Shown: positions 1 to 64,000 of the stretch, in pieces
Numbering within the stretch: position 1 is the first letter of the stretch
Layout of the letters: each line of letters opens with the position of its first letter
Assembly: GCA_041576165.1 (NCBI GenBank)
Contig: JBFGLM010000026.1
Coordinates: 1 to 64,000 of the forward strand
Length of the DNA stretch: 64,000 nucleotides
Direction: 5' to 3'
DNA from: Acidimicrobiia bacterium
Lineage (GTDB): Bacteria; Actinomycetota; Acidimicrobiia; Spongiisociales; Spongiisociaceae
Position numbers and translations under genes: made by a program
The notes under the pieces: generated by a model
Databases searched by the model: none
Seen by the model: only the letters and a program-made list of their open reading frames with translations
Told to the model about the DNA's origin: nothing

Positions 1-3000
1 CCCACCGAAGTCATATGACCCGTCGGCCGCGGTCACCTGCGACGCCACCACCACATCGTCCCCGGTCCCCAACAAACCATCCACACCCGGACCGATCAAA
101 TCCACCGTCACCCCCGCCAGGCCCTCACCAGGATCCGCCACCCCGTCCCCGTCGACGTCCTCGAATACCAGGCCTCCGATCGACGATTGCGCGTACGCTC
201 CGGCGTCCACCGTCACCTCGGCCTCGGACGAGCTGAGGAAGAAGGTGTGGCTGCGACCGGTGGCCACCACGGCGTCGGAGTCGCGGGCGTCATCGCCACC
301 CTGGTTGGCCGGCGAGAGCGAGTAGCCGCCACCCGGGACGGTCGATAGATCGAATAGCGCGTAATAGAAGCCCGGGTCGAGGTTGGAGAACCCGTACGAC
401 CCAGCGGCGTCCGTGACTGTCACTGCGGTGGTGTCATCGGGTGTGAGGAACACTCCGTCTGGCCCGGCGCCGACCAGTGTCACGGTCACGCCGGCCAGCC
501 CGGGTTCGCCGCCATCCTGAACACCGTCGGCATCCAGGTCGTCCCACACCAGATCACCCACGGCGGCGGGAAGGTACATGCCGGCGTCACGGGTCGGATC
601 GGAGCCGGAGCTGTTGACTGTGAACACGGCAGTGCGTCCTGTGGCCACGTCCGGGTCGGAGTCGACGGTGTCGTCGCCACCCGCATCTTGCCTGGAGAAG
701 CGGTAACCGGCGGCAAGTACGTACTCGACCATGTAGTCACCAGGCGGCACGGTGAAGTTGTAGGAGCCGTCCGCCGCCGTCATCGTGGTGGCAATCTGCG
801 CCCCGGCGCCGTCGAGCAGGTTGACGGTCACTCCGCCGAGACCGGACTCGCCGCCGTCCTGCAGCCCGTTGCCGTTGGTGTCCGCCCAGACGCGATCCCC
901 GACGACCCTCGGCACAACTCCGGCGTCCCAGGTGTCGGCGTCGTCGCCGCTGGCCACGTTGATGGTGATGGTGCGTCCGGTTCCGGGATCGGCGTCGGAA
1001 TCGAGCGAATCATCTCCGCCGGCGTCTTGCGCGGTGAAGGCATAGGCGCCGGCGACGAACTCGGCGACGTAGCCGCCCGGCGCCAGGCCGGCGAATTCGT
1101 AGCTGCCGGCCGGATCGGGACCACTGCCGTCGGCAGTCACGGTCGACGCCAGCAAGGTCACGCCAGCCGAGTCATACAGGTTGACCGTCATTCCGACGAG
1201 TCCGGGTTCGCCGACGTCCTGGACGCCGTCGGTGTCGAGGTCGACCCACACGATATCGCCGATGCGGGCGAGGCTGGCGAGCCCGGCGTCCCAGGTGTCG
1301 GCGTCGTCGCCGCTGGTCAGATTGATCACGTCGGTTCGTCCCGTGATGAGGTCGGCGTCAGAATCGATGGTGTCATCCGCGCCGGCATCTTGTCCCGTGA
1401 AGGACAACGCCCCCGGAACGAACTCGACTACGTAACCGGCGGGGGCCAGGCCCGTGAACTCGTAGAAGCCGGCCGGATCCGGACCAGTACCGTCGGCAGT
1501 CACGGTGGAGGCAAGCAACGTCAGGCCGGTCGAGTCGTAGAGATTGACGGTGAGGCTGCCAACACCCGGCTCGCCGGGATCTTGCAGCCCGTCACCGTCG
1601 GTGTCTTGCCAGACGAAGTCCGCGATACGGGCCGGCTGGTAGTAGCCGAAGTCGGCGTCGACGAAGGAGTCTGCCGGCGCCAACGTGACGATCAACGGCT
1701 CCCCAGCGGTCGAAAGCACATACGCGGCCGGGTCCTCCACATCGACCTCGAAATCGCCGGCCGGCAGATCACCCCATGAGTACGCCCCCACGCCCGACGT
1801 GACCACGGTCGGATAGATGAAATCGTCGCCCGTTCCCAGGATGCCGTCGGGCCCGGACCAGGTCAGCTGCACCGTGATCGCTGCCATACCGGGCTCGCCC
1901 CCGTCGACCGTCGCATCTCCGTTGAGGTCCTCCCACAGGAGGTCGCCAATGGATCCGCTGCCGCGATACCCGAAGTCGGCGGTGTCATAGTTGGTTCCCC
2001 CGGCTACCACGACATCGAGAGGCTCGTTAGCGGTGGTCGAGACGTCGAACCCGGCCGGAAGGGTGGTCTCGTCCACATCGACCCGGAATGTGCCCGGTGA
2101 CAGGCCGGCGAACAGGTAAGCGCCGGTTGCGTCGGTGACGGCGGGTCCGATGACGACATCATCGGCCGTGCCGAGCACGAGATCCGGTCCCAGGTCCGTC
2201 AGATTCACCGTGACGCCTGCCAGAGGAGGCTCACCTGGGTCGATCACGCCGTCGCCGTTCAGGTCATACCAGGTGAGATCCCCGATCGACGATGCCACGA
2301 TGTCGGAAACCGAAGCGACCGAAGGCACTGATTGCTGGTCACTGGTGACCTCCGCCACGTTGTCGACCACCGACGTCGCCGCCGGGTCGTCGATGATCGC
2401 CTGCCACGTCACGATCATCGTCTCGCCCGGGAAGAGGTCGTACCCGTCGGCGGGTACGACCAGGCCGGCCGGATCATTGCCGCTGAAGTTCTGGACCGTG
2501 CGGTCGGCGGCGACCACCTCGACATCGTCGACGAACCAGTGCTTCGACGCATCGTGCTTCCTGCCGTTGGTCACCAAGCGGATGGTGGTGTCGGCGTCCA
2601 GATATGCCGGAGGGACGACCACATTGACTCTGACATATGAAGAGTCGGTGACCTCACCAGCGCCTCCTACCAACGTCGCGAGGGTGGTTGTCCCCGCAGC
2701 AGCGGTCGACACCTGCAGGTACAGCTCCTGATCCTGGATGCGCTCCCGCCGGTAGGAGAAGGTCAGACCGGCCTGGGTGTAGCCAGACAGGTCGAGCACC
2801 CGCTCGATACCGTCGTTCTTGTCGGCAATCCGGACCGAATTCGCCGGGAAGGCGCCGTCAACCTGGACATTCACGTCCCCGGCGGCGGCACTACCGTCGT
2901 CGGAGATCTCGGTCCAGGCCGTCGGCCACAGGTCCGGGCCATCACTGCCCGCATACCCGACCGCATTGAACTGATCCTGGAAGGTGGCGGCCGATCCCAC

Positions 3001-6000
3001 GGGAGTCGAAACTTGAGTTGACCCCGGGACCGCTGAGGCGCCGGCGGGCACCGGATCGCTCACCGCAACGCCGGTATGCGTAGTGGCGCCGGTGTTGGTC
3101 GCCGTGATCGTGTAGGTAACGGTCGTGCCGGGGTCCACTGGATCCGGCGCATCGGAGGTCTTGCCGATCACCAGATCGGTGGGGATATACCAACCGAAGT
3201 CGTTCCCGGCGTCAGTGAGGCCGAATGCACTCCCGAAATCTGCCGGATGCTCGAACGGGGTGGTCGCCACCGCCCCGGCGGGCAATGTGGCCGGATCGAC
3301 CTCGACCACATACCGGCCGGTCCCGTAGACATCGAAGCGGTACGTCCCATCCGCGGGAGTTATTGCCGCATCGATCAGCAGGTCCCCGGCCGTGACCGTC
3401 CCGCTGCCATCCTCATCCGAATACAAACGAACGGTCGCACCCGGGGTGGCAAGGTCCACGGTGCCCAGCACGCCGTTGGCATCCCGGTCGTTGAACGCGG
3501 TGCCGGTCACGGTGTTGGGCACGGCGTTGACGCTGCATTCGATGGCCTCGTAGTCACCAAACAGCAGCAGACGGCTGTTCCCGGCCACGCCGGTGGACTT
3601 GTCGATGTCCCAGAAGTAGGGCGTAACCCCCGTCGTGCCACGCAGGCGCCCGACGGGATCAATGGTGAGTCCCTCCATGTCGTTGGCGGCGCTGAGCGGG
3701 CCAACATCGGTGGCAAACCCGGTGGCCGTGTCGACGATCACGAGTCGGTCGGGTTCGCCGCCGCCATTGGCAGTCGCATACAGGGTGCGGGTGATCGGAT
3801 CCCAGGCCAGATCATCGATGTCATCGAAGCCGGACCCGAGACCCTCATCGGTCCGAATCTGGGACAGGTCGATGGTGCCAATCACGGTGGCAGCGCCAGT
3901 GACGATGTCGATCGTGACCAGGCGGTCGTCGCCGCCGTCGCGCTCGGACCCCCACATCGTTCCGGTCAGCGCGTCGTAGGCCAGCCCGTCGACGTCGGTG
4001 ACGGTCCCCCCGAACGATCCGATCGCGCTGAATTCGCCGGTTGTGAGGTCGATGGTGCCGAAGGTCCCTGCGTTGGCTGCGTACAGCACGCCTGCCACGG
4101 GGTCATATGCAATCGCTTCGATGGCGCTGGTGCCGGTGCCGTCGTTCGGGGAGGCACCAGCGTCGATGACGGTTTCCGTCCCGGCCAGGAGGTCGTAGAC
4201 CGTCAGAACGTCGCCGCCGCTGGTGTGGGGCGAGCCGTTGTCCGCCACCAAAAAGCAGATGCCGGCATACGGCGTAGCCACCAGGACGGCGTCCATGTCG
4301 TCCTCCGTCAGATCGCCGTTGCCGGGTACGGAGTCGGGATCGCCGTTGAGGACACCTGCCACCTCGGCCACATTGGTCATCTCCCCGGTGGCGTCCACCC
4401 GCGCCGTCAGGGTGAGCGTGGCCACGTTGTCAGGTGGGGCGGCCGCCAGGGTCGGGATCTGCCATGTTCCAGACCCACTGTCGTAGGCGCCGGCGGTGGC
4501 GGTGGCGCCCACCAACGATTGGCCGATGGGCAGCTGATCGGCGACCTGGATGCTGGTGGCACTTTCGGAACCGGCGTTGGTGAGTGTGACCGTGTAGACG
4601 ACCGTCTCGCCGACAGTGGGCGACGTGTTGTCAACGCTCTTGATGAGCTCGAGATCCGCGCCGGCCGACACATACACCGGAGCCGTGTCGACGGTCGTAT
4701 GCCCACGCCCGCTCGGGTACTGAACTTCGTTCCAAGCAGTGTCGAACGAGTTCGTGTATGTCTGCCCGGTAGGGATGGCGGCGTCGATGTGGGCATCGAA
4801 CGAGAGAACCGAAATGCCGCCCACGGGCACACTCCCGATGGGCCACGTGAGCGGTCCGGATCCGGAGCCGGCAGGGTCGCCGACGGAAACGGGCCCGCTG
4901 CCCGTATCGAGCGTGCTGGAACCGGGCACGTAGCTGAAGCCAGTCGGCAGCGTGTCGGTGATCGTGAAAGAGTCGGCCGAGGTGGAGCCGGTGTTCTGGA
5001 CGGTTATCGCGTAGGTGACATCACGATCGGGCACACTGGCTGACACGTTCGCCGCCTTCGACTGAACGATGTCCGCCAGAAGCTGGAGCTGGGTCACAAA
5101 CGCAGTTGTCAGCGGCGTCGTCTCGTTCGATGTGACCGTCGCGCGGTTCTGGAGGTACTCGGCGGTCACCGCACTGATGTCGACGGTCAAGGTGTACTCC
5201 AAGACGGCACCTGGGCTGAGCGAGGGAACGGTGGGCCAGATCACCATTCCCCCGCTCTCCGTGCCACCGTTGCTGGCGGACACGAACGTTGTGCCGACCG
5301 GCATCTGGTCGGTGATCTGCAAGTTGGTCAGCGGCTGGTTGCCGCCGTTTACGAATCTGATCGTGTACGTGATCTGCGGCGTGGTGGCTGGGTCGGCCAC
5401 GTTGGGTCCATTCTTCTCCAGCGCCAAGCAGGTGTACCCGGGAGTCGGCACCGGCAGGTGGTACCGCCATGGGTTGTCCTTGCCGCTGTCCACGCCGGCT
5501 GCGTCTCCCCCGAAGACCTCCGAATCCAGGATCGAGCAATCGCCGGGCGTGCCGCCCGTGATCCGCAGTCGCACCTTCACGTGCTCGATTTCGCCCACCT
5601 CGAGCGCGCCCACCGCCCAACGAATCGCGTTCGTGTTGGCCGGCAGCGGGTTCGACTCGTCCACGTTCCGTCCGTAGATGGCGGCATCCGCCACCGGATC
5701 GAGCGGCCGCCACCCGGACGTGTCGGTAGGAGTACCCGGGCCCCCGGGGGGCGACGGATCCCAGGCCTGGTTGGAGCCGATGTACGAACCCGGGTAGGCG
5801 ATGCGCTGCCACGGCCCGACGTTGCCGGTGTAGTCGGCTTCGTAGTGGCTTTCGGGCCCGGCGACCGGCGAGCCGACGAGATGGGGCGTGTTTCCCCGTC
5901 CCGACGCGATGACGTTGTTGAGGTAGCCGATGGGGGCGGACCCGGGTCCAGGGACCGCAGAAGACCCGAACGCGTTGGTCATGTTTGCGTCCCACAGGTT

Positions 6001-6726
6001 GTGGGTGCGACACTCGGTTGCCCCAACGATGGGCCTCAGCTGATTGCAGCCGGTGGGCGTCACCAAGTAGCCGTTGTCGAGTTTGGCCACCTGCTGGTCA
6101 GGATCGGTGCCGTCGCCATCGGTGGTCTCTACGAACTTCGCCGTGCGAGGATCAGTCGAGTAGAAGATTCCGACATCGCCGTAGACCTGGCCGAGCGACC
6201 CGGGGGGTACCGTGCTGAACGGCACCGTGATCGGTGACCCCGTTCCATTGTCGGGCGTGCCGGGCGGGATGGTCGCATCGTTGAAACCGGGGTTGCCCTG
6301 AATTCCGAAGCCGTCGTCGATAGCGGCCGGGGCCTCCGGGATCGTCGTCACAAAGTCCCCGGACCCGTCCGGCACAACGAAGGACGTGCCGACGACTTCC
6401 ATGTCGGGCGGAACATAGAACGTGACCCAGCCATTGGGCCCTGTGTTGGCGCCGTTGGGAACCGGCGTGAAGCGGATGATCGCCTCCACAATGTCACCCA
6501 CCTGGAACCCGGGACTGCCCGACGCGGCCCGGTCGATCAGCAGCTGCTGGGTGTCGGGCGACAGATTCACCGACATGTCGATCTGTCCGACGGAGTGAGC
6601 CAGCGCCGCCTGCTGGGCCGGAGGGAGGAGCGGAATCGACTGTACGGCGAGGAAGATGAAGGCGTAGAACGCGATGAGGGCGCGCCGCACGCGTCCCAAC
6701 CTCTGATCGGTTCTAGGTCGTAACAT
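1..6726 (-). CDS. Giant secreted/surface protein with DUF11 Ig-like domains, a beta-propeller and tandem SdrD B-like repeats; runs off the left edge (at least 2242 aa)
   Basis: Own translation; missing from the ORF track because there is no stop in the window. ATG at 6726 gives MLRPRTDQRLGRVRRALIAFYAFIFLAVQSIPLLPPAQQAALA (signal peptide). Then DUF11-like ADLELIKSVDNTSPTVGETVVYTVTLTNAG, propeller repeats (IEAIAYDP, VDGLAYDA, IDDLAWDP) and SdrD-B-like IGDxVWxDxDGDGxQDxGEPG...YxFxGLxPGxY. The frame is still open at position 1 (GSYDFGG). Confidence 0.9.
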   Translation of the reverse strand, partial: MLRPRTDQRLGRVRRALIAFYAFIFLAVQSIPLLPPAQQAALAHSVGQIDMSVNLSPDTQQLLIDRAASGSPGFQVGDIVEAIIRFTPVPNGANTGPNGWVTFYVPPDMEVVGTSFVVPDGSGDFVTTIPEAPAAIDDGFGIQGNPGFNDATIPPGTPDNGTGSPITVPFSTVPPGSLGQVYGDVGIFYSTDPRTAKFVETTDGDGTDPDQQVAKLDNGYLVTPTGCNQLRPIVGATECRTHNLWDANMTNAFGSSAVPGPGSAPIGYLNNVIASGRGNTPHLVGSPVAGPESHYEADYTGNVGPWQRIAYPGSYIGSNQAWDPSPPGGPGTPTDTSGWRPLDPVADAAIYGRNVDESNPLPANTNAIRWAVGALEVGEIEHVKVRLRITGGTPGDCSILDSEVFGGDAAGVDSGKDNPWRYHLPVPTPGYTCLALEKNGPNVADPATTPQITYTIRFVNGGNQPLTNLQITDQMPVGTTFVSASNGGTESGGMVIWPTVPSLSPGAVLEYTLTVDISAVTAEYLQNRATVTSNETTPLTTAFVTQLQLLADIVQSKAANVSASVPDRDVTYAITVQNTGSTSADSFTITDTLPTGFSYVPGSSTLDTGSGPVSVGDPAGSGSGPLTWPIGSVPVGGISVLSFDAHIDAAIPTGQTYTNSFDTAWNEVQYPSGRGHTTVDTAPVYVSAGADLELIKSVDNTSPTVGETVVYTVTLTNAGSESATSIQVADQLPIGQSLVGATATAGAYDSGSGTWQIPTLAAAPPDNVATLTLTARVDATGEMTNVAEVAGVLNGDPDSVPGNGDLTEDDMDAVLVATPYAGICFLVADNGSPHTSGGDVLTVYDLLAGTETVIDAGASPNDGTGTSAIEAIAYDPVAGVLYAANAGTFGTIDLTTGEFSAIGSFGGTVTDVDGLAYDALTGTMWGSERDGGDDRLVTIDIVTGAATVIGTIDLSQIRTDEGLGSGFDDIDDLAWDPITRTLYATANGGGEPDRLVIVDTATGFATDVGPLSAANDMEGLTIDPVGRLRGTTGVTPYFWDIDKSTGVAGNSRLLLFGDYEAIECSVNAVPNTVTGTAFNDRDANGVLGTVDLATPGATVRLYSDEDGSGTVTAGDLLIDAAITPADGTYRFDVYGTGRYVVEVDPATLPAGAVATTPFEHPADFGSAFGLTDAGNDFGWYIPTDLVIGKTSDAPDPVDPGTTVTYTITATNTGATTHTGVAVSDPVPAGASAVPGSTQVSTPVGSAATFQDQFNAVGYAGSDGPDLWPTAWTEISDDGSAAAGDVNVQVDGAFPANSVRIADKNDGIERVLDLSGYTQAGLTFSYRRERIQDQELYLQVSTAAAGTTTLATLVGGAGEVTDSSYVRVNVVVPPAYLDADTTIRLVTNGRKHDASKHWFVDDVEVVAADRTVQNFSGNDPAGLVVPADGYDLFPGETMIVTWQAIIDDPAATSVVDNVAEVTSDQQSVPSVASVSDIVASSIGDLTWYDLNGDGVIDPGEPPLAGVTVNLTDLGPDLVLGTADDVVIGPAVTDATGAYLFAGLSPGTFRVDVDETTLPAGFDVSTTANEPLDVVVAGGTNYDTADFGYRGSGSIGDLLWEDLNGDATVDGGEPGMAAITVQLTWSGPDGILGTGDDFIYPTVVTSGVGAYSWGDLPAGDFEVDVEDPAAYVLSTAGEPLIVTLAPADSFVDADFGYYQPARIADFVWQDTDGDGLQDPGEPGVGSLTVNLYDSTGLTLLASTVTADGTGPDPAGFYEFTGLAPAGYVVEFVPGALSFTGQDAGADDTIDSDADLITGRTDVINLTSGDDADTWDAGLASLARIGDIVWVDLDTDGVQDVGEPGLVGMTVNLYDSAGVTLLASTVTADGSGPDPAGSYEFAGLAPGGYVAEFVAGAYAFTAQDAGGDDSLDSDADPGTGRTITINVASGDDADTWDAGVVPRVVGDRVWADTNGNGLQDGGESGLGGVTVNLLDGAGAQIATTMTAADGSYNFTVPPGDYMVEYVLAAGYRFSRQDAGGDDTVDSDPDVATGRTAVFTVNSSGSDPTRDAGMYLPAAVGDLVWDDLDADGVQDGGEPGLAGVTVTLVGAGPDGVFLTPDDTTAVTVTDAAGSYGFSNLDPGFYYALFDLSTVPGGGYSLSPANQGGDDARDSDAVVATGRSHTFFLSSSEAEVTVDAGAYAQSSIGGLVFEDVDGDGVADPGEGLAGVTVDLIGPGVDGLLGTGDDVVVASQVTAADGSYDFGG
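920..1316. repeat. Intragenic direct repeat between adjacent SdrD B-like units (period 363 nt = 121 aa)
   Basis: ccggcgtcccaggtgtcggcgtcgtcgccgctgg is identical at 920-953 and 1283-1316. Confidence 0.85.
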
Positions 6727-6788
6727 TCCTGGCCTTTGTGATCTGACCCGGCTGAGGGTCCCTACCCGGGATGCCGGTTCGCTGTTAC

Positions 6789-6815
6789 CTGTCGGCGTTC
6801 CGCAAGGCCCCTTTA
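6789..6815 (-). promoter_or_regulatory. Sigma-28 (FliA/WhiG-type) promoter for the giant surface protein gene
   Basis: Minus strand TAAA-N15-GCCGACAG versus consensus TAAA-N15-GCCGATAA, about 60 nt upstream of the ATG. Confidence 0.6.
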
Positions 6816-7027
6816 CAGAAGGCGGTTTTCACAGAGCTGCGTCCCACACACAGAACTTCGGCATTTGCGGAGGGTCACTCCGAGGCCAGATTTCCCGTAC
6901 ACGTTTGAGCTAGTGCCCCATCACCGGTCACGGGCTCCGCACGCGATGAGTCACGTGAGCGGTCGTGTGATCACGCGTGTGAGCAGTGCCTTGCTTTCGA
7001 GGAGCACGATCACCAGCCGGGACGAGT

Positions 7028-8044
7028 TCAGATCAGCTCGGTCGGATCGATGATCCAAACGTCTTCCTCGCCGAGCTCATCCTGGAGCGATCTGACGGTC
7101 CGCCCGACGTATTCCTCGGACCCGTCCCATACCGCGAGGGCCTCGTCGACGTGCTTGCGGACCCATCCGTCGCGGCGGCGATATGACCCGGCGATACGCT
7201 GCTTGGTGGCGGGCGTCTCCTTCTGCAAGGTGATGATCTCCGAGGCGTTGTCCTGCAGCCGCGAGAAGCGGCGTTTGCTCTCCGTCGGCCACGGATCGTC
7301 CTGGCCGGGATGAGCCAGCACGACCACATACGGGACACCAACAGCTTGGGCCGCTTCGGCGGCTAGCGTCTCGACTCCCAGGTTGAGCCCGGTGACGACG
7401 ACCAGATCGTCGTGCATCGCCGACTTGGCTGCGATCACTGCCTCGAGCCGCGCTCGCACTGCCGCGGCGAGCGGAGTCTCGCCGTAACCGCCCAGCTCGG
7501 GTGGCCGGTGGCCGACCACCAGCAGAGCGTGACCGGCTATCTGCTTTTGGGCAGGGGACCGCCGCGGCGTCGGCACGTCGGCCCGCCCGACATCGGCCGG
7601 GGGTTCCTCGCCGGACCGGCCTTCCTGACGGCTTGCCGCCTCGACTGCGAGCCGGTCGGCCAGGTCGTTCCACTCATCCCCGGCGTGGCCTCTGACCCAG
7701 GTGAACCCGAGTTTCCGCCTCTGATAATGGTCGATCAGAGGTTGCCAGAGATCGCGATTGGCAACCGGCTTTTTCTGACTGTTGCGCCAGCCCCGTTCCA
7801 ACCACCCTTCCCACCACCGATCGCGGAAGCAGTTCACGACGTAGGTGGAGTCGCTCATTATCTCGAGGTCGCCGTCAAGGGCCTCCGCTGCTTCTAGCAC
7901 CGCCCGCAGCTCCATTCGCTGGTTGGTGGTGTGAGGTTCTGCGCCCGAGGCGAAGCGCCCACCGGGTACGACCCATGCCCAGCCGCCCGGTCCGGGATTG
8001 CCGGAGCAGGCACCATCCGTATAGACCACGGTTGCGAGACTCAT
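7028..8044 (-). CDS. rnhA: Ribonuclease HI fused to a C-terminal YspA/DUF1273-like SLOG domain
   Basis: YTDGACSGNPGPGGW, TNQRMEL, SDSTYV, NRDLW and WVRGHAG..ND.AD motifs. C-terminal VVGHRP...TGLNLGVE..A...W...RD....AVWDG. Start moved to MSLATVV at 8044. Confidence 0.85.
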   Translation of the reverse strand: MSLATVVYTDGACSGNPGPGGWAWVVPGGRFASGAEPHTTNQRMELRAVLEAAEALDGDLEIMSDSTYVVNCFRDRWWEGWLERGWRNSQKKPVANRDLWQPLIDHYQRRKLGFTWVRGHAGDEWNDLADRLAVEAASRQEGRSGEEPPADVGRADVPTPRRSPAQKQIAGHALLVVGHRPPELGGYGETPLAAAVRARLEAVIAAKSAMHDDLVVVTGLNLGVETLAAEAAQAVGVPYVVVLAHPGQDDPWPTESKRRFSRLQDNASEIITLQKETPATKQRIAGSYRRRDGWVRKHVDEALAVWDGSEEYVGRTVRSLQDELGEEDVWIIDPTELI

Positions 8045-8292
8045 GCGCGCATGTTGGCAGACCGGGAGGTGCTTGTACGTGAACCAAACCCAACCGACCG
8101 AGCGTGGCAATGGATCTCGGGCAAGCCGGGCGACCAGCGCAGGCACGCCCCGACCGCAGCTGCAGGATCCTGCCGCCGGGTCAGTGGAGGATGGTTGCGT
8201 CCAAGGTGCGCACCAGGACGAGGGGCCTGAGCCGTTGGTGGACTGGAGCTCGGTCTGCCGCTCCGCCCGCGGTCGGCCAAAACCGAGCTGCG

Positions 8293-8868
8293 CTAGGTGC
8301 CGGGTTGACGCACGCCGTTCATCACGAACCCCATCACTCGCTCGACCAGCTCAGACCGATCGACCCGACCGTCCAGCCGGTACCAGCGCTCGAGCGTGTT
8401 GAGAATGGAGAGGATGAAGATGGTGGCGATGGCCGGGTCCAGGCCGTCCCGGAAGGTGCCGTCGGCGATGCCATCCTTCAGCACCGACCGGAACGCTGCC
8501 TCGTAGCGGTCCCGGGCCGCGATCACCTGCGAACGGTGATCTTCATCGAGGGACCGCGCCTCGTTGAGAAACGTTCTCACTTCGTCGCGATGGTCGAGCA
8601 CCACATGGATGTGCCCGCTGATCATGGACCGGAGGCGATCCGCCGGGCCCGCGTCCAGTTCGACCTGCGCAAGTGAACGGCGGAAGAGCCCGTCGCCGCG
8701 CCGCACCACTTCCACCAGCAGATCCTGCTTGGACCCGACGTGCGAGTAGAGCGACGAGCCGAGCAGGCCCAGCTCCCGCCCCAGGTCGCGCATGCTGGTT
8801 CCCTCGTATCCTTTCTCGGCAAACAGGCGGCCCGCCGCTGCGATCACATCGTCACGCGTTTTCTTCAT
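8293..8868 (-). CDS. paaR: TetR family regulator, PaaR-like
   Basis: AAGRLFAEKGYEGTSMRDLGRELGLLGSSLYSH HTH; ATGA overlap with the paaE stop. Symbol inferred from context. Confidence 0.8.
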   Translation of the reverse strand: MKKTRDDVIAAAGRLFAEKGYEGTSMRDLGRELGLLGSSLYSHVGSKQDLLVEVVRRGDGLFRRSLAQVELDAGPADRLRSMISGHIHVVLDHRDEVRTFLNEARSLDEDHRSQVIAARDRYEAAFRSVLKDGIADGTFRDGLDPAIATIFILSILNTLERWYRLDGRVDRSELVERVMGFVMNGVRQPGT

Positions 8869-9962
8869 GCCCGCCCGCCCGTCACGTCGTAATCGATCAC
8901 CAGGTTGTCGGTCAAAGGGTGGGACTGGCAGGTCAGGATGAGGCCCCCCTCCACCTCCTCGGCCAGCAGCGCGAAGTTTCGATCCATCCGCACCTCGCCC
9001 TCTACGACCCGGGCTTTGCAGGTGGCGCACACCCCGCCCTTGCACGCGAAGGGCAGCTCGCGCCGCACCTGCAGCGCATGGTCGAGGACGGGCGGGCCTT
9101 CCGGGTCCACCCTGACGACCGATTGACGCCCGTCGAGCGTGAACATCACAGTCGCGAACCCTTCGGTGTCCTGGTCATCGACCACCGGCAACTCCGGTAT
9201 CTCCTCGTCGAAGAACAACTCGTCATAGACGACGTCGTCCGGGACACCTCGAGCGGCCAGGAACGCCTGAGCGGTCCGCACCATGCCGTATGGGCCGCAC
9301 AGGTACCAGGCATCGATGGAGTCGGCCTCAATCAGGCTGCCGCACAGCGCATCCAGCTTGTCCGCATCGATGCGACCGTCGAAAAGCGGCACGATCTGCG
9401 GTTCCCGCGACAGAACATGGATCAGGTGGAAACGATCCGGATAGCGGTCCTTCAGGCCACCCAGTTCTTCCAGGAACATGATCGAAGAGGTTGTGCGGTT
9501 GCCAAACACCAGCGTGAAGCGGCTGGCCGGTTCGGCGCCCAGCGTGGAACTGATCAGCGACAGGACGGGGGTGATACCGCTGCCGGCTGCGACCGCCGCG
9601 TAATGGCGCCCGGCATCAGGCTCCGGCGTGATGGTGAACTCACCCACCGGCGGCATGACGTCCAGTATCTCGCCCGGTTGCAGCTTGGTGGTCGCCCAGC
9701 TCGAGAAGACGCCGTTGGGGATCTGCTTGACGCCGATGCGCAGCACCCCCTGGTTGGCGTCGGCGCAGATGCTGTAGGAGCGCCGCACATCCTCGCCGTC
9801 GATGAAGGCTCGCACGGTGACATGCTGGCCCGGCAGGTAGCGGAAGGTCGCCGCCAGATCGTCGGGGACATGGAAGGTGACGGCGACGGCTTCATCGGTC
9901 AGTTGCTCGATGTCGGCGACCTTCAAGGGGTGAAAGGCGGGGGCCTGCACCTCGACCATCAC
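8865..9962 (-). CDS. paaE: Phenylacetyl-CoA epoxidase reductase subunit
   Basis: RRSYSIC, AAGSGITP, C-terminal 2Fe-2S PFACKGGVCATC...LTCQ. Confidence 0.93.
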   Translation of the reverse strand: MMVEVQAPAFHPLKVADIEQLTDEAVAVTFHVPDDLAATFRYLPGQHVTVRAFIDGEDVRRSYSICADANQGVLRIGVKQIPNGVFSSWATTKLQPGEILDVMPPVGEFTITPEPDAGRHYAAVAAGSGITPVLSLISSTLGAEPASRFTLVFGNRTTSSIMFLEELGGLKDRYPDRFHLIHVLSREPQIVPLFDGRIDADKLDALCGSLIEADSIDAWYLCGPYGMVRTAQAFLAARGVPDDVVYDELFFDEEIPELPVVDDQDTEGFATVMFTLDGRQSVVRVDPEGPPVLDHALQVRRELPFACKGGVCATCKARVVEGEVRMDRNFALLAEEVEGGLILTCQSHPLTDNLVIDYDVTGGRA

Positions 9963-10468
9963 AATTCCTTGAAATAGTCGAACGGCTCACCGCACTCGTC
10001 ACACACCATGAGGGCTTTGCAGGCAGTAGAACCGAATTCGGACACCACCCTGGTCGACTCCGAGCGGCACCGGGTGCACAAGACCGGGGGACGCGCCGGA
10101 AGACCGGCTGGGTGCGGCGGGGCGATACCGAAGCTCTCGAGCTTGTGGCGGGCCGCAGGCGTGATCCAGTCCGTGGTCCATGGCGGTGACAGCACAGTCC
10201 GGATTTCGACCTCGCTCACGCCATGGTCGGCCAGCACCTGCAGAATGTCGCTCCGGATGGCGTCCATTGCCGGACAGCCCGAATATGTCGGCGTGATGGT
10301 CACGACAACGTTGCTGCCTTCGACGGCGACGTCACGGAGGATGCCGAGTTCGTCAATCGTCACCACCGGGATCTCTGGATCAACCACCCCGGCCAGCAGG
10401 GTCCGCACCTGCTCGGCGGTAGGTGGTGGGAGATCGGTGGTCCGGCGCGAGGCTCGTCGCTCAGTCAT
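9959..10468 (-). CDS. paaD: Phenylacetyl-CoA epoxidase subunit D
   Basis: DPEIPV, TPTYSGCPAM, PWTTDWIT, FGSTACKA, EPFDYFK. Confidence 0.93.
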   Translation of the reverse strand: MTERRASRRTTDLPPPTAEQVRTLLAGVVDPEIPVVTIDELGILRDVAVEGSNVVVTITPTYSGCPAMDAIRSDILQVLADHGVSEVEIRTVLSPPWTTDWITPAARHKLESFGIAPPHPAGLPARPPVLCTRCRSESTRVVSEFGSTACKALMVCDECGEPFDYFKEL

Positions 10469-11236
10469 CTACCACTCCGCGCCCGGGATCGCCCGGGGCA
10501 GATACTGCAGCTCGGCCAACATGTGCCCCAGGTGCTCGCTATGCAGCCCGGCCCGACCGCCGCTGCGCTGGAACGGGTCGCTGGGCACAGCCAGGGTCGC
10601 TCGGGTCAGGATTGTGGCCACCCGCTCGTGCCATGCAGCCTGCCATTGCGCGGGGTCGACCACAGTGCCTTGCTCGACGAGGCCGGCGTGGTCGTCCCCG
10701 ATGTCGAACAGTTCGCCGGTGAAGCGCCACAGAGCGTTGATGCCGGCTTGCATCCGGTGGTGGCTCTCCTCGGTGCCGTCGCCAAGGCGTATCACCCAGG
10801 CACCGGAATGCCGGTAGTGGTAGCGGGCTTCTTTCAGCGCCTTGCGGGCGATCCCCGCCAGCGTGTCGTCGGCGCTGGATGACAGCGCCTCCCACAGCGA
10901 CAGCTGATAGGCGTCGAAGAACAGTTGACGGGCCATCGTCTGCGCGAAGTCCCCGTTGGGTTGTTCCACCAATAGCACATTGCGGAATTCCCGCTCAGAT
11001 CGAAGGTACGCAAGCGCATCCTCGTCGCGCCCGGCACCCTCGACTTCACCGGCATACGTGAGAAGTGCGCGCGCCTGACCCATGTGGTCGAGCGCGATGT
11101 TCGTGAGCGCAATGTCCTCCTCCAGGTCGGGGCCGAGAGAGGTCCACTCGCCCAACCGCTGGGCGAGTATCAGGTTGTCGTCGCCGTGCCCCAGCACGTA
11201 GGTGAACAGGGCATCACGGGTGGCGAGGGTTTCCAT
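10469..11236 (-). CDS. paaC: Phenylacetyl-CoA epoxidase subunit C
   Basis: GDDNLILAQRLGEW, LEEDIALTNIALD, EQPNGDFA, GRxGxHSEHLG. Confidence 0.94.
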   Translation of the reverse strand: METLATRDALFTYVLGHGDDNLILAQRLGEWTSLGPDLEEDIALTNIALDHMGQARALLTYAGEVEGAGRDEDALAYLRSEREFRNVLLVEQPNGDFAQTMARQLFFDAYQLSLWEALSSSADDTLAGIARKALKEARYHYRHSGAWVIRLGDGTEESHHRMQAGINALWRFTGELFDIGDDHAGLVEQGTVVDPAQWQAAWHERVATILTRATLAVPSDPFQRSGGRAGLHSEHLGHMLAELQYLPRAIPGAEW

Positions 11237-11265
11237 TCGAGGTCACCTTCGTCCCTTGGAGCCGC

Positions 11266-11613
11266 TCACATGTGCCCCACTTCTTCAGGAATCTCGTAGA
11301 AGGTCGGATGCCGGTACAGCTTGTCGGCAAACGGGTCGAACCATTCGTCGGCCGCCTCTGGATCGGACGCCACAATCTCGGTGGACCGGACTACCCAGAT
11401 GGAGGTGCCTTCCACCCGGCGGGTGTAGACATCTCGTGCGTTCTGTAGCGCGGTCTCGGCATCGGGGGCGTGAAGACTGCCGGCGTGGACGTGGTTGAGT
11501 CCCCGCCGTTGGCGTACGAACACCTCCCACAGAGGCCAGCCGCGCCGAACCCCGGCGACCACATCGGCTGCGCGCTGTTCTTCACCCGGGGCAGTGTGTA
11601 CCTCATACGGCAT
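11266..11613 (-). CDS. paaB: Phenylacetyl-CoA epoxidase subunit B
   Basis: WPLWEVFVR, HAGSLHA, ARDVYTRR, YRHPTFY. Confidence 0.94.
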   Translation of the reverse strand: MPYEVHTAPGEEQRAADVVAGVRRGWPLWEVFVRQRRGLNHVHAGSLHAPDAETALQNARDVYTRRVEGTSIWVVRSTEIVASDPEAADEWFDPFADKLYRHPTFYEIPEEVGHM

Positions 11614-12569
11614 CAGGCGGCTCCCTCATCGGCGTGCTTGGCTGCATAGGCCTGAGCGGCCTCCCGCACCCAGGCGTTGTCTTCCCAGGCCCGGGTCTTG
11701 CGCTCGATCCGCTCCCGGTTCATGGGTCCATTGCCCTTCACGACTTGCCAGAACTCGTCCCAGTCGATCTCACCGAAGTCGTAGTGACTTCGAGCCTCGT
11801 TCCAGCGCAGCTCGGGGTCGGGGACGGTGAGCCCGAGATAGTCAGCCTGGGGCACGGTCATGTCCACAAACTGCTGGCGGAGCTCGTCATTCGACTGGCG
11901 TTTGATGTTCCAGGCCCGGGACCGCTCCGAATGGGTGGAGTCGGAGTCGTGAGGACCGAACATCATGAGCGACGGCCACCACCACCGGTTGAGGGCATCT
12001 TGCGCCATCGCCTTCTGCTCGTCGGTTCCCCGGCACAGGGTGATCATGATCTCGTAGCCCTGCCGCTGATGGAACGACTCCTCCTTGCAGATTCGCACCA
12101 TCGCCCGGGCGTAAGGACCGTAGGAGCAGCGGGTGAGCATGATCTGATTCGTGATCGCCGCGCCGTCGACGAGCCAGCCAATGGCGCCGATGTCCGCCCA
12201 CGTCAGGGTCGGATAGTTGAAGATCGACGAATACTTCTGGCGGCCGGTGTGCAGCGCCTCCAGCATCTCGTCGCGGGTCACTCCCAGCGTCTCCGCTGCC
12301 GAGTACAGGTAGAGCCCGTGCCCGGCCTCATCCTGCACCTTTGCCATCAGGATCGCTTTCCGTTTCAGGCTTGGGGCACGCGTGATCCAGTTGCCCTCCG
12401 GCTGCATGCCAATGATCTCGGAGTGGGCATGTTGGGCAATCTGGCGTATCAGCGTCTGGCGATAACCTTCCGGCATCCAGTCCTTGGGCTCGACCTTCTG
12501 ATCGGCGGCCAACAATGCGTCGAACAGTTCTTCACCACTGGTGACCGGCCGGTCATCGGTCAGCGACAC
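11613..12569 (-). CDS. paaA: Phenylacetyl-CoA epoxidase subunit A
   Basis: [41 protein letters not shown]. Confidence 0.96.
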
Positions 12570-12605
12570 CTAGCAACCTCCGTGGTGGGGACCCGCCGAG
12601 TGTAA

Positions 12606-12623
12606 CAAACGAACGTTCGTTTG
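12606..12623. promoter_or_regulatory. Probable PaaR operator
   Basis: Perfect 18-bp palindrome CAAACGAACGTTCGTTTG 37 nt upstream of paaA; resembles CGNNCGNNCG-core PaaR sites. Confidence 0.75.
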
Positions 12624-12683
12624 GTTCTCGGAGGAGGTGGGAGCGACCCCCTAGCCTGGCTATGCCGACGTGGGAGGGATCAC

Positions 12684-13310
12684 CTGACCGAATCGCCGGT
12701 CCGGGCATTGGGTCGACAGGCGCAACTACTCGACGATCTCATCACCGAGTACGGCGTCTCACAGAGTCCGACCCGGCTGGCGAACTGGTCGGTGCGAGTC
12801 CTCGTCGGACACCTGCTGGCAGGAGTCGACGCAATCTGGCGGTGGAGAAGCGACCAGGCCGACTCGCCCAATACCGACGCCGTAGGCTATTGGGACTCCG
12901 CCGGAGCGGTCGCCGTTCTGAATCAGGATTGGGCGATCACGTTCGCCGCCAAACACAGCGACGAGCATCTGCTGAGCCAGATACGTGGACTGTTCAGCAA
13001 GTGTCAGGACCTCGCCGAGGAGCGGCTCGAGGATCGGACAATCGTCACACCGCTCGGGAGCTTGTGCTTGCGCGGCGACGACTTCGTGCGAACTCGGGTC
13101 CTCGAGCTCACCGTGCACGGATTCGATTTGCAGCGGGCCTACGGGGCGGAACTACGCGCCGACCCGGGTGCACTTGCCGTCACTGCGGCCATCCTCGACG
13201 GTCGATGAGACGGGCCGCGCCCGTCCGACCTAACCGATCCAATCGAGTGGATCGAAGCGGCCTCGGGTCGGGTCCCGCATCCCGATCCTCGGTTGCCGGT
13301 CCTCCGCTGA
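12684..13310 (+). pseudogene. Maleylpyruvate isomerase family (MDMPI/DinB-like) protein interrupted by an in-frame TGA at 13206-13208
   Basis: PTRLANWSVRVLVGHL and TRVLELTVHGFDL motifs. The frame continues past the TGA as DGPRPSDLTDPIEWIEAASGR...LPVLR to a stop at 13310. Start is uncertain (CTG 12684, or out-of-frame ATG 12662). Confidence 0.6.
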
Positions 13311-13368
13311 CCAATCATTCCGGTCGCGACCCCAGGACCTGTACAGTCCCGCCGATCAAGGAGGCGAC

Positions 13369-14130
13369 ATGGAAATCACAGGCGCATCGGCCATCGTCAC
13401 CGGGGGCGCATCCGGGCTCGGCGCGGCAACCGTCCGCAAGCTGGCCGAGTCGAACATGCGAGTGGTGCTCGTCGACATCAACGACGAGCTGGGCGACGCC
13501 GTTGCGTCGGAGGTGGGAGGCGCGTATGTGCGGGCCGATGTCACAGCCGAGGACGAACTGGCGGCCGCCATCGATGCCGCGCTCGAGATGGCACCGCTTC
13601 GGGTTTTGGTGAACTGTGCCGGGATCGGCCCGCCCCAACGAACGGTGAACCGCGATGGCGCGCCCCACGACCTGGCGCATTTCCAGAAGGTGATCGACAT
13701 CAATCTGGTAGGTACGTTCAATGCCACCCGCCTGGCGGCCGCTGCCATCGGCCGCACCGAGCCGCTCGCAGACAACGAGCGCGGCGCGATCGTCAACACC
13801 GCCTCGGTTGCCGCCTTTGACGGGCAGATCGGCCAGGCCGCCTATTCCGCCTCCAAAGGGGGCATCGTGGGGTTGACCTTGCCCGTCGCCCGCGATCTCG
13901 CCTCACTAGGTATCCGGGTGAACACGATCGCCCCTGGGATCATCGACACACCCCTCCTCGCCGGCCTCCCCGAACCGGCCAAAGAGAGCCTCGGTCAGCA
14001 GGTGCTTCACCCCAAACGCCTGGGGCGGCCCGACGAGTACGCCGAGCTCGCCCACCTCCTGATAACGCACTCATATATGAACGGCGAAACGATCCGAATG
14101 GATGGCGGCATCCGGATGACGCCCAAATAG
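13369..14130 (+). CDS. SDR family 3-hydroxyacyl-CoA dehydrogenase type II
   Basis: TGGASGLG, NCAGI, DGQIGQAAYSASKGG; GGAGG RBS. Confidence 0.9.
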   Translation: MEITGASAIVTGGASGLGAATVRKLAESNMRVVLVDINDELGDAVASEVGGAYVRADVTAEDELAAAIDAALEMAPLRVLVNCAGIGPPQRTVNRDGAPHDLAHFQKVIDINLVGTFNATRLAAAAIGRTEPLADNERGAIVNTASVAAFDGQIGQAAYSASKGGIVGLTLPVARDLASLGIRVNTIAPGIIDTPLLAGLPEPAKESLGQQVLHPKRLGRPDEYAELAHLLITHSYMNGETIRMDGGIRMTPK

Positions 14131-14143
14131 GACGTGCATACCT

Positions 14144-15805
14144 TCAAGCAGCGCAATGATCAGATTCGGCCGTCGGCAACTCGAGTCTGAACACCGACTC
14201 GTCCCCGTCTCGGTAATAGGAGAGCTCTCCTTGCATCAACCGGGTGAGGGCAGCCGCCACCGAGAGTCCGAGGCCCACCGACTCAGTGACACCACGCACC
14301 CGGCCCCCCGTCGCGTACGGCTCGAAGATCGAGTTGCGTAACTCATCAGGAATGCCCGGCCCGCTGTCACGAACTTCGACGACGGCAGTGTTCGATCCGG
14401 GCACAAGGACGAACCGGATCCTGGCGCCCCCATGTCGGAGGGCGTTAGTAAGCAGATTGCGGATGACCTGACGGACCCGCGCGGTGTCGCCCAAACCAAG
14501 CGGGGTCTCGCCCTCAGGCTCGGAGATGACCCGCTCGTCGAATTGCTCATCACAATGCCCGCAGAGCTCCATCACCATCTGGATCTCCTCGCGCAGATCG
14601 ACCGGGGACCGGGTCACCGCCAGTTCGTCCAGTTCAGCCCGGGCGGCCACCAAGAGGTCCTCCACCAAGAATGACATCTCTCTGCTCTGGTCCGAGATCA
14701 CCCGGATGAACTCACGCCGCTCGTCGTCTTCGTATTCGCCCCAATCGACCCTCAGCGTCTCGGTGAAACCAACGACGCCGGCCAGAGGCGTCCGGATCTC
14801 GTGACTGATGGACGCGATGAAACGATCCTTGTCGGCGACCAGGTTCTCGAGCTGCGCATTTGCGTCCGCCTGTAGGCGCTCGACCCGCCGCCGCTCGGTG
14901 GCGTCAACCAGCGCGGCCCGGATCTCGACCGCGTCTCCCCGTTCATCTCGCACCGGCTCCGCTGTGATCGAAACCCAGCGGTCGCCACCAAAGTCGGCGT
15001 TCAGTTGTAGTACCTCGTTGCGAATCTCACCGCCGTCCCGAGCACTCAGGAACACCTCTGCGGCGCGATCGCGGCCGCCCGGCCCCGGTGCGTACAGATC
15101 GATGCATCGCGCTCCCACAACGTCGGCTGGATCGCGGCCCAACAAGACGCCAGTTGTTTCATTGGCGCTCGTTATGCGACCGGTCGGATCGACGGTGAGG
15201 TAGGCGATAGGAGCACCTTCGTACAGCCCACGAAACCGAGCCTCCGATCGATCACGCTCCACCTCAGCCCGTCTCATGATGGCGGCGACTGTCAGGAATA
15301 GCGCACCCATGGCCAGGATCGCCAAGGTCCGGAGTCCGACCCCTGCGGCGAATTCTGTTACTGCGACGACCTGAGCTTCCGGATGAAACAGCGGCAAGGG
15401 GCGCCGTTCGGCCGCGAAGTGCAGGGGCACCTGGCCCAGTTCACTCATGGTGGCGACGAGGATCGTTGTGATGGCTCGCCGGCGCGGTAACACGATGGAC
15501 GACGCCGCAACGACGTAGAAGAGAACGAAATCCACGCCTACGATCGGCCCATACAGCCACCACAGCGCGAGCGCGACGGCGGTGTCGGCCCACATGGCAA
15601 CCTCGACCCTGCGCTCGAGCCGGCCCGGAAGGTGGCCGACGGCGATGGCCGTCACGCTCACGATCAGCAGGGCCAGCCCACGACGATCTTGTCCGATCAA
15701 GCCCATGGCCGCGCCGGCCATGGCCACTGCTGTATAGAAGCCAGAACGGATCGGTTGCAGGCGCCGCTGCAGTCCTTGAACGGTGCGCGACCGTGTTTCT
15801 TGCAT
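14144..15805 (-). CDS. Membrane PAS-domain sensor histidine kinase (orphan)
   Basis: Several TM segments, a PAS region, SHEIRTPL, RNLLTNALRH, DSGPGI, GLGL. Start approximate. Confidence 0.88.
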   Translation of the reverse strand: MQETRSRTVQGLQRRLQPIRSGFYTAVAMAGAAMGLIGQDRRGLALLIVSVTAIAVGHLPGRLERRVEVAMWADTAVALALWWLYGPIVGVDFVLFYVVAASSIVLPRRRAITTILVATMSELGQVPLHFAAERRPLPLFHPEAQVVAVTEFAAGVGLRTLAILAMGALFLTVAAIMRRAEVERDRSEARFRGLYEGAPIAYLTVDPTGRITSANETTGVLLGRDPADVVGARCIDLYAPGPGGRDRAAEVFLSARDGGEIRNEVLQLNADFGGDRWVSITAEPVRDERGDAVEIRAALVDATERRRVERLQADANAQLENLVADKDRFIASISHEIRTPLAGVVGFTETLRVDWGEYEDDERREFIRVISDQSREMSFLVEDLLVAARAELDELAVTRSPVDLREEIQMVMELCGHCDEQFDERVISEPEGETPLGLGDTARVRQVIRNLLTNALRHGGARIRFVLVPGSNTAVVEVRDSGPGIPDELRNSIFEPYATGGRVRGVTESVGLGLSVAAALTRLMQGELSYYRDGDESVFRLELPTAESDHCAA

Positions 15806-16086
15806 CCCGGTACCGAGTATCGGCACTCCGTGGCCGCCAGATTGAGGATGTTTGCCCCTCTGTCCGAGAGTCATCTGCCGTGACCGGCCCCACCTGCGAG
15901 GCCGGTGGGGTGGCGGCGGTCTGCTGCGGGCGCCGGCCCGAAAGCACGGTCGCGTCGGCGAAGCCGGGCGTCGCCGACAGTCCCGCCCGGTCATGACCCC
16001 CGGCCCTGTCACGGCTAAAAGTCCGGACATATGTTGGGAGCTGTGGAGACATCAACCATCAACAACGCCAACTCCGCGGAGGCGCC

Positions 16087-17361
16087 ATGAAGAATCTCGT
16101 TGTGCTGGGTGCGGGCACGGCGGGCACGATGATCGTCAACAGACTTCGGCCCCGCCTGTCCGAGTCCGAATGGGCCATCACGGCCATCGATCCGGCGAGC
16201 GAACACCATTACCAACCCGGATACCTGTTCATTCCCTTCGGGACCTACGACGCCCGTGAGGTCGTGAAGCCGGTCAAACCCCAGCTGGCAGCCGGAGTCG
16301 ACCTGGTCACGGCGGCCGTCGAACGGGTCGATCCAGAGCACTCGACGGTGCACCTGGCAGATGGCAAGACGGTGGAATACGACCAGCTCGTGATCGCAAC
16401 CGGTACCAGCCCGCGGCCCGACGAAACCGAGGGGATGGCCGGCGACCAGTTCCGGCGCACCGTCCACGAGTTCTACACGCTCGAAGGAGCCGTAGCGCTG
16501 CGGGACGCGTTGGAGCAATTCGACCGGGGACGGCTGGTCGTGCACATCACCGAGATGCCCATCAAATGCCCGGTGGCGCCGCTGGAGTTCGCATTTCTGG
16601 CCGATGCCCACTTGCGGGGACGGGGGTTGCGAGACCGGGTGGAGCTCGTGTACGTCACCCCGCTCGACGGCGCCTTCACCAAGCCCGTGGCTTCGCGCCA
16701 TCTGGGCGGCATGCTGGAAGAGCGCAAGATCGCGCTCGAGACGGACTTCATGATCGAGCGGGTCGATGACGGCAAGATCGTGTCCTTCGACGAACGCGAG
16801 ATCCCGTTCGATCTGCTGGTCACGGTGCCGCTCAACATGGGAGCCGATTTCGTCGGTCGGAGCGGGCTGGGCGACGAGCTCAACTACGTGAAGGTGGACA
16901 AGGGCACGTTCCTGTCGAACAACTACGACAACGTCTTTGCTGTGGGCGACGCCGCCGACCTGCCGACCTCGAAGGCGGGTTCGGTCGCGCATTTCGCCTC
17001 CGAGATCTTCGTCGAGAACTTCCTGCGGCACATCAAGGGTCTGCCGATGACCGCGCAGTTCGACGGCCACGCCAACTGCTTCATCGAATCGGGTGACGGG
17101 AAAGGTATGTTGATCGACTTCAACTACGACACCCAGCCCCTTCCCGGAAAGTACCCCCTGCCCGGGGTCGGTCCGTTCAGCCTGCTACGGGAAACGGAGA
17201 TGAACCACTGGGGGAAGCTCATGTTCAAGTGGATCTACTGGAACGTGCTCCTCCCCGGCAAGGAGCTGCCGCTGCCACCGCTCATGAATATGGCCGGAAA
17301 AGACATGGACCAGGACGACACACGGACCACCGCCAGGCAGCCGGGCGAAGTGGTGATGTGA
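16087..17361 (+). CDS. sqr: Sulfide:quinone oxidoreductase (type III-like)
   Basis: GAGTAG, HHYQPGYLF, IKCPVAPLEF, GDAADLPTSKAG, FDGHANCFIE. Confidence 0.85.
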   Translation: MKNLVVLGAGTAGTMIVNRLRPRLSESEWAITAIDPASEHHYQPGYLFIPFGTYDAREVVKPVKPQLAAGVDLVTAAVERVDPEHSTVHLADGKTVEYDQLVIATGTSPRPDETEGMAGDQFRRTVHEFYTLEGAVALRDALEQFDRGRLVVHITEMPIKCPVAPLEFAFLADAHLRGRGLRDRVELVYVTPLDGAFTKPVASRHLGGMLEERKIALETDFMIERVDDGKIVSFDEREIPFDLLVTVPLNMGADFVGRSGLGDELNYVKVDKGTFLSNNYDNVFAVGDAADLPTSKAGSVAHFASEIFVENFLRHIKGLPMTAQFDGHANCFIESGDGKGMLIDFNYDTQPLPGKYPLPGVGPFSLLRETEMNHWGKLMFKWIYWNVLLPGKELPLPPLMNMAGKDMDQDDTRTTARQPGEVVM

Positions 17362-18059
17362 TGACAACCCTCACCGCATCGCTCGACGAACGAGTAGAGA
17401 ACCTGACAGCCCAGGTGGCGGCATTGACCGCCGAACTGGATCGCCAGCGGGCCGAGCGCGACCGGAAGGCGGAGCTGGTCGATGACGGGACCGGCATCGT
17501 GCGCGAGGCGCTCCCCAGGCTGGTGGCCGAGCTGGAGCAGGCGGGCTTGACCGCCGAAGATCTCATCGGTCTGCTGCGCACCTTGGCCCGGACGGTGCCG
17601 GATCTCCGCGCGGCCCTCGAGCAGCTGGCGGTGCTCGCCGATCTCGCCCGGACGGGCGGGCCCCTCACCGGGCCCGTACTTGACCGCATGACCGAGTTAC
17701 TGGCTGAGCTCGAGCAGAGGGGTTACATCTCCTTTGCCCGGTCCGCCGCCGGCGTGGTCGACAACGTGGTCACCGCCTTCGCACCGGAGGACGTGGAGGC
17801 GCTGGGCGACAACATCGTTCTCATCCTGAACACCGTCAAGGAGATGACCCAGCCCGAGGTGATGCAGATGCTCCAGCGGACCATGCACATCGTGCAGGAG
17901 GTCCCCGAGCCTGCTGAGCCCCCATCGTTGCTCGCCATCTTGCGCGAGCTGCGCGGGCCTGAAGTGCGGCGGGGTCTGTACCGGGTGCTCACCGCCCTCC
18001 GCTCCGTGGGAAGCGCCACGCCACCGACCATGAAGAGTTTACCGAACAACACCACCTGA
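17361..18059 (+). CDS. DUF1641-like protein
   Basis: Helical protein with C-terminal PPSLLAILRELRGPEVRRGL; start overlaps the sqr stop (TGATG). Confidence 0.75.
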   Translation: MTTLTASLDERVENLTAQVAALTAELDRQRAERDRKAELVDDGTGIVREALPRLVAELEQAGLTAEDLIGLLRTLARTVPDLRAALEQLAVLADLARTGGPLTGPVLDRMTELLAELEQRGYISFARSAAGVVDNVVTAFAPEDVEALGDNIVLILNTVKEMTQPEVMQMLQRTMHIVQEVPEPAEPPSLLAILRELRGPEVRRGLYRVLTALRSVGSATPPTMKSLPNNTT

Positions 18060-18072
18060 AAGGAGGGGCGTG

Positions 18073-18387
18073 ATGCCCGTCGCAACCATTGGAAGCCGGG
18101 AGGTCAACGTCAACGACGAGGGCTTCATGACCGAGTACGACGAGTGGGATGAGGAGCTGGCCCGCCAGCTGGCCACCAACATCGGGATCGAGTTGACAGA
18201 AGATCACTGGCAAGCGATCCGGTTCGTGCGCGAGGACTACCAAGCGCAACGTGAGACGCCCACTCTGCGCCGGGTTGCCAACGAGGCAGGGATCCCGACC
18301 AAGCAGCTGTTCCAGCTGTTCCCCAAGAAACCGGCCAAGAAGATGGCCTACATAGCCGGGGTGCCCAAGCCGGTTGGATGCGTGTGA
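18073..18387 (+). CDS. TusE/DsrC/DsvC family sulfur relay protein
   Basis: DEGFM...W...LA...I.LTEDHW, LFP..PAK, C-terminal KPVGCV; AGGAGG RBS. Confidence 0.9.
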   Translation: MPVATIGSREVNVNDEGFMTEYDEWDEELARQLATNIGIELTEDHWQAIRFVREDYQAQRETPTLRRVANEAGIPTKQLFQLFPKKPAKKMAYIAGVPKPVGCV

Positions 18388-18413
18388 CCGGGTGAAAGGG
18401 AGGACGTGAAACC

Positions 18414-18923
18414 ATGACCACAACCACAGCTCCGGCGCCGATTCCGGTCTTTGAGGACGAAGGGGACGGTCGCAAGCTGGCAATCATCTGCTCGAAGGGG
18501 TCGCTCGACATGGCCTATCCCGGCCTCGTGCTCGCGAACGCCGCGTTGGGCGAAGGGATAGAAACCCACCTGTTCTTCACTTTTTGGGGTTTCGACATCA
18601 TCAACAAGAAGACGATGGAGCATCTGAAGTTCACCCCGGTGGGCAACCCGGCGACCCATATGCCGACCATGCTCATGGGCCTACCCGGTATGACCGCCTT
18701 CGCCACCCACATGATGAAAAGACAGATCGAAGGGATCGACATCCCGGATGTGCCGGAGTTCCTGGAAATGATCACCGACGCCGGCGGCCACCTGTGGGCG
18801 TGCCGGATGTCTGCCGACATGATGCACATAACCGAAGACCAGCTCTACGATCGAGTGGAAGGAATCATCAGCGCCTCCGACTTCATCGAGCTGTCGGAGG
18901 GCGCCCAGACCCTGTTCATATGA
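18414..18923 (+). CDS. DsrE/DsrF/DrsH-like sulfurtransferase
   Basis: KGSLDMAYP, LFFTFWG, WACRMSADMM, TLFI. Confidence 0.9.
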   Translation: MTTTTAPAPIPVFEDEGDGRKLAIICSKGSLDMAYPGLVLANAALGEGIETHLFFTFWGFDIINKKTMEHLKFTPVGNPATHMPTMLMGLPGMTAFATHMMKRQIEGIDIPDVPEFLEMITDAGGHLWACRMSADMMHITEDQLYDRVEGIISASDFIELSEGAQTLFI

Positions 18924-18989
18924 GTACCGTCCCAACCCGCGGGCGCTCCTCCCGACCAGGGGCGCCCGAAACTCGTGGAGGAGAACAAA

Positions 18990-19397
18990 ATGGACACGTA
19001 CCGCTTCAGCCTGGCGACGGACGAGAAGTTCGACCAGGCGGTAACCAACACGCGCAAAGCGCTCCAGGATCACGGCTTCGGAGTGCTGAGCGAGATCGAC
19101 GTCGCAGCCACGCTCAAGGAGAAGCTGGGTGTGGATCTGCCGCCCTACCTGATCCTGGGTGCCTGCAACCCCGGCTTTGCGCATCAGGCGCTGCGCGCTG
19201 AGCCCGGGATCGGGGTCCTACTGCCATGCAACGTTGTGGTTCGCGAAGAAGACGGGGGCACGGTGGTCGTCGATTTCATGGACCCGAGCTCGGTGCTGAA
19301 CATGGTTGATCACCCTGGGATAGACAAACTCGCACATGACGTCCGGTCGCTGCTCGAACAGGTCCGAGACGCCATCGCCAACCACCGCGACGGGTGA
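18990..19397 (+). CDS. DUF302 domain protein
   Basis: GFGVLSEIDV, YLILGACNP, LLPCNVVV. Confidence 0.9.
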   Translation: MDTYRFSLATDEKFDQAVTNTRKALQDHGFGVLSEIDVAATLKEKLGVDLPPYLILGACNPGFAHQALRAEPGIGVLLPCNVVVREEDGGTVVVDFMDPSSVLNMVDHPGIDKLAHDVRSLLEQVRDAIANHRDG

Positions 19398-19420
19398 ACA
19401 GTCGGTTCCCAGTGGCCGGT

Positions 19421-20893
19421 TCAGGCTTCGTCTACCTGCGGACTGCTTGAGTCCGTGGGTTCCGGGACGTTCTCGACCGGCGAGGTCTGACCATCCGGCC
19501 CGTCGATTTGGTCCTCGGTGGCCTCGCCCTCAGCGCTGTCGGCGACCTCCGCCGGAGCATCTTCCTCCGGTTTGGGCAACTCGTCAGGCAACGGGATCCA
19601 GCTTTCGCCATAGTTGCCGGCCGCGTTCCACAAGAGCCAGCCGTGGCCGCGGCGTTCGGCCTCGAATATGCCGGCCTTGACCTGGCTGCCGTTGTAGTAG
19701 AAGGCCTGCAGCCACGGGCGAAGCAACGTCGGGTGCGCCAGACGCGGTCCGGCATCCTCGAGGGCATCTGCCGTCACCGGCCCCGGGTGATCGTTCGGAT
19801 CGGCATAACCCAGCCAGCCCGGGCTGTAGTGGCTCGGGTAGACCATGGGGCTGACCGCGTCGACCACCGTCGACACTTCCTCGGGGCGCTGGCCGATTCC
19901 CTGGTCGTCGGGCGAGGAGACGACGATCCCGAAGATCGCCGCGGAGATGGCACAGCCCATCGGGTGCAGACGATCCCGGGCTTCGCGGAGGAAGGTCGAG
20001 ACCGACTCCACCCTGACGTCCTCGGTCATGGGATGTGTTCGCTGCGCCTGTTCGGCGGCCCGCCCGGTCGGGAATCGCACGTAGTCGAACTGGATCTCGT
20101 CGAAACCCAGCTCGCAGGCCTCCTCAGCCAGTTGGATCGGATACTCCCAATGGTCCGGGTTGCGCGCATCAACCCAATACCCGGCCAGCTTGACCTCGGG
20201 TTTGGCTCCGGTCCACACCTCGTCCTCGAATGTCACTATCCGTGTGATCGTGTAAAGGCCGCGCTCTCTTGCCGCCGCGATGTACGTCACCGGGTCGTAC
20301 ACGTTGCGGACCGCCCCCACCTCGATTGCAGTAGGCACTTGCGACTGATATAGCGTCGTTCCCGTTTCGTCCTTGGTATCGAAAATGAGAGTGTTGATCG
20401 CCGTATCTTCGATCTGGTCGAGCAGCGCCTCGAATTCATCCGGCGACATTGCCACGTAGCGGCTGACACGGATCGCCCGCACGACCCGAGGTTCGAGCAC
20501 CGCGTCGACCGGACCCGACCCATCCCATTCGATGGTCTGGCTCACCCAGGCCGGGCGGGCGATCGTCAATTCACCTGCGGGAACATCGGCGATCGTGAAC
20601 AGGCCCCTGGAATCCACCCGATGCGAATCGCCTCCGACGGTCACGGTGGCACCCCTCATAGGCGAGCCGTCGGCGGCGAGCACCGAGCCGGTCAGGGTGA
20701 ACCGTGGCTCGGTGGTCGTGGTGGTGGCGAGGCGGGTGGTGGCCGTCGTCGCCGGTTCGGCGGGCGAGGTGGCGGTCGCTACCGAAGTCTGGACGGGGGC
20801 GTCGGTATCCGCGACTGAGCCCGGCGTCGCCTCCCGCCCCGGGGGGAGGCACGCCGCCACGATCACCAGGAGACCCAGCCAGGCGGTACGCAT
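19421..20893 (-). CDS. Putative glycoside hydrolase lipoprotein (DUF4015/GTA TIM-barrel-like)
   Basis: Lipobox VAAC, Thr-rich linker, RIVTFED, GFDEIQFDYVRFP, SPMVYPSHY, RPWLQAF. Confidence 0.8.
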   Translation of the reverse strand: MRTAWLGLLVIVAACLPPGREATPGSVADTDAPVQTSVATATSPAEPATTATTRLATTTTTEPRFTLTGSVLAADGSPMRGATVTVGGDSHRVDSRGLFTIADVPAGELTIARPAWVSQTIEWDGSGPVDAVLEPRVVRAIRVSRYVAMSPDEFEALLDQIEDTAINTLIFDTKDETGTTLYQSQVPTAIEVGAVRNVYDPVTYIAAARERGLYTITRIVTFEDEVWTGAKPEVKLAGYWVDARNPDHWEYPIQLAEEACELGFDEIQFDYVRFPTGRAAEQAQRTHPMTEDVRVESVSTFLREARDRLHPMGCAISAAIFGIVVSSPDDQGIGQRPEEVSTVVDAVSPMVYPSHYSPGWLGYADPNDHPGPVTADALEDAGPRLAHPTLLRPWLQAFYYNGSQVKAGIFEAERRGHGWLLWNAAGNYGESWIPLPDELPKPEEDAPAEVADSAEGEATEDQIDGPDGQTSPVENVPEPTDSSSPQVDEA

Positions 20894-20953
20894 TGCGAAC
20901 CAGATCGTAATTAGGCCCGGCCGCTGTCTCATCTGCGACGCTGTTCCGCCCCG

Positions 20954-21778
20954 TCAACGGCTGAAGAACAACTGCACCTCGACCGTTCCGAAATCGTTGG
21001 CGGACAGCACCGCCGGGGCGGACGGGACCGACACATCAAAGTCGGCGAATTCGATCTCGAACTGGCCAACGATGACGATCAGGTCGCCTACGACCTGCGC
21101 CTCGAGCGGGAACTCGATTGGCTGTGTCACGCCGTGCACGGTGAGATCGCCCGCAACCGTCACCGAAATGCTCTCTCCGTCGGCGGGCACGCTACCCAGT
21201 TCCACCGGCGAGGCAAGCTGGAACGTGGCGGTGGGGAATTCACTCGTCTCGAGGGCCCTCTGCACTGCGCCGTTACGCCGCTCGCGGTCAGTTGTGATCT
21301 GCGTGAAGTCGGCTTCGATGACGGCATCGACCAACGTCGAGCCCTGCAGTTCGATCGTTCCGCTCACCGCCGGTGTCCGTCCCACCGCCTCGGTGCGGCC
21401 GATGTTGGCGAGCTCTTCCCCAACCCGGAAGCCGACGAAGCTGGAGGTGGCATCCGCGAAACTGAACTCTCCAACACTGGTGTCCACGGTCCAGGTGCCG
21501 TCGACGGCGCCCGCGCCGGGTTGTTCGGCCGGGTCCTCCGGGGCGGCTGTTGCCTGCGTCTCCGGTGCCGCAGCCTGGGTAGTGGAGGGAGCCGCCGTCG
21601 TATCAGGCGCCTGCTCCTGTTGTGCCACTGCCACGGCATCCTCGAGTGTCGCCTCTTCGGGTGCGGAGCCGCTGAAGAAGAAGACGACACCCCCAATCGC
21701 CGCCAGTACGACCACGGCCACTGCGCCAATTATCATGTTCCTCATCGTCTTGGTCTTGGTGTCGGTTTTGATCGTCAT
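20954..21778 (-). CDS. YceI family protein, membrane-anchored
   Basis: GTWTVD, VGFRVGEEL, AVGRT, TD..RR, FPTATF, GDLTVHGVT. Confidence 0.88.
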   Translation of the reverse strand: MTIKTDTKTKTMRNMIIGAVAVVVLAAIGGVVFFFSGSAPEEATLEDAVAVAQQEQAPDTTAAPSTTQAAAPETQATAAPEDPAEQPGAGAVDGTWTVDTSVGEFSFADATSSFVGFRVGEELANIGRTEAVGRTPAVSGTIELQGSTLVDAVIEADFTQITTDRERRNGAVQRALETSEFPTATFQLASPVELGSVPADGESISVTVAGDLTVHGVTQPIEFPLEAQVVGDLIVIVGQFEIEFADFDVSVPSAPAVLSANDFGTVEVQLFFSR

Positions 21779-21931
21779 CAGGTCCCTTCTGATCTTTCGA
21801 GTTTCAAGCTATCCGGGTCGGACGAGTACTTCTGCAACTCCGAGAGTCCACCCGCGGTGCGGGAGAGATGCCGGCCGCTCATCATCCCCGCTTCGTTGCT
21901 CCACAGCCTTCATTGCGTCGGTCTGCTTTGT

Positions 21932-21958
21932 GTACGTCGTGACGAGACGCTTTGGTTC
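21932..21958 (-). promoter_or_regulatory. Possible ECF sigma promoter for the yceI-like gene
   Basis: Minus strand GAACC-N17-CGTAC. Confidence 0.3.
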
Positions 21959-22011
21959 GCCGGGTGATGACGTCGGTACGATGACATTCACCGACCCGTC
22001 CGGGAGTGAGC

Positions 22012-23184
22012 ATGCCCTATACGCCCGAGCACCACCAGTTCCGGGAGATGGTCCGTTCTTTCGTCACCAACGAGATCAATCCCCACGTCGAAGCATGGGA
22101 AACCGAAGGCATGATGCCACTCCATCGCATCTTCAAACAGATGGCGGACATCGGCCTGCTCGGCCTCGAGTACGAGGCCGCCTACGGCGGGCAGGAAGCC
22201 GATCATCTCTTCACGCTCATCCTGGCTGAGGAGTTCGGCCGGGCCGATCACGGATCCATCGGGATGGCGCTCGGCGTCCAGGTTGACATGGCAACTCCCT
22301 CCCTCGCCCAGTACGGCACCCATGAGCAGAAACTTCAATTCCTGGCCCCGGCCCTGCGAGGAGACGCGGTTGCCTCGATCGCGGTGACCGAACCCGATGC
22401 CGGATCTGACGTCGCCGCAATCAGGACGAAGGCGGTGCGGGACGGCGACGAATGGGTGATCAACGGCGCCAAGATGTACATCACGAACTCGCTCCAGGCG
22501 GACTGGCTGTGCGTACTGGCCCGCACCTCGGGCGCACCCGGCTACGCCGGGATGAGCCAGATCCTCGTTCCCACCTCGGCCGCAGGTTTCGAGGTCTCCC
22601 GCAAACTCGACAAGCTCGGTATGCGGGCGTCAGATACCGGCTTGCTCACGTTCTCCGACTGCCGCGTCCCGGTCGAGAACACTATCGGTCGCGAGGGCAG
22701 GGGATTCCAGCAGCAGATGGAGCAATTCGTCCTCGAGCGGATGTGGGCCAACTATGCGGCGCTGGGTGGTATGGACCGGGCGCTGGAGCGCACCCGCGAA
22801 TATCTCACGCAGCGAATCGTCTTCGGACAGCCGCTCATGGCCAACCAGTATCTCCAGTATCGGCTGGCCGAATTGGCGGCCGAGATCGACCTGGTGCGCC
22901 ACTACAACCTCGCAACGGCCGAGGCGTATCAACGGGGAGAGAATCCCACTCGTATGGCGACCATCGGCAAGCTCAAGTCCAGCAGGCTCGCTCGCGAGGT
23001 GGCGGATTGGTGCCTGCAGTTCCACGGGGGCATCGGCTACATGGAAGAGACATGGACGGCCCGCTACTTCCGGGATAGCCGACTCGGGTCCATCGGAGGC
23101 GGCACCGACGAGACAATGCTGCAGGTGCTGGCCCGCATGGATGGGTTTTGGCACGGCTCACCCGCTCAGCCTCGAGACGAGTGA
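22012..23184 (+). CDS. Acyl-CoA dehydrogenase
   Basis: IAVTEPDAGSD, INGAKMYITN, KLGMRASDT, CLQFHGGIGY, IGGGTDE. Confidence 0.93.
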   Translation: MPYTPEHHQFREMVRSFVTNEINPHVEAWETEGMMPLHRIFKQMADIGLLGLEYEAAYGGQEADHLFTLILAEEFGRADHGSIGMALGVQVDMATPSLAQYGTHEQKLQFLAPALRGDAVASIAVTEPDAGSDVAAIRTKAVRDGDEWVINGAKMYITNSLQADWLCVLARTSGAPGYAGMSQILVPTSAAGFEVSRKLDKLGMRASDTGLLTFSDCRVPVENTIGREGRGFQQQMEQFVLERMWANYAALGGMDRALERTREYLTQRIVFGQPLMANQYLQYRLAELAAEIDLVRHYNLATAEAYQRGENPTRMATIGKLKSSRLAREVADWCLQFHGGIGYMEETWTARYFRDSRLGSIGGGTDETMLQVLARMDGFWHGSPAQPRDE

Positions 23185-23317
23185 GCCGTGAACCAAAGGA
23201 GGTGGAGCGACCGGGCCGCTAGCCAGGGTAAAGGGCGGCCCACCCCCGGTGCCGCTTCAGCCTCCCATTCGTGACTCGCACAGCCCGGCCAAGTGGTTTA
23301 TGCGCGGCCGGACCCGC

Positions 23318-24934
23318 TCACTCGAGCAACAAGAACACCTTTTCGTCGAACTCGATGAAGTCCTCGAGCGTCAGAGCCAGCGACGCCGCTTCGTTTCGAG
23401 GTATGGCCAGGCAGATGTTCCCGGTGATCACTCCCGCCGGAAAGACCTCCGGTGCAGAGCTGATGCTGTTCGGAATCGTTCCGCACGAGCTGCTGAACTC
23501 GCTATACGCAACCCGGCCGGATCCAAGCAGACCCCACGACAGGTCGCTCCAGAACGTGCCCGACGAGGAGCCCTCGTAGGTGGCTTCGAGTGTCACCAAC
23601 GTGTACTGGAAACCCTCCGCAGGCGGAGTGTTGAATTCGCTCGCGGCCAGCACGGTACGCGTGGCGTCGCGCTCGACGCCGACCACCCGGACCAGCCAGT
23701 CGCCCACCGCGACCGAGCTGCCCACGTCGAAGGGATTGTTCCAGGAACCCGCCGCGCCCGGTCCCACGGCCGGCGGAGCCGGAAGCACGATCCCTGGGTC
23801 AGAACCGGCACCCGTCGCCGTCGCCAGGAACGCTCGCTCCTGCGAGAACCCGAACGCGTCCGCCACCAGGACGACATCATCGACCTGATCAGTGGGCACC
23901 TCAAAACACACGGTCCCGCCGACGCTCCCGCCCGGATAAAGAGCGCCGGCCGAGGAGATGTCGGACGGTACGAAGCCGCACGGCGCATCCCAGCTGTCGA
24001 TCGCGACGTTATCCGGCCCCAGCAGCCGGAGCTGCACAGAGCCGGCGCTCGCACCCGGATCGGCGCCGAAGTACCAGATCGTGACCTCGGCCATGAAGTA
24101 CTGCGAGCCCGGCTGGGGGTATTCGTTGAAGTAGTCGGAACCCGCGACGGCTTGGGTCGCATCCGGGATCACGCCGTCAACGCGGACAAACCAATCGCCC
24201 AAGTCGGCAGTACTACCAAGCATGATCGGGTTTCCTCGCGACCCAGGTAGACCCGACTCGTCGATCTCGGCTCGCTGCGGTGCGGTCAGGCCAAGATCAA
24301 CCCCGTCCCCTTCCTGCAACGCGAAGAATGTCCGGCCCTCACCACCGAACCCTTCATCGAGAATCAGTTGCAGCCCGGTGGCATCGATCTCGGCTACTGC
24401 GAAACAGATCTGCCCCGATATCGCACCTCCCGGCCACACCTCTCCCACGTAGCTGAGATCCCTGGCGAGCATGCCACACGAGGCGCCGTAGGGGTCGTAT
24501 GCCAGAGCCGACGGCCCCACCGCCGACCACGACGTGTCGACCCAAAAGGTGCCGGAGTCGTCCCCGGCGTAGAAGGCTTCCAGGTCGACCACAAAGTACT
24601 GCTTGCCGTCGCCGGGCGGTTCGTTGAATTCTGACGCGGCCAATACTCCAGCCGCACCATCCGGTTCGACGCCGGTCACTCGAACCAGCCAGTCGCCCAC
24701 CGGGGCCAGCGAACCCATGGTTACGGGCATTTCCCGAGATCCGGCTTGGAAGTCTGCCTCGACCGTATCGCCGGACACAGCCGGAGCCGGATCGGGCAGC
24801 GAACCCGGAGCGGACTGCTCGGCCACGATCGTTGTCACCGGTTCCGCGGGCATCCGGTCAGACGAGGTGGTCGTCCCGCAGGCCGTGGCGAGGATGATCA
24901 ACGCCACCAACGCGGCGCATTGCCTGGTGCCCAT
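23318..24934 (-). CDS. Lipoprotein with three tandem DUF4352/MPT63-like domains
   Basis: Lipobox LATAC; three repeats of GDWxVRVxGVxxDA...FNxxP..G.QY...CG...PGG...G.ICF. Confidence 0.75.
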   Translation of the reverse strand: MGTRQCAALVALIILATACGTTTSSDRMPAEPVTTIVAEQSAPGSLPDPAPAVSGDTVEADFQAGSREMPVTMGSLAPVGDWLVRVTGVEPDGAAGVLAASEFNEPPGDGKQYFVVDLEAFYAGDDSGTFWVDTSWSAVGPSALAYDPYGASCGMLARDLSYVGEVWPGGAISGQICFAVAEIDATGLQLILDEGFGGEGRTFFALQEGDGVDLGLTAPQRAEIDESGLPGSRGNPIMLGSTADLGDWFVRVDGVIPDATQAVAGSDYFNEYPQPGSQYFMAEVTIWYFGADPGASAGSVQLRLLGPDNVAIDSWDAPCGFVPSDISSAGALYPGGSVGGTVCFEVPTDQVDDVVLVADAFGFSQERAFLATATGAGSDPGIVLPAPPAVGPGAAGSWNNPFDVGSSVAVGDWLVRVVGVERDATRTVLAASEFNTPPAEGFQYTLVTLEATYEGSSSGTFWSDLSWGLLGSGRVAYSEFSSSCGTIPNSISSAPEVFPAGVITGNICLAIPRNEAASLALTLEDFIEFDEKVFLLLE

Positions 24935-25153
24935 GAGTGCTGTATCGACGGCGGGCCTGGGCAGAATGAGCAATTCCGGGGAGGTTCGAGCGGTAGCGGA
25001 CCGTCCATTCCCGCGGAACTAGCCGGCCTCGAGTTCGACCTTGCGGCCGACCAGGGAGTCACCTGGTCGGAGACGGAGATACCGATGATCGGCCGGGTGG
25101 TCGACGGTGCCCTCGTGGCCGACCCGCTCGGGGAATGACACCGTGGCCGAGCC

Positions 25154-25861
25154 CTACGCCGGGCGGGTAATCGGCGGCACGAGCGTGGCGCCCGGGCCGG
25201 CGCGGTAGACGGTCGCCGGTGCCCCGCCGGACGACGACACTCGCTTCGCCCCGGTCGGAACGACAAAGCCCTCCGTGGCAAGCACCTTGCGCCTGAAGTT
25301 GGCGAGATCGAGTTCCACTCCCCAAACCACTTCGTATATACGATGCAGCTCGCCCAGAGTGAACTCGGGCCCCGCGAGCGTGGTGGCCAACGTCGTGTAT
25401 TCCAACTTGGCCCGAGCCCGCTCGACACCGACGGCAAGTATCTCCCCGTGATCAAAGGCCAACCCGCCGGCGCGGGCCGCCGCTACCGGCAGCCACTCCG
25501 CGCCGGCCGCATCGGTGCCGGCAACGGGGACCGGCATCGATTTGGTCAGTCCGAGGTACGCCACGGAAACCACCCGCATGCGCGGATCGCGGTTTACGTC
25601 GCCAAATGTTGCGAGCTGCTCGAGGTGCACATCGGGGAGTTCCTTCTCGTCCAGGCCGGTCTCTTCTGCGAGTTCCCGGTAGGCGGCCGCCTCGATCGAC
25701 TCGTCAGGCCGAACGAACCCCCCGGGTAGCGCCGGGCTGCCGGCGAAAGGCTCAACCCCCCGGCGTATCAACATGACGCTGAGGGTCTCACCGGCCGCCA
25801 GCAGAACGATGTCGACCGTGACCGCGAACGGCGGGAAACCGGCGGGATCGTATTCAGTCAT
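25154..25861 (-). CDS. nrtR: NrtR family regulator (Nudix + wHTH)
   Basis: ALPGGFV..E....AA.REL.EETG, LEQL.TFG...RDPR, FTLGEL..YE, NFRRKV. Confidence 0.88.
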   Translation of the reverse strand: MTEYDPAGFPPFAVTVDIVLLAAGETLSVMLIRRGVEPFAGSPALPGGFVRPDESIEAAAYRELAEETGLDEKELPDVHLEQLATFGDVNRDPRMRVVSVAYLGLTKSMPVPVAGTDAAGAEWLPVAAARAGGLAFDHGEILAVGVERARAKLEYTTLATTLAGPEFTLGELHRIYEVVWGVELDLANFRRKVLATEGFVVPTGAKRVSSSGGAPATVYRAGPGATLVPPITRPA

Positions 25862-25865
25862 CCGG

Positions 25866-26591
25866 TCACGCCGATCCGGCCAGGGCCGCCCGCCGCCAGC
25901 GGGCCAGGCCCACGAACGCCATGATCAAGAACAGGACATACAATGTGGCGAACATATACGCACCGGTAGCGGTATACAGCGCGATCGCCGAAACGTTCAC
26001 CGGCCCAATCCACAGCCACCACGACTCAACCTTCTTGCGGGATAGCAGGATCATGGCAACCACGGACGCAGCCACGATCGAGGCATCCCAGTACGTATAG
26101 AGGGCCCCCTCCCAGCCGGCATCCAGGGCCCATCCCAGCAGAATGGTGAAACCCACCATGGCGCTCAACCCCACCAGCCGAGACTGCCAGTCGAGGCCGG
26201 TCACGGTGAGTTCAGTTCGGCCGATCCCACCGCGCGTCCATTCGTGCCAGGCCCAGATCTGTACACCCAGGTAGTAGAACCAGTGCAGGAGTACCTGACC
26301 GATCAGGCCGATCTCGAGGAAGAACCAACCCATCAGCGCAACCGATACGATGCCCACCGGGAGCGCCAGGACGTTCCGCCGCTGGGTGATCCACACCGAC
26401 CAGAGCGAGGTCGCCGTCCCTGCGAATTCCACAAATCCAGGCGCAACTGCGGGGGCGTAGTGGCGGGCCGCCGCCCAGTACCCCAAGCACGCGAGCAGTG
26501 ATCCGGCTCCTGCTACCGCAGCGTGGCGGTGTTCCCACGCCCGTCCGAACCACGGAGCGGCGCTGCCCCCATTGAGGGTTGTTGTGGTCAT
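25866..26591 (-). CDS. pnuC: Nicotinamide riboside transporter PnuC
   Basis: Multi-TM protein with YWDA and KKVESWWLWI..N motifs; GGAGG RBS before ATG 26591. Confidence 0.85.
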   Translation of the reverse strand: MTTTTLNGGSAAPWFGRAWEHRHAAVAGAGSLLACLGYWAAARHYAPAVAPGFVEFAGTATSLWSVWITQRRNVLALPVGIVSVALMGWFFLEIGLIGQVLLHWFYYLGVQIWAWHEWTRGGIGRTELTVTGLDWQSRLVGLSAMVGFTILLGWALDAGWEGALYTYWDASIVAASVVAMILLSRKKVESWWLWIGPVNVSAIALYTATGAYMFATLYVLFLIMAFVGLARWRRAALAGSA

Positions 26592-26628
26592 GAGCCTCCT
26601 CGCCCCGCCGGTGAACCTGCCGCTCGCG

Positions 26629-27624
26629 TCACGTGAGCGGGTCGAATACGGCCACCTCCTCGATGAGGCGACTTGCCCGCGCTTGTCGCTCCGCCCGGGT
26701 ACCACTAACCAGACCGAAGGGAACGCCGCTGGCTGCAACCAGCTCGACCGTCAGCCGGTGCATCGCCCGGCGGTGATCGGATGATTCGCGTGTGCCGTCC
26801 TGTACCCAGGCGAAATCGGGTTCGCAGATCAGGTAGAGATCCGGCCGCTGCCGGAGAGCCAATTCTTGTAACACCGGAAGGTCGAACCCCATGTAGCGCC
26901 GATGCCAGACGGCGGTGACCAGCGCATCGGTATCGGCGATGACCAGACCGCCCACAGCCCTGCGAGCCAGATCCTTCTCGACCTGGTGGTGGGTGGCGGC
27001 GACCCGGAGAAACTCGTCGGAGTCCCATGCCTGATCGGCGAGGTGCCGCCGCCCCTCCCAGTACCACCGGCCATACTCGGGCACCCAGGCCGTGCCGCAG
27101 CTCCGGGCGAGTTCCCGCGCCAGGCTGGTCTTGCCCGTCGATTCAGCCCCGACGACGACGATTCTGCGAGCGAGGGCGGCGCGCGCCGCCGGCACCAACC
27201 AGTGGAAATGGCCGCGTACATCGGCTCGGATCCGGCTGGCGGAGATCGGCACTACGGCTCGCGGAACATCGATCGCGACGTGGCCCGCACCCATCGCGGC
27301 CGCCCAGCCCGGACCCCACGTTTCCGAGGTGAAGGCCATGTCCGGAGTCGTGGGCAACACCTCGAGCGCCCGGGCGGCCCAAGGCGCGTTAGCGGCCGGA
27401 AGGTCGTCGGGGGTGACGAGGATTGTCACGTTCTCCGGCGCTGCGTCGAGTAACCATCCGGCGCGTACATCCCCCGGGATGGTCTGGTCGGGATCGGCGG
27501 CCAGAAGAACGAACAGGTGGTTCACCTGGGCGGCGGCCGTGCGTACGAGATGAACATGGCCCAGGTGCGGTGGGTTGAACTTGCCAACCGCCACGCCCAC
27601 GCTGTTCTGGAGTGTAGTCGTCAT
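26629..27624 (-). CDS. nadR: NadR-like NMN adenylyltransferase / ribosylnicotinamide kinase
   Basis: GKFNPPHLGH, ISASRIR, GAESTGKT, VPEYGR, DTD, WVQDGTR. Confidence 0.88.
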   Translation of the reverse strand: MTTTLQNSVGVAVGKFNPPHLGHVHLVRTAAAQVNHLFVLLAADPDQTIPGDVRAGWLLDAAPENVTILVTPDDLPAANAPWAARALEVLPTTPDMAFTSETWGPGWAAAMGAGHVAIDVPRAVVPISASRIRADVRGHFHWLVPAARAALARRIVVVGAESTGKTSLARELARSCGTAWVPEYGRWYWEGRRHLADQAWDSDEFLRVAATHHQVEKDLARRAVGGLVIADTDALVTAVWHRRYMGFDLPVLQELALRQRPDLYLICEPDFAWVQDGTRESSDHRRAMHRLTVELVAASGVPFGLVSGTRAERQARASRLIEEVAVFDPLT

Positions 27625-27634
27625 GGTGGCAGAA

Positions 27635-27670
27635 TAAGGTCGATGTGACTATTAGTCAATATGACTATTA
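27635..27670. promoter_or_regulatory. Tandem NrtR boxes over the nadR promoter
   Basis: TAGTCA-ATA-TGACTA (27653-27667) plus degenerate AGGTCG-ATG-TGACTA in an AT-rich patch. A -10 TATTCT sits 6 nt upstream of the ATG. Confidence 0.75.
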
Positions 27671-27811
27671 CTTGATATCTCGCCACGACCCGGGCCTGTG
27701 GGGTGGTGCCTTGCCCCGAAAGGCGGGGCAGCAGTCTCCGGATGCGCGAACTGGGCCACCGGACGACAGTCTCAGGCGTAGCCTCGGCAGGGAGTTGAAG
27801 GGAGGGCCACA

Positions 27812-28765
27812 ATGGACATTCTCGAGCGCATGGATGAGGACCATGCGGCGGTATTGGACGCGATCCCGCCCGATCTCCTCGACCTGAGCGATATTCCCCA
27901 GGCGCGAGAGGCAGTGAGCGGTTTGATCGCCGCCATGACGGCCGAGGTTCCCCCGGTCGAAGGTGTTTCGTCGCAGGATCACCATGCCGCCGGCCCGGCG
28001 GGGGCGCCCGACGTCATGGTGCGGGTCTACCGCCCGGACGGTGCCGGGGCTGACCTACCCGGCTTTCTGTGGATCCACGGCGGCGGGATGGTGGTGGGAG
28101 ACGTCACAATGGACGACATCACCTGTGCCATGTATGCACAGCAGCTCAATTGCGTCGTTGGATCAGCGGAATACCGACTGGCGCCCGAGCACCCGTTCCC
28201 GGCGCCGCTCGAGGACTGCTACGCGGCCCTCAAGTGGTTTGCTACCGAATGCCCGGGTGTCGACCGCTCCCGGATCATCGTCGGCGGCGCCAGCGCCGGA
28301 GGAGGGTTGGCGGCGGGTCTGGCGCTGCTGGCCCGGGATCGGGGGGAGGTAGATGTTGGGTTCCAGTTGTTGATTTATCCGATGATCGACGATCGGAACG
28401 TGACCCCCTCCAGCCACGCGATCACGCACCCGAAGGTATGGAACAGGGAGGCTAATCTCGCCGGCTGGAATGCGTATCTGGCCGGAGAGGCGGGCGGGGA
28501 GCAAGTATCTCCTTATGCTGCGCCGGCCCGGGCCGAGAATCTGGAGGGTCTGCCGCCTACCTACATCGCGGTCGGCGACCTCGATCTGTTCCTCGATGAG
28601 GACATCACATACGCGCAAAAGCTGCTCCAGGCGGGCGTGCCGACCGAGCTCCACGTGTACTCCGGCGCATTCCATGGATCCGACCTCTTTGTCCCTATGA
28701 GTGACTTGTCACAGCGCTGGACCGCCGATCGCAACCGGGCTCTCACAGCCGCGCTACACGGCTGA
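27812..28765 (+). CDS. Alpha/beta hydrolase (HSL-family esterase)
   Basis: HGGG, YRLAPEHPFPA, GASAGG, HG. Confidence 0.92.
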   Translation: MDILERMDEDHAAVLDAIPPDLLDLSDIPQAREAVSGLIAAMTAEVPPVEGVSSQDHHAAGPAGAPDVMVRVYRPDGAGADLPGFLWIHGGGMVVGDVTMDDITCAMYAQQLNCVVGSAEYRLAPEHPFPAPLEDCYAALKWFATECPGVDRSRIIVGGASAGGGLAAGLALLARDRGEVDVGFQLLIYPMIDDRNVTPSSHAITHPKVWNREANLAGWNAYLAGEAGGEQVSPYAAPARAENLEGLPPTYIAVGDLDLFLDEDITYAQKLLQAGVPTELHVYSGAFHGSDLFVPMSDLSQRWTADRNRALTAALHG

Positions 28766-28906
28766 TCGCTCCCGCCCCCGCTGGGCCGCTCCTGCCCGGG
28801 GACGTCGCAGCCGACATTGGGGGCGATCGGGCCCGGAATCAGCGGTGGGGACCTTCGGCACTGGTCGGCACCCCCTGGAAAAGGGATAGTCCAACCTGAA
28901 GGAGGC

Positions 28907-29107
28907 ATGGTGAACCAGAGGCTCCACCGAATGCCGGGTTTGTTACTGTCGAGCGCGATCGGCTCCCTCCCCGGCATCGGCCTGGCCCTTCTCTCCACAG
29001 CACAGGCGGATGGCACCAGCCTCGCAAGGGTCGCGGTTTTCGTGACAGTTGCGGGAGTACTCGCCGGGGCCGTCATTGGGGCCTCCCGGTACGACCTTCC
29101 TCCGTGA
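28907..29107 (+). CDS. Small two-TM membrane protein (66 aa)
   Basis: AAGGAGG RBS; two Gly-rich hydrophobic segments. Confidence 0.55.
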   Translation: MVNQRLHRMPGLLLSSAIGSLPGIGLALLSTAQADGTSLARVAVFVTVAGVLAGAVIGASRYDLPP

Positions 29108-29191
29108 AGGGGCTGCCACAAGACAGCCGCGACCCGGCAACACCGCCTGCGAGGGCACGTCACAGAGCGGGCCGGGATCGAAACCTTCACA

Positions 29192-29219
29192 GTTGGGCCG
29201 TCCATCCGGACGGCCCAAC
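29192..29219. terminator. Hairpin between convergent genes
   Basis: GTTGGGCCGTCC-ATCC-GGACGGCCCAAC. Confidence 0.65.
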
Positions 29220-29231
29220 GTCATGTTGACC

Positions 29232-29993
29232 TCAATCGAAAACGGGGCGCCGCTTCTCGATGAACGCGGTCATGTTCTCCTTGGCGGGCGGCAGTTGCGA
29301 TGTAGCAGCCATCACTTCGGTGGCGTAGTCGTAGGCCGCCCCCAGCTCGAGGTCGATGTGACGGTAAAAGGCGCGCTTACCGATCCCTTTGGCGAGTGGC
29401 GAGCCCCGGGTGGCACGACGCATCAGATCGCGGGTCGCGCCGACCAGCTGCTCGTCGGGCACCACTCGATTGACCAGACCCCAGTCGGCGGCGGTTCGGG
29501 CGTCGATCGGATCACCGGTGAGGAGCATTTCCAGCGCTCGCTTGCGGCCGACGGCGCGTGACAGCGCCACGCCGGGGGTAGTGCAGAACCAGCCGCCTTT
29601 GCCGCCCGGCACGGCGAAGGTGGCCGTCTCGGCCGCTGTCGCCATGTCGGCCGCAGCCACGAGCTGGCAGCCGGCGGCCACCGCCAAACCCTGCACCTGT
29701 GCGATGACGGGTTGGGGCATCTGGGGAATCCGTTGCATGACGACCGCGCATAGCTCGAGCAGGGCACGCATGCCTTCGAGATCCCGATCGACCATATCGC
29801 TGAAGTCGTGACCGGAGGAATACACCGGTCCTTCCGCGGCCAGGATCACCCCCCGGGCCTTGGATGCCTGTGCTTCGGCGAGCGCCGCGTCGAGTTCACG
29901 GAGATGAGCCTCCGACAGCGCGTTGCGCCGCTCGGCATGGTCCATCGTGATCACCGTGACATCGGTCTCGTGTTCAACGCGTATGTGGTCCAT
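29232..29993 (-). CDS. Enoyl-CoA hydratase/isomerase family protein
   Basis: RRNALS, SSGHD, AAGCQLVA, EMLLTG, FIEKRRP. Confidence 0.9.
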   Translation of the reverse strand: MDHIRVEHETDVTVITMDHAERRNALSEAHLRELDAALAEAQASKARGVILAAEGPVYSSGHDFSDMVDRDLEGMRALLELCAVVMQRIPQMPQPVIAQVQGLAVAAGCQLVAAADMATAAETATFAVPGGKGGWFCTTPGVALSRAVGRKRALEMLLTGDPIDARTAADWGLVNRVVPDEQLVGATRDLMRRATRGSPLAKGIGKRAFYRHIDLELGAAYDYATEVMAATSQLPPAKENMTAFIEKRRPVFD

Positions 29994-30061
29994 TCCTGCA
30001 GCGTAAACGAGATCCGATGCCGGCGAGGACCGGCTCCGTTCGCACTCAGCCAGATCGACGG

Positions 30062-30985
30062 TCATGTGGGCACGTTCGCCACCGAACCACGCCCGAACGC
30101 CTCGATCTTCTGTCGCAGCGACGCCGGGTCCAAGCCCCACGCCCGGTCGTGTTCGCTGGCCGTGCCGTAATGACGCAGCTCGCTCCGCCCTACGCCTATC
30201 GCCAGATAGCGCCGGGGCTGGTCGCCGGCGGCGCTGGCTATCGCGGCCAGCGAGGTCCCTTCGAGATATGGCTCCACGAGCACGACGTCGCCAGTTGAGC
30301 CTGCAGCCGCCCTGAGTCCGGAACGGTCGAGCGGTCGGACGGTTGCGGTGTACGCCACGTGCACGTCCAGGTCCCGGGTGGCTTCGTGTACCGGATCGAG
30401 CATCGGTCCGATCGCGACGACCAGCGGTGCCGCGGACGTGCCCCGGCGGAGGAGTTGGACACGCCCGCGGGTGAGGTGCGGATCCTTGTTGGTTTGTGCG
30501 GACAGCCGGATATAGACACGCTGATGGCCGGCCGCGGCGGTTCGCAATTGCGCTTCGACCTCGTCGGGGTGCCCTGGAACATGGATGTCCCAGTCCGGCA
30601 GGGTCGACACTGCAGCAACGTCGCCGGGCGCCATGTGCGTGCGTCCCCCAGCCGCATAGTCATGGCTGGCTCCGACCGAAACGAAGATTCCGCCGACGTC
30701 CTGGTGGGAGAAATCGAGTTTCAGCTGCTCGAACGGCCGCTCGACCAGAAAAGGCGCATAGCTGTGGACGATGGGACGGAATCCTTCCAGCGCCAGGCCG
30801 GCCGCCACCCCGACCATCGCTTGCTCGCGGATACCCACGTCGATCACTCGATCCGGATGGCGGGCCGTGAGACCGGCGTCATCGAACGCACCTTTGCCGA
30901 TGACGGCCAGCACCAAGGCCAGCTCGTCAAGTTGGTCGAGCAAATCAGCGGTGACGGTGGTAAAGCGCTCTCTCATCGTGTCCAT
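30062..30985 (-). CDS. Transketolase-like C-terminal (pyrimidine-binding) subunit
   Basis: DVGIREQAMVGVAAGLA, RPFEQLKLD, GRTH, VYIRL. Confidence 0.88.
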   Translation of the reverse strand: MDTMRERFTTVTADLLDQLDELALVLAVIGKGAFDDAGLTARHPDRVIDVGIREQAMVGVAAGLALEGFRPIVHSYAPFLVERPFEQLKLDFSHQDVGGIFVSVGASHDYAAGGRTHMAPGDVAAVSTLPDWDIHVPGHPDEVEAQLRTAAAGHQRVYIRLSAQTNKDPHLTRGRVQLLRRGTSAAPLVVAIGPMLDPVHEATRDLDVHVAYTATVRPLDRSGLRAAAGSTGDVVLVEPYLEGTSLAAIASAAGDQPRRYLAIGVGRSELRHYGTASEHDRAWGLDPASLRQKIEAFGRGSVANVPT

Positions 30986-30988
30986 CGT

Positions 30989-31678
30989 TCACCGTCTCCT
31001 CTCAACCAGCGCCACGACAACATGTGGGCGCCGACCCGTCGCAGCGTGTAGCCCCGCCTCGATGTCGTTGTGATCGCGGCCGTTCACCTCGACGGCACTC
31101 CATCCCTCGACCTCGAATCGGGTTCGGATACCGCCGGGCCAGCCGTGGGGGCCGGAGCCGTTGTCAATCACAAGCGCCGTGAGGTTGGAGGCCGCCAAGC
31201 GGGCGGCGATCGCGATCGCCTCGTGATTGCTTCCCTCGTGCAGCTCGGCATCACCGATGAGGCAGAAGACGCGAGCCGGATTGTTCCTGGCTCTCAATCC
31301 CACCGCTACGCCGAGGGCGATCGGAAGACCATGGCCCAGCGACCCGCTCGCCACCTCGACACCGGGGATCAAGTTCCGGTCCGGGTGCATCCCCAGGGGC
31401 GAATCGAACGTCGCCCAGTCGTCGAGCCACTCCACTGGAAAGAACCCCCGGGCGGCCAGCACGGCGTAATACGCCATCGGGCCGTGGCCCTTGGACAGGA
31501 GGAAGCGGTCCCTGGTCGGGTCATCCGGCCGGGCCGGGTCGACGTGGAGCACCCGGTCGTAGAGGGTCCACAGCACGTCGAGGGTGGAGGTGGCGGCGGT
31601 CGAATGTTTCTCATCGCCGGTCATGCGGCCGAGCAGGCCACGGAGATCTTCGTATGTGAACGTCGTAGCAGTTGGCAT
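30989..31678 (-). CDS. Transketolase-like N-terminal ThDP-binding subunit
   Basis: RDRFLLSKGHG, GSLGHG, GDAELHEG...N. Confidence 0.88.
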   Translation of the reverse strand: MPTATTFTYEDLRGLLGRMTGDEKHSTAATSTLDVLWTLYDRVLHVDPARPDDPTRDRFLLSKGHGPMAYYAVLAARGFFPVEWLDDWATFDSPLGMHPDRNLIPGVEVASGSLGHGLPIALGVAVGLRARNNPARVFCLIGDAELHEGSNHEAIAIAARLAASNLTALVIDNGSGPHGWPGGIRTRFEVEGWSAVEVNGRDHNDIEAGLHAATGRRPHVVVALVERRR

Positions 31679-31684
31679 GCGGCT

Positions 31685-31715
31685 ACGGTACGACTTCAAG
31701 TGAACTTGAAGTCAA
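31685..31715 (-). promoter_or_regulatory. SoxR box within a 19-bp-spacer MerR-type promoter
   Basis: Palindrome GACTTCAAG-TGAA-CTTGAAGTC (31692-31713); minus strand TTGACT-N19-TACCGT-N6-ATG. Confidence 0.9.
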
Positions 31716-31782
31716 GCGGTTCCGTTCTTCTAGCAGTCGGGGTATCCCGCGTCGGGCTTCGAGGCCGGAAAGGAGATGTCGG

Positions 31783-32241
31783 GTGGGTGGCGAAGGCTTG
31801 ACCATCGGCCAGGTCGCTGAGCGGACAGGTGTAGCAACGTCTGCCCTGCGGTTCTACGAATCCCGGGGGCTCATCGCCTCGGAGCGCACTTCGGGGAATC
31901 AGCGTCGTTATCCACGATCCGTCATTCGGTTGGTATCGGTTATTCGGGCGGCGCAGTCAGTCGGGCTCTCGCTGGAAGAAGTGGGATTGGCCCTCGAGTC
32001 GTTGCCAGACGGACGGGTTCCCAGCAAATCAGACTGGGAACGGATGTCGAGGGCCTGGCGCACCCGCCTCGACCAGCAGATTCGCGAGCTGGAAGCGCTG
32101 CGGGCCGATTTATCGAACTGCATCGGGTGTGGCTGCCTCTCGCTCAAGAGCTGTGCGCTCTACAACCCGGGTGACCGCGCGGCCGGAGCCGGTTCGGGAC
32201 CGAGATATCTGCTGGGAGATGAGCGCCCGGCCACCACCTGA
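31783..32241 (+). CDS. soxR: Redox-sensitive transcriptional activator SoxR
   Basis: LTIGQVAERTGVATSALRFYE, GNQRRY, CIGCGCLSLKSC. Confidence 0.95.
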   Translation: MGGEGLTIGQVAERTGVATSALRFYESRGLIASERTSGNQRRYPRSVIRLVSVIRAAQSVGLSLEEVGLALESLPDGRVPSKSDWERMSRAWRTRLDQQIRELEALRADLSNCIGCGCLSLKSCALYNPGDRAAGAGSGPRYLLGDERPATT

Positions 32242-32303
32242 CGCCCCCGGCGCACCGTTCAGCCACGAGCTCCCGTTTGCGCCGGTTGTGTAGTTTCGAG
32301 CGG

Positions 32304-33023
32304 ATGGAACAGGTCGCAGAGGGAATTCACCGGCTGGGCAGCCGTTTCCACAACTTCTACGTGGTCGTGGACCAGGGAGCTGCAACTGTGGTCGATGCCG
32401 GCTGTTCGAGGGAGTGGGCGGCGCTGGTCGACGGTCTGGGCCGGATAGACCTCGAACCGGGCGATGTGAAGGGGATCCTTCTCACGCATGCCCACGTTGA
32501 TCACATTGGCTTTGCGGCCGAGGCCTCCGGACACGGCTTGTTGGTTCACACCCACCCGATCGAGGCGCAGGCTGCGCGGGGTGAGCGGGCGAACCCGGCG
32601 GCTGGTCCCACCGATGTGCCGTGGTGGAATCCGTTTGTGTGGATGTTCTTCGTCACGATGCTGCGGGCCGGGGCCGGCAAGCTGACGCCGGTCCGCAACG
32701 TCGTTGAGGTAGACGACGGGGAGACGCTCGATCTCCCCGCAGCGCCGCGCCTCGTCCACACGCCGGGTCACACTCCGGGCCACGCTGCCTTCCATTTCCC
32801 GGCGCACAAGGCGGTGTTCACCGGGGATGCGCTGGTGACGATGCGGGTGACGGGCGGCCCCGGCGGGCCCCAGCTCATGCCGCCCGCGTTCAATGCTGAT
32901 CCCGCCCAGGCTACGGCGTCCCTCCAGCGCCTCAGATCGCTCGACGCCGAACTGTTGCTGCCCGGGCACGGGGCCCCGCACCGAGGCCCGATCAACGAAG
33001 CGGTGGCGGCCGCTATCAACTGA
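32304..33023 (+). CDS. MBL-fold metallo-hydrolase
   Basis: THAHVDH, PGHTPGH, FTGDAL, PGHG. Confidence 0.9.
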   Translation: MEQVAEGIHRLGSRFHNFYVVVDQGAATVVDAGCSREWAALVDGLGRIDLEPGDVKGILLTHAHVDHIGFAAEASGHGLLVHTHPIEAQAARGERANPAAGPTDVPWWNPFVWMFFVTMLRAGAGKLTPVRNVVEVDDGETLDLPAAPRLVHTPGHTPGHAAFHFPAHKAVFTGDALVTMRVTGGPGGPQLMPPAFNADPAQATASLQRLRSLDAELLLPGHGAPHRGPINEAVAAAIN

Positions 33024-33064
33024 CTGTGGCCGGCGTCACGGCCGTCGACGAGAATTGAAAGGGA

Positions 33065-33102
33065 TGACCCGGTCGGCCCTGGCGGGTGCTCCTTTCGGCC
33101 CT
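33065..33102. promoter_or_regulatory. Possible tandem DosR/OsdR-type sites upstream of usp
   Basis: Two 16-mers ending TCGGCCCT, 22 bp apart, resembling AGGGCCGATCGGCCCT. Confidence 0.35.
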
Positions 33103-33153
33103 AGCCGGAGATGCCGGACACCATCCACGATGAGAGTAGGAAAGGAGAGCCGG

Positions 33154-33609
33154 ATGACCACGATTATCGTCGGAATCGACGGGTCCGACGGGGGACAACG
33201 AGCGCTCGAATGGGCGGTTGAGGAAGCCAAGCTGCGCAATGCTCGTGTCCACGTCGTGCACGCGTACCGCACCGAGTGGGTCTACTACCCGGAGTATGCA
33301 GCGGTGCGCACAATCGTGAGCCCGACTGACCTGGCCGGAGAGGCCAAGCTCCTGGTTGACCGGGCGATCGAGCAACTCGGCGAAGACAGGGCCGAGGTTT
33401 CGATCACCACCGAGGTGGTCAACGACCCCAATGCCGCCCATGCGCTGCTGGAGCGACTGGAAGATCCAGAACTGGACATCGGTCTGGTGGTGATCGGCAG
33501 TCGCGGGTTGGGCGGCTTCAGCGGCCTCCTCCTCGGCTCGGTGAGCCAGAAGGTGGCGCATCACGCCCACGTGCCGGTCGTGATCGTTCCACCGCCCAAC
33601 AAGGGCTGA
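33154..33609 (+). CDS. Universal stress protein
   Basis: IIVGIDGS, GSRGLGGFSGLLLGSVS; AAGGAG RBS. Confidence 0.93.
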   Translation: MTTIIVGIDGSDGGQRALEWAVEEAKLRNARVHVVHAYRTEWVYYPEYAAVRTIVSPTDLAGEAKLLVDRAIEQLGEDRAEVSITTEVVNDPNAAHALLERLEDPELDIGLVVIGSRGLGGFSGLLLGSVSQKVAHHAHVPVVIVPPPNKG

Positions 33610-33839
33610 CAGCGAGCTCAGCCGGGCCGCACGAAAACGATCCGGACAGGTCGCCTGAACGGCGCATGTCCGGAAAAGACTGCCAGCGCGCTACGCTGAA
33701 GTTTGTCCGAGCCGCGGCCGACACACAACCCGGCCCCCTGCGCCAATCACACTTCGTTTTTTCGCCAGGTCCAGGTGCACGGACGCACGAAGACGCAACC
33801 ATGCCATCCCCCGCAGGGGCGGGGTTACAGGAGACCAGA

Positions 33840-35048
33840 TTGACCACCACGACCTTTGCCGATCTCGGCCTGCCGAGCTCGCTCGTCGACACGCTCGCCC
33901 AGCAAGGCATCACCGAGCCGTTTCCCATCCAACGCGCCTCGATACCGGATGCCCTCGACGGAAGAGACATATGCGGGAGGGCCCCGACTGGATCGGGCAA
34001 GACCCTGGCGTTCGGACTCCCGATGCTCAGCACCCTGCCAAAGGCGGACGCCGGCCGGCCACGCGCCATGGTGCTGGCTCCGACTCGCGAACTCGCCGAG
34101 CAGATCTACGTGGTTCTGGCACACCTGGCGGAACGCGTAGACCGCTCGGTAGCCCCCATCTACGGTGGCACCTCATATGGCCCGCAGCGTAAGGCACTGG
34201 CCAAGGGCGTCGACATCGTCGTTGCGACCCCGGGCCGCCTCGGCGATCTCATCGACGAGGGAGACGTCGACCTCAGCGCGATCAACGTGGTCGTGATCGA
34301 CGAGGCCGACCGCATGGCCGACATGGGTTTTCTCCCGATCGTCAAATGGCTCGTCAACCAGACACCGACGGATCGCCAAACGTTGTTGTTTTCGGCCACC
34401 CTCGACGGAGACGTGGCCGTCCTTTCGCATCATTACCAGGTCAATCCGGCTCGGCACGAGGTGAATGGAGTCGACGACGAAGTGGCGACGGAGGCCCGCC
34501 ATTTCTTCTGGAAGGTGGGTCATACCGAGCGGACTTCGCGCACAATCGATGTGATCAACACGGCAAGTCCCGCGATCGTCTTCTGTGAAACACGCGCAAG
34601 CGCCGACCGGCTGGCCAAACAACTCCGGAACCTGGGCGTCAAGGTCGAGGCGATCCATGGCGGTCGACCGCAGTCGCATCGCAACCGGGCCATGGACCGG
34701 TTTGCGTCGGGCAAGGTCGATGCGCTGGTTGCCACCGACGTGGCTGCACGCGGCATCCACCTGGACAGCGTGGCCGGCGTGGTCCACTACGACCCGCCCC
34801 AGGACCACAAAGTCTATGTGCATCGGTCGGGACGGACTGCTCGGGCCGGTGGAAGCGGTATCGTCGTGTCGCTAGTCCGTCCGGACCAAGAGCTTGCCAT
34901 CCGCAGCATCCAGCGCGAGTTGGGCATCGACCCGTCCATCGACAAGCCGACGCCGGACGATCTGGCGGCCGGCGGTACCACGTTGCCTGCACCTTCCGTA
35001 CGGGAACGCACCCGGAAGCGCAAGAAGAGGCGGCGCCGCCTGCTTTAG
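33840..35048 (+). CDS. DEAD-box RNA helicase
   Basis: PTGSGKT, PTRELA, TPGR, DEAD, SAT, HRSGRTAR; TTG start after GGAG. Confidence 0.94.
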   Translation: MTTTTFADLGLPSSLVDTLAQQGITEPFPIQRASIPDALDGRDICGRAPTGSGKTLAFGLPMLSTLPKADAGRPRAMVLAPTRELAEQIYVVLAHLAERVDRSVAPIYGGTSYGPQRKALAKGVDIVVATPGRLGDLIDEGDVDLSAINVVVIDEADRMADMGFLPIVKWLVNQTPTDRQTLLFSATLDGDVAVLSHHYQVNPARHEVNGVDDEVATEARHFFWKVGHTERTSRTIDVINTASPAIVFCETRASADRLAKQLRNLGVKVEAIHGGRPQSHRNRAMDRFASGKVDALVATDVAARGIHLDSVAGVVHYDPPQDHKVYVHRSGRTARAGGSGIVVSLVRPDQELAIRSIQRELGIDPSIDKPTPDDLAAGGTTLPAPSVRERTRKRKKRRRRLL

Positions 35049-35252
35049 CCCGGCTCTTCTCAGGCCCCCAGCCGGGAGACCTTGGCGTAGACGGTGAAAG
35101 TCAGCAACGCCGCGTCGAGGATCCCGAACGACCGGAGCTAAACCGCGGCAGCTGCCACCCGTTCCGAGTCGGCCTCGTGGAAAGCATCCCCAGCGCCTGC
35201 ACGGTCCTCCTGCCTTGGGCCGCACACTACTCCGCCGAGCGATACTGGGGCC

Positions 35253-35795
35253 GTGGGCGAACCTCTCAGTCCGGGCAACCACATCATCGTGCAGCGCACG
35301 GCGGCCGGTGACGACGCCTTGTCCTGGCTGCGGCATGGATTGCGGCTGGCGGTGGGATTGGCCGGGCTGGGTCTCGTGTCGTGGCGGTATGGATTCACGG
35401 CGGCGGGGGCCGTGATCGCGGCGGGGGTAGTGGCGTTTCTGGTTCTGCCATCGACGCGGAAGAGGATGGCGAACGGCGTGGCTGCCCGCAGGGACGGCCG
35501 CTGGGTGAGCCCTCCGGTATCGATCGGCCAGGACCGGCCGGTCCTGCTCACCATCGACCATGACGGCCTGGCGGTGCTGGACGGTGACACCTACCGGCCA
35601 GAAACTCGAGAGCTGGTCGCGTGCCCGTGGGCGGCGATCGAGCAGGTACAGCTGGCTGGCCAGCCGGGAAGGCCTGAGCGAGTGCGGGTGCTGGGAGCGG
35701 GGGTCGATGTGGAGCTGGCGGGACCGTTTCCCGGCACCGTGCTGGACGAGCTCGCTCGCTTTGGTGTCGCAATTCCGGAATCATCTGAGTCCTGA
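35253..35795 (+). CDS. Hypothetical membrane protein
   Basis: Two TM segments followed by a small beta-rich (PH-like) tail. Confidence 0.6.
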   Translation: MGEPLSPGNHIIVQRTAAGDDALSWLRHGLRLAVGLAGLGLVSWRYGFTAAGAVIAAGVVAFLVLPSTRKRMANGVAARRDGRWVSPPVSIGQDRPVLLTIDHDGLAVLDGDTYRPETRELVACPWAAIEQVQLAGQPGRPERVRVLGAGVDVELAGPFPGTVLDELARFGVAIPESSES

Positions 35796-35806
35796 CGCGC
35801 GCCCGG

Positions 35807-36598
35807 CTACTCCAGTGCCCGCCGGGTTGCACCGCTCGGTTCAACCGATTCCGGCAGCCGAATGGGCGTGATTGAAATGACCCCGTCCCGGGCGGCCGCA
35901 ACGTCCGTCCCGTCGAGGCCTCCGAACTCTCGTATTCCGCCGCCGAAATCGTGCACGAACGTCCCGTTGCCGACGCCGCGAAAGAGGCGGTCGTAGCCAA
36001 CCCGGGCGAGAGTTGTGATCTCGCGAGCAGTATCGGATTCGGACTCGAACGGCAAGTTGACCGAAACCAAATCCGCTTCGTTGAAGATACCCGAGCCGAC
36101 CAGCTGATCTGTCAGGTCCGCGCACATGTCGCCCAGACGCTCCCATTCTGGCCGGGCGGCGTCAGACGCCACCCAGGCTTGCCAGGATTTCCAGTCCGGC
36201 GCCGCGCTGCCGGTCGAGAAGGCCACGGCCGGCAGACCGGATACCCACCCCTCGATAGCGGCGCCGACGGTGCCCGACGACATCAAGAAGCCGACACCGT
36301 GGTTGTAGCCAAGGTTGATGCCAGAGACCACCAGGTCCGGTCCGCCGTCGAAGATCCCGTCGATGCCCAGTTGTACGGCATCTGCCGGGTACCCGGAACA
36401 GGCCTTGATCGCTACGCCGTCCCTCGTAGCGTCGCGCACAGTCAGCGGCTCGAAACGGGTGATGGCTTTGCCCACCCAGGATCGTTCCCGATCGGGTGCA
36501 ACGACGCGCACCTCGCGACGTCTGGAGAGTGCACGGGCGAAGATCGGTAACGCGGGGCTGTCAATGCCGTCGTCATTGGTCAGGAGCGTCCAGGGCAC
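35807..36598 (-). CDS. surE: 5'/3'-nucleotidase SurE
   Basis: LLTNDDG, VVAP, PADAV, VSGINLG.N, SGTVGAA.EG, ISITP. Confidence 0.92.
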   Translation of the reverse strand: MPWTLLTNDDGIDSPALPIFARALSRRREVRVVAPDRERSWVGKAITRFEPLTVRDATRDGVAIKACSGYPADAVQLGIDGIFDGGPDLVVSGINLGYNHGVGFLMSSGTVGAAIEGWVSGLPAVAFSTGSAAPDWKSWQAWVASDAARPEWERLGDMCADLTDQLVGSGIFNEADLVSVNLPFESESDTAREITTLARVGYDRLFRGVGNGTFVHDFGGGIREFGGLDGTDVAAARDGVISITPIRLPESVEPSGATRRALE

Positions 36599-36607
36599 CG
36601 GCCGACG

Positions 36608-38590
36608 TTAGGCCTCGTCTGCGTGGTGACCAAGACCGGCCGCGCCGATTACGGCGAGCTCATCCAAGACCCGCCGTCGGTCCGTAGTGCGGCGGAATGG
36701 GGGCAACGTGCGGATTATGTGCAGTCCGTAACGCTTCGACACCAGACGACGGTCCAGCACCGCTACCACCCCCCGGTCCCGCTCGTGCCGTATGAGCCGG
36801 CCGGCTCCCTGGCAGAGCAGCATGGCTGCCCGGGGCAGATCCACCATTTCGAATGCGGAAAGTCCCTTTGCCTCCGCCGCCTCCCGCCGGGCCTGGTGTA
36901 GTGGATCATCCGGTCGCGCAAATGGAATCTTGTCGAGAATCACGAGCGACAGCGCCGGCCCGGGAACGTCGATACCCTCCCAGAACCCCATCGTGGCAAT
37001 CAACACCGACGTCTCGTCCTCCGCAAACGTGTCCAGCAGCGCCTTCTTGGGCAGCTCGTTCTGCACGAGCACCCGATAGGCCTTCGCCCCCGACAGATGG
37101 TCGGCGAAGCGTCCCATCGCGGCAAAGCTCGTGGTGAGCACCAACGCCCGGCCGCAGGCCGCGTCCACCAGTGCCTCGACCTCACGCTCGGCATCATCGA
37201 TGTACAGCTCGTCTCGGGGATCAGGCAGGTGGGCGGCAATGTAGAGCAATCCTTGGCGTCCGTAGTCGAACGATCCCTCAACCGCCAACGCTCGAAAGGT
37301 CCGGGAGATTTCAGCATCGTCGGGTACGACCGGGTCGTCGTCTAGCGGTTCAGCCGTGTACCCGAGCCGGGATGCGATTGAGTCGAACCTGCCCCCGACG
37401 GTGAGCGTGGCACTTGTGAGCACGGTCGGGACCCGAGTCAAGAGCCCAGCCGCCAGGGAGGTCGAGACCTCTACTGGAGCGACCCGGATAGCCGGCCGGT
37501 GCGGCTCCGCCCAGGCCACGTGGCCGTCCGGGAGCCGGAATGCCTGGTCGATGTCACCGCTGAGGTGGCCTAGCTGAATCTGAACGCGGCTGAGCGGTCC
37601 CACCTCTGGAGCGGTGTCGCCGTCCGGCGTGATCAGTGCCTTTCCCACCAGATCGGCTGCCCGGCGTGCGCTGCGCAATGCGCCTCCGAGCGCGCCGTCG
37701 CCGGGTTGGAGGCGGTCCGGGTTGAGCCCAGCCGCCTGTCGGCGGAACTCCTCTGCGGCGTCGCGAAGCTTGCCAATCGGATCGCTACTCCGCTTCTTCG
37801 GATCGACCAGGCGCTGCGCGTTGTTAGCGAGAGCATGGAACCGGCCCGGGGTCAGCTCTACCCCAAACGCATTGGACAGGGCATCTTCGAGCCGGTGTGC
37901 CTCGTCGAATATCACCAAGTCGCGTTCCGGCAAGATGTTCGCGCCCGAGGCAACGTGCAGTCCGTAGAGGTGGTGGTTGGTCACGATGACGTCGGCTTCG
38001 GCGGCCCGGTCGTGGGCCGCTTCTGCGAAACACACCGTGCCTTGCGGGCAGCGAGCACGCCCCGGGCATTCCATCCCCGACACCGAGATCGTCCGCCAGA
38101 CCAAATCGTCAACCGCTTCCGCCAGATCATCCCGATCTCCGGTGGGATGCCCCCGGGCCCAGTCCACCACCGTCAACAGGGCGTCAGCATCGTCATCCGA
38201 GAAGAGAAGGCCTTCCCCCGCCAGATCAGGCCCGAACCGCTCGGCCAGCTTCGCCATACACGCGTAGGACTGCCGCCCTTTGAGCACCGCATAGGTGAAC
38301 GGCATTTCGAGGTAGCTCTGCAAGAACGGCAGGTCCTGTTCTGCCAGCTGGTTCTGCAGATTCTTGGTGGCGGTGGCGATCACGACCCGGGCGCGCGATG
38401 ACAGCGCCGGCGCCAGGTAGGCCAAAGACTTGCCGGTGCCGGTGCCGGCCTCCACGAGGAGGTGCGTGCGGTCCTCGATGGCGCGAGCGACGGCCCGGGC
38501 CATCCGCTCCTGCCCCGTCCGGGCGAGGGCTCCCGGCTTGTGTGCAAGCACCGAACGAAGGGCGCCAACCGCAGTCTCCTCGAGGGACAT
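36608..38590 (-). CDS. dinG: DinG/YoaA family ATP-dependent DNA helicase
   Basis: EAGTGTGKS, Fe-S cysteines, DEAH, TSATL, FWEGIDVPG, QGAGRLIR. Confidence 0.92.
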   Translation of the reverse strand: MSLEETAVGALRSVLAHKPGALARTGQERMARAVARAIEDRTHLLVEAGTGTGKSLAYLAPALSSRARVVIATATKNLQNQLAEQDLPFLQSYLEMPFTYAVLKGRQSYACMAKLAERFGPDLAGEGLLFSDDDADALLTVVDWARGHPTGDRDDLAEAVDDLVWRTISVSGMECPGRARCPQGTVCFAEAAHDRAAEADVIVTNHHLYGLHVASGANILPERDLVIFDEAHRLEDALSNAFGVELTPGRFHALANNAQRLVDPKKRSSDPIGKLRDAAEEFRRQAAGLNPDRLQPGDGALGGALRSARRAADLVGKALITPDGDTAPEVGPLSRVQIQLGHLSGDIDQAFRLPDGHVAWAEPHRPAIRVAPVEVSTSLAAGLLTRVPTVLTSATLTVGGRFDSIASRLGYTAEPLDDDPVVPDDAEISRTFRALAVEGSFDYGRQGLLYIAAHLPDPRDELYIDDAEREVEALVDAACGRALVLTTSFAAMGRFADHLSGAKAYRVLVQNELPKKALLDTFAEDETSVLIATMGFWEGIDVPGPALSLVILDKIPFARPDDPLHQARREAAEAKGLSAFEMVDLPRAAMLLCQGAGRLIRHERDRGVVAVLDRRLVSKRYGLHIIRTLPPFRRTTDRRRVLDELAVIGAAGLGHHADEA

Positions 38591-38704
38591 GGCGGCGAGT
38601 GTACGGGCAGTTGAGCGTCAGCCGGCCCGGCTCCCGCGCCCGAATCGGCCGCACCCGACTTGAAAGCGGTCCACAATGTCACGGCCGGAAGGCATGATTG
38701 TGGG

Positions 38705-39931
38705 GTGGCCGGACCGAACATCCTGCATGCCGATCTCGACGCTTTCTACGCGTCCGCCGAGCAGCTTCTCCACCCGGAACTGCGCGGAAAGCCGATTGCG
38801 GTTGGCGGCGGCGTGGTTCTGGCGGCCTCGTACGACGCTCGAGCTTTTGGGGTTCGATCAGGAATGGCCGGCTCCCGGGCGCGAGCCCTGTGCCCCAACC
38901 TGAAGTTCGTCACCGGTAGTTTCAGCCGATACCAGGAGCTGGCCGACGAGGTGTTCACGATCTGCGAGGATTTCACCCCGGCGATCGAGCGGATCTCGAT
39001 CGATGAGGCTTTCCTCGACGTCGGCGGCAGCGAGCACCTGTTCGGGCCGGCGGCGGTTATCGCCGACCGCATCCGCTCCAGGGTCCGCACGGAGGTGGGG
39101 CTGCCGGTGAGCGTTGGCGTTGCCTCGACGAAGTTCCTGGCCAAGATCGCGAGCCAGGTGGCCAAGCCGGACGGATTGGTGGTCGTGCCGCCCGGAGAAG
39201 AGTTGGAGTTCCTCCATCCCCTACCCGTCGGCTTGATGTGGGGGGTAGGCGCCGTGACAGGCGAGCGGCTCGCCGAGATGGGGATTCACACGATCGGTGG
39301 TCTGGCCGCGACTCCCGACGACACCCTGCGCCGGATGCTGGGCCGGGCCGCTGGGTCTCATCTACACCGGCTGTCTCGTAACCTCGATCCCCGTCCGGTC
39401 AGGCACCTTCCCCGAGCCAAGTCGGTCGGTTCCCAAAGCGCATTCGGACGCAAAGTCCCTACGCCCGAGCTGGTGGAATCGGTGACGCGCTCACTGGCCG
39501 ACCGGATTGGCCGGAGGCTGCGGGCCAAGAACAACGCCGGCCGCACGATCACCGTGCGGGTGCGCCGGGGAGACATGTCGAGCGTGACCCGGAGCCGCAC
39601 ATACCCCCACCCGATCGCGGCCACCGAGGCGATCGTGCGCATCGCGCGGGCATTGGTGGCAGATGCCCTGGCGGATGGACCTTCCGAGATCAGCTTGATC
39701 GCGATCTCCATTTCGAACCTGACGGCCGGAACTGCGCTGCAGCTCGAGTTGCCACTCGGCGACGACTCGGTGGAACGCCCCGGCAGTGATCGGGGACGGC
39801 GGGCGTGGGACCTGGACCGTTCGGTCGATGCGGTACGGGAGCGGTACGGCAACAAGTCCGTTCGGCCGGCGTCCTTGCTGGACGAAAGGGGGGTTCCGGA
39901 CGAGTTCCGCGAGCTCGCCGAACGCGAATGA
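38705..39931 (+). CDS. dinB: DNA polymerase IV
   Basis: HADLDAFYAS, AASYDAR, SIDEAFLD, AKPDG. Confidence 0.93.
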   Translation: MAGPNILHADLDAFYASAEQLLHPELRGKPIAVGGGVVLAASYDARAFGVRSGMAGSRARALCPNLKFVTGSFSRYQELADEVFTICEDFTPAIERISIDEAFLDVGGSEHLFGPAAVIADRIRSRVRTEVGLPVSVGVASTKFLAKIASQVAKPDGLVVVPPGEELEFLHPLPVGLMWGVGAVTGERLAEMGIHTIGGLAATPDDTLRRMLGRAAGSHLHRLSRNLDPRPVRHLPRAKSVGSQSAFGRKVPTPELVESVTRSLADRIGRRLRAKNNAGRTITVRVRRGDMSSVTRSRTYPHPIAATEAIVRIARALVADALADGPSEISLIAISISNLTAGTALQLELPLGDDSVERPGSDRGRRAWDLDRSVDAVRERYGNKSVRPASLLDERGVPDEFRELAERE

Positions 39932-39934
39932 TCC

Positions 39935-40372
39935 TCAGCCCCGCAGGTGGGCCACCGTGTCGCGCTGAAACCAGCTACGGCGCAGGAGGTACAGCGCCAG
40001 GCCGATCGGACCCACCAGCATCGTCAGGAGCAACGGAATAGCGAGGCGGTATCTCCCGTTGGGAGCGTCCCGCACCATCCAGCCACCGACGAAGAGGTCG
40101 AAGGCCAAGTAGTGGGCCCAGCCGGCGAGGATTGCCCACTCCGAGTCAAACACCCGCATGACAGCATCCACTGAGTGGAAACCCGACCCGGTGGGCAGCC
40201 CCTCCAGCCCGGCGGCCAGCAGAAGCGCAGCGTAGATCAGGCCATACCCGAACCACACGATCGGTTCCCGCGCCAGCCGGACAGACCAGTCACTGCCCGG
40301 TGCCAGGATCCACACCAGCCACACGACCACCGAGAGGGCAGTCATCGCCCCGAATATCAGCTCGAGGCTCAT
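39935..40372 (-). CDS. ABA4-like (DUF4281) membrane protein
   Basis: GWAHYLAFDLFVG and GPIGLALY motifs; start moved to 40372. Confidence 0.85.
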   Translation of the reverse strand: MSLELIFGAMTALSVVVWLVWILAPGSDWSVRLAREPIVWFGYGLIYAALLLAAGLEGLPTGSGFHSVDAVMRVFDSEWAILAGWAHYLAFDLFVGGWMVRDAPNGRYRLAIPLLLTMLVGPIGLALYLLRRSWFQRDTVAHLRG

Positions 40373-40504
40373 GAAGATGCCTGCCCGAACAGGATCATTT
40401 CCGCCATCGCCTCCGTCGCGCTCCGGTCCCGGTTTTGAGCGGAGCCGATCCGGCACAGTACTGCATGAAACCCAGATGCAACCAATTCGCTCTAGCGTGG
40501 CACC

Positions 40505-41167
40505 GTGGCCGGAATTGGCACCCTGAACGAGAGCCCGCTGCACGCCGGCCTGAAGGACTACCTGGCTCGTCCCGGCGACGAATTCGAAGTGCCGCTGGCC
40601 GGGTTTGTCATCGACATTCGTCGGGGCAACGAGTTGCTCGAGATCCAGACGAAGAACTTCGGCAACCTCGCTGCGAAGTTCGACCGGCTCCTCGATCGGT
40701 ACCGACTGACCCTCGTGCACCCAATCGCTGTACAGACCCACATCCGCCGTTCGTCCCGGCCCGACCGGCGCTCTCCTAGAAAGGGCACTGTCCTCCACGT
40801 CTTCGAGGAGCTGGTGAGCATCCCCACCCTCATCGAACATCCACGCTTTGGCCTGCGGGTGATCCTCATCGAAGAGATTCAGGTCCGAGAGCACGCTCCC
40901 GAGCTGCGGCGCAGCCGCGGCGGATGGAGGATCGTCGAGCGGTCACTGGGCGAAGTCGTTGATGACATTGCGATCACTACCGCCTCAGACCTGGCGCAGC
41001 TGCTCCCCGCGAGCCTGCCGGAGCCGTTCACAACGCGGGACTTGGCGGAAGCCGCGTCGATCCCGCGTCGGCTCAGCCAGAAAATGGCGTACTGCCTCCG
41101 CCATCTGAGCGTGATCGAGCCCGGCGGCCGGAAACGGGCCGGCATCCAGTACCGGCGCGTCGGGTGA
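40505..41167 (+). CDS. Conserved hypothetical protein, PD-(D/E)xK nuclease-like with C-terminal HTH
   Basis: IGTLNESPLH..LK, E...G.VIDI....LEIQT, PFTTRDLA. Confidence 0.6.
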   Translation: MAGIGTLNESPLHAGLKDYLARPGDEFEVPLAGFVIDIRRGNELLEIQTKNFGNLAAKFDRLLDRYRLTLVHPIAVQTHIRRSSRPDRRSPRKGTVLHVFEELVSIPTLIEHPRFGLRVILIEEIQVREHAPELRRSRGGWRIVERSLGEVVDDIAITTASDLAQLLPASLPEPFTTRDLAEAASIPRRLSQKMAYCLRHLSVIEPGGRKRAGIQYRRVG

Positions 41168-41200
41168 AGTGGGACCCGCCCGTTGGCTACGGCCGCTCGC

Positions 41201-41494
41201 CTATGCGACCTCGTCCTCCAACCTCCGGTAGCGATCGACGGCCTCCTGCCAGCTGGCGAGCTGGGCGTCTGAGTAGCCATCAATAGTCGCGTCGGTCACG
41301 AGCATGCCGGTGTGCTGGAAGGCGTACACCAGCGCCGGATCAATGCCCAGATCCTCCATGTCGCGCACCACCATCGCCTCAATCTGGCTCGGCAGCGGCT
41401 GCCCTACCCGGGTCAATTGCATCCTGGCCCCCTGTTCGGCCTTCGCGGCGTCCACGGCCCGTTGCCTGTCGTTGTCGTAAACCGCTTCAGCCAT
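41201..41494 (-). CDS. Hypothetical protein
   Basis: Protein-like GIDPALVYAFQHTGMLVT...W..AVDRY; start approximate. Confidence 0.6.
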   Translation of the reverse strand: MAEAVYDNDRQRAVDAAKAEQGARMQLTRVGQPLPSQIEAMVVRDMEDLGIDPALVYAFQHTGMLVTDATIDGYSDAQLASWQEAVDRYRRLEDEVA

Positions 41495-41611
41495 TGCAGA
41501 TCTCTTTCGGAGCATTTCAGCAGGTTCCGCGTGGGCCACGAGACCCATTTCTCGCGGTCCCCGCGGGTCAGACGTCCGCACTGTGGCCGCCGCCGCCACT
41601 CACTGCAGAAA

Positions 41612-42094
41612 TCAGGCTTCGCGGTGCTCGGTGTCTCCGGCCAGCAGGTCGAGTATGTGACCCAGCACCGGTGAGAGCGCGTCGAGCCCGTCCGCCACAC
41701 CCTTGGGACTCCCCGGCAGGTTGACAACCAGAGTCCGCCCCACCACACCGGAGACGCCGCGGGACAATGCCGCCATCGGCGTCTTTTCCAGACCGCGAGC
41801 GCGGATGAGCTCGCTCAGGCCCGGGGCAGACCGATCGATCAACGGCAGGGTTGCCTCGGGTGTGACGTCGCGTGGGCCGAATCCGGTGCCTCCCGTGGTC
41901 ACCACCAAGCCTGCTCCCGCTTGCGCCGCCTGCCTGATCTGGCGCTGGATCTGAATGGTTTCGTCGGGAACCACCGAGCGCACAACATCGAGTCCGAACT
42001 CGGCGAGCCGGCTTTCCAGCAGATCTCCTGAACGGTCGTCCCTGGTGCCGGCGTGGACGCCATCGGAGACGGTCAGTACGTGTGCCATCCTCAT
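41612..42094 (-). CDS. mog: MogA/MoaB molybdenum cofactor biosynthesis protein
   Basis: [36 protein letters not shown]. Confidence 0.92.
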
Positions 42095-42172
42095 ATACCC
42101 GCATGCTACGGGCCCCAGGGAGGGGACCTGACTTTGGCAGAATCTAGAAAGCGACACCAACAAGCCCGCACA

Positions 42173-42200
42173 GAAAACGGGCCGCCCGGCGGCCCGTTTC
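42173..42200 (-). terminator. Intrinsic terminator after the peptide gene
   Basis: Minus strand GAAACGGGCCGC-CGG-GCGGCCCGTTTTCTG. Confidence 0.85.
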
Positions 42201-42226
42201 GGGTTGGGATCATGCTGGTTGGTAGA

Positions 42227-42319
42227 TCAACCCCAGTTGCCAATGTTGGCCAGGGCCGGGGCTGCCGTCGCGGCCACGGCCGCCATTGCCATCAGGATCG
42301 TCACGATTGCGCGTCGCAT
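42227..42319 (-). CDS. 30-aa secreted propeptide MRRAIVTILMAMAAVAATAAPALA|NIGNWG (putative signalling peptide)
   Basis: Own translation, below the ORF-track cutoff. GGAGGTGA RBS at 42324-42331, n/h/c signal-peptide structure with an A-L-A site, TGA at 42227-42229, terminator follows. Confidence 0.8.
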   Translation of the reverse strand: MRRAIVTILMAMAAVAATAAPALANIGNWG

Positions 42320-42429
42320 CACATCACCTCCACCGAGAGCATCTCGAAGCCGTGTCTCCGGGATATCTCAGATGGGACACTCAGAGACCCCGACCTGGGG
42401 CGCGTCGAGCGCATCCGGGGGTGCGTGGT

Positions 42430-45400
42430 TCAGGTGAGATTCCGGGTACCACGGGTGCGGGGGGCGGTCCCGTGGCTGCGCAGCACGCTCAGGTCACGCT
42501 TGATCGTGGCCCGGCTCACGGAGAGAGCCGCTGCGAGATCGTCGATAGTCGGCAACGCTCCTTGGGCGCTGGCCTGGCCGGCCAGCTCGACTATTCCCCG
42601 GCGACGCTCGGCAGGACTCGTACCCAAGAAGTCTCGGTCTAGCACCCAGTCGACCTCCACCAGCTCGTCCGGACGGAGCGGGCGTCCCAGCGGTGCCCGC
42701 CGGTCCGCCAGCGTGACGTGCATCTGCAGCGGCTGCGACACCGACCACCGTGCCTCGATATCGGCGTGCATCGGCACCATGGTGATGGCGTCGCGCTGCT
42801 GCTGACGATCGAGGCCGGCGAGTGCGGAGCGCAACATCATATGAGCTTCAGCAAAGGCGTGCTCGGCCTCTTCGGTCCGCCCCAAGGTTTCGGCGACGAT
42901 CCCATGCAGGTACGGGATCTCCCAAGCCAGCCCCAAACCGGCCCGATCCGCTTGGTGGGCTTGCTGGGACAGCTCCCACGCCCCGGCATCGCCGGTGGCC
43001 GCCCCGATCCGAGCCTCGTATGCCGCCAGCCTGACTTCCAGGTCGGCGGGCGCGTCGAGTTGCGCGCTGCGCACGTCATCCAACGCTGCTTCGAACCGGC
43101 CCAGGTCGAGGTGAGCGCTGGCCCGGGTTGCCAAGGCGTAGGCGCGGCGGCGGTGATTGCCGCTGCGCTCGGCGAGATCGATGGCGGAAGCGAGGAACGA
43201 CCCGGCGCCCGCCTCGTCGCCCGCAGCATGGGCGATGGAGCCCAGGAGTTGCCGGCAGTGAGCCTGCCCGCCCCGATAACCGCTTTCTTCGAAGAATCGC
43301 AAGCTGCTTTCCAGCAGTGTCCAGGCAGTCTGATCATCACCGAGGACCAGGTGCCGGATCATCGCTTCGTTGTTGGCGGCCAGGGCGGCGCCCCGACCAC
43401 GACCAATGGCCTCGAAGGTTCGCCGGGCCTCGGTGAAAGACTCCAGTGCATCGGCAATCTGGCCCATCCCGTACAACGCCAGCCCGGCGTTCGACTGGTT
43501 GAGAGCGCGTCCCGCGGTGTACCCGATCGATTCACACGCGCTGATCGCGGTTTGAAACGCACCGATCGCGTCGGCGCCGTCGCCAAGCTCGACCGAGACA
43601 AGCGCCAATAGGCCCAGCGCCTCGGCTTCTGCCAGCCGGTCTCCGGCCGCCCGGCTGAACTCGAGTGCGCGGGAGAGCTGGGACCGCGCCTCTTCATATC
43701 GCAGGGCCTCGCCCAGCACGCCTCCATACGCGAGTGCGACTTGTATGTCGCCCGGCGCTTGGGCGGCCGCTCTGGCCAGCAGATCCAACGCCGCCCCAGT
43801 GTCTCCCGAATAGTGGCGAGCGCGGCCGGCCACCAGCAAGGCGCGGTGAATCGAAAAACCCAATCGCCCGGCCCGTTCGGCAGCATTGGTGGCGAGGGTG
43901 ATCGCGAGCTCGTATTCGTCCGAGCGAGCCAGGAAGGTGGCCAGCCGGATCTGCGCTTCGATGGCCCGTGGCTCGTCCTCCGCCACCGCCTCGAGCCAGG
44001 CGTCCAGGATCGCACGTTGGGCATCGCGCCGTCCCACCGTGGCCAGAACCGCCTCGTATTCGGCCAGAGCGTCGATCCGCTCCGGCACCTGATCCCCCGG
44101 CCGGAGGCATTCCAGGGCCGCCTCATACAGCTCGGCGGCGGTGGCATAGGCATGGATAGATGCGGCGTCCCGGGCCGCTCGTAGCCAGTGGGCAAAGGCA
44201 CGTTCATCGAATCCTGCCCGGCGCAGGTGGTAGGCGAGCACGGCCGGGTCGGCAAACTCATCGAGCTCGAGGGTTTGGGCGATGACGCGATGAAACCTGG
44301 CGCGGTCCTCCGGCAGCGTCAGGTCGTAGGCGACGCGCCGCCAATGGTCATGGACGAACTCGTAGCCGGTGCCGGATTCGACCACCAGGCGCCGGTTGAT
44401 CAGGCCGATCAGTGACTGCAGCAGGTCGGTCTTGCCAACCTCGCACCATTGGAAAAGCTGATTCGTGGTGGCCGCACCACCGCGCACCGCCAGCGCGCTC
44501 AACAGTTCTCGTTCGACGTCGGTCAGACGATCCAGCCGTTCGGCGATGACCTTTCTCACATCGGCGGTGACCGGGAGCCCGCGCTCGCTGTCCCAGCCGC
44601 CCGTCTCGACGAGCGCCCGCGTCGTCTCGATGACAAACAGCGGGTTGCCGCCGGTGTCACGGTGAATGCGATCTGCCGCAGCGACGGTGGCGCGATCGTC
44701 AGCGGCCGCCCACCTCACCAGCTGCTCGACTTCGCGTGACTCCAACGGCTGCATCGACACGATGGTGCCGCCGCCCCGGTCGAGTTCGCGCAATGTCCCC
44801 CAGACATCGTCACGCGCCCGGCCCTCCATGCTGCGGAAGGCAACGAACATCGAGGCGCGCCGGATCGATGGCGAGTTGGCGAGGCGCCGGACTACTTCGA
44901 TGCTGTCGGCGTCGGCGGCGTGAAGATCGTCGAAGATGATGACGTGCGGTGTGATCCGGCCGAACGCAGCCAGCACGATGGTCAGTGCCTCGATGATGCG
45001 GTCGCGTCCTTCCGGCGAACGCAGCGGCGCCACCGGCCGGATATCGGGTAGCCACTCCACCAGTTGGGGAACCACCCGAGTGACCTCGGCCAGCCACAAC
45101 GGATCGACCTGCTCCTCGAGCTGCGCGGCCCGGAGCTCCGTCATCCCGGCCAGCAGGGTGTCACGGATGACTCCAAACGGCACTGTCGAGCCGGATCGGG
45201 CGGATCCGCGTAAGACGTCAACCCCGCGCCAGGCTGCCGCTTTGGCGATCTCATCTAGGAACCTCGACTTGCCCGACCCTGGCTCGCCCTCGACGAGCAC
45301 CACCGACCCCCGGCCCCCGATGGTCTGGTCGATGGCGTCGATGGCCAGCGCCCGTTCGGCTTGGCGACCGATGAAAGGAGCGATGTCCGGATAGGGCTCC

Positions 45401-46173
45401 ACGGGGCCCTCACTCCGGGCCTCGGACCCGTTGTGGCGCAGCTGTGCGATCTCGTCAAACAACGCCCGGGTTTCGGGTTCCGGCTCTGCCCCAAACTCCT
45501 CGTACAGCAGCTCTTCGAGTTGTTCGTATTGCCGGAGCGCCTCGGCCGGCCGGTTCAGCAGCCGGCACAGCCGCATCACATCGCGGTGGGCCTCCTCCCG
45601 GAGGGGGTTCTGCCACGTCAGCTTCCGGGCGTAGATCAAGGCCTCTTCGGTCGATCCGTTGGCTTTGAGTTCCGAGACCAGACGCGACAGGGCGTGAACG
45701 TAGTCCTCGGCCACCCGGCGCTGTTCCTCTAGGACCCAGTCGTCGTAGAAGCCGTAGAGAAGTTCGCCGCGATACAACTCGACGGCACTGAGCAAATCAC
45801 GGATCGACGACTCCGATGCAGACTCCCCCCGGTGAGCGATCCCGCGATAGAAATCGTCGACGTCGAGTTCGACCTCACACGACTCGGCGATGCTCAGATC
45901 GTCGGCGTCGCTCTTAATCAGATCCCCGTAGCCGACGGGCTCCAGAACTTGGCGGATCCGCCACAGATTCTGGCTGAGCTTGCGGCGGCCGCTGGCCTCG
46001 GTTTCTTCCGGCCAGAACATGCCGACCAGACGGACACGCGCATGGGCCCGATCTCGGTTCAGCAGCAGATAGGCGAGGAGCGAACGGGCAGCGCGCGACG
46101 CCGGCGGTCGAATCGGCTCGCCGGCGCTGAGGAGCTGAAAGCCTCCGAAAAGCTCGACGCGGAGCGGGCTCAC
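42430..46173 (-). CDS. SARP/BTAD - AAA ATPase (STAND-like) - TPR - DUF1670-like HTH regulator
   Basis: LFGGFQL, LYRGELL, PLREEAHR (BTAD); GEPGSGKS; FDDLHAAD; TGGNPLFV; FVHD; TPR-like Ala/Leu helices; C-terminal QGALPTIDDLAAALSVSRATIKRDL...RTRG. Confidence 0.9.
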   Translation of the reverse strand: MSPLRVELFGGFQLLSAGEPIRPPASRAARSLLAYLLLNRDRAHARVRLVGMFWPEETEASGRRKLSQNLWRIRQVLEPVGYGDLIKSDADDLSIAESCEVELDVDDFYRGIAHRGESASESSIRDLLSAVELYRGELLYGFYDDWVLEEQRRVAEDYVHALSRLVSELKANGSTEEALIYARKLTWQNPLREEAHRDVMRLCRLLNRPAEALRQYEQLEELLYEEFGAEPEPETRALFDEIAQLRHNGSEARSEGPVEPYPDIAPFIGRQAERALAIDAIDQTIGGRGSVVLVEGEPGSGKSRFLDEIAKAAAWRGVDVLRGSARSGSTVPFGVIRDTLLAGMTELRAAQLEEQVDPLWLAEVTRVVPQLVEWLPDIRPVAPLRSPEGRDRIIEALTIVLAAFGRITPHVIIFDDLHAADADSIEVVRRLANSPSIRRASMFVAFRSMEGRARDDVWGTLRELDRGGGTIVSMQPLESREVEQLVRWAAADDRATVAAADRIHRDTGGNPLFVIETTRALVETGGWDSERGLPVTADVRKVIAERLDRLTDVERELLSALAVRGGAATTNQLFQWCEVGKTDLLQSLIGLINRRLVVESGTGYEFVHDHWRRVAYDLTLPEDRARFHRVIAQTLELDEFADPAVLAYHLRRAGFDERAFAHWLRAARDAASIHAYATAAELYEAALECLRPGDQVPERIDALAEYEAVLATVGRRDAQRAILDAWLEAVAEDEPRAIEAQIRLATFLARSDEYELAITLATNAAERAGRLGFSIHRALLVAGRARHYSGDTGAALDLLARAAAQAPGDIQVALAYGGVLGEALRYEEARSQLSRALEFSRAAGDRLAEAEALGLLALVSVELGDGADAIGAFQTAISACESIGYTAGRALNQSNAGLALYGMGQIADALESFTEARRTFEAIGRGRGAALAANNEAMIRHLVLGDDQTAWTLLESSLRFFEESGYRGGQAHCRQLLGSIAHAAGDEAGAGSFLASAIDLAERSGNHRRRAYALATRASAHLDLGRFEAALDDVRSAQLDAPADLEVRLAAYEARIGAATGDAGAWELSQQAHQADRAGLGLAWEIPYLHGIVAETLGRTEEAEHAFAEAHMMLRSALAGLDRQQQRDAITMVPMHADIEARWSVSQPLQMHVTLADRRAPLGRPLRPDELVEVDWVLDRDFLGTSPAERRRGIVELAGQASAQGALPTIDDLAAALSVSRATIKRDLSVLRSHGTAPRTRGTRNLT

Positions 46174-46289
46174 GTGTCAAGGCTAGCCACCAAAACGCCG
46201 GCGCTACCAATAGCGACAGAAGATACCGAAAACCCACGGCCGGACGGCCGGCACCGACTCGAGCCATGTGCCTGTGTGAATGCGCGGCC

Positions 46290-46850
46290 CTACTGCAACG
46301 GATCGGCCGTCGCGGCGATGGCCGCCGCATCGAGTTCGGTCTCGGCGTCTCCACTCATCAGCTCGCCCGACGTGTTCTGGATGTGAGCTCGCACGAACCA
46401 CTGGTAGAGCTCGAGTTTGGCGGTCTGACCGGTCAACAAGTCCTCAGTCACAGGATCCCGGTCGCCGGCGAACGCGATGGCCGCCCGGTGATCGCCGATC
46501 ACACCGTCGTAGACCTTGTCGAGCGCAGCGAGGTGCGCCGGCACGACGCCTCGACCCAGGTCATAGTCGTCCCACGTCCGCGTCCGGACGATGTGTCCAG
46601 GTAGCCCATTGGGAATGGCGCCCAAGGTGGCGATGCGCTCGGCCACTTCGTCGGCCATTTCCCTCACCGCAGCTACGTGCTCGTCGAGCATCTCGTGGGC
46701 AGCCATGAAGCCGGGGCCAACCACATTCCAGTGGATGTGCTTGAGCGTCAAGCCGAGATCGATGAGACCGACGAGGCGCTCCTGCAAACGTCCGGTGAGT
46801 TCCTGGGCCACGTCGGCGGCGACTCCGCTCGGCGTGATGGTCGATTCCAT
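46290..46850 (-). CDS. dps: DNA starvation/stationary-phase protection protein Dps
   Basis: KHIHWNVVGPGF..HEMLD, DEVAERIATLG, QWFVRAH; AAAGGA RBS. Confidence 0.93.
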   Translation of the reverse strand: MESTITPSGVAADVAQELTGRLQERLVGLIDLGLTLKHIHWNVVGPGFMAAHEMLDEHVAAVREMADEVAERIATLGAIPNGLPGHIVRTRTWDDYDLGRGVVPAHLAALDKVYDGVIGDHRAAIAFAGDRDPVTEDLLTGQTAKLELYQWFVRAHIQNTSGELMSGDAETELDAAAIAATADPLQ

Positions 46851-46980
46851 GGTTCCGTCCTTTCGGGGTGCGGCACTGGGCAGCTGGTGAGCCTGCCAGA
46901 AGAATGGCGAACGCCTGGGCGCAGACAAATCCACTGGCTGCGCGCTCCCGCCTGCCTCGCCTGTGCATGTTCGGAAGAAC

Positions 46981-47006
46981 CTACCCCACTTGGGGCGGTC
47001 GAAAAC
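46981..47006 (-). promoter_or_regulatory. SigB/SigF-type promoter (dps)
   Basis: GTTT-N16-GGGTAG. Confidence 0.75.
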
Positions 47007-47020
47007 ATCGGGGTTTGGAA

Positions 47021-47395
47021 TCAGGCGGTCGTGGAGCGCGATCCGATCCGAAACTGGACGGCCGGCGTGGCGCCGGTCAGGGAGGTTGAGAAGTCATCCG
47101 TCACTGCGTCGAGCACCATGAGCGACAGCTCATCCTCGTCGAGGTCTGTCACCGCCGCCGATCCGGCCTCCAGCCAGATGTTTACTTCTCCAGGTTGGTG
47201 CTCCAGCCGACACTCGAGCGTCTCCGGCTTCGTCGTCAAGAGCAGCGCGCTCACCTCGCTGACGGCCAGCTCGAGGTCGCTGTAACGGTCGAACCCAAGG
47301 TCCGAGATGGCGGCTGCGTCGGCCGCGACAACCCGTATGATTCGGGCGCTGTTGGCCTCGGCCGGCAGACTCACATAAGTCGTCGTGATGGACAC
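47021..47395 (-). CDS. Degenerate RsbW-like anti-sigma protein
   Basis: LPA....RIIR, DLELAVSEV, LS.MVLDAVTDD; N-box Asn and G-boxes absent. Confidence 0.65.
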   Translation of the reverse strand: MSITTTYVSLPAEANSARIIRVVAADAAAISDLGFDRYSDLELAVSEVSALLLTTKPETLECRLEHQPGEVNIWLEAGSAAVTDLDEDELSLMVLDAVTDDFSTSLTGATPAVQFRIGSRSTTA

Positions 47396-47540
47396 GAACC
47401 GTATACTACGGCGTCCCCACCGGACGGACCCGCAGTGGTTGTGTCGCAATCGATCCCCGGCCCCGGCTACGACGCCGTCATGGATGCGCAGGGAGCCGCG
47501 CGTCCGGGCGCAGACGACACCATGGGCGAAAGCTGCTCCC

Positions 47541-47918
47541 GTGGCTGAAGGGGCCACCCAGTCTTACCGGCTCGAGATCGGCGCGGGTGCCGCCTCGCTG
47601 TCCACGGCGCGCCTGTTCGTGCGGGCGGTGATCGGAACATTGGGTTTGGGCGACGAGCTGGCCGACGACCTCAAGCTGGCTGTGTCAGAGGCTCTCACCG
47701 CGCTCATCACGGCTGGCGCGGCACCGCGGGCCGTGGTCGTCATAGACCCGGACGCGCGAACGCTGAGTGTTGGCCCGCTGCGACCGAGCGATCTACCGGA
47801 AGGGTCAGACGGACATGAGATCATCGCCGCGCTTTTCGACCGTGTCAGCCATGACGAACAGACAAGCCGGTTGGTGATCCCGCTCGACGCGTCACGTAGC
47901 GCAGTCGACAGTGGGTGA
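47541..47918 (+). CDS. Degenerate RsbW-like anti-sigma protein
   Basis: STARLFV, DDLKLAVSEA, G.EIIAALFD; overlaps the start of the sigma gene. Confidence 0.7.
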   Translation: MAEGATQSYRLEIGAGAASLSTARLFVRAVIGTLGLGDELADDLKLAVSEALTALITAGAAPRAVVVIDPDARTLSVGPLRPSDLPEGSDGHEIIAALFDRVSHDEQTSRLVIPLDASRSAVDSG

Positions 47919-48636
47919 CGAACTCGACCTCTTCGCCCGGCGCGACGAGCCGGATGCCCTCGCCGAGCTGGCCCGACGTTACGACGACCTGGCCACCCGG
48001 CTGGCGCTGCGTTTCCGGGGTCGGGGCCAGTCTTTCGACGATCTTGCCCAGGTCGCCAGGCTGGGGCTCCTCAACGCCATCGACCGTTTCGACGTGGACC
48101 GGGGCGTGACCTTCGCCACTTTTGCAACCCGCACGATCGTGGGAGTCCTCAAACGTCACCTGCGGGACAAGGCGTGGGCGGTTCGAGTCCCGCGCGCTTT
48201 GCAGGAACGCTGGCTGGAAGTCAATCAGGCGGTCCAGGATCTCAGCCAGAAGCTGGGCAGATCACCGACGCTGCGTGAGATCGGAGCGGCCGTGAACCTG
48301 GATGTCGAGGATGTGATCGAAGCGCTCGAAGCAGGCGGGGCATTCAGCGCAAGCTCGGTCGACGCTCCTCCCGCCGCGGATGACGAGGGTTTGTCGCTGG
48401 CGGACACATTGGGGGGAGAGGATCCGCTGTTCCAGCACAGTACGGATCGCGTCGCCCTCAGCGAGCTCATGGCGGGTCTCCCAGAACGTGAACGGTCGAT
48501 CCTCTACAAGCGCTTCTACGAAGGCAAGACCCAATCCGAAATCGCCGATGATCTCGCCATCTCACAAATGCACGTATCCCGCCTGCTCAGATCGACGCTC
48601 GCGACGTTGCGGGCGGGATTGGTCGGACAGGACTGA
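47911..48636 (+). CDS. SigB/SigF/SigG family RNA polymerase sigma factor
   Basis: DDLAQVARLGLLNAIDRFD, LKRHLRDKAW.VRVPR, TQSEIA..L.ISQMHVSRLL. Confidence 0.93.
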   Translation: MGDELDLFARRDEPDALAELARRYDDLATRLALRFRGRGQSFDDLAQVARLGLLNAIDRFDVDRGVTFATFATRTIVGVLKRHLRDKAWAVRVPRALQERWLEVNQAVQDLSQKLGRSPTLREIGAAVNLDVEDVIEALEAGGAFSASSVDAPPAADDEGLSLADTLGGEDPLFQHSTDRVALSELMAGLPERERSILYKRFYEGKTQSEIADDLAISQMHVSRLLRSTLATLRAGLVGQD

Positions 48637-48646
48637 CCAGTCTGCG

Positions 48647-49102
48647 TCAGCTCGGATCGGAGCGTGGAACAAACTCGGCCGCCACGCGCCACTTGGGTCC
48701 CCTGTGAACGACCATGACATCGGATAGACGCTCGGCGATTTCGAGTCCATACCCGCCTCGCCCGGGGACCACGTCGCGGGCCCCGGCTCCTTGATCTGAC
48801 ACTTCCACCCGGAGTCGGTTCTGGTGGATTCCGGCAGCGAGTTTCAGTGTGGCGCCGGGCCGTGACCCATGAATCACTGCGTTGGAAACAAGCTCGCTGA
48901 CGGCCAGCTCAGCTCGTTCCACCAGTTCGGTTGGTGAATCCTCAGCGACCCCTCGGATGAAACGGCGCGCGCGGCGAGGCGCCCAGCGATCTGCCCGCAG
49001 GGAGATCGTCTCGAGTGCAGCATGCTCGTCGGTTTGTCGAGTTTCACCAGAACACATCGAAGTGGTGCCGACCGGCGCTGTGCATTCGTGCGATGCCATC
49101 AT
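48647..49102 (-). CDS. RsbW-like ATP-binding protein (HATPase_c_2)
   Basis: ARRF, SELVSNAVIHG, VSDQGAG, GGYGL. Confidence 0.85.
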   Translation of the reverse strand: MMASHECTAPVGTTSMCSGETRQTDEHAALETISLRADRWAPRRARRFIRGVAEDSPTELVERAELAVSELVSNAVIHGSRPGATLKLAAGIHQNRLRVEVSDQGAGARDVVPGRGGYGLEIAERLSDVMVVHRGPKWRVAAEFVPRSDPS

Positions 49103-49143
49103 TGCCTCAACGTCGCTCTACGACCAAGTCTATTGCGATAGAT

Positions 49144-49169
49144 ATGCCCGCAGGTCCGGGATTCCAAAC
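49144..49169 (-). promoter_or_regulatory. SigB/SigF-type promoter
   Basis: GTTT-N16-GGGCAT. Confidence 0.65.
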
Positions 49170-49197
49170 GTGGTGGGCGTTCTTCGGGAGTGTGGCG

Positions 49198-49223
49198 GTT
49201 TCGAACCCGATCGGCCAGGGTAG
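49198..49223 (+). promoter_or_regulatory. SigB/SigF-type promoter (mscS)
   Basis: GTTT-N16-GGGTAG. Confidence 0.75.
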
Positions 49224-49251
49224 GCCAGCAGCAAAGAAGGGGAGGACAAAC

Positions 49252-50091
49252 ATGCATATCGAACTGTCCCAAGCCACGCCCGACGTAAACGTCGAGAGTC
49301 TCCAGGAGTTGGGTGCCCTCACTCTGTCCGACTGGCTGTGGGCCGGCGGACTGATGCTGGGCTTTTTGCTGGCTGCCGTGCTGGTCCGGCGTGGAATCGT
49401 CAAAGCGCTCACCCCGAACGTGACGCCGTTCGTGGCAAAGCTCCTTGCGCGATTGGCCGGAGCCGTCGTGTTTTTGTTCGGGCTCGTGTACGCGTTGCAG
49501 CAGGTCGGTGTATCGATCGCCCCATTGCTTGGCGTTGCCGGCTTGTTCGGTTTGGCGCTGGCGTTTGCATTCCAGGAAGTGCTGGAGAACTTCATCGCCG
49601 GTGTCTTCATGTCGATTCGCCGTCCATTCTCAGACGGCGACGAGATCTCCACCGCCGGCTTCGAAGGGGTTGTCGAGGACATCCGGCTGCGGGCTGTCAC
49701 CCTGCGCACCTTCGACGGCGAGCGGGTGTATGTGCCGAACGGCTCGGTATGGAGGAACCCGATCGTCAACCACACCGAGTACGACACTCGCCGTACGACC
49801 CTCGAAGTTGGCGTCGCCTATGACGCCGATCTGGAGGCCGTGGGCGAGCTCCTGACAGAGACGCTGGCCGGCGTGCCCGGGGTGCATTCCGAACCGGCGC
49901 CGCAAGCGTATGCCTTCGAGTTCGGCGACTCGAGTATCAACTTTGCCCTCCGCTTCTGGCACGATGCGCCGATCGCATCGGTCTGGAGGGTCCGAGACGC
50001 GGTCACCAAGGCGGTGCATGACAAACTCGGCGAGGCCGGGATCGACATTCCCTTTCCCCAGCGGGTCGTCGAGCTCACCGGAGGTCAGTGA
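49252..50091 (+). CDS. mscS: Small-conductance mechanosensitive channel
   Basis: ALAFAFQEVLENFIAG, RPF..GD.I, VPN, FGDSSINF, IDIPFPQR. Confidence 0.9.
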   Translation: MHIELSQATPDVNVESLQELGALTLSDWLWAGGLMLGFLLAAVLVRRGIVKALTPNVTPFVAKLLARLAGAVVFLFGLVYALQQVGVSIAPLLGVAGLFGLALAFAFQEVLENFIAGVFMSIRRPFSDGDEISTAGFEGVVEDIRLRAVTLRTFDGERVYVPNGSVWRNPIVNHTEYDTRRTTLEVGVAYDADLEAVGELLTETLAGVPGVHSEPAPQAYAFEFGDSSINFALRFWHDAPIASVWRVRDAVTKAVHDKLGEAGIDIPFPQRVVELTGGQ

Positions 50092-50585
50092 GGATCGGGC
50101 TTGCGGTCGGCCCGTTGCATGTCCGAGGTCTCTGTTGCCACTCGTGGGAGATCGGAAGTGCACTGCGGACAGCGGGTGGCTTCGAGGTCGATGTGGGACA
50201 GGCAGTATGGACACGATTTGGTAGTGGGAGCAGGAGGGGTGTCGGTCCGCCGCAGGCGGTTGATCCATCGGATGAGAAAGAACAGGGCGGCGGCCACGAT
50301 CAAAAAGCTGATGATCTCGTTGAGGAGCCGCCCGTACGCCAGCACCGTTGCGCCGGCATCCTCCGCGGCTGCCAGTGTCTGGTAGGGCCCTGGCGGGTCC
50401 CCGGCGTCAAGGACGGCAAACCGATTGGAAAAGTCCAGGTCGCCGGTCAGCGTTCCAATGATCGGGGTCAAGACATCACCCACGACGGAATTGACTACCG
50501 CCGTGAAAGCAGCCCCGATGATGATGCCCACCGCCATGTCAACGACGTTGCCTTTGATGGCGAATTCTCTGAACTCCTGCAGCAC
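50085..50585 (-). CDS. mscL: Large-conductance mechanosensitive channel with C-terminal CxxC-CxxC
   Basis: EFREFAIKGNVVDMAVGIIIGAAF; CPYC...CPQC. Confidence 0.93.
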   Translation of the reverse strand: MLQEFREFAIKGNVVDMAVGIIIGAAFTAVVNSVVGDVLTPIIGTLTGDLDFSNRFAVLDAGDPPGPYQTLAAAEDAGATVLAYGRLLNEIISFLIVAAALFFLIRWINRLRRTDTPPAPTTKSCPYCLSHIDLEATRCPQCTSDLPRVATETSDMQRADRKPDPH

Positions 50586-50699
50586 ATGATCCTCCTCGCA
50601 CCCGGGCTTCGTCGAGCGGAGCTATGTGATCCGCGCCGGACCACGGAGCCCGATGCTGGACCCCACGGTCCGGCGCGACGTCTACTGTCGGCCGTCGTC

Positions 50700-50725
50700 G
50701 TACCCACCAGGGCTCACAGGCAAAC
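50700..50725 (-). promoter_or_regulatory. SigB/SigF-type promoter (mscL)
   Basis: GTTT-N16-GGGTAC. Confidence 0.75.
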
Positions 50726-50754
50726 GTGATTGCCGGCCGACCGGCGGGGCGAAT

Positions 50755-50779
50755 GTTTGCTGGAGCGGGCCATGGGTAG
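50755..50779 (+). promoter_or_regulatory. SigB/SigF-type promoter
   Basis: GTTT-N15-GGGTAG. Confidence 0.7.
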
Positions 50780-50807
50780 GAGTTCGGCATTCGACCAAGG
50801 AGATTGC

Positions 50808-51083
50808 GTGCAGAAGTTCATGTGGACGGCCCTGGTGGCGACTGCGAGCACAGCCGCCAGCTGGGCGGCCCGGAGGTTCGCCACCCTTTTCTGGGCCAAG
50901 GCGTACGACACCGACGCACCGCCGAACCCCGACGACGAGCAAGTCAGCTGGCCGGCGGCGCTCGTTTGGGCCAGCATTGCGGGCCTGTCAGCCGGCCTGG
51001 CCCGGGTGATCGGGCGTCGCGGCGCCGCCGCCGCGTGGAAGACGCTGACCAACGAACCGCCACCCGGAGTCACCACGGCGTGA
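50808..51083 (+). CDS. DUF4235-like protein
   Basis: W......PPNPDD..VSW..AL.WA...G....AR....RGAA..W.....PP; AAGGAG RBS. Confidence 0.8.
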   Translation: MQKFMWTALVATASTAASWAARRFATLFWAKAYDTDAPPNPDDEQVSWPAALVWASIAGLSAGLARVIGRRGAAAAWKTLTNEPPPGVTTA

Positions 51084-51098
51084 CATCCCTATCAGATC

Positions 51099-51129
51099 AC
51101 AGCCCGGGCGGATCCGCCCGGGCTGTTTT
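51099..51129 (+). terminator. Intrinsic terminator
   Basis: ACAGCCCGGGCG-GATC-CGCCCGGGCTGT followed by TTT. Confidence 0.8.
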
Positions 51130-51235
51130 CGCGGCGTCAGGCAGCTCCCTCTCACCCGAGATCGTCGCTCGGTTGCACAACGAGACCAAGACGGACGGCA
51201 GCGCGGCTTGGTGCCGGGTCTGACATAGGCACGCA

Positions 51236-51266
51236 AGATCGCCTCCGGCTCGGCCGGAGGCGATCT
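51236..51266 (-). terminator. Terminator-like hairpin
   Basis: AGATCGCCTCCGGC-TCG-GCCGGAGGCGATCT. Confidence 0.75.
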
Positions 51267-51284
51267 CGTTCAGGCCTGCGATTG

Positions 51285-51869
51285 TCAGCTGCGCAGAATC
51301 GGGGTTGGTTCAGCGTGGGCGATGGCGGCGTTCACGCGAGCGTTGTAGGCGTCGCCCACTGCGCCCCCCGCGTAGCCACCTGCGAACATGGACAGAGCGC
51401 CGACGGCGGCCGCCAGCGCAGCCCCCAGGGCAACATCCTCGTTGTTCCACTGGGACACCCAGTCCGGCAGTTCGATCTGGGCGAACACGTTGTATTCCGC
51501 CCCCGCCCAGACACTGAGCGCACCGAACAGAACAACCAGAACCATCATCCACAGGGCCACGATCACGCCGTTCTTTCGCCCGTCAAATCGTGCCATGCGG
51601 GCGGCCACCCAGCCACCCACAAAGAACGACGCGAACAGCACGATCACTGCCGTAACGGCGCCGGCGAGGGAGAATTCCACGACGTTGCCGTCGACATCGA
51701 GCGTGTCGAGCTGGTAGGCGATGTTCCCAGCCCCGGCGGCGATCAGACCACCGAGCATCACGAGTGTCCCGATGGCGGCCAGCAGCCCCCCGATAGTTGC
51801 GGGGAAGTCGCCGCCGCCGTAGCGCTCCCAAATCTCTCGATAATCGGGGCTAGTACCAGGTGAAGTCAT
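51285..51869 (-). CDS. Membrane protein (four TM segments)
   Basis: YGG.D, GGWVAARMARFDG..NG, GG..GG..G..Y; GAGGTG RBS. Confidence 0.75.
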   Translation of the reverse strand: MTSPGTSPDYREIWERYGGGDFPATIGGLLAAIGTLVMLGGLIAAGAGNIAYQLDTLDVDGNVVEFSLAGAVTAVIVLFASFFVGGWVAARMARFDGRKNGVIVALWMMVLVVLFGALSVWAGAEYNVFAQIELPDWVSQWNNEDVALGAALAAAVGALSMFAGGYAGGAVGDAYNARVNAAIAHAEPTPILRS

Positions 51870-51908
51870 CGAACACCTCTCTCTTTCTCATCGGTTGCTG
51901 CGGACGTG

Positions 51909-52268
51909 TCAGGTCAGGAGCCAGTCGTGGGCCACGCCGTAATGGTCGTGAACCTGGCGAGTCCACTCTGGGTCGGAGAAGTCCGGCCATGCGTCCTTGT
52001 CGAAGCCGGGCGCAGCCCGCAACGCCTCCGCGTCGAGGTCGATGATGAGCGAGTGATCGGCTTGATCCACCCGGACCGCGTCCCACGGGACAGCGAAGAG
52101 CTTGTCGCCGAATCCGAGAAAGCCGCCGTAGGAGACGACGACGTATGCCACGCGTCCAGTCACCAAATCGATCATGACTTCCTTGACATCGGCAATGTGC
52201 TCGCCTTGTGGATTCTTCACGGGATCGGATGTGATGCTCCCGCTGGAAAGAATGCGGCGATATTCCAT
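51909..52268 (-). CDS. PRC-barrel domain protein
   Basis: V.N..GE.I..V...MID...GRVAYVVVSYGGFLGFGDKLFAVPW, APGFDKD.WP; AAGGAGG RBS. Confidence 0.92.
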   Translation of the reverse strand: MEYRRILSSGSITSDPVKNPQGEHIADVKEVMIDLVTGRVAYVVVSYGGFLGFGDKLFAVPWDAVRVDQADHSLIIDLDAEALRAAPGFDKDAWPDFSDPEWTRQVHDHYGVAHDWLLT

Positions 52269-52324
52269 GAGCACCTCCTTGAACATGACACCAGGCGGTG
52301 TCGCCTTCGGTTGGTCCTTGCTAT

Positions 52325-52350
52325 GTACCCGGCGAGCTCCCGCGCCAAAC
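52325..52350 (-). promoter_or_regulatory. SigB/SigF-type promoter (PRC-barrel gene)
   Basis: GTTT-N16-GGGTAC. Confidence 0.75.
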
Positions 52351-52412
52351 AACGATGCCGCCAAACAACGATGCAAAGCCCGCGGCCTGCTCCGCTCTGC
52401 CGGCTGCACGAT

Positions 52413-52438
52413 GTTTGAGCACGATCCCCGGCGGGTAC
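52413..52438 (+). promoter_or_regulatory. SigB/SigF-type promoter (microprotein gene)
   Basis: GTTT-N16-GGGTAC. Confidence 0.75.
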
Positions 52439-52473
52439 ACCCCCCCGGGTAACAGTCGTCAAATGGAGGCACC

Positions 52474-52533
52474 ATGTACATCGGCATCGGCACTCTGCTG
52501 TTGATCGTCCTCATCCTCATCCTCGTTACGTGA
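52474..52533 (+). CDS. 19-aa hydrophobic microprotein MYIGIGTLLLIVLILILVT
   Basis: Own translation; GGAGG RBS at 52465-52469, upstream promoter, single TM helix. Confidence 0.7.
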   Translation: MYIGIGTLLLIVLILILVT

Positions 52534-52614
52534 AATCACCTCAACGGGCCGGCCTGGATCTCTCCCTCCCTTCCCGTCCCGGCCGGCCCGTTGACGCGCC
52601 TAACGGAGGTAGTC

Positions 52615-52863
52615 ATGGCAAAGGACCACGGACCCACCATCAAGAACGACGCTCAATACGAGGCGCTGCGGGACAAAGGCATGAGCAAGGAAGCCGCCGC
52701 GCGAATCGCCAACTCGCCGGACGCCTCATCTCGTGGAGGCGAGCAACCGCCCTATGAGGATTGGACGAAAGACGAGCTCTATGCGCGAGCGCAAGAGCTG
52801 GACATAGGCGGGCGGTCCGACATGACCAAAGATCAGCTGATCGAAGCGCTCCGATCCCGCTGA
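52615..52863 (+). CDS. Small stress protein with Rho N-terminal-like domain
   Basis: YEALRDKGMSKEAAARIAN, YEDWTKDELY.RA..L.I.GRS.M.K..LI.AL; GGAGG RBS. Confidence 0.85.
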   Translation: MAKDHGPTIKNDAQYEALRDKGMSKEAAARIANSPDASSRGGEQPPYEDWTKDELYARAQELDIGGRSDMTKDQLIEALRSR

Positions 52864-52888
52864 CGGCTGGGTCCCGAGGCCATGGGGC

Positions 52889-53908
52889 TCAACTGCGACG
52901 GCGCCCGAACCACCCCAGAATGAGACCAACGCCGAAAGCGAGGACACCCGTCTCCAATCCTGAGCGGTTCGAATGCTCGCGTGATGCCGGCTCCGCCATA
53001 TGTCGGAACGGCTCGGTCGGCCTCCGGTGCTCCCGCACGCTCGGCTGGAAAACGTCCCCGTATTCCAGGTAATCCGCATAGACCTTGGTGACCTCGGCCC
53101 CAAACAGATATACCGTCCACATCAGGTTGAAGAAGAACAGCAGGACGGCGAGGCCGCCGAGGGCGCCCAGCGTGCCGGACGAGCCGAACCGGGATAGGTA
53201 TACACCGACCACGTACGCTGCGCCCAGCGCCACCAGCGCGGTTGCGATGCCGCCCCGGATGGCCGCCTTCCAGGGGATCTCAACCACGGTCAGCGACTGA
53301 AAGGTCAACCCGACCAGCGCCATCAAGAGGATCACCGAGATCAGGGGCACACCCAGCTGCAGGACCGGCCCGACCCAAGAGATGGACTCAGGCAGAAGCG
53401 ACACAACCGAGCTGACCGCGGCAACCGCACCGATCGGGATGAACGCCAGGACGGCCAGTACCACCGCCGATACGAGCGCGATTCCTCGCCGGATCAGCCA
53501 CCCGGCGACTCCGCTCCGTTTCTCTTTCTCCGGCACATGGAACACAACACCCAGCACGGCCTGCACCTGCTGGAAGATGCCCGACGCCGAGTACGCTGCG
53601 AGCACCAGACCGATCGACAACGCGCCGCCCCGCTGCTCCGTCACGGTGGCCACGAGGTCGCCGATGATCGATCCCACCTCCTGGCCGGCGACCTGGGTGA
53701 CCTGGTCGATGAGCTCGGTGACCGCGGCCGGGTCCGAAAACACGAAGCCGGCGATGGCCACGAGCAAGAACAGGAGTGGAACCAGCGAGAAGATCGTGTA
53801 GTAGCTCAGGCCGGCAGCCAGCCGGGCGGCATGGTCGTATCCGTACTCCTTGCCGGCAGCCTTGATGATGTCGATAACCCGCCGGTGCAGAGGCGTGAGG
53901 GTCTGCAT
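52889..53908 (-). CDS. YihY/BrkB family membrane protein
   Basis: AAGLSYYTIFSL.P, GALGG, LFGAE. Confidence 0.88.
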   Translation of the reverse strand: MQTLTPLHRRVIDIIKAAGKEYGYDHAARLAAGLSYYTIFSLVPLLFLLVAIAGFVFSDPAAVTELIDQVTQVAGQEVGSIIGDLVATVTEQRGGALSIGLVLAAYSASGIFQQVQAVLGVVFHVPEKEKRSGVAGWLIRRGIALVSAVVLAVLAFIPIGAVAAVSSVVSLLPESISWVGPVLQLGVPLISVILLMALVGLTFQSLTVVEIPWKAAIRGGIATALVALGAAYVVGVYLSRFGSSGTLGALGGLAVLLFFFNLMWTVYLFGAEVTKVYADYLEYGDVFQPSVREHRRPTEPFRHMAEPASREHSNRSGLETGVLAFGVGLILGWFGRRRS

Positions 53909-53950
53909 GACGTGCGAGCGTAATCAGCCTCGCCGCCCTCTCCGAGGCGG

Positions 53951-55075
53951 TTAGAAGCGGGGGATGGCCACCAACGCGTGGCTGTCCACCGGACCACCCA
54001 ATAGCGAGATCCGCCCGGAGGTCAGCAACACATTGGCAACGACGCGGTCGAGCAAATCGACTGACCCCGGTGCATGTTCGAGCATCAATTCCACCGATCT
54101 GCGATCCGGGTCATGCCGGCCCCACATGGGCTCGGTGGCGACGTCGATCAGCAGCTCATCGATGCGACCCTCCGTGGCAGCGTGCAAGGCGGCTTCGATC
54201 TCGGTGATGCCCCGACGCCGCCCGATGGCCTCGCGGGCACGTTCGGCTGCGTCGTCCCGACGCCGGGTGCGGAGGGCCTCGATAGTCGGGACGGCGATCT
54301 CGACGATTTTGTCGGGCGAGGTCGCAGGATCGAGGCTCGGGGCCGGGATCACCGTATGGTCGAGGAGACCAGACAAGTCGGCGATGAGATGGTCGGTCCC
54401 GAACACCAGCAGCGGTTGATCGGCGGTACGCAACGGAGCCCGGATCGCCTGAGCGATTGCATCCAGGTATCGCCGCAGATCAGCCTCGGCCAGCTGCGAC
54501 GGATCGTGCCCGTGGACTCCGCCGTGGGCCCCCGGTCGCTGCGGACGCCGCTGCAGCTGGGCCTCCCGATCCATGAACCAGTTCGCATCCTCGACAGAAG
54601 CGGGCAGATCGACCTCCACCGGCCGGGCCACCTCGTGTTCGATCTCGTAGAAGCGGGCGCCATGTCGGGTCACGACCAGCGCCGGCAGGCGGATGGCATC
54701 GTGCACCGCCAGCAACGGACGAATGTGGAAGCGGTCGCCGACCACGACTCGCTCCGGCAGCTCTGCCGGGACAGACACCTCAACAGTGCCGGCCTCGGGT
54801 GCGCAGAACAGAGCCAAACCGCGATCACGGTGCTGCCAAAAGGAAGGATCATCCAGGCGTTCCATGGGGCCTGCGAGTACGGATGCCCGACAACACCGGT
54901 CCGCGCCAAGGGCTTCGAGTGCGGCAGCCGCCGCATCGATGGAATTCTTGAGCCTGATCGGATCTTGCTCGGTCTCGGGGTATCGCCGGTGGGTTGGCAG
55001 GTGAATCGAAACCGAGAACGGGCCGCTGTGGCGGGCCAGGTCTGCCAGTGTGTCACGGACTGCAGTTGCGATCAT
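53951..55075 (-). CDS. Bacterial archaeo-eukaryotic release factor family (baeRF3/7-like) protein
   Basis: VSIHLPTHR, QDPIRLKN, FW....GLALF, VGDRFHIRPL, AA.EGRID.L, DLLD......G. Confidence 0.7.
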   Translation of the reverse strand: MIATAVRDTLADLARHSGPFSVSIHLPTHRRYPETEQDPIRLKNSIDAAAAALEALGADRCCRASVLAGPMERLDDPSFWQHRDRGLALFCAPEAGTVEVSVPAELPERVVVGDRFHIRPLLAVHDAIRLPALVVTRHGARFYEIEHEVARPVEVDLPASVEDANWFMDREAQLQRRPQRPGAHGGVHGHDPSQLAEADLRRYLDAIAQAIRAPLRTADQPLLVFGTDHLIADLSGLLDHTVIPAPSLDPATSPDKIVEIAVPTIEALRTRRRDDAAERAREAIGRRRGITEIEAALHAATEGRIDELLIDVATEPMWGRHDPDRRSVELMLEHAPGSVDLLDRVVANVLLTSGRISLLGGPVDSHALVAIPRF

Positions 55076-55319
55076 CGTGCTCCTCACTCGTCAGCTTGGT
55101 TCTGAGCCATCGACTGGTGGATTGCGAAGTGTGGGTTCTGCCTCCTCGTTGGCGCGGCGGACGGGCATGGATGCTCGGCGGGCTGGGCGGCACGGACGGC
55201 GGCAGCCGAGCGGAGGTGAACCTGGCTGTTGAACTCTGCGTCCACTGCCCCCAGCATCAGCCGCGCGGCTCGCCTCGTCAAGGGCAAGGCGGCCCTGAAA
55301 TCGGGACCGGCGCATGCGG

Positions 55320-56312
55320 TCATGGCAGATCCCAGCCAGCTGCTCCGGCCACCCAGTCCCATAAGTGGCGACGGCGCTCAGCAGTGTCGGTTTTCCGGGT
55401 CGAGGTCAGCTTGTGAATCTCTCGAACCTGCCGATCGAGCCAGAATTCCCCATTCGTCGCCAGCGGAGGGCCGTCGTCTGCGGCCAGCCACACGAGGGTG
55501 TCGGCCCCCTGAGCGGGTGAGCGGAGGAAGGGTCCGAGCATGTTGTGAAAGCGGGGTAATGCAGCTTCCACCCCAGGAGTGTCGGCCCAACCCGGGTGCA
55601 ACGCGTGGAAATGCACACCCGAACGGGCAGTTCGTTCCGCCCACATTTGGTTGAGGGTCACCTGGGCCCGCTTGGCGCGGGCATACTGCTCGGCGCCGCG
55701 ATACGACGACTCGTCCATCTGTAGCTTCGATACGGTCAGACCGACCGTGTACATGCCGCCAGAGGACATCGTGAGGACCCGGGATGGAGCGCTCGATTGC
55801 AGCCGCTCCCATAGAAGTCCGGTGAGGAGAAACGGCGCTACGACCTGAACTGCCGTGGTCAACTCCAACCCGTTGGGCGCAGTGCGGCGCTCGTTGCTGA
55901 GAGCCCCGGCGTTGTGGATCAGAACGTCGAGGCGAGGATGGCCCTCGCTGATTTGATGAGCGGCCTTCCGGACGGCGTCGAAATCGGCGAGATCGGCCAG
56001 CACATGTGAAACGGCAGAGTTACCCGACGACTCGACGAGTTCATCCTGCACGCTCCTGGTCTTTGCGGGGTCCCGGGCCACCAGCACCACCTCCGCCCCC
56101 AGTCGCGCGAATTGGGCGGCGGCCGCTTTCCCCAGCCCCGACGTCGGCCCGGTTATGGCGATCACCCGGCCGGTCAGATCGTACGATTCGAGGCTCTGCC
56201 AATCATGCAGGCGTCGCCGGGCGAGGTAGCCGAGGTTGGTGAACGACGTGATGACGGGGACTTCGAGCATACGATCGATCACGGCCGCCACGTTGCTCAA
56301 TGTCTGAACCAT
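55320..56312 (-). CDS. SDR oxidoreductase (DHRS12-like)
   Basis: TGPTSGLG, HNAG, SSGGMY, YARAKRAQ, HPGWADTPGV. Confidence 0.9.
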   Translation of the reverse strand: MVQTLSNVAAVIDRMLEVPVITSFTNLGYLARRRLHDWQSLESYDLTGRVIAITGPTSGLGKAAAAQFARLGAEVVLVARDPAKTRSVQDELVESSGNSAVSHVLADLADFDAVRKAAHQISEGHPRLDVLIHNAGALSNERRTAPNGLELTTAVQVVAPFLLTGLLWERLQSSAPSRVLTMSSGGMYTVGLTVSKLQMDESSYRGAEQYARAKRAQVTLNQMWAERTARSGVHFHALHPGWADTPGVEAALPRFHNMLGPFLRSPAQGADTLVWLAADDGPPLATNGEFWLDRQVREIHKLTSTRKTDTAERRRHLWDWVAGAAGWDLP

Positions 56313-56378
56313 CCCCGCAAGTGAGAGTCCCGTAAGCCTAGGCAGGCTGCTGGCCTTTGGCCGGGGGAAATCGGGCCG

Positions 56379-56404
56379 GTTTCGAGACCAACAAATCTGG
56401 GTAT
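56379..56404 (+). promoter_or_regulatory. SigB/SigF-type promoter (metallothionein-like gene)
   Basis: GTTT-N16-GGGTAT, a perfect consensus match. Confidence 0.8.
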
Positions 56405-56433
56405 TCGTCTGGGGACTACCAAGGGAGATGCTC

Positions 56434-56673
56434 ATGCAGTGCGCCCACGAAATATGCACATGCGAGACACCAGAGGAAGCGCCCTTCTGCGACCCTGCGT
56501 GCCGTGATCAAGGCGATGCCAAAGCCTGCGCTTGTGGTCATGACACATGTGAGAATGCCGTGATCGAGCCTGATCTACCGGTCGACGTCGAAGCATTCGA
56601 TCCACACACGCTGGGCGAAGCCGTCAAGGCGCCCTTTGTGACGCCAAAAGCGGATCCGCCCGCACCGGCCTGA
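56434..56673 (+). CDS. Bacterial metallothionein-like protein with acidic/Pro-rich tail
   Basis: CAHEICTC...FCDPAC...CACGHDTC: 8 Cys and 2 His in the first 39 aa. Confidence 0.7.
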   Translation: MQCAHEICTCETPEEAPFCDPACRDQGDAKACACGHDTCENAVIEPDLPVDVEAFDPHTLGEAVKAPFVTPKADPPAPA

Positions 56674-56716
56674 AAGACGCGTCGCCAACCGCCCAGGGTC
56701 CCCCACCTAGGTTCGA

Positions 56717-57178
56717 CTACTGACCGGGTTCGGGACGGCCCTCGTGATGGCGGCGGCCGTGCGAGCGCCGCGCCTCCTTCGTCTCCGATTCGAAGACGTG
56801 GCGCCGCCCCGCAATGAGTTGCTCCCGGCAGGTAGCTTCAAATCGGGAGATGGGTGCCCAGTACGTCGCGTCGTACTCCTCGACTATCTGAAACGTCCAC
56901 CGTCCTTCGAGGACATTGCGGCCGATGTATGCATCTGCCAATTCGGACGCAACATCCTCATGGCCCGCCTCTCGCAGGAGATCAGCCGCCTCACCGAACA
57001 GCATGTCAGCGCGGCCGGTCAACTGGTGGAAGTCGTAGAGGCGGCCGCGGGCGCGTTCAACCCACTCCAATGCCTCCGAGAGCTTTCCAAGCGCTTCCAC
57101 CGTTTCGTCTGTGACGCCGGCGGGCCGACGATGGTGTTCGAGCCAGGGCTGATCGACCGCAGGTGTTTGATCGGACAT
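56717..57178 (-). CDS. Conserved actinobacterial hypothetical protein
   Basis: TVEALGKLSEALE.VERARG.LY.FHQLTG, GRWTFQIVEEYD, GRRHVFE. Confidence 0.8.
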   Translation of the reverse strand: MSDQTPAVDQPWLEHHRRPAGVTDETVEALGKLSEALEWVERARGRLYDFHQLTGRADMLFGEAADLLREAGHEDVASELADAYIGRNVLEGRWTFQIVEEYDATYWAPISRFEATCREQLIAGRRHVFESETKEARRSHGRRHHEGRPEPGQ

Positions 57179-57248
57179 CGGGCCAGCCTAGATTCAGGAA
57201 CCAACCCTGCTCCACCCGTCACTCGAGGAGCCCGCAAAGTTCTCGCCC

Positions 57249-58550
57249 TTACTTGATCAGCGCGCGAATCCGGTCCTTGTCATCCTGCATCGCATTCGAC
57301 GCCTCGACGGTGTCGACAATCTGTTCGATGACGTGGTCGATCGGCGCCACCGGGCCCGGCAGGTCGCGCCGTGCCACCTCGGACCGGAGAGTGAGCAGAG
57401 TTTGGATCATGGTGGCGGCCACGTCGATGTCGCCTGCGCCATACCTCCGGATCTGATCGAAAGCCGCGCTCAGGTAGTCGGCGTGATCAAGATCAGTCCT
57501 TATCAGCGTTCGGCCATCGGTGGTGATTCGGCGCGTGCCGGCCGCGGTCTCCCACAATGCGAGCATCACCTCGCCCAAGTGCACGATGAGATCATTGGCT
57601 GTATTGGGGTCGTTGACTCCCGGAGAGAGCGCCCGGAGGGCGATATCAACCATCTGCAGGATGCCAAACCCGATGTCCTGCTGCATGGTGCGGGTGTCGC
57701 CAATCGCGATGTTGTTCCGTATCTCGCCGAAAGACTGTTCGTCAGTTGGGGGCGGCCAGACCCACAGCAGCGGGGTCCCCCGCATCGCATACGAGCCGAG
57801 GGTAGCCACCAGCAGGGCGGTGGCACCCTCAGGCAGCGCCTGCATCAGACCGGCTTCGTCGATTTGCTGGACCCATCCGCTGGTGTCGGCTTCGACCGGG
57901 ACTGCCTCATCGGGAATGGCGGCCCGCTCAGAGGGTGAGATTCCCGCTACCGGGGCCATCGCGGGGTGCGCCAATCGGATCAGTCGATCTTCGTCTCGTA
58001 CGAGATCTATCGTTTCTCTAGCGATGCGCCCGGCCACGGACCCCACCCGTAGGCTGTCGGCGAGATGATCGACCGATCTGACGACGGCTATCAGCGACAC
58101 CACGCCGAGGAACACCGCCACCAGTACCGTGGCGTGTGGGGTTTGAGCTTCGCCTTCGGCAAAGGAACGGGTCAGCCGCAACGCCAGCAGGCAGAACACC
58201 GTCGTCCCCAGCACGATGCCGATCGTCATTTGCTGGGTGCGGTCACCGATCCAGTCGCGGAGGGTGCGAGGCGAGAACTGGGTATTCCCGAGCTGGACCG
58301 CCACCAGCATCAGCGAGAGGAGCAGCGTGATCGATGCGATCAGTCCTCCGGCAATAGTCGACAGAATCGCTCGACCGCTGCCGACGGTCGTCTCCAGCGC
58401 TCGCGGGATCGGATCATCTCCAATGGCTCGATCTACCCACAGCATCAGCTGAGCCAGGCCAACGCTGATCGCTACGAAGCTCAACGGGATGAACAGCAAC
58501 CGGTGACGCACGCGGTCGAGGGTTTGGCGGAGGCGGACAATCGATCTCAC
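57249..58550 (-). CDS. DUF2254 family membrane protein
   Basis: QFSPR, SGWVQQID, RTMQQD..FG...VDIALRALSPGVNDPNTA. Confidence 0.88.
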   Translation of the reverse strand: MRSIVRLRQTLDRVRHRLLFIPLSFVAISVGLAQLMLWVDRAIGDDPIPRALETTVGSGRAILSTIAGGLIASITLLLSLMLVAVQLGNTQFSPRTLRDWIGDRTQQMTIGIVLGTTVFCLLALRLTRSFAEGEAQTPHATVLVAVFLGVVSLIAVVRSVDHLADSLRVGSVAGRIARETIDLVRDEDRLIRLAHPAMAPVAGISPSERAAIPDEAVPVEADTSGWVQQIDEAGLMQALPEGATALLVATLGSYAMRGTPLLWVWPPPTDEQSFGEIRNNIAIGDTRTMQQDIGFGILQMVDIALRALSPGVNDPNTANDLIVHLGEVMLALWETAAGTRRITTDGRTLIRTDLDHADYLSAAFDQIRRYGAGDIDVAATMIQTLLTLRSEVARRDLPGPVAPIDHVIEQIVDTVEASNAMQDDKDRIRALIK

Positions 58551-58754
58551 TAGGTCGACTCCGGGCGGATCGGAGCCGACACAAACCCGGCGTGCCAGCC
58601 TTCCGATATCCCGGACCGGCACCCGTGACGTTCGGCCACCGGCAACCCACGGACGGTCTCCGGCGAGGGGGCGATGAGTCCGTAAACGAAAAGCAATACC
58701 AGGCCGACCGGTACCGCGGCCACGGTCACTCCTTCAGATTGCGATACGTCCAAC

Positions 58755-58781
58755 GTACCCGGCGAGGAGAGAGCCTCAAAC
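58755..58781 (-). promoter_or_regulatory. SigB/SigF-type promoter
   Basis: GTTT-N17-GGGTAC. Confidence 0.65.
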
Positions 58782-58819
58782 TCCCGCGTAACCCTCTCGG
58801 GCAACCTCGCAACCCACGG

Positions 58820-59668
58820 TCACGGGCGGGAGCCGGCCGTCACGTCCTCGACCCGGGGGCGACGGTCGATCGGGCGCCGTGCGAGATAGCCGATGTAGAT
58901 GGGTGCCACCTGTGCCAGGCCAAACAGCGCCACGAGCACCACCACCAAGGTGCGCGCGGCCGAGGCCGCCTGCTCGACCTGCAGTCGCGTTGCCGCAACG
59001 GTTTCCTCTGCCCGGCCGGCGGTGGCGTCGTATGCGGCCAGCAGCTCCACGGCGGTCTCGAGATCGGCACCAATGGCCGCCAGGCTGGCCTCGAGCTCTT
59101 GGGCAGTTTGGGCGAATGCGTCAAAGTCTGTCGCTACCCCGGCGAGCGCGTCCGCTTGGCTGCGCAACCGGTCCTCCAACTCCAGGAGGTCGGCGTCGAT
59201 CGACCGTAGCGGAGTCTCGATCGGCTCGACTGGCCCCACCGAGATCCCGAACACGCTGATAGCGTTCAGCGCATCGGTCAACGCCGCCCCACTTCTGATC
59301 AGCGGCGGCAGCGCCCCCCGTACCGAACTGATGCTGCGCGGCAGCTCGTCGGAAGCAACCGTTCGCACTTCATCGAAGAGACCCCCGATCTCGCCGAGCG
59401 TCCCAGACGCATCCCCCAGCGAGGTCTCAACCGTCGCAACCCCCTCGCTCACGGTCTCAACCGCCCCGACGGCGACGTGAATGGTGTCATCGACGGCCGC
59501 TAGAGCCTCTTCGCTTATCGTCAGGCTGGTCTCGACGCTCTGGGCCAGTTCGTCGACGAGCCGCCAGCCGAAGACACCGGCCAGAATCGACACCACGATA
59601 CCGATGAGGCCAATCGCCATCATCACGGCGCCGGCGTTGCGTCCGGGGCGAACGAATTCGACAGACAC
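58820..59668 (-). CDS. Membrane-anchored helical/coiled-coil hypothetical protein
   Basis: N- and C-terminal TM segments flanking an acidic helical region; GAGGAG RBS before GTG 59668. Confidence 0.7.
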   Translation of the reverse strand: MSVEFVRPGRNAGAVMMAIGLIGIVVSILAGVFGWRLVDELAQSVETSLTISEEALAAVDDTIHVAVGAVETVSEGVATVETSLGDASGTLGEIGGLFDEVRTVASDELPRSISSVRGALPPLIRSGAALTDALNAISVFGISVGPVEPIETPLRSIDADLLELEDRLRSQADALAGVATDFDAFAQTAQELEASLAAIGADLETAVELLAAYDATAGRAEETVAATRLQVEQAASAARTLVVVLVALFGLAQVAPIYIGYLARRPIDRRPRVEDVTAGSRP

Positions 59669-59699
59669 GGAGCTCCTCACACTCGCTCTCCATCGTGCA

Positions 59700-59725
59700 A
59701 TACCCGATTGCCCTCGAGGACAATC
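59700..59725 (-). promoter_or_regulatory. SigB/SigF-type promoter
   Basis: GATT-N16-GGGTAT. Confidence 0.65.
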
Positions 59726-59732
59726 ATCACGC

Positions 59733-59759
59733 GTTTCAGGCAAGGCTCGTTGCGGGTAA
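59733..59759 (+). promoter_or_regulatory. SigB/SigF-type promoter (ABC operon)
   Basis: GTTT-N17-GGGTAA. Confidence 0.65.
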
Positions 59760-59789
59760 GAGAGATGCGCACGAAACAGGAGTTGAGGC

Positions 59790-60806
59790 GTGGCGCTACC
59801 AAGTGTCGGGATACCGGCCACCGGGCTGCCCGCAAGTCAGAACTTCGACGCGACAACGATGGTGGAGGCAATTGAAGCCACCCGAGTATTCGCGTCCGGT
59901 GACGGCGTGCGGGACATCAACCTGGAGGTGCCGAAAGGCACCATATTCGGATTCATCGGTCCGTCGGGATCGGGAAAAACTACCACCGTTCGGCTACTCA
60001 CCGGCACCACCCGTCCCGACTCGGGCACGGTTCGAGTGCTGGGACGTGACCCGGCGGGATTCGGTTCAGCCGAACGGGCTCGGATCGGGTACATGCCACA
60101 GCTATCTGTGCTGTACGACGACCTCTCCGTCCACGAAAACCTGTCGTTCTACTCGGCGCTGTACGGCATGCGGCACAGCCGTCAGCAACGAGCCGAGCTG
60201 CTGGAGTTCGTCGAACTGAGCGGGTACGAGCAAAGCCGGGTTCGACAGATATCCGGTGGAATGCGGCGCCGCCTGAGCTTGGCGGCGACGCTGGTGCACG
60301 ACCCCGAAGTCATCTTTCTGGACGAACCCACGGCCGGCATCGATCCGGTGTTACGGCGCAAGTTCTGGGATCGCTTCGTCGACCTCAAGCACGACGGCCG
60401 CACGCTCTTCGTCACCACCCAATACGTGGGAGAAGCGGCGTATTGCGACCGGGTCGGTGTGCTGTCGGACGGCGAGCTGATTCTGATCGAGACCCCCGAC
60501 GAACTGCGCCGCCGGGCCTATGGGGGCGACGTGCTGGCGTTGCGCTTCACCGAGCCCCCATCCGGTCCGCTGGTTGCCGCGGTTACCGAGCATCTCCAGG
60601 CCGTGTCCCACACCCGAGCCGACTTCCACACCCTGCGCGCGGTGGTCGATGATGCCGCGACCCGGCTTCCGGTTCTGTCTGCGTGGCTGGCGGACCAGGG
60701 CATCAAGATCGAGTCGGCTGAGGAACTGGTACCCCCGTTCGACGACGTCTTCGTCGAGCTGATCGAACAGCACCGCCGGCTGGTTGCGGAAAACCGAAAT
60801 GACTGA
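59790..60806 (+). CDS. ABC-2 type transporter ATP-binding protein
   Basis: GPSGSGKT, ISGGMRRR, LDEPTAG, TTQY. Confidence 0.92.
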   Translation: MALPSVGIPATGLPASQNFDATTMVEAIEATRVFASGDGVRDINLEVPKGTIFGFIGPSGSGKTTTVRLLTGTTRPDSGTVRVLGRDPAGFGSAERARIGYMPQLSVLYDDLSVHENLSFYSALYGMRHSRQQRAELLEFVELSGYEQSRVRQISGGMRRRLSLAATLVHDPEVIFLDEPTAGIDPVLRRKFWDRFVDLKHDGRTLFVTTQYVGEAAYCDRVGVLSDGELILIETPDELRRRAYGGDVLALRFTEPPSGPLVAAVTEHLQAVSHTRADFHTLRAVVDDAATRLPVLSAWLADQGIKIESAEELVPPFDDVFVELIEQHRRLVAENRND

Positions 60807-62322
60807 TCGACTGGTCAGCGCGGTCGTGCGGACCAGCGCCTTCATCCGCAAAGAGGTGGTAGCGGTACTTCGCCAGCCGCGGCTGGTCTTGACGCTGATT
60901 GTCGGCCCGTTCGCCATCCTCGCGCTGTTCGGGGTCGGCTACCGCACGGAGAACCCGGACGTCCGAGCCATCTTCGTGGCGGATCCGTCCAGCGAACTGG
61001 CACGAGAGATCGAACAGCGCATCACCGAAGCGAGCGACGATGTCACGCTGGTCGACATCACCGCCGACGCCGACGAAGCCGGCCGAGCTCTGCGCCGGGG
61101 ACTCACCGACATCGTGGTGATCGCACCGCAGGACCCGGTGACCACGGTCAAACGCGGGGAGCAGGCGGAGTTCACGGTGCTCCACGACCAGCTGGATCCG
61201 TTCGAGCGGGCCACACTTTCCCTGATTGCCCGCGCCACCGTCGACACGGTGAACCGCCGGGTGCTCGAACAGCTGGTGAGAACCGGTCAGGCGGAGACTG
61301 AGGACGTCGAGTCGGCATTACCGCTGGCGATCGATTCGGTCCGGGCCATGCGCGTGTCATTGGAAGCCGGGGACGTGGCCGAGGCACGCCGCCACCGCCG
61401 TGAGGCGGCGGCCGAGCTGTCGGCACTCGAGCGGGAGCTGGGTGGCCGCACTGGAGTCTTGGCCTCGATCGAACAGCAGGTCGACGGTGCCGAGCCGTCC
61501 GCCGACGTTTCGGGTGAACTCGGCGAACTCCAGCGGCTCCTGACGGACATAGAGCTGGAGGACGGTGGCCGGCCATTGGACAGCGAAGTCGAGCAGGTCG
61601 CCGAAGTGGAAGCACGCTTGGAGGAGATCCGGGATGTGATCTCCGAGTTTCGGGCGGTCGATGCGGCCGTGCTCGTCAGCCCCTTCGGTGTCGAGACTTC
61701 CACCATCTCAGCGATCGACCTGTCGTTGAACGACTTCTACGCACCGGGTGTGATCGCTCTGCTGCTCCAGCACTTGTCGATCACCTTCGCCGGCCTGTCG
61801 TTCGTCAAAGAACGCCAGATCGGAGCAACAGAGGTCTTCCGAGTCTCCCCAATCCGGACCGCCGAACTGCTGTTGGGCAAGTTCCTGGGGTATTTCGTCT
61901 TCGCCGGGCTGGTAGCGGTGGCGCTCAGCATCCTGACGTTGTACGTGGTCGGCACCCCGTTGGCGGGCTCGATGGTCGACTACGCGGTGGTGATCGTATT
62001 GTTGATTGCGGCGTCGCTGGGCGTCGGCTTCCTGCTCTCCACCTTGGTCACGTCCGACAGTCAAGCCATCAACCTGGCCATGATCATCCTGCTCGTGAGC
62101 ATCTTCTTCTCGGGCTTCTTCCTCTCACTGGAACGACTCGAGCCGGTGGTCCGGGCGGTCTCCTGGGCATTGCCGATCACCCACGCCATAGATTCGCTGC
62201 GCGACGTCATGTTTCGCGGTGAATCGATCGAGGCCCGCACCTGGCTGGCACTCGGGGGCGGATCGATCGCGTTGTTCTCGGCGTCCATCTTCATGATCCG
62301 GCGCAGGCTGACCGTCTCTTGA
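60799..62322 (+). CDS. ABC-2 type transporter permease with a large extracytoplasmic helical insert
   Basis: KE...VLRQPR, FYAPG, VKERQ.G..E, GK..GY, FFSGF, LP.TH. Confidence 0.88.
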   Translation: MTDRLVSAVVRTSAFIRKEVVAVLRQPRLVLTLIVGPFAILALFGVGYRTENPDVRAIFVADPSSELAREIEQRITEASDDVTLVDITADADEAGRALRRGLTDIVVIAPQDPVTTVKRGEQAEFTVLHDQLDPFERATLSLIARATVDTVNRRVLEQLVRTGQAETEDVESALPLAIDSVRAMRVSLEAGDVAEARRHRREAAAELSALERELGGRTGVLASIEQQVDGAEPSADVSGELGELQRLLTDIELEDGGRPLDSEVEQVAEVEARLEEIRDVISEFRAVDAAVLVSPFGVETSTISAIDLSLNDFYAPGVIALLLQHLSITFAGLSFVKERQIGATEVFRVSPIRTAELLLGKFLGYFVFAGLVAVALSILTLYVVGTPLAGSMVDYAVVIVLLIAASLGVGFLLSTLVTSDSQAINLAMIILLVSIFFSGFFLSLERLEPVVRAVSWALPITHAIDSLRDVMFRGESIEARTWLALGGGSIALFSASIFMIRRRLTVS

Positions 62323-62365
62323 GTCCCGGGTGCCCGGCGGGGAACGCCTCCCTCGAAGGACCAGT

Positions 62366-62391
62366 GTTTCCGCCCGGTTCCGGCGGGGTAA
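62366..62391 (+). promoter_or_regulatory. SigB/SigF-type promoter (AI-2E gene)
   Basis: GTTT-N16-GGGTAA. Confidence 0.7.
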
Positions 62392-62459
62392 AAGTCGGTA
62401 TCAGCCCGGCCCGGTGGGGAGCCCACCGGCGGCTGTGAAAGGAGCATCGGACACGCATC

Positions 62460-63656
62460 GTGCCACGTCGAACCCCGCAAGACGGCCCGCGCCGCGCCCT
62501 CAAGCCGGCCGCCGGGCAGAACGGCCTCACGAGTGAGCATCTAGAACCGGAATCTCGACAGCCGTTCCAGTGGCCACCCGTTACCTACTGGGCCCGGGTG
62601 GCGGCAGTGGTCGCAGCGATCGTGGTGCTGATGCAGGTGCTGTCGGTGGTTCGCGACGCCATCCTCGTGATCATCGCTTCCTTCGTTTTCGCCATCGGCC
62701 TGCAGCCTGCCGTGGAACGGCTGGAGCGGCACGGGTGGTCGCGAAGCGTCGGGGTGGGCCTCATCCTGGCGGCGTTCGGTATTCCGGTTTTGGTGCTCAT
62801 CGGCCTGATCGTCCCGGTTGTCGTCAGTCAGCTGGCGGCGCTCGGGATGGAGCTGCCGGACCAGCTGGAGCGGTTGCGCAGCTCGTCTGAGTTTTTCGTT
62901 CGGATCGACCGCCAGATCGACGTGGAGTCGATAGTCAGCTCGTTGACCAGCCACGCTCAGACTGCCCTGCCCGGGGTACTGCGCTCCGGAGCCGGTTTCG
63001 TGTTCAACTTGGTAACAGTTCTGGTATTGACCCCGTACTTTGCGGTGGCGCTTCCCCGGATGAAGCTGTGGATCGTCCGCCTCTTCGAACGGCCTCTCCG
63101 CGCCGACATCCTCCACGTGCTAGCCGAATCATCCGGCCTGGTGTCGAGCTACATCGCCGGGAACATTCTCATCAGTGTTATCGCCTTCGCCGTCAGCCTG
63201 GTCGGCTTCTGGGTCCTCGATATTCCCTACCCGGTGGCGCTGGCGGCATGGATCGCCCTCACCGACCTGATCCCAGTCGTCGGAGCGGCACTGGGAGCGG
63301 CGGTGGCGCTCATGGTGGCCGGCTTCGTCGGCGGGTTCGAGATGATTGCCACCGGCCTGTTCCTCGCCGCATATCAGCAGGTGGAGAACTACGTGATCGC
63401 GCCCAAGGTGATGCGGCGCGCGGTCAACGTGACGCCGCCGATGGTGATTGTGGCGCTCATGGTGGGCGGTTCGCTGGCCGGCTTCATCGGCGCCCTGCTG
63501 GCGCTGCCGGTGGCGGCCATGCTCAAGGTCGTCGTCACCGAGTTCTATCTGCGGCGACGGATCGATCGCGTTCGGGCCTCCAACGGAGCCCACGACGCCG
63601 ACCTGGCCGCGCTCACGATTCGACCCGAGCTGGGCCGCCGGCCCCTCCCAGACTGA
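62460..63656 (+). CDS. AI-2E family transporter
   Basis: L.P.V..LER, LIPVVGA, YQQVENYVIAP.VM, GALLALPVAA. Start uncertain. Confidence 0.9.
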   Translation: MPRRTPQDGPRRALKPAAGQNGLTSEHLEPESRQPFQWPPVTYWARVAAVVAAIVVLMQVLSVVRDAILVIIASFVFAIGLQPAVERLERHGWSRSVGVGLILAAFGIPVLVLIGLIVPVVVSQLAALGMELPDQLERLRSSSEFFVRIDRQIDVESIVSSLTSHAQTALPGVLRSGAGFVFNLVTVLVLTPYFAVALPRMKLWIVRLFERPLRADILHVLAESSGLVSSYIAGNILISVIAFAVSLVGFWVLDIPYPVALAAWIALTDLIPVVGAALGAAVALMVAGFVGGFEMIATGLFLAAYQQVENYVIAPKVMRRAVNVTPPMVIVALMVGGSLAGFIGALLALPVAAMLKVVVTEFYLRRRIDRVRASNGAHDADLAALTIRPELGRRPLPD

Positions 63657-63675
63657 GCAGCTGCAGCTGGGCCCG

Positions 63676-64000
63676 TCACCCCCGGCTGCGCCACAGGAGC
63701 GCCCGCAGTGCGCGGACCGCCACCCGCGCCAGCCCACTCCGATCCCGCAGCGGAAGGTCCGATAACTCCACCCGGCCCCGATCGATCGCTCCCACGGAGG
63801 CGGACCCGTGCGGTCGAGATGCTCCAACAGCTCCGGACGATCGTCCGCCAACCCGTGCTCCTCCAGCGTGGCGTCCCACCACCTGCGAGCGCATGCGTAG
63901 CCGAGCGAAAAGTCGCTCTGGCGCAGCTCCTGGGACAGAAACCCGGCGAAGTCGCCGAGCAGCTCGCCGGCCAGCAGACCGGGCACATCGCGGCGCTCCG
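63676..64000 (-). pseudogene. 3' end of a gene entering from the right edge (possibly patatin-like), apparently frameshifted near 63785
   Basis: LAGELLGDFAGFLSQELRQSDFSLGY in one frame; the plausible C-terminus DRGRVELSDLPLRDRSGLARVAVRALRALLWRSRG-stop is in the -1 frame. Confidence 0.45.

Follow-up and report, generated by a model that had tools for sequence, protein, structure and literature searches.

The 64-kb window (the whole stretch of DNA analysed, 64,000 nucleotides from an uncultured Acidimicrobiia bacterium) carries a gene pair, a large AfsR-like regulator and a 30-codon ORF, that resembles a peptide-based signalling loop between cells, a type not known to have been described outside Bacillota. 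The pair itself, its conservation, the geometry of its box and promoter and the co-variation of peptide tail and TPR domain can be read from the sequence. With moderate confidence, we favour a circuit in which an exported autoinducer peptide is re-imported and sensed by the TPR domain of a SARP-STAND activator, which would drive the peptide gene. Literature searches found no description of such a regulator-peptide system, in agreement with the preliminary description of this DNA, whose author knew of no characterised example. The features of the locus are collected in Table 1.

Table 1. Positions in the window of the regulator gene, the peptide gene and the elements assigned to them.
Feature	Position	Strand	Description and basis
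Regulator gene	42430..46173	(-)	1247 aa; ORF list, translation, Pfam, NCBIfam, PDB sequence search
SARP DNA-binding/activation domain, residues 1-250	45424..46173	(-)	BTAD at 113-242; AfsR chains aligned to 8-245
NOD / STAND ATPase, residues 260-640	44254..45396	(-)	AAA_16 at 266-437; invariant columns
TPR sensor domain (predicted), residues 650-1130	42784..44226	(-)	TPR_12; AlphaFold2 model
C-terminal half of TPR, residues 891-1130	42784-43503	(-)	co-varies with peptide tail (partial Mantel tests)
C-terminal three-helix HTH, residues 1186-1245	42439..42618	(-)	HTH_DeoR; model; preceded by a beta hairpin
SARP-type box, two 7-nt direct repeats, 11-nt period	42353..42370	(-)	intergenic; pattern search
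-10-like hexamer	42338..42343	(-)	9 nt after second repeat as delimited by the analyst; read from sequence
Shine-Dalgarno GGAGG	42327..42331	(-)	7 nt before ATG; read from sequence
Signal-peptide-like part, 24 codons	42248..42319	(-)	basic n-region, hydrophobic h-region, c-region ending Pro-Ala-x-Ala
Six-codon tail, proposed mature peptide	42230..42247	(-)	stop codon at 42227-42229
Terminator hairpin, 12 bp, 3-nt loop, then U-rich run	42174..42200	(-)	fold prediction; G+C-rich

Domain searches indicate that the regulator is composed of a SARP part (OmpR-type wHTH and BTAD), a NOD/AAA ATPase, a TPR sensor and a C-terminal DeoR-like HTH. Pfam matches to BTAD (4e-22), AAA_16 (3e-19) and TPR_12 (3e-17) pass, as does HTH_DeoR with 24 bits for a cut-off of 21; Trans_reg_C, at 20 bits, lies under its cut-off of 26.2. 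The DUF1670 label given in the preliminary description is weak, since this match scores 16.9 bits, under its cut-off of 25, and a C-terminal DeoR-like HTH is the better description. SARP domains of AfsR and EmbR in the PDB align to residues 7-245 of the regulator (E 1e-12 to 1e-10). In the Walker A motif, G299 and G301 show no variation among 53 sequences, and K302 is at least 90% conserved. The AlphaFold2 model of the TPR sensor (pLDDT 94.9) has ~27 helices, and Foldseek matched it to TPR superhelices. In the 606-residue model, the C-terminal HTH is formed by helices 546-562, 569-575 and 580-592, and the beta hairpin ahead of it by strands 508-516 and 530-537. Among 40 peptide-linked regulators, both DNA-binding domains are the most conserved (mean pairwise identity 0.51 for SARP and 0.52 for the C-terminal HTH, compared to 0.39 for NOD) and the TPR is the least conserved (0.365).

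SARP, P-loop NOD/AAA and TPR are all found in the protein, as in the large SARP / AfsR-type STAND class. Assignment to AfsR proper was rejected, the NCBIfam equivalog model NF053617 scoring 66.1 bits compared to a cut-off of 1430 and matching residues 3-244 only. Membership in the anti-phage (Avs-like) STAND proteins was rejected as well, PADLOC returning two matches with E ~8e-4 and 17 bits over short stretches. None of 24 genomes from the window's own family was found to have the regulator, which counts against the reading favoured here.

The small ORF (42227-42319, minus strand) starts with an ATG at 42319, 110 nt from the regulator stop, and encodes 30 aa, or 31 aa if translation began at the in-frame GTG that lies one codon upstream. 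Regulator, small ORF, ribosome-binding site and terminator are all located where the preliminary description had placed them. The 81-nt stretch holding the terminator has a fold z of -1.79, with 8 of 200 shuffles folding equally well. The hairpin was missed by a simple terminator scan because the T-run rule (5 T in 8) does not hold there. It probably ends a one-gene peptide transcript ahead of the next gene; a look-up of RNA runs listed none that contains this DNA.

The preliminary description had named, as a test, a search for signal-peptide-like ORFs with a short tail beside homologous regulators, and the outcome supports it. One fixed set of criteria, which includes small residues at positions -3 and -1, was applied to all loci and controls. 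All 8 of the first homologous loci with downstream DNA have the ORF. Under the fixed criteria, an ORF of the same kind, on the same strand and within 330 nt, was found in 43 of 57 unique loci; on the opposite strand the same criteria gave 0 of 57. Mononucleotide shuffles passed in 12 of 1140 cases. Of the stretches that lie downstream of long ORFs elsewhere in the genome from which the window comes, 114 of 4043 passed, a background of 2.8%. A Shine-Dalgarno site precedes 42 of the 43 propeptide ORFs, compared to 37 of 433 further start-like triplets within these stretches, and 39 of the 43 start with ATG. We regard as close to refuted the view that the ORF is no gene, being either a chance frame in a G+C-rich intergenic region or part of a regulatory RNA. 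It can draw on the control stretches that pass and on the absence of the window's exact peptide from a 15-billion-protein collection, so no gene caller recorded that peptide. Against it stand the excess over background, the empty opposite strand, the Shine-Dalgarno sites, conservation at the codon level (see below), the lack of any Rfam family at gathering score in the region and the fact that public data list 5 of 8 related peptides as called proteins. The small ORF thus appears to be a real, conserved gene, the product of which has no NCBIfam match.

In the 43 loci, the N-terminal 23-25 residues resemble a signal peptide with n-, h- and c-regions, as judged by the analyst's rule and by eye, and are followed by a variable tail of 6 (30 loci), 7 (12 loci) or 5 (one locus) residues. 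Proline occupies position -4 in 35 of 43 propeptides and is no part of the selection rule; alanine is found at -3 in 37 and at -1 in 40 of 43, positions where the rule itself calls for small residues. The tails are clade-specific. Tails of identical sequence use serine codons from both families. Of the codon differences, a share of 0.60-0.67 is synonymous in the c-region, compared to 0.27-0.49 in the h-region. Among the 15 public proteins of one 90% cluster, the tail is the same in 14 while nine signal-peptide columns vary. These patterns suggest that the tails are under protein-level selection. In one locus, L023, which lies within the clade of its tail family, promoter and Shine-Dalgarno site are retained but the signal peptide is missing and the start codon leads straight into the tail, which points to the tail as the functional part.

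The same features bear on whether the product could instead remain uncleaved, as a membrane micro-protein whose hydrophobic anchor presents the tail outwards and which tethers or modulates another membrane component. Its 30 residues, single hydrophobic helix and positive N-terminus would suit such a role. Sec export of pre-peptides this short is also unusual, and the length of the pre-peptide counts against our preferred reading. We nevertheless consider the micro-protein very unlikely: the h-region evolves freely while c-region motif and tail are conserved, an extracellular tail could not co-vary by contact with a cytoplasmic TPR, and the L023 form has no helix at all.

The box listed in Table 1 is the sole match to the box pattern in the window. 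An equivalent box was found in 44 loci, with two repeats, an 11-nt period and a fixed distance to a -10-like hexamer. Within the hexamer, the 44-site matrix is conserved at position 2 (A) and position 6 (T). A position-weight-matrix scan of the 5.1-Mb genome revealed two outstanding sites, at 30.9 bits and at 34.3 bits, the latter being the window site, which is itself among the 44 sites used to build the matrix. The next-best site scores 18.6 bits, and the reversed-genome control peaks at 18.3. The common box is missing in five peptide-bearing loci of one clade. Known SARP targets are described (PMC10936776) as direct repeats spaced 11 or 22 bp apart, the 3′ one lying 8 bp from the -10 element. 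In sequence geometry, the window's box and hexamer conform to this arrangement, and the box is presumably recognised by this regulator. The preliminary description mentions neither the SARP-type direct-repeat promoter nor the AfsR-AfsS analogue discussed below.

The ORF criteria are failed by 14 of the 57 loci, including all 10 titled as Chloroflexota groups. The box is present in eight of these ten (L018 and L041 lack it). Behind it, five loci have an unrelated ORF of 67-95 aa and L050 has a 712-aa ORF; nothing comparable was found behind the box in L077 and L085. The related Chloroflexota clade thus seems to have the regulator and the box without a propeptide. The other failing loci are L017 and L020, which have another element, the leaderless L023, and L080 with a looser candidate only.

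The preliminary description had also suggested checking peptide and TPR for co-variation, and such a signal was found. In eight partial Mantel tests, the partial r between tail and TPR given NOD was 0.30, with 0 of 2000 permutations as high, and that between tail and NOD given TPR was -0.03; the permutation counts overstate significance because related sequences are used. With the TPR split into halves, a split chosen by the analyst, the signal was carried by residues 891-1130 (r = 0.41-0.49, 0 of 2000 permutations, to be read in the same way). A sliding window peaked at residues 881-960. Tail similarity thus appears to follow the TPR in its C-terminal half, and does not follow the ATPase domain.

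A histidine kinase gene directly follows the peptide gene in 12 loci, and in those loci the kinase could be the true sensor. The peptide may be an output only, which acts outside the cell on a histidine kinase (membrane-bound or encoded nearby), affects other species or is a small bioactive peptide, the TPR sensing some other ligand. We consider this somewhat unlikely. The 12 kinases speak for it, some of which (L031, L037) appear from their N-terminal sequences to have hydrophobic N-terminal segments, and so does the fact that classic SARP outputs are secreted secondary products. On the other hand, tail similarity follows the C-terminal half of the TPR when either NOD or the other TPR half is controlled for. 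In the window and most loci there is no kinase, the peptide gene being followed by a terminator and then an unrelated gene, and the kinases of the largest clade begin, by eye, with a soluble stretch and no obvious membrane segment. An output-only role is also at odds with the retention of the tail in the leaderless L023 form and with the absence of modification enzymes near the peptide gene.

In the circuit that we favour, we infer export, the cleavage site, import, binding and the sign of the response. The SARP domain would bind the two direct repeats, which would overlap the -35 region of the promoter between both genes, and activate a very short transcript consisting of promoter, Shine-Dalgarno site, 30 codons and terminator. 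The product would be a Sec-type pre-peptide cut by signal peptidase I after the Pro-Ala-x-Ala c-region, freeing an unmodified peptide of 5-7 residues outside the cell. Once accumulated, the peptide would be taken up by an oligopeptide permease and bind the TPR sensor domain in its C-terminal half. Transcription would then be switched on for the peptide gene and at a few further promoters; the only other strong candidate target in the window's genome is a putative structured RNA of ~130 nt on contig C14. As candidate machinery, this genome has eight SBP_bac_5 and two Peptidase_S26 genes. An article on AfsR describes inhibition of its SARP domain by NOD and TPR (PMC10936776).

In gene order and feedback logic, the closest known analogue appears to be AfsR-AfsS of Streptomyces, in which AfsR activates a small gene just downstream and the small product binds AfsR and strengthens its DNA binding (PMC10832544). 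Both systems have the domain order SARP-NOD-TPR, and in both a small gene comes next on the regulator's strand, preceded by a direct-repeat box that has an 11-bp period and lies ~8 bp from the -10 element. Unlike AfsS, a 63-aa cytoplasmic protein with internal repeats, the product here is a pre-peptide of 29-35 aa with a predicted export signal and a 5-7 aa tail. Membership in AfsR-AfsS was rejected for the window's 30-aa pre-peptide, which has no NCBIfam match and was set apart from AfsS by description. The regulator differs as well, since it is no AfsR orthologue (the NCBIfam model matches the SARP part only), has an extra C-terminal HTH and occurs in Acidimicrobiia.

The AfsS precedent, with a downstream product that binds its regulator inside the cell (PMC10832544), raises the question of whether the ligand of the TPR is the pre-peptide's C-terminal tail before export. 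Export would then remove the ligand, and the circuit would report Sec capacity or form an internal, AfsS-like loop, and would not report cell density. Such cell-autonomous feedback strikes us as unlikely. In its favour, the tail made by L023 has no signal peptide in front of it, the tail/TPR co-variation is equally compatible with this reading, and the top structural neighbours of the model include the tail-binding TPR proteins 8jal (APPBP2 with degron) and 3lca (Tom71 with the Hsp70 tail). A purely internal loop, however, leaves the strict cleavable c-region with no role, and several orthogonal tails per genome fit cell-to-cell signalling better: one genome (G034) holds two systems with different tails, L002 and L010, and so do the records behind L028 and L042 and behind L013 and L030. 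Likeness to 8jal and 3lca is generic to TPR proteins.

The preliminary description had read the pair as a quorum-sensing-like system in the manner of the RRNPP systems. The conserved ORF beside the regulators, its signal-peptide-like N-terminus and the co-variation support this interpretation in part; kinship with RRNPP does not hold, the receptor being an AfsR-type STAND protein. The systems compared (Rap-Phr, NprR-NprX, PlcR-PapR, PrgX, Rgg-SHP and AimR-AimP, of Bacillota and their phages) share with the 43 loci a cytoplasmic receptor whose sensor is of the TPR type, a neighbouring small gene for a predicted exported pro-peptide with a short C-terminal signal, clade-specific 'pherotype' tails and several orthogonal systems per genome. 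The leaderless L023 variant recalls the leaderless communication peptides described in streptococci (PMC10518010). RRNPP receptors are, however, HTH-TPR proteins of 300-450 aa, whereas the receptor here, of 1247 aa, is a STAND ATPase whose effector is a SARP domain. The pro-peptide here is also shorter, with a 24-residue signal and the tail right after the predicted signal-peptidase site, with no pro-region, and the phylum differs from Bacillota. No RRNPP chain was found in the PDB sequence search (E<=0.01) or in the list of Foldseek matches, which runs to rank 50. RRNPP membership was rejected on architecture, SARP-NOD-TPR-HTH compared to an HTH or phosphatase-interaction N-terminus plus TPR with no NTPase. 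The paper on RRNPP_detector describes the signals of Actinomycetota as small molecules (PMC10075063).

A further comparison is offered by the STAND activators, since the window's regulator combines an NTPase domain, a helical-repeat sensor and an effector DNA-binding domain, as MalT does. In MalT-type STAND activators, the sensor binds a small inducer and frees the effector DNA-binding domain. MalT itself senses maltotriose through such a sensor, has a LuxR-type C-terminal effector and has no adjacent gene that encodes its ligand. In contrast, the effector here is a SARP domain and a candidate ligand gene adjoins the regulator.

The cassette consists of a regulator gene of SARP-NOD-TPR-HTH architecture, in which the NOD is a STAND ATPase, and a 30-codon ORF downstream on the same strand, whose last six codons (the tail) would encode the mature peptide. 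The preliminary description had proposed that the two form a peptide-signalling cassette working by RRNPP-like logic in an actinobacterium. Its account of ORFs, ribosome-binding site, terminator and domains was confirmed, with the exception of the DUF1670 label, which is weak. In a profile search of the regulator, BTAD, AAA_16 and TPR_12 scored well over their cut-offs and the C-terminal DeoR-like HTH narrowly exceeded its own; the OmpR-type winged helix and DUF1670 were both under theirs. A sequence search of the PDB found the SARP domains of AfsR and EmbR as the only solved relatives. The terminator, identified by folding, was absent from the output of a simple terminator scan.

Coordinates of the cassette, its neighbours and the sites discussed at other loci (L-numbers, homologous regulator loci elsewhere; C14, a contig of the window's genome)
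Feature	Position	Strand	Remarks
Regulator gene	46173 to 42430	-	1247 aa; ORF list and translation
Small ORF	ATG at 42319, stop 42227-42229	-	30 codons; 110 nt past regulator stop codon
Shine-Dalgarno GGAGG	7 nt 5' of small-ORF ATG	-	sequence reading
Terminator	42174-42200	-	12-bp hairpin, then U-rich run (folding); closes small-ORF transcript
Box, two 7-nt direct repeats	42353-42370	-	11-nt period; between regulator and small ORF
Third element, weak copy	near 42393-42406	-	
DinG-like helicase	36608-38590	-	neighbour
DinB-type polymerase	38660-39931	+	neighbour
ABA4-like protein	39935-40894	-	neighbour
Ferritin-like protein	46290-46934	-	neighbour
Sigma-70 family factor	47911-48636	+	neighbour
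MscS channel	49015-50091	+	neighbour
Second box match with RNA	C14:14020-14250; L094:6020-6250	+	
Tandem boxes	L017:7493-7800	+	
Tandem boxes	L020:7221-7520	+	
Locus with tail and no signal peptide	L023:7783-7900	+	
Histidine kinase	L024:6415-7437		
Histidine kinase	L032:8141-9154		
Histidine kinase	L049:8117-9136		
Histidine kinase	L067:8250-9281		
Histidine kinase	L082:8104-9135		
Histidine kinase	L019:6632-7915		
Histidine kinase	L031:4014-5054		

The neighbours examined (36608-50091) are ordinary genes with no evident connection to the module. Base composition around the cassette showed no anomaly, and defence-system models gave no meaningful match. Between 42100 and 42500 no Rfam family reached its gathering score, two weak matches to eukaryotic or viral families being far under the cut-offs. 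No RNA run holding 41800-42900 was listed.

A protein search of 41 related genomes revealed full-length homologues of the regulator, at 32-38% identity, in 8 of the 16 genomes that belong to the same order but to other families, and in none of the 24 from the window's own family. All eight loci with downstream DNA contain an ORF of ~30 codons on the same strand, 78-133 nt past the regulator; a ninth locus with a partial match (L009) and one with 2 nt of downstream DNA (L006) were excluded. A scan of GTDB species genomes yielded 373 relatives, and the best 80 of these were retained. Almost all of the 80 come from metagenome-assembled genomes labelled Acidimicrobiia or Actinomycetota, the other labels being some Nitriliruptorales, some Chloroflexota and a few Acidobacteria and Gammaproteobacteria bins. 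After removal of 27 loci without usable downstream DNA (26 without the regulator 3' end, and L029 with 183 nt downstream) and merging of 4 duplicates, 57 unique loci including the window were left.

Propeptide ORFs were called by a fixed rule: an ORF of 23-42 codons had to have a basic residue close to its start and a hydrophobic core free of charges, with a small-x-small motif followed by 4-9 residues. The occurrence of short signal-peptide ORFs beside homologous regulators had been set as a test in the preliminary description. Such an ORF is present on the same strand, at most 330 nt away, in 43 of the 57 loci, compared to none of the same 57 on the opposite strand. The rule was also satisfied by 12 of 1140 mononucleotide shuffles and by 114 of 4043 stretches 3' of long ORFs in the window's genome. 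Adding a Shine-Dalgarno site left 13 of these 4043 stretches, among which the window's own ORF is, as judged by eye, the sole convincing signal peptide. Features outside the selection rule agree with a real gene: a Shine-Dalgarno site precedes 42 of the 43 propeptide ORFs, compared to 37 of 433 for the remaining start-like triplets of these stretches, 39 of the 43 start with ATG, and 35 have Pro at -4.

Codon comparison revealed that loci sharing a tail draw their serine codons from both families, that differences in the c-region of the signal peptide are mostly synonymous, and that the h-region changes freely with hydrophobicity kept. Across 15 public proteins of a 90%-identity cluster, substitutions are confined to 9 columns of the signal peptide and, in one member, one tail residue. 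Gene callers had already called five of the eight peptides looked up in the protein collection, either without a name or as 'hypothetical protein'; the peptide of the window has no record there. Contigs from two further studies (X5 and X6) span the small ORF with zero differences and are therefore uninformative on selection; X7 and X8 contain just fragments. We conclude that the small ORF is very probably a genuine gene that is conserved and translated, its leader resembling an export signal and its short tail being under selection. Two other readings were rejected: an attenuation leader peptide, since the small ORF has a terminator to itself and what is conserved in it belongs to an export signal, and a RiPP precursor, as modification enzymes are not adjacent.

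The box found in front of the small ORF was collected at equivalent sites in 44 loci, with a -10-like hexamer 3' of the repeats at a fixed distance. The search for these sites relied on the repeats; neither the conserved T ahead of the first repeat nor the hexamer's A and T entered into it. Passages of PMC10936776 describe SARP targets as repeats spaced by one helical turn, with 8 bp between the 3' repeat and the -10 element; the geometry in the 44 loci matches that description. It is likely that the small ORF is driven by a SARP-type promoter. A third conserved element of 12 nt lies 33-36 nt 5' of the first repeat, often overlapping the regulator stop codon; at no more than 2 mismatches it was counted at 20 of the 44 sites versus 1.5% of shuffles, the pattern having been derived from the very sequences in which it was then counted. 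It could be bound by the C-terminal HTH or by one more SARP protomer.

A matrix of the 44 sites, the window's own included, gave two outstanding matches in the 5.1-Mb genome, 34.3 bits at the window site and 30.9 bits at C14:14052; the next-best score was 18.6 bits and the maximum of a reversed-genome control 18.3. Two further whole-genome matches to the strict box pattern were set aside, both being within coding sequence. The C14 site, flanked by genes for an SLH/PKD surface protein and a XerC-like recombinase, has a copy of the third element upstream; the ~130-nt RNA that follows folds strongly (z = -4.07) and carries a terminator of its own. No Rfam family was found for this RNA, and a search of 40 relatives did not find it. 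This locus may be a second target of the regulator.

Among the parts of the regulator the two DNA-binding domains are the best conserved (mean identity 0.51 and 0.52) and the TPR the least (0.365), which fits a conserved box and a diversifying sensor. When 53 regulators were placed in a FastTree phylogeny, the tail families proved specific to clades; the window's regulator forms a long branch, its pairing with L008 being flagged unreliable by the program. Stop codons or frame changes interrupt the tblastn ranges of the L064, L078 and L082 regulators (1, 7 and 7, respectively), and these three were therefore not used for the tree, the Mantel tests or the protein alignments; the peptide ORFs of these loci are intact and were kept in the 57-locus count. 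The disruptions may be assembly errors of long-read bins or may mark decaying regulator genes.

Because co-inheritance alone predicts clade-specific tails, partial tests were run, eight in all, on sequences that are related and with a TPR split of our own choice. Tail similarity followed TPR identity both given the rest of the protein (r 0.26, 1 of 2000 permutations as high) and given NOD identity (r 0.30, 0 of 2000); for NOD identity given TPR identity r was -0.03 (1367 of 2000). Residues 891-1130 gave r 0.41-0.49 given the NOD or the other TPR half (0 of 2000), and residues 650-890 given the NOD gave r 0.01 (821 of 2000). In a sliding window the signal formed a plateau from ~841 to 1160 with a peak at 881-960. 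At one locus, L023, a single case placed within the clade of its tail family, the box, -10 hexamer and Shine-Dalgarno site are retained and the ORF is reduced to a start codon, the family tail and 2-3 residues, without a signal peptide; the tail is therefore the part kept by selection. Several genomes contain two systems with differing tails.

An alignment-based model (50 rows) of residues 642-1247, which superseded a poor single-sequence model (pLDDT 52), has a pLDDT of 94.9; in it a superhelix of ~27 helices leads into a beta hairpin, which precedes a three-helix HTH. Its Foldseek matches are generic TPR superhelices, many solved with bound short linear peptides or C-terminal tails (LGN, APPBP2 with degron, Tom70/71, OGT); the matches listed, at ranks up to 50, include no RRNPP receptor. 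The modelled fold suits peptide binding, and we read no more than that into it. Complex prediction for TPR residues 640-1180 (53-row alignment) scored 0.01 versus a mark of 0.32, the partner being the whole 30-aa pre-peptide, as chains of at least 30 residues were needed, and not the mature tail alone. On balance we lean towards a loop that signals between cells, with the tail as the TPR sensor's ligand.

The most economical reading of the sequences would be an autoinducing loop. The SARP-box promoter would drive the pre-peptide gene, the pre-peptide would leave the cell via Sec and be cleaved by signal peptidase I, and an oligopeptide permease would import the tail, whose binding to the C-terminal TPR half would lift STAND auto-inhibition and increase transcription. 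Export and import machinery are encoded in the window's genome. By gene order and logic the closest known case is AfsR-AfsS: according to passages of PMC10832544, afsS lies immediately 3' of afsR, is activated via the afs box, and has a 63-aa product that binds AfsR, and according to passages of PMC10936776 inhibition of the AfsR SARP domain comes from the NOD and TPR domains. By signalling logic the closest case is RRNPP; the regulator lacks the RRNPP architecture, so that the likeness is one of working, not of membership. A literature search of open-access PMC and bioRxiv yielded no description of a SARP or STAND receptor that has a pro-peptide gene as its partner.

Peptide signalling with a sensor inside the cell is regarded as a Bacillota speciality. 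Actinomycetota signals are typically small molecules, as stated in a passage of the RRNPP_detector paper (PMC10075063), and passages of the AfsR structure paper on activation discuss ATP and phosphorylation only (PMC10936776). We tentatively suggest, as a possibility short of an even chance, that Acidimicrobiia and some other Actinomycetota signal by unmodified encoded peptides of 5-7 residues received by an AfsR-type STAND TPR sensor, which would be a peptide quorum-sensing class with an origin independent of RRNPP and the first known ligand class for large-SARP TPR sensors. If so, there would be many orthogonal 'pherotypes', at times two in one genome, and in the window's genome a small structured RNA would be an output besides the peptide gene. 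The module also suggests that cells communicate in a class of marine and soil bacteria that, though abundant, is mostly uncultured. The module bears on what AfsR-type TPR sensors detect and offers a putative ligand readable from the genome, a defined promoter and natural specificity variants; both the restriction to Bacillota and the TPR ligand can therefore be tested with a hexapeptide, one domain and one reporter. The search rule (large SARP, then box, then 30-codon signal-peptide ORF) targets genes that annotation pipelines often miss.

Several loci depart from the common arrangement. None of the 10 Chloroflexota-labelled loci has the propeptide and 8 of the 10 have the box; at some of them a G+C-rich hairpin with a T-run lies immediately 3' of the -10 hexamer. 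In L061, L074, L079, L081 and L083 the box is followed, up to ~400 nt past the regulator stop, by a conserved ORF of 67-95 aa unrelated to the propeptide and without a Pfam match, and in L050 by a 712-aa ORF; nothing comparable was found in L077 and L085. L018 and L041 have neither box nor propeptide, and L080 has just a looser propeptide candidate. Tandem boxes ~220 nt apart, each preceded by the third element, were found in L017 and L020, where another short conserved stretch, possibly a cysteine-rich mini-ORF or an RNA, replaces the propeptide between them. No Rfam family was found in L017, L020, L079 or L083.

One peptide-bearing clade (L002, L012, L013, L043 and L076) is without the common box and seemingly has other conserved motifs. 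Its members co-occur in genomes with common-box systems (L002 with L010 in genome G034, whose tails differ), and differing promoter motifs would insulate same-genome systems at the DNA level too. At 12 loci a histidine kinase gene (HisKA and HATPase_c) directly follows the peptide gene on the same strand. Read by eye, the kinase N-terminus looks soluble, with ~120 residues, in the largest clade and appears to have hydrophobic segments in L031 and L037; the kinase may be an output or, in those clades, the sensor.
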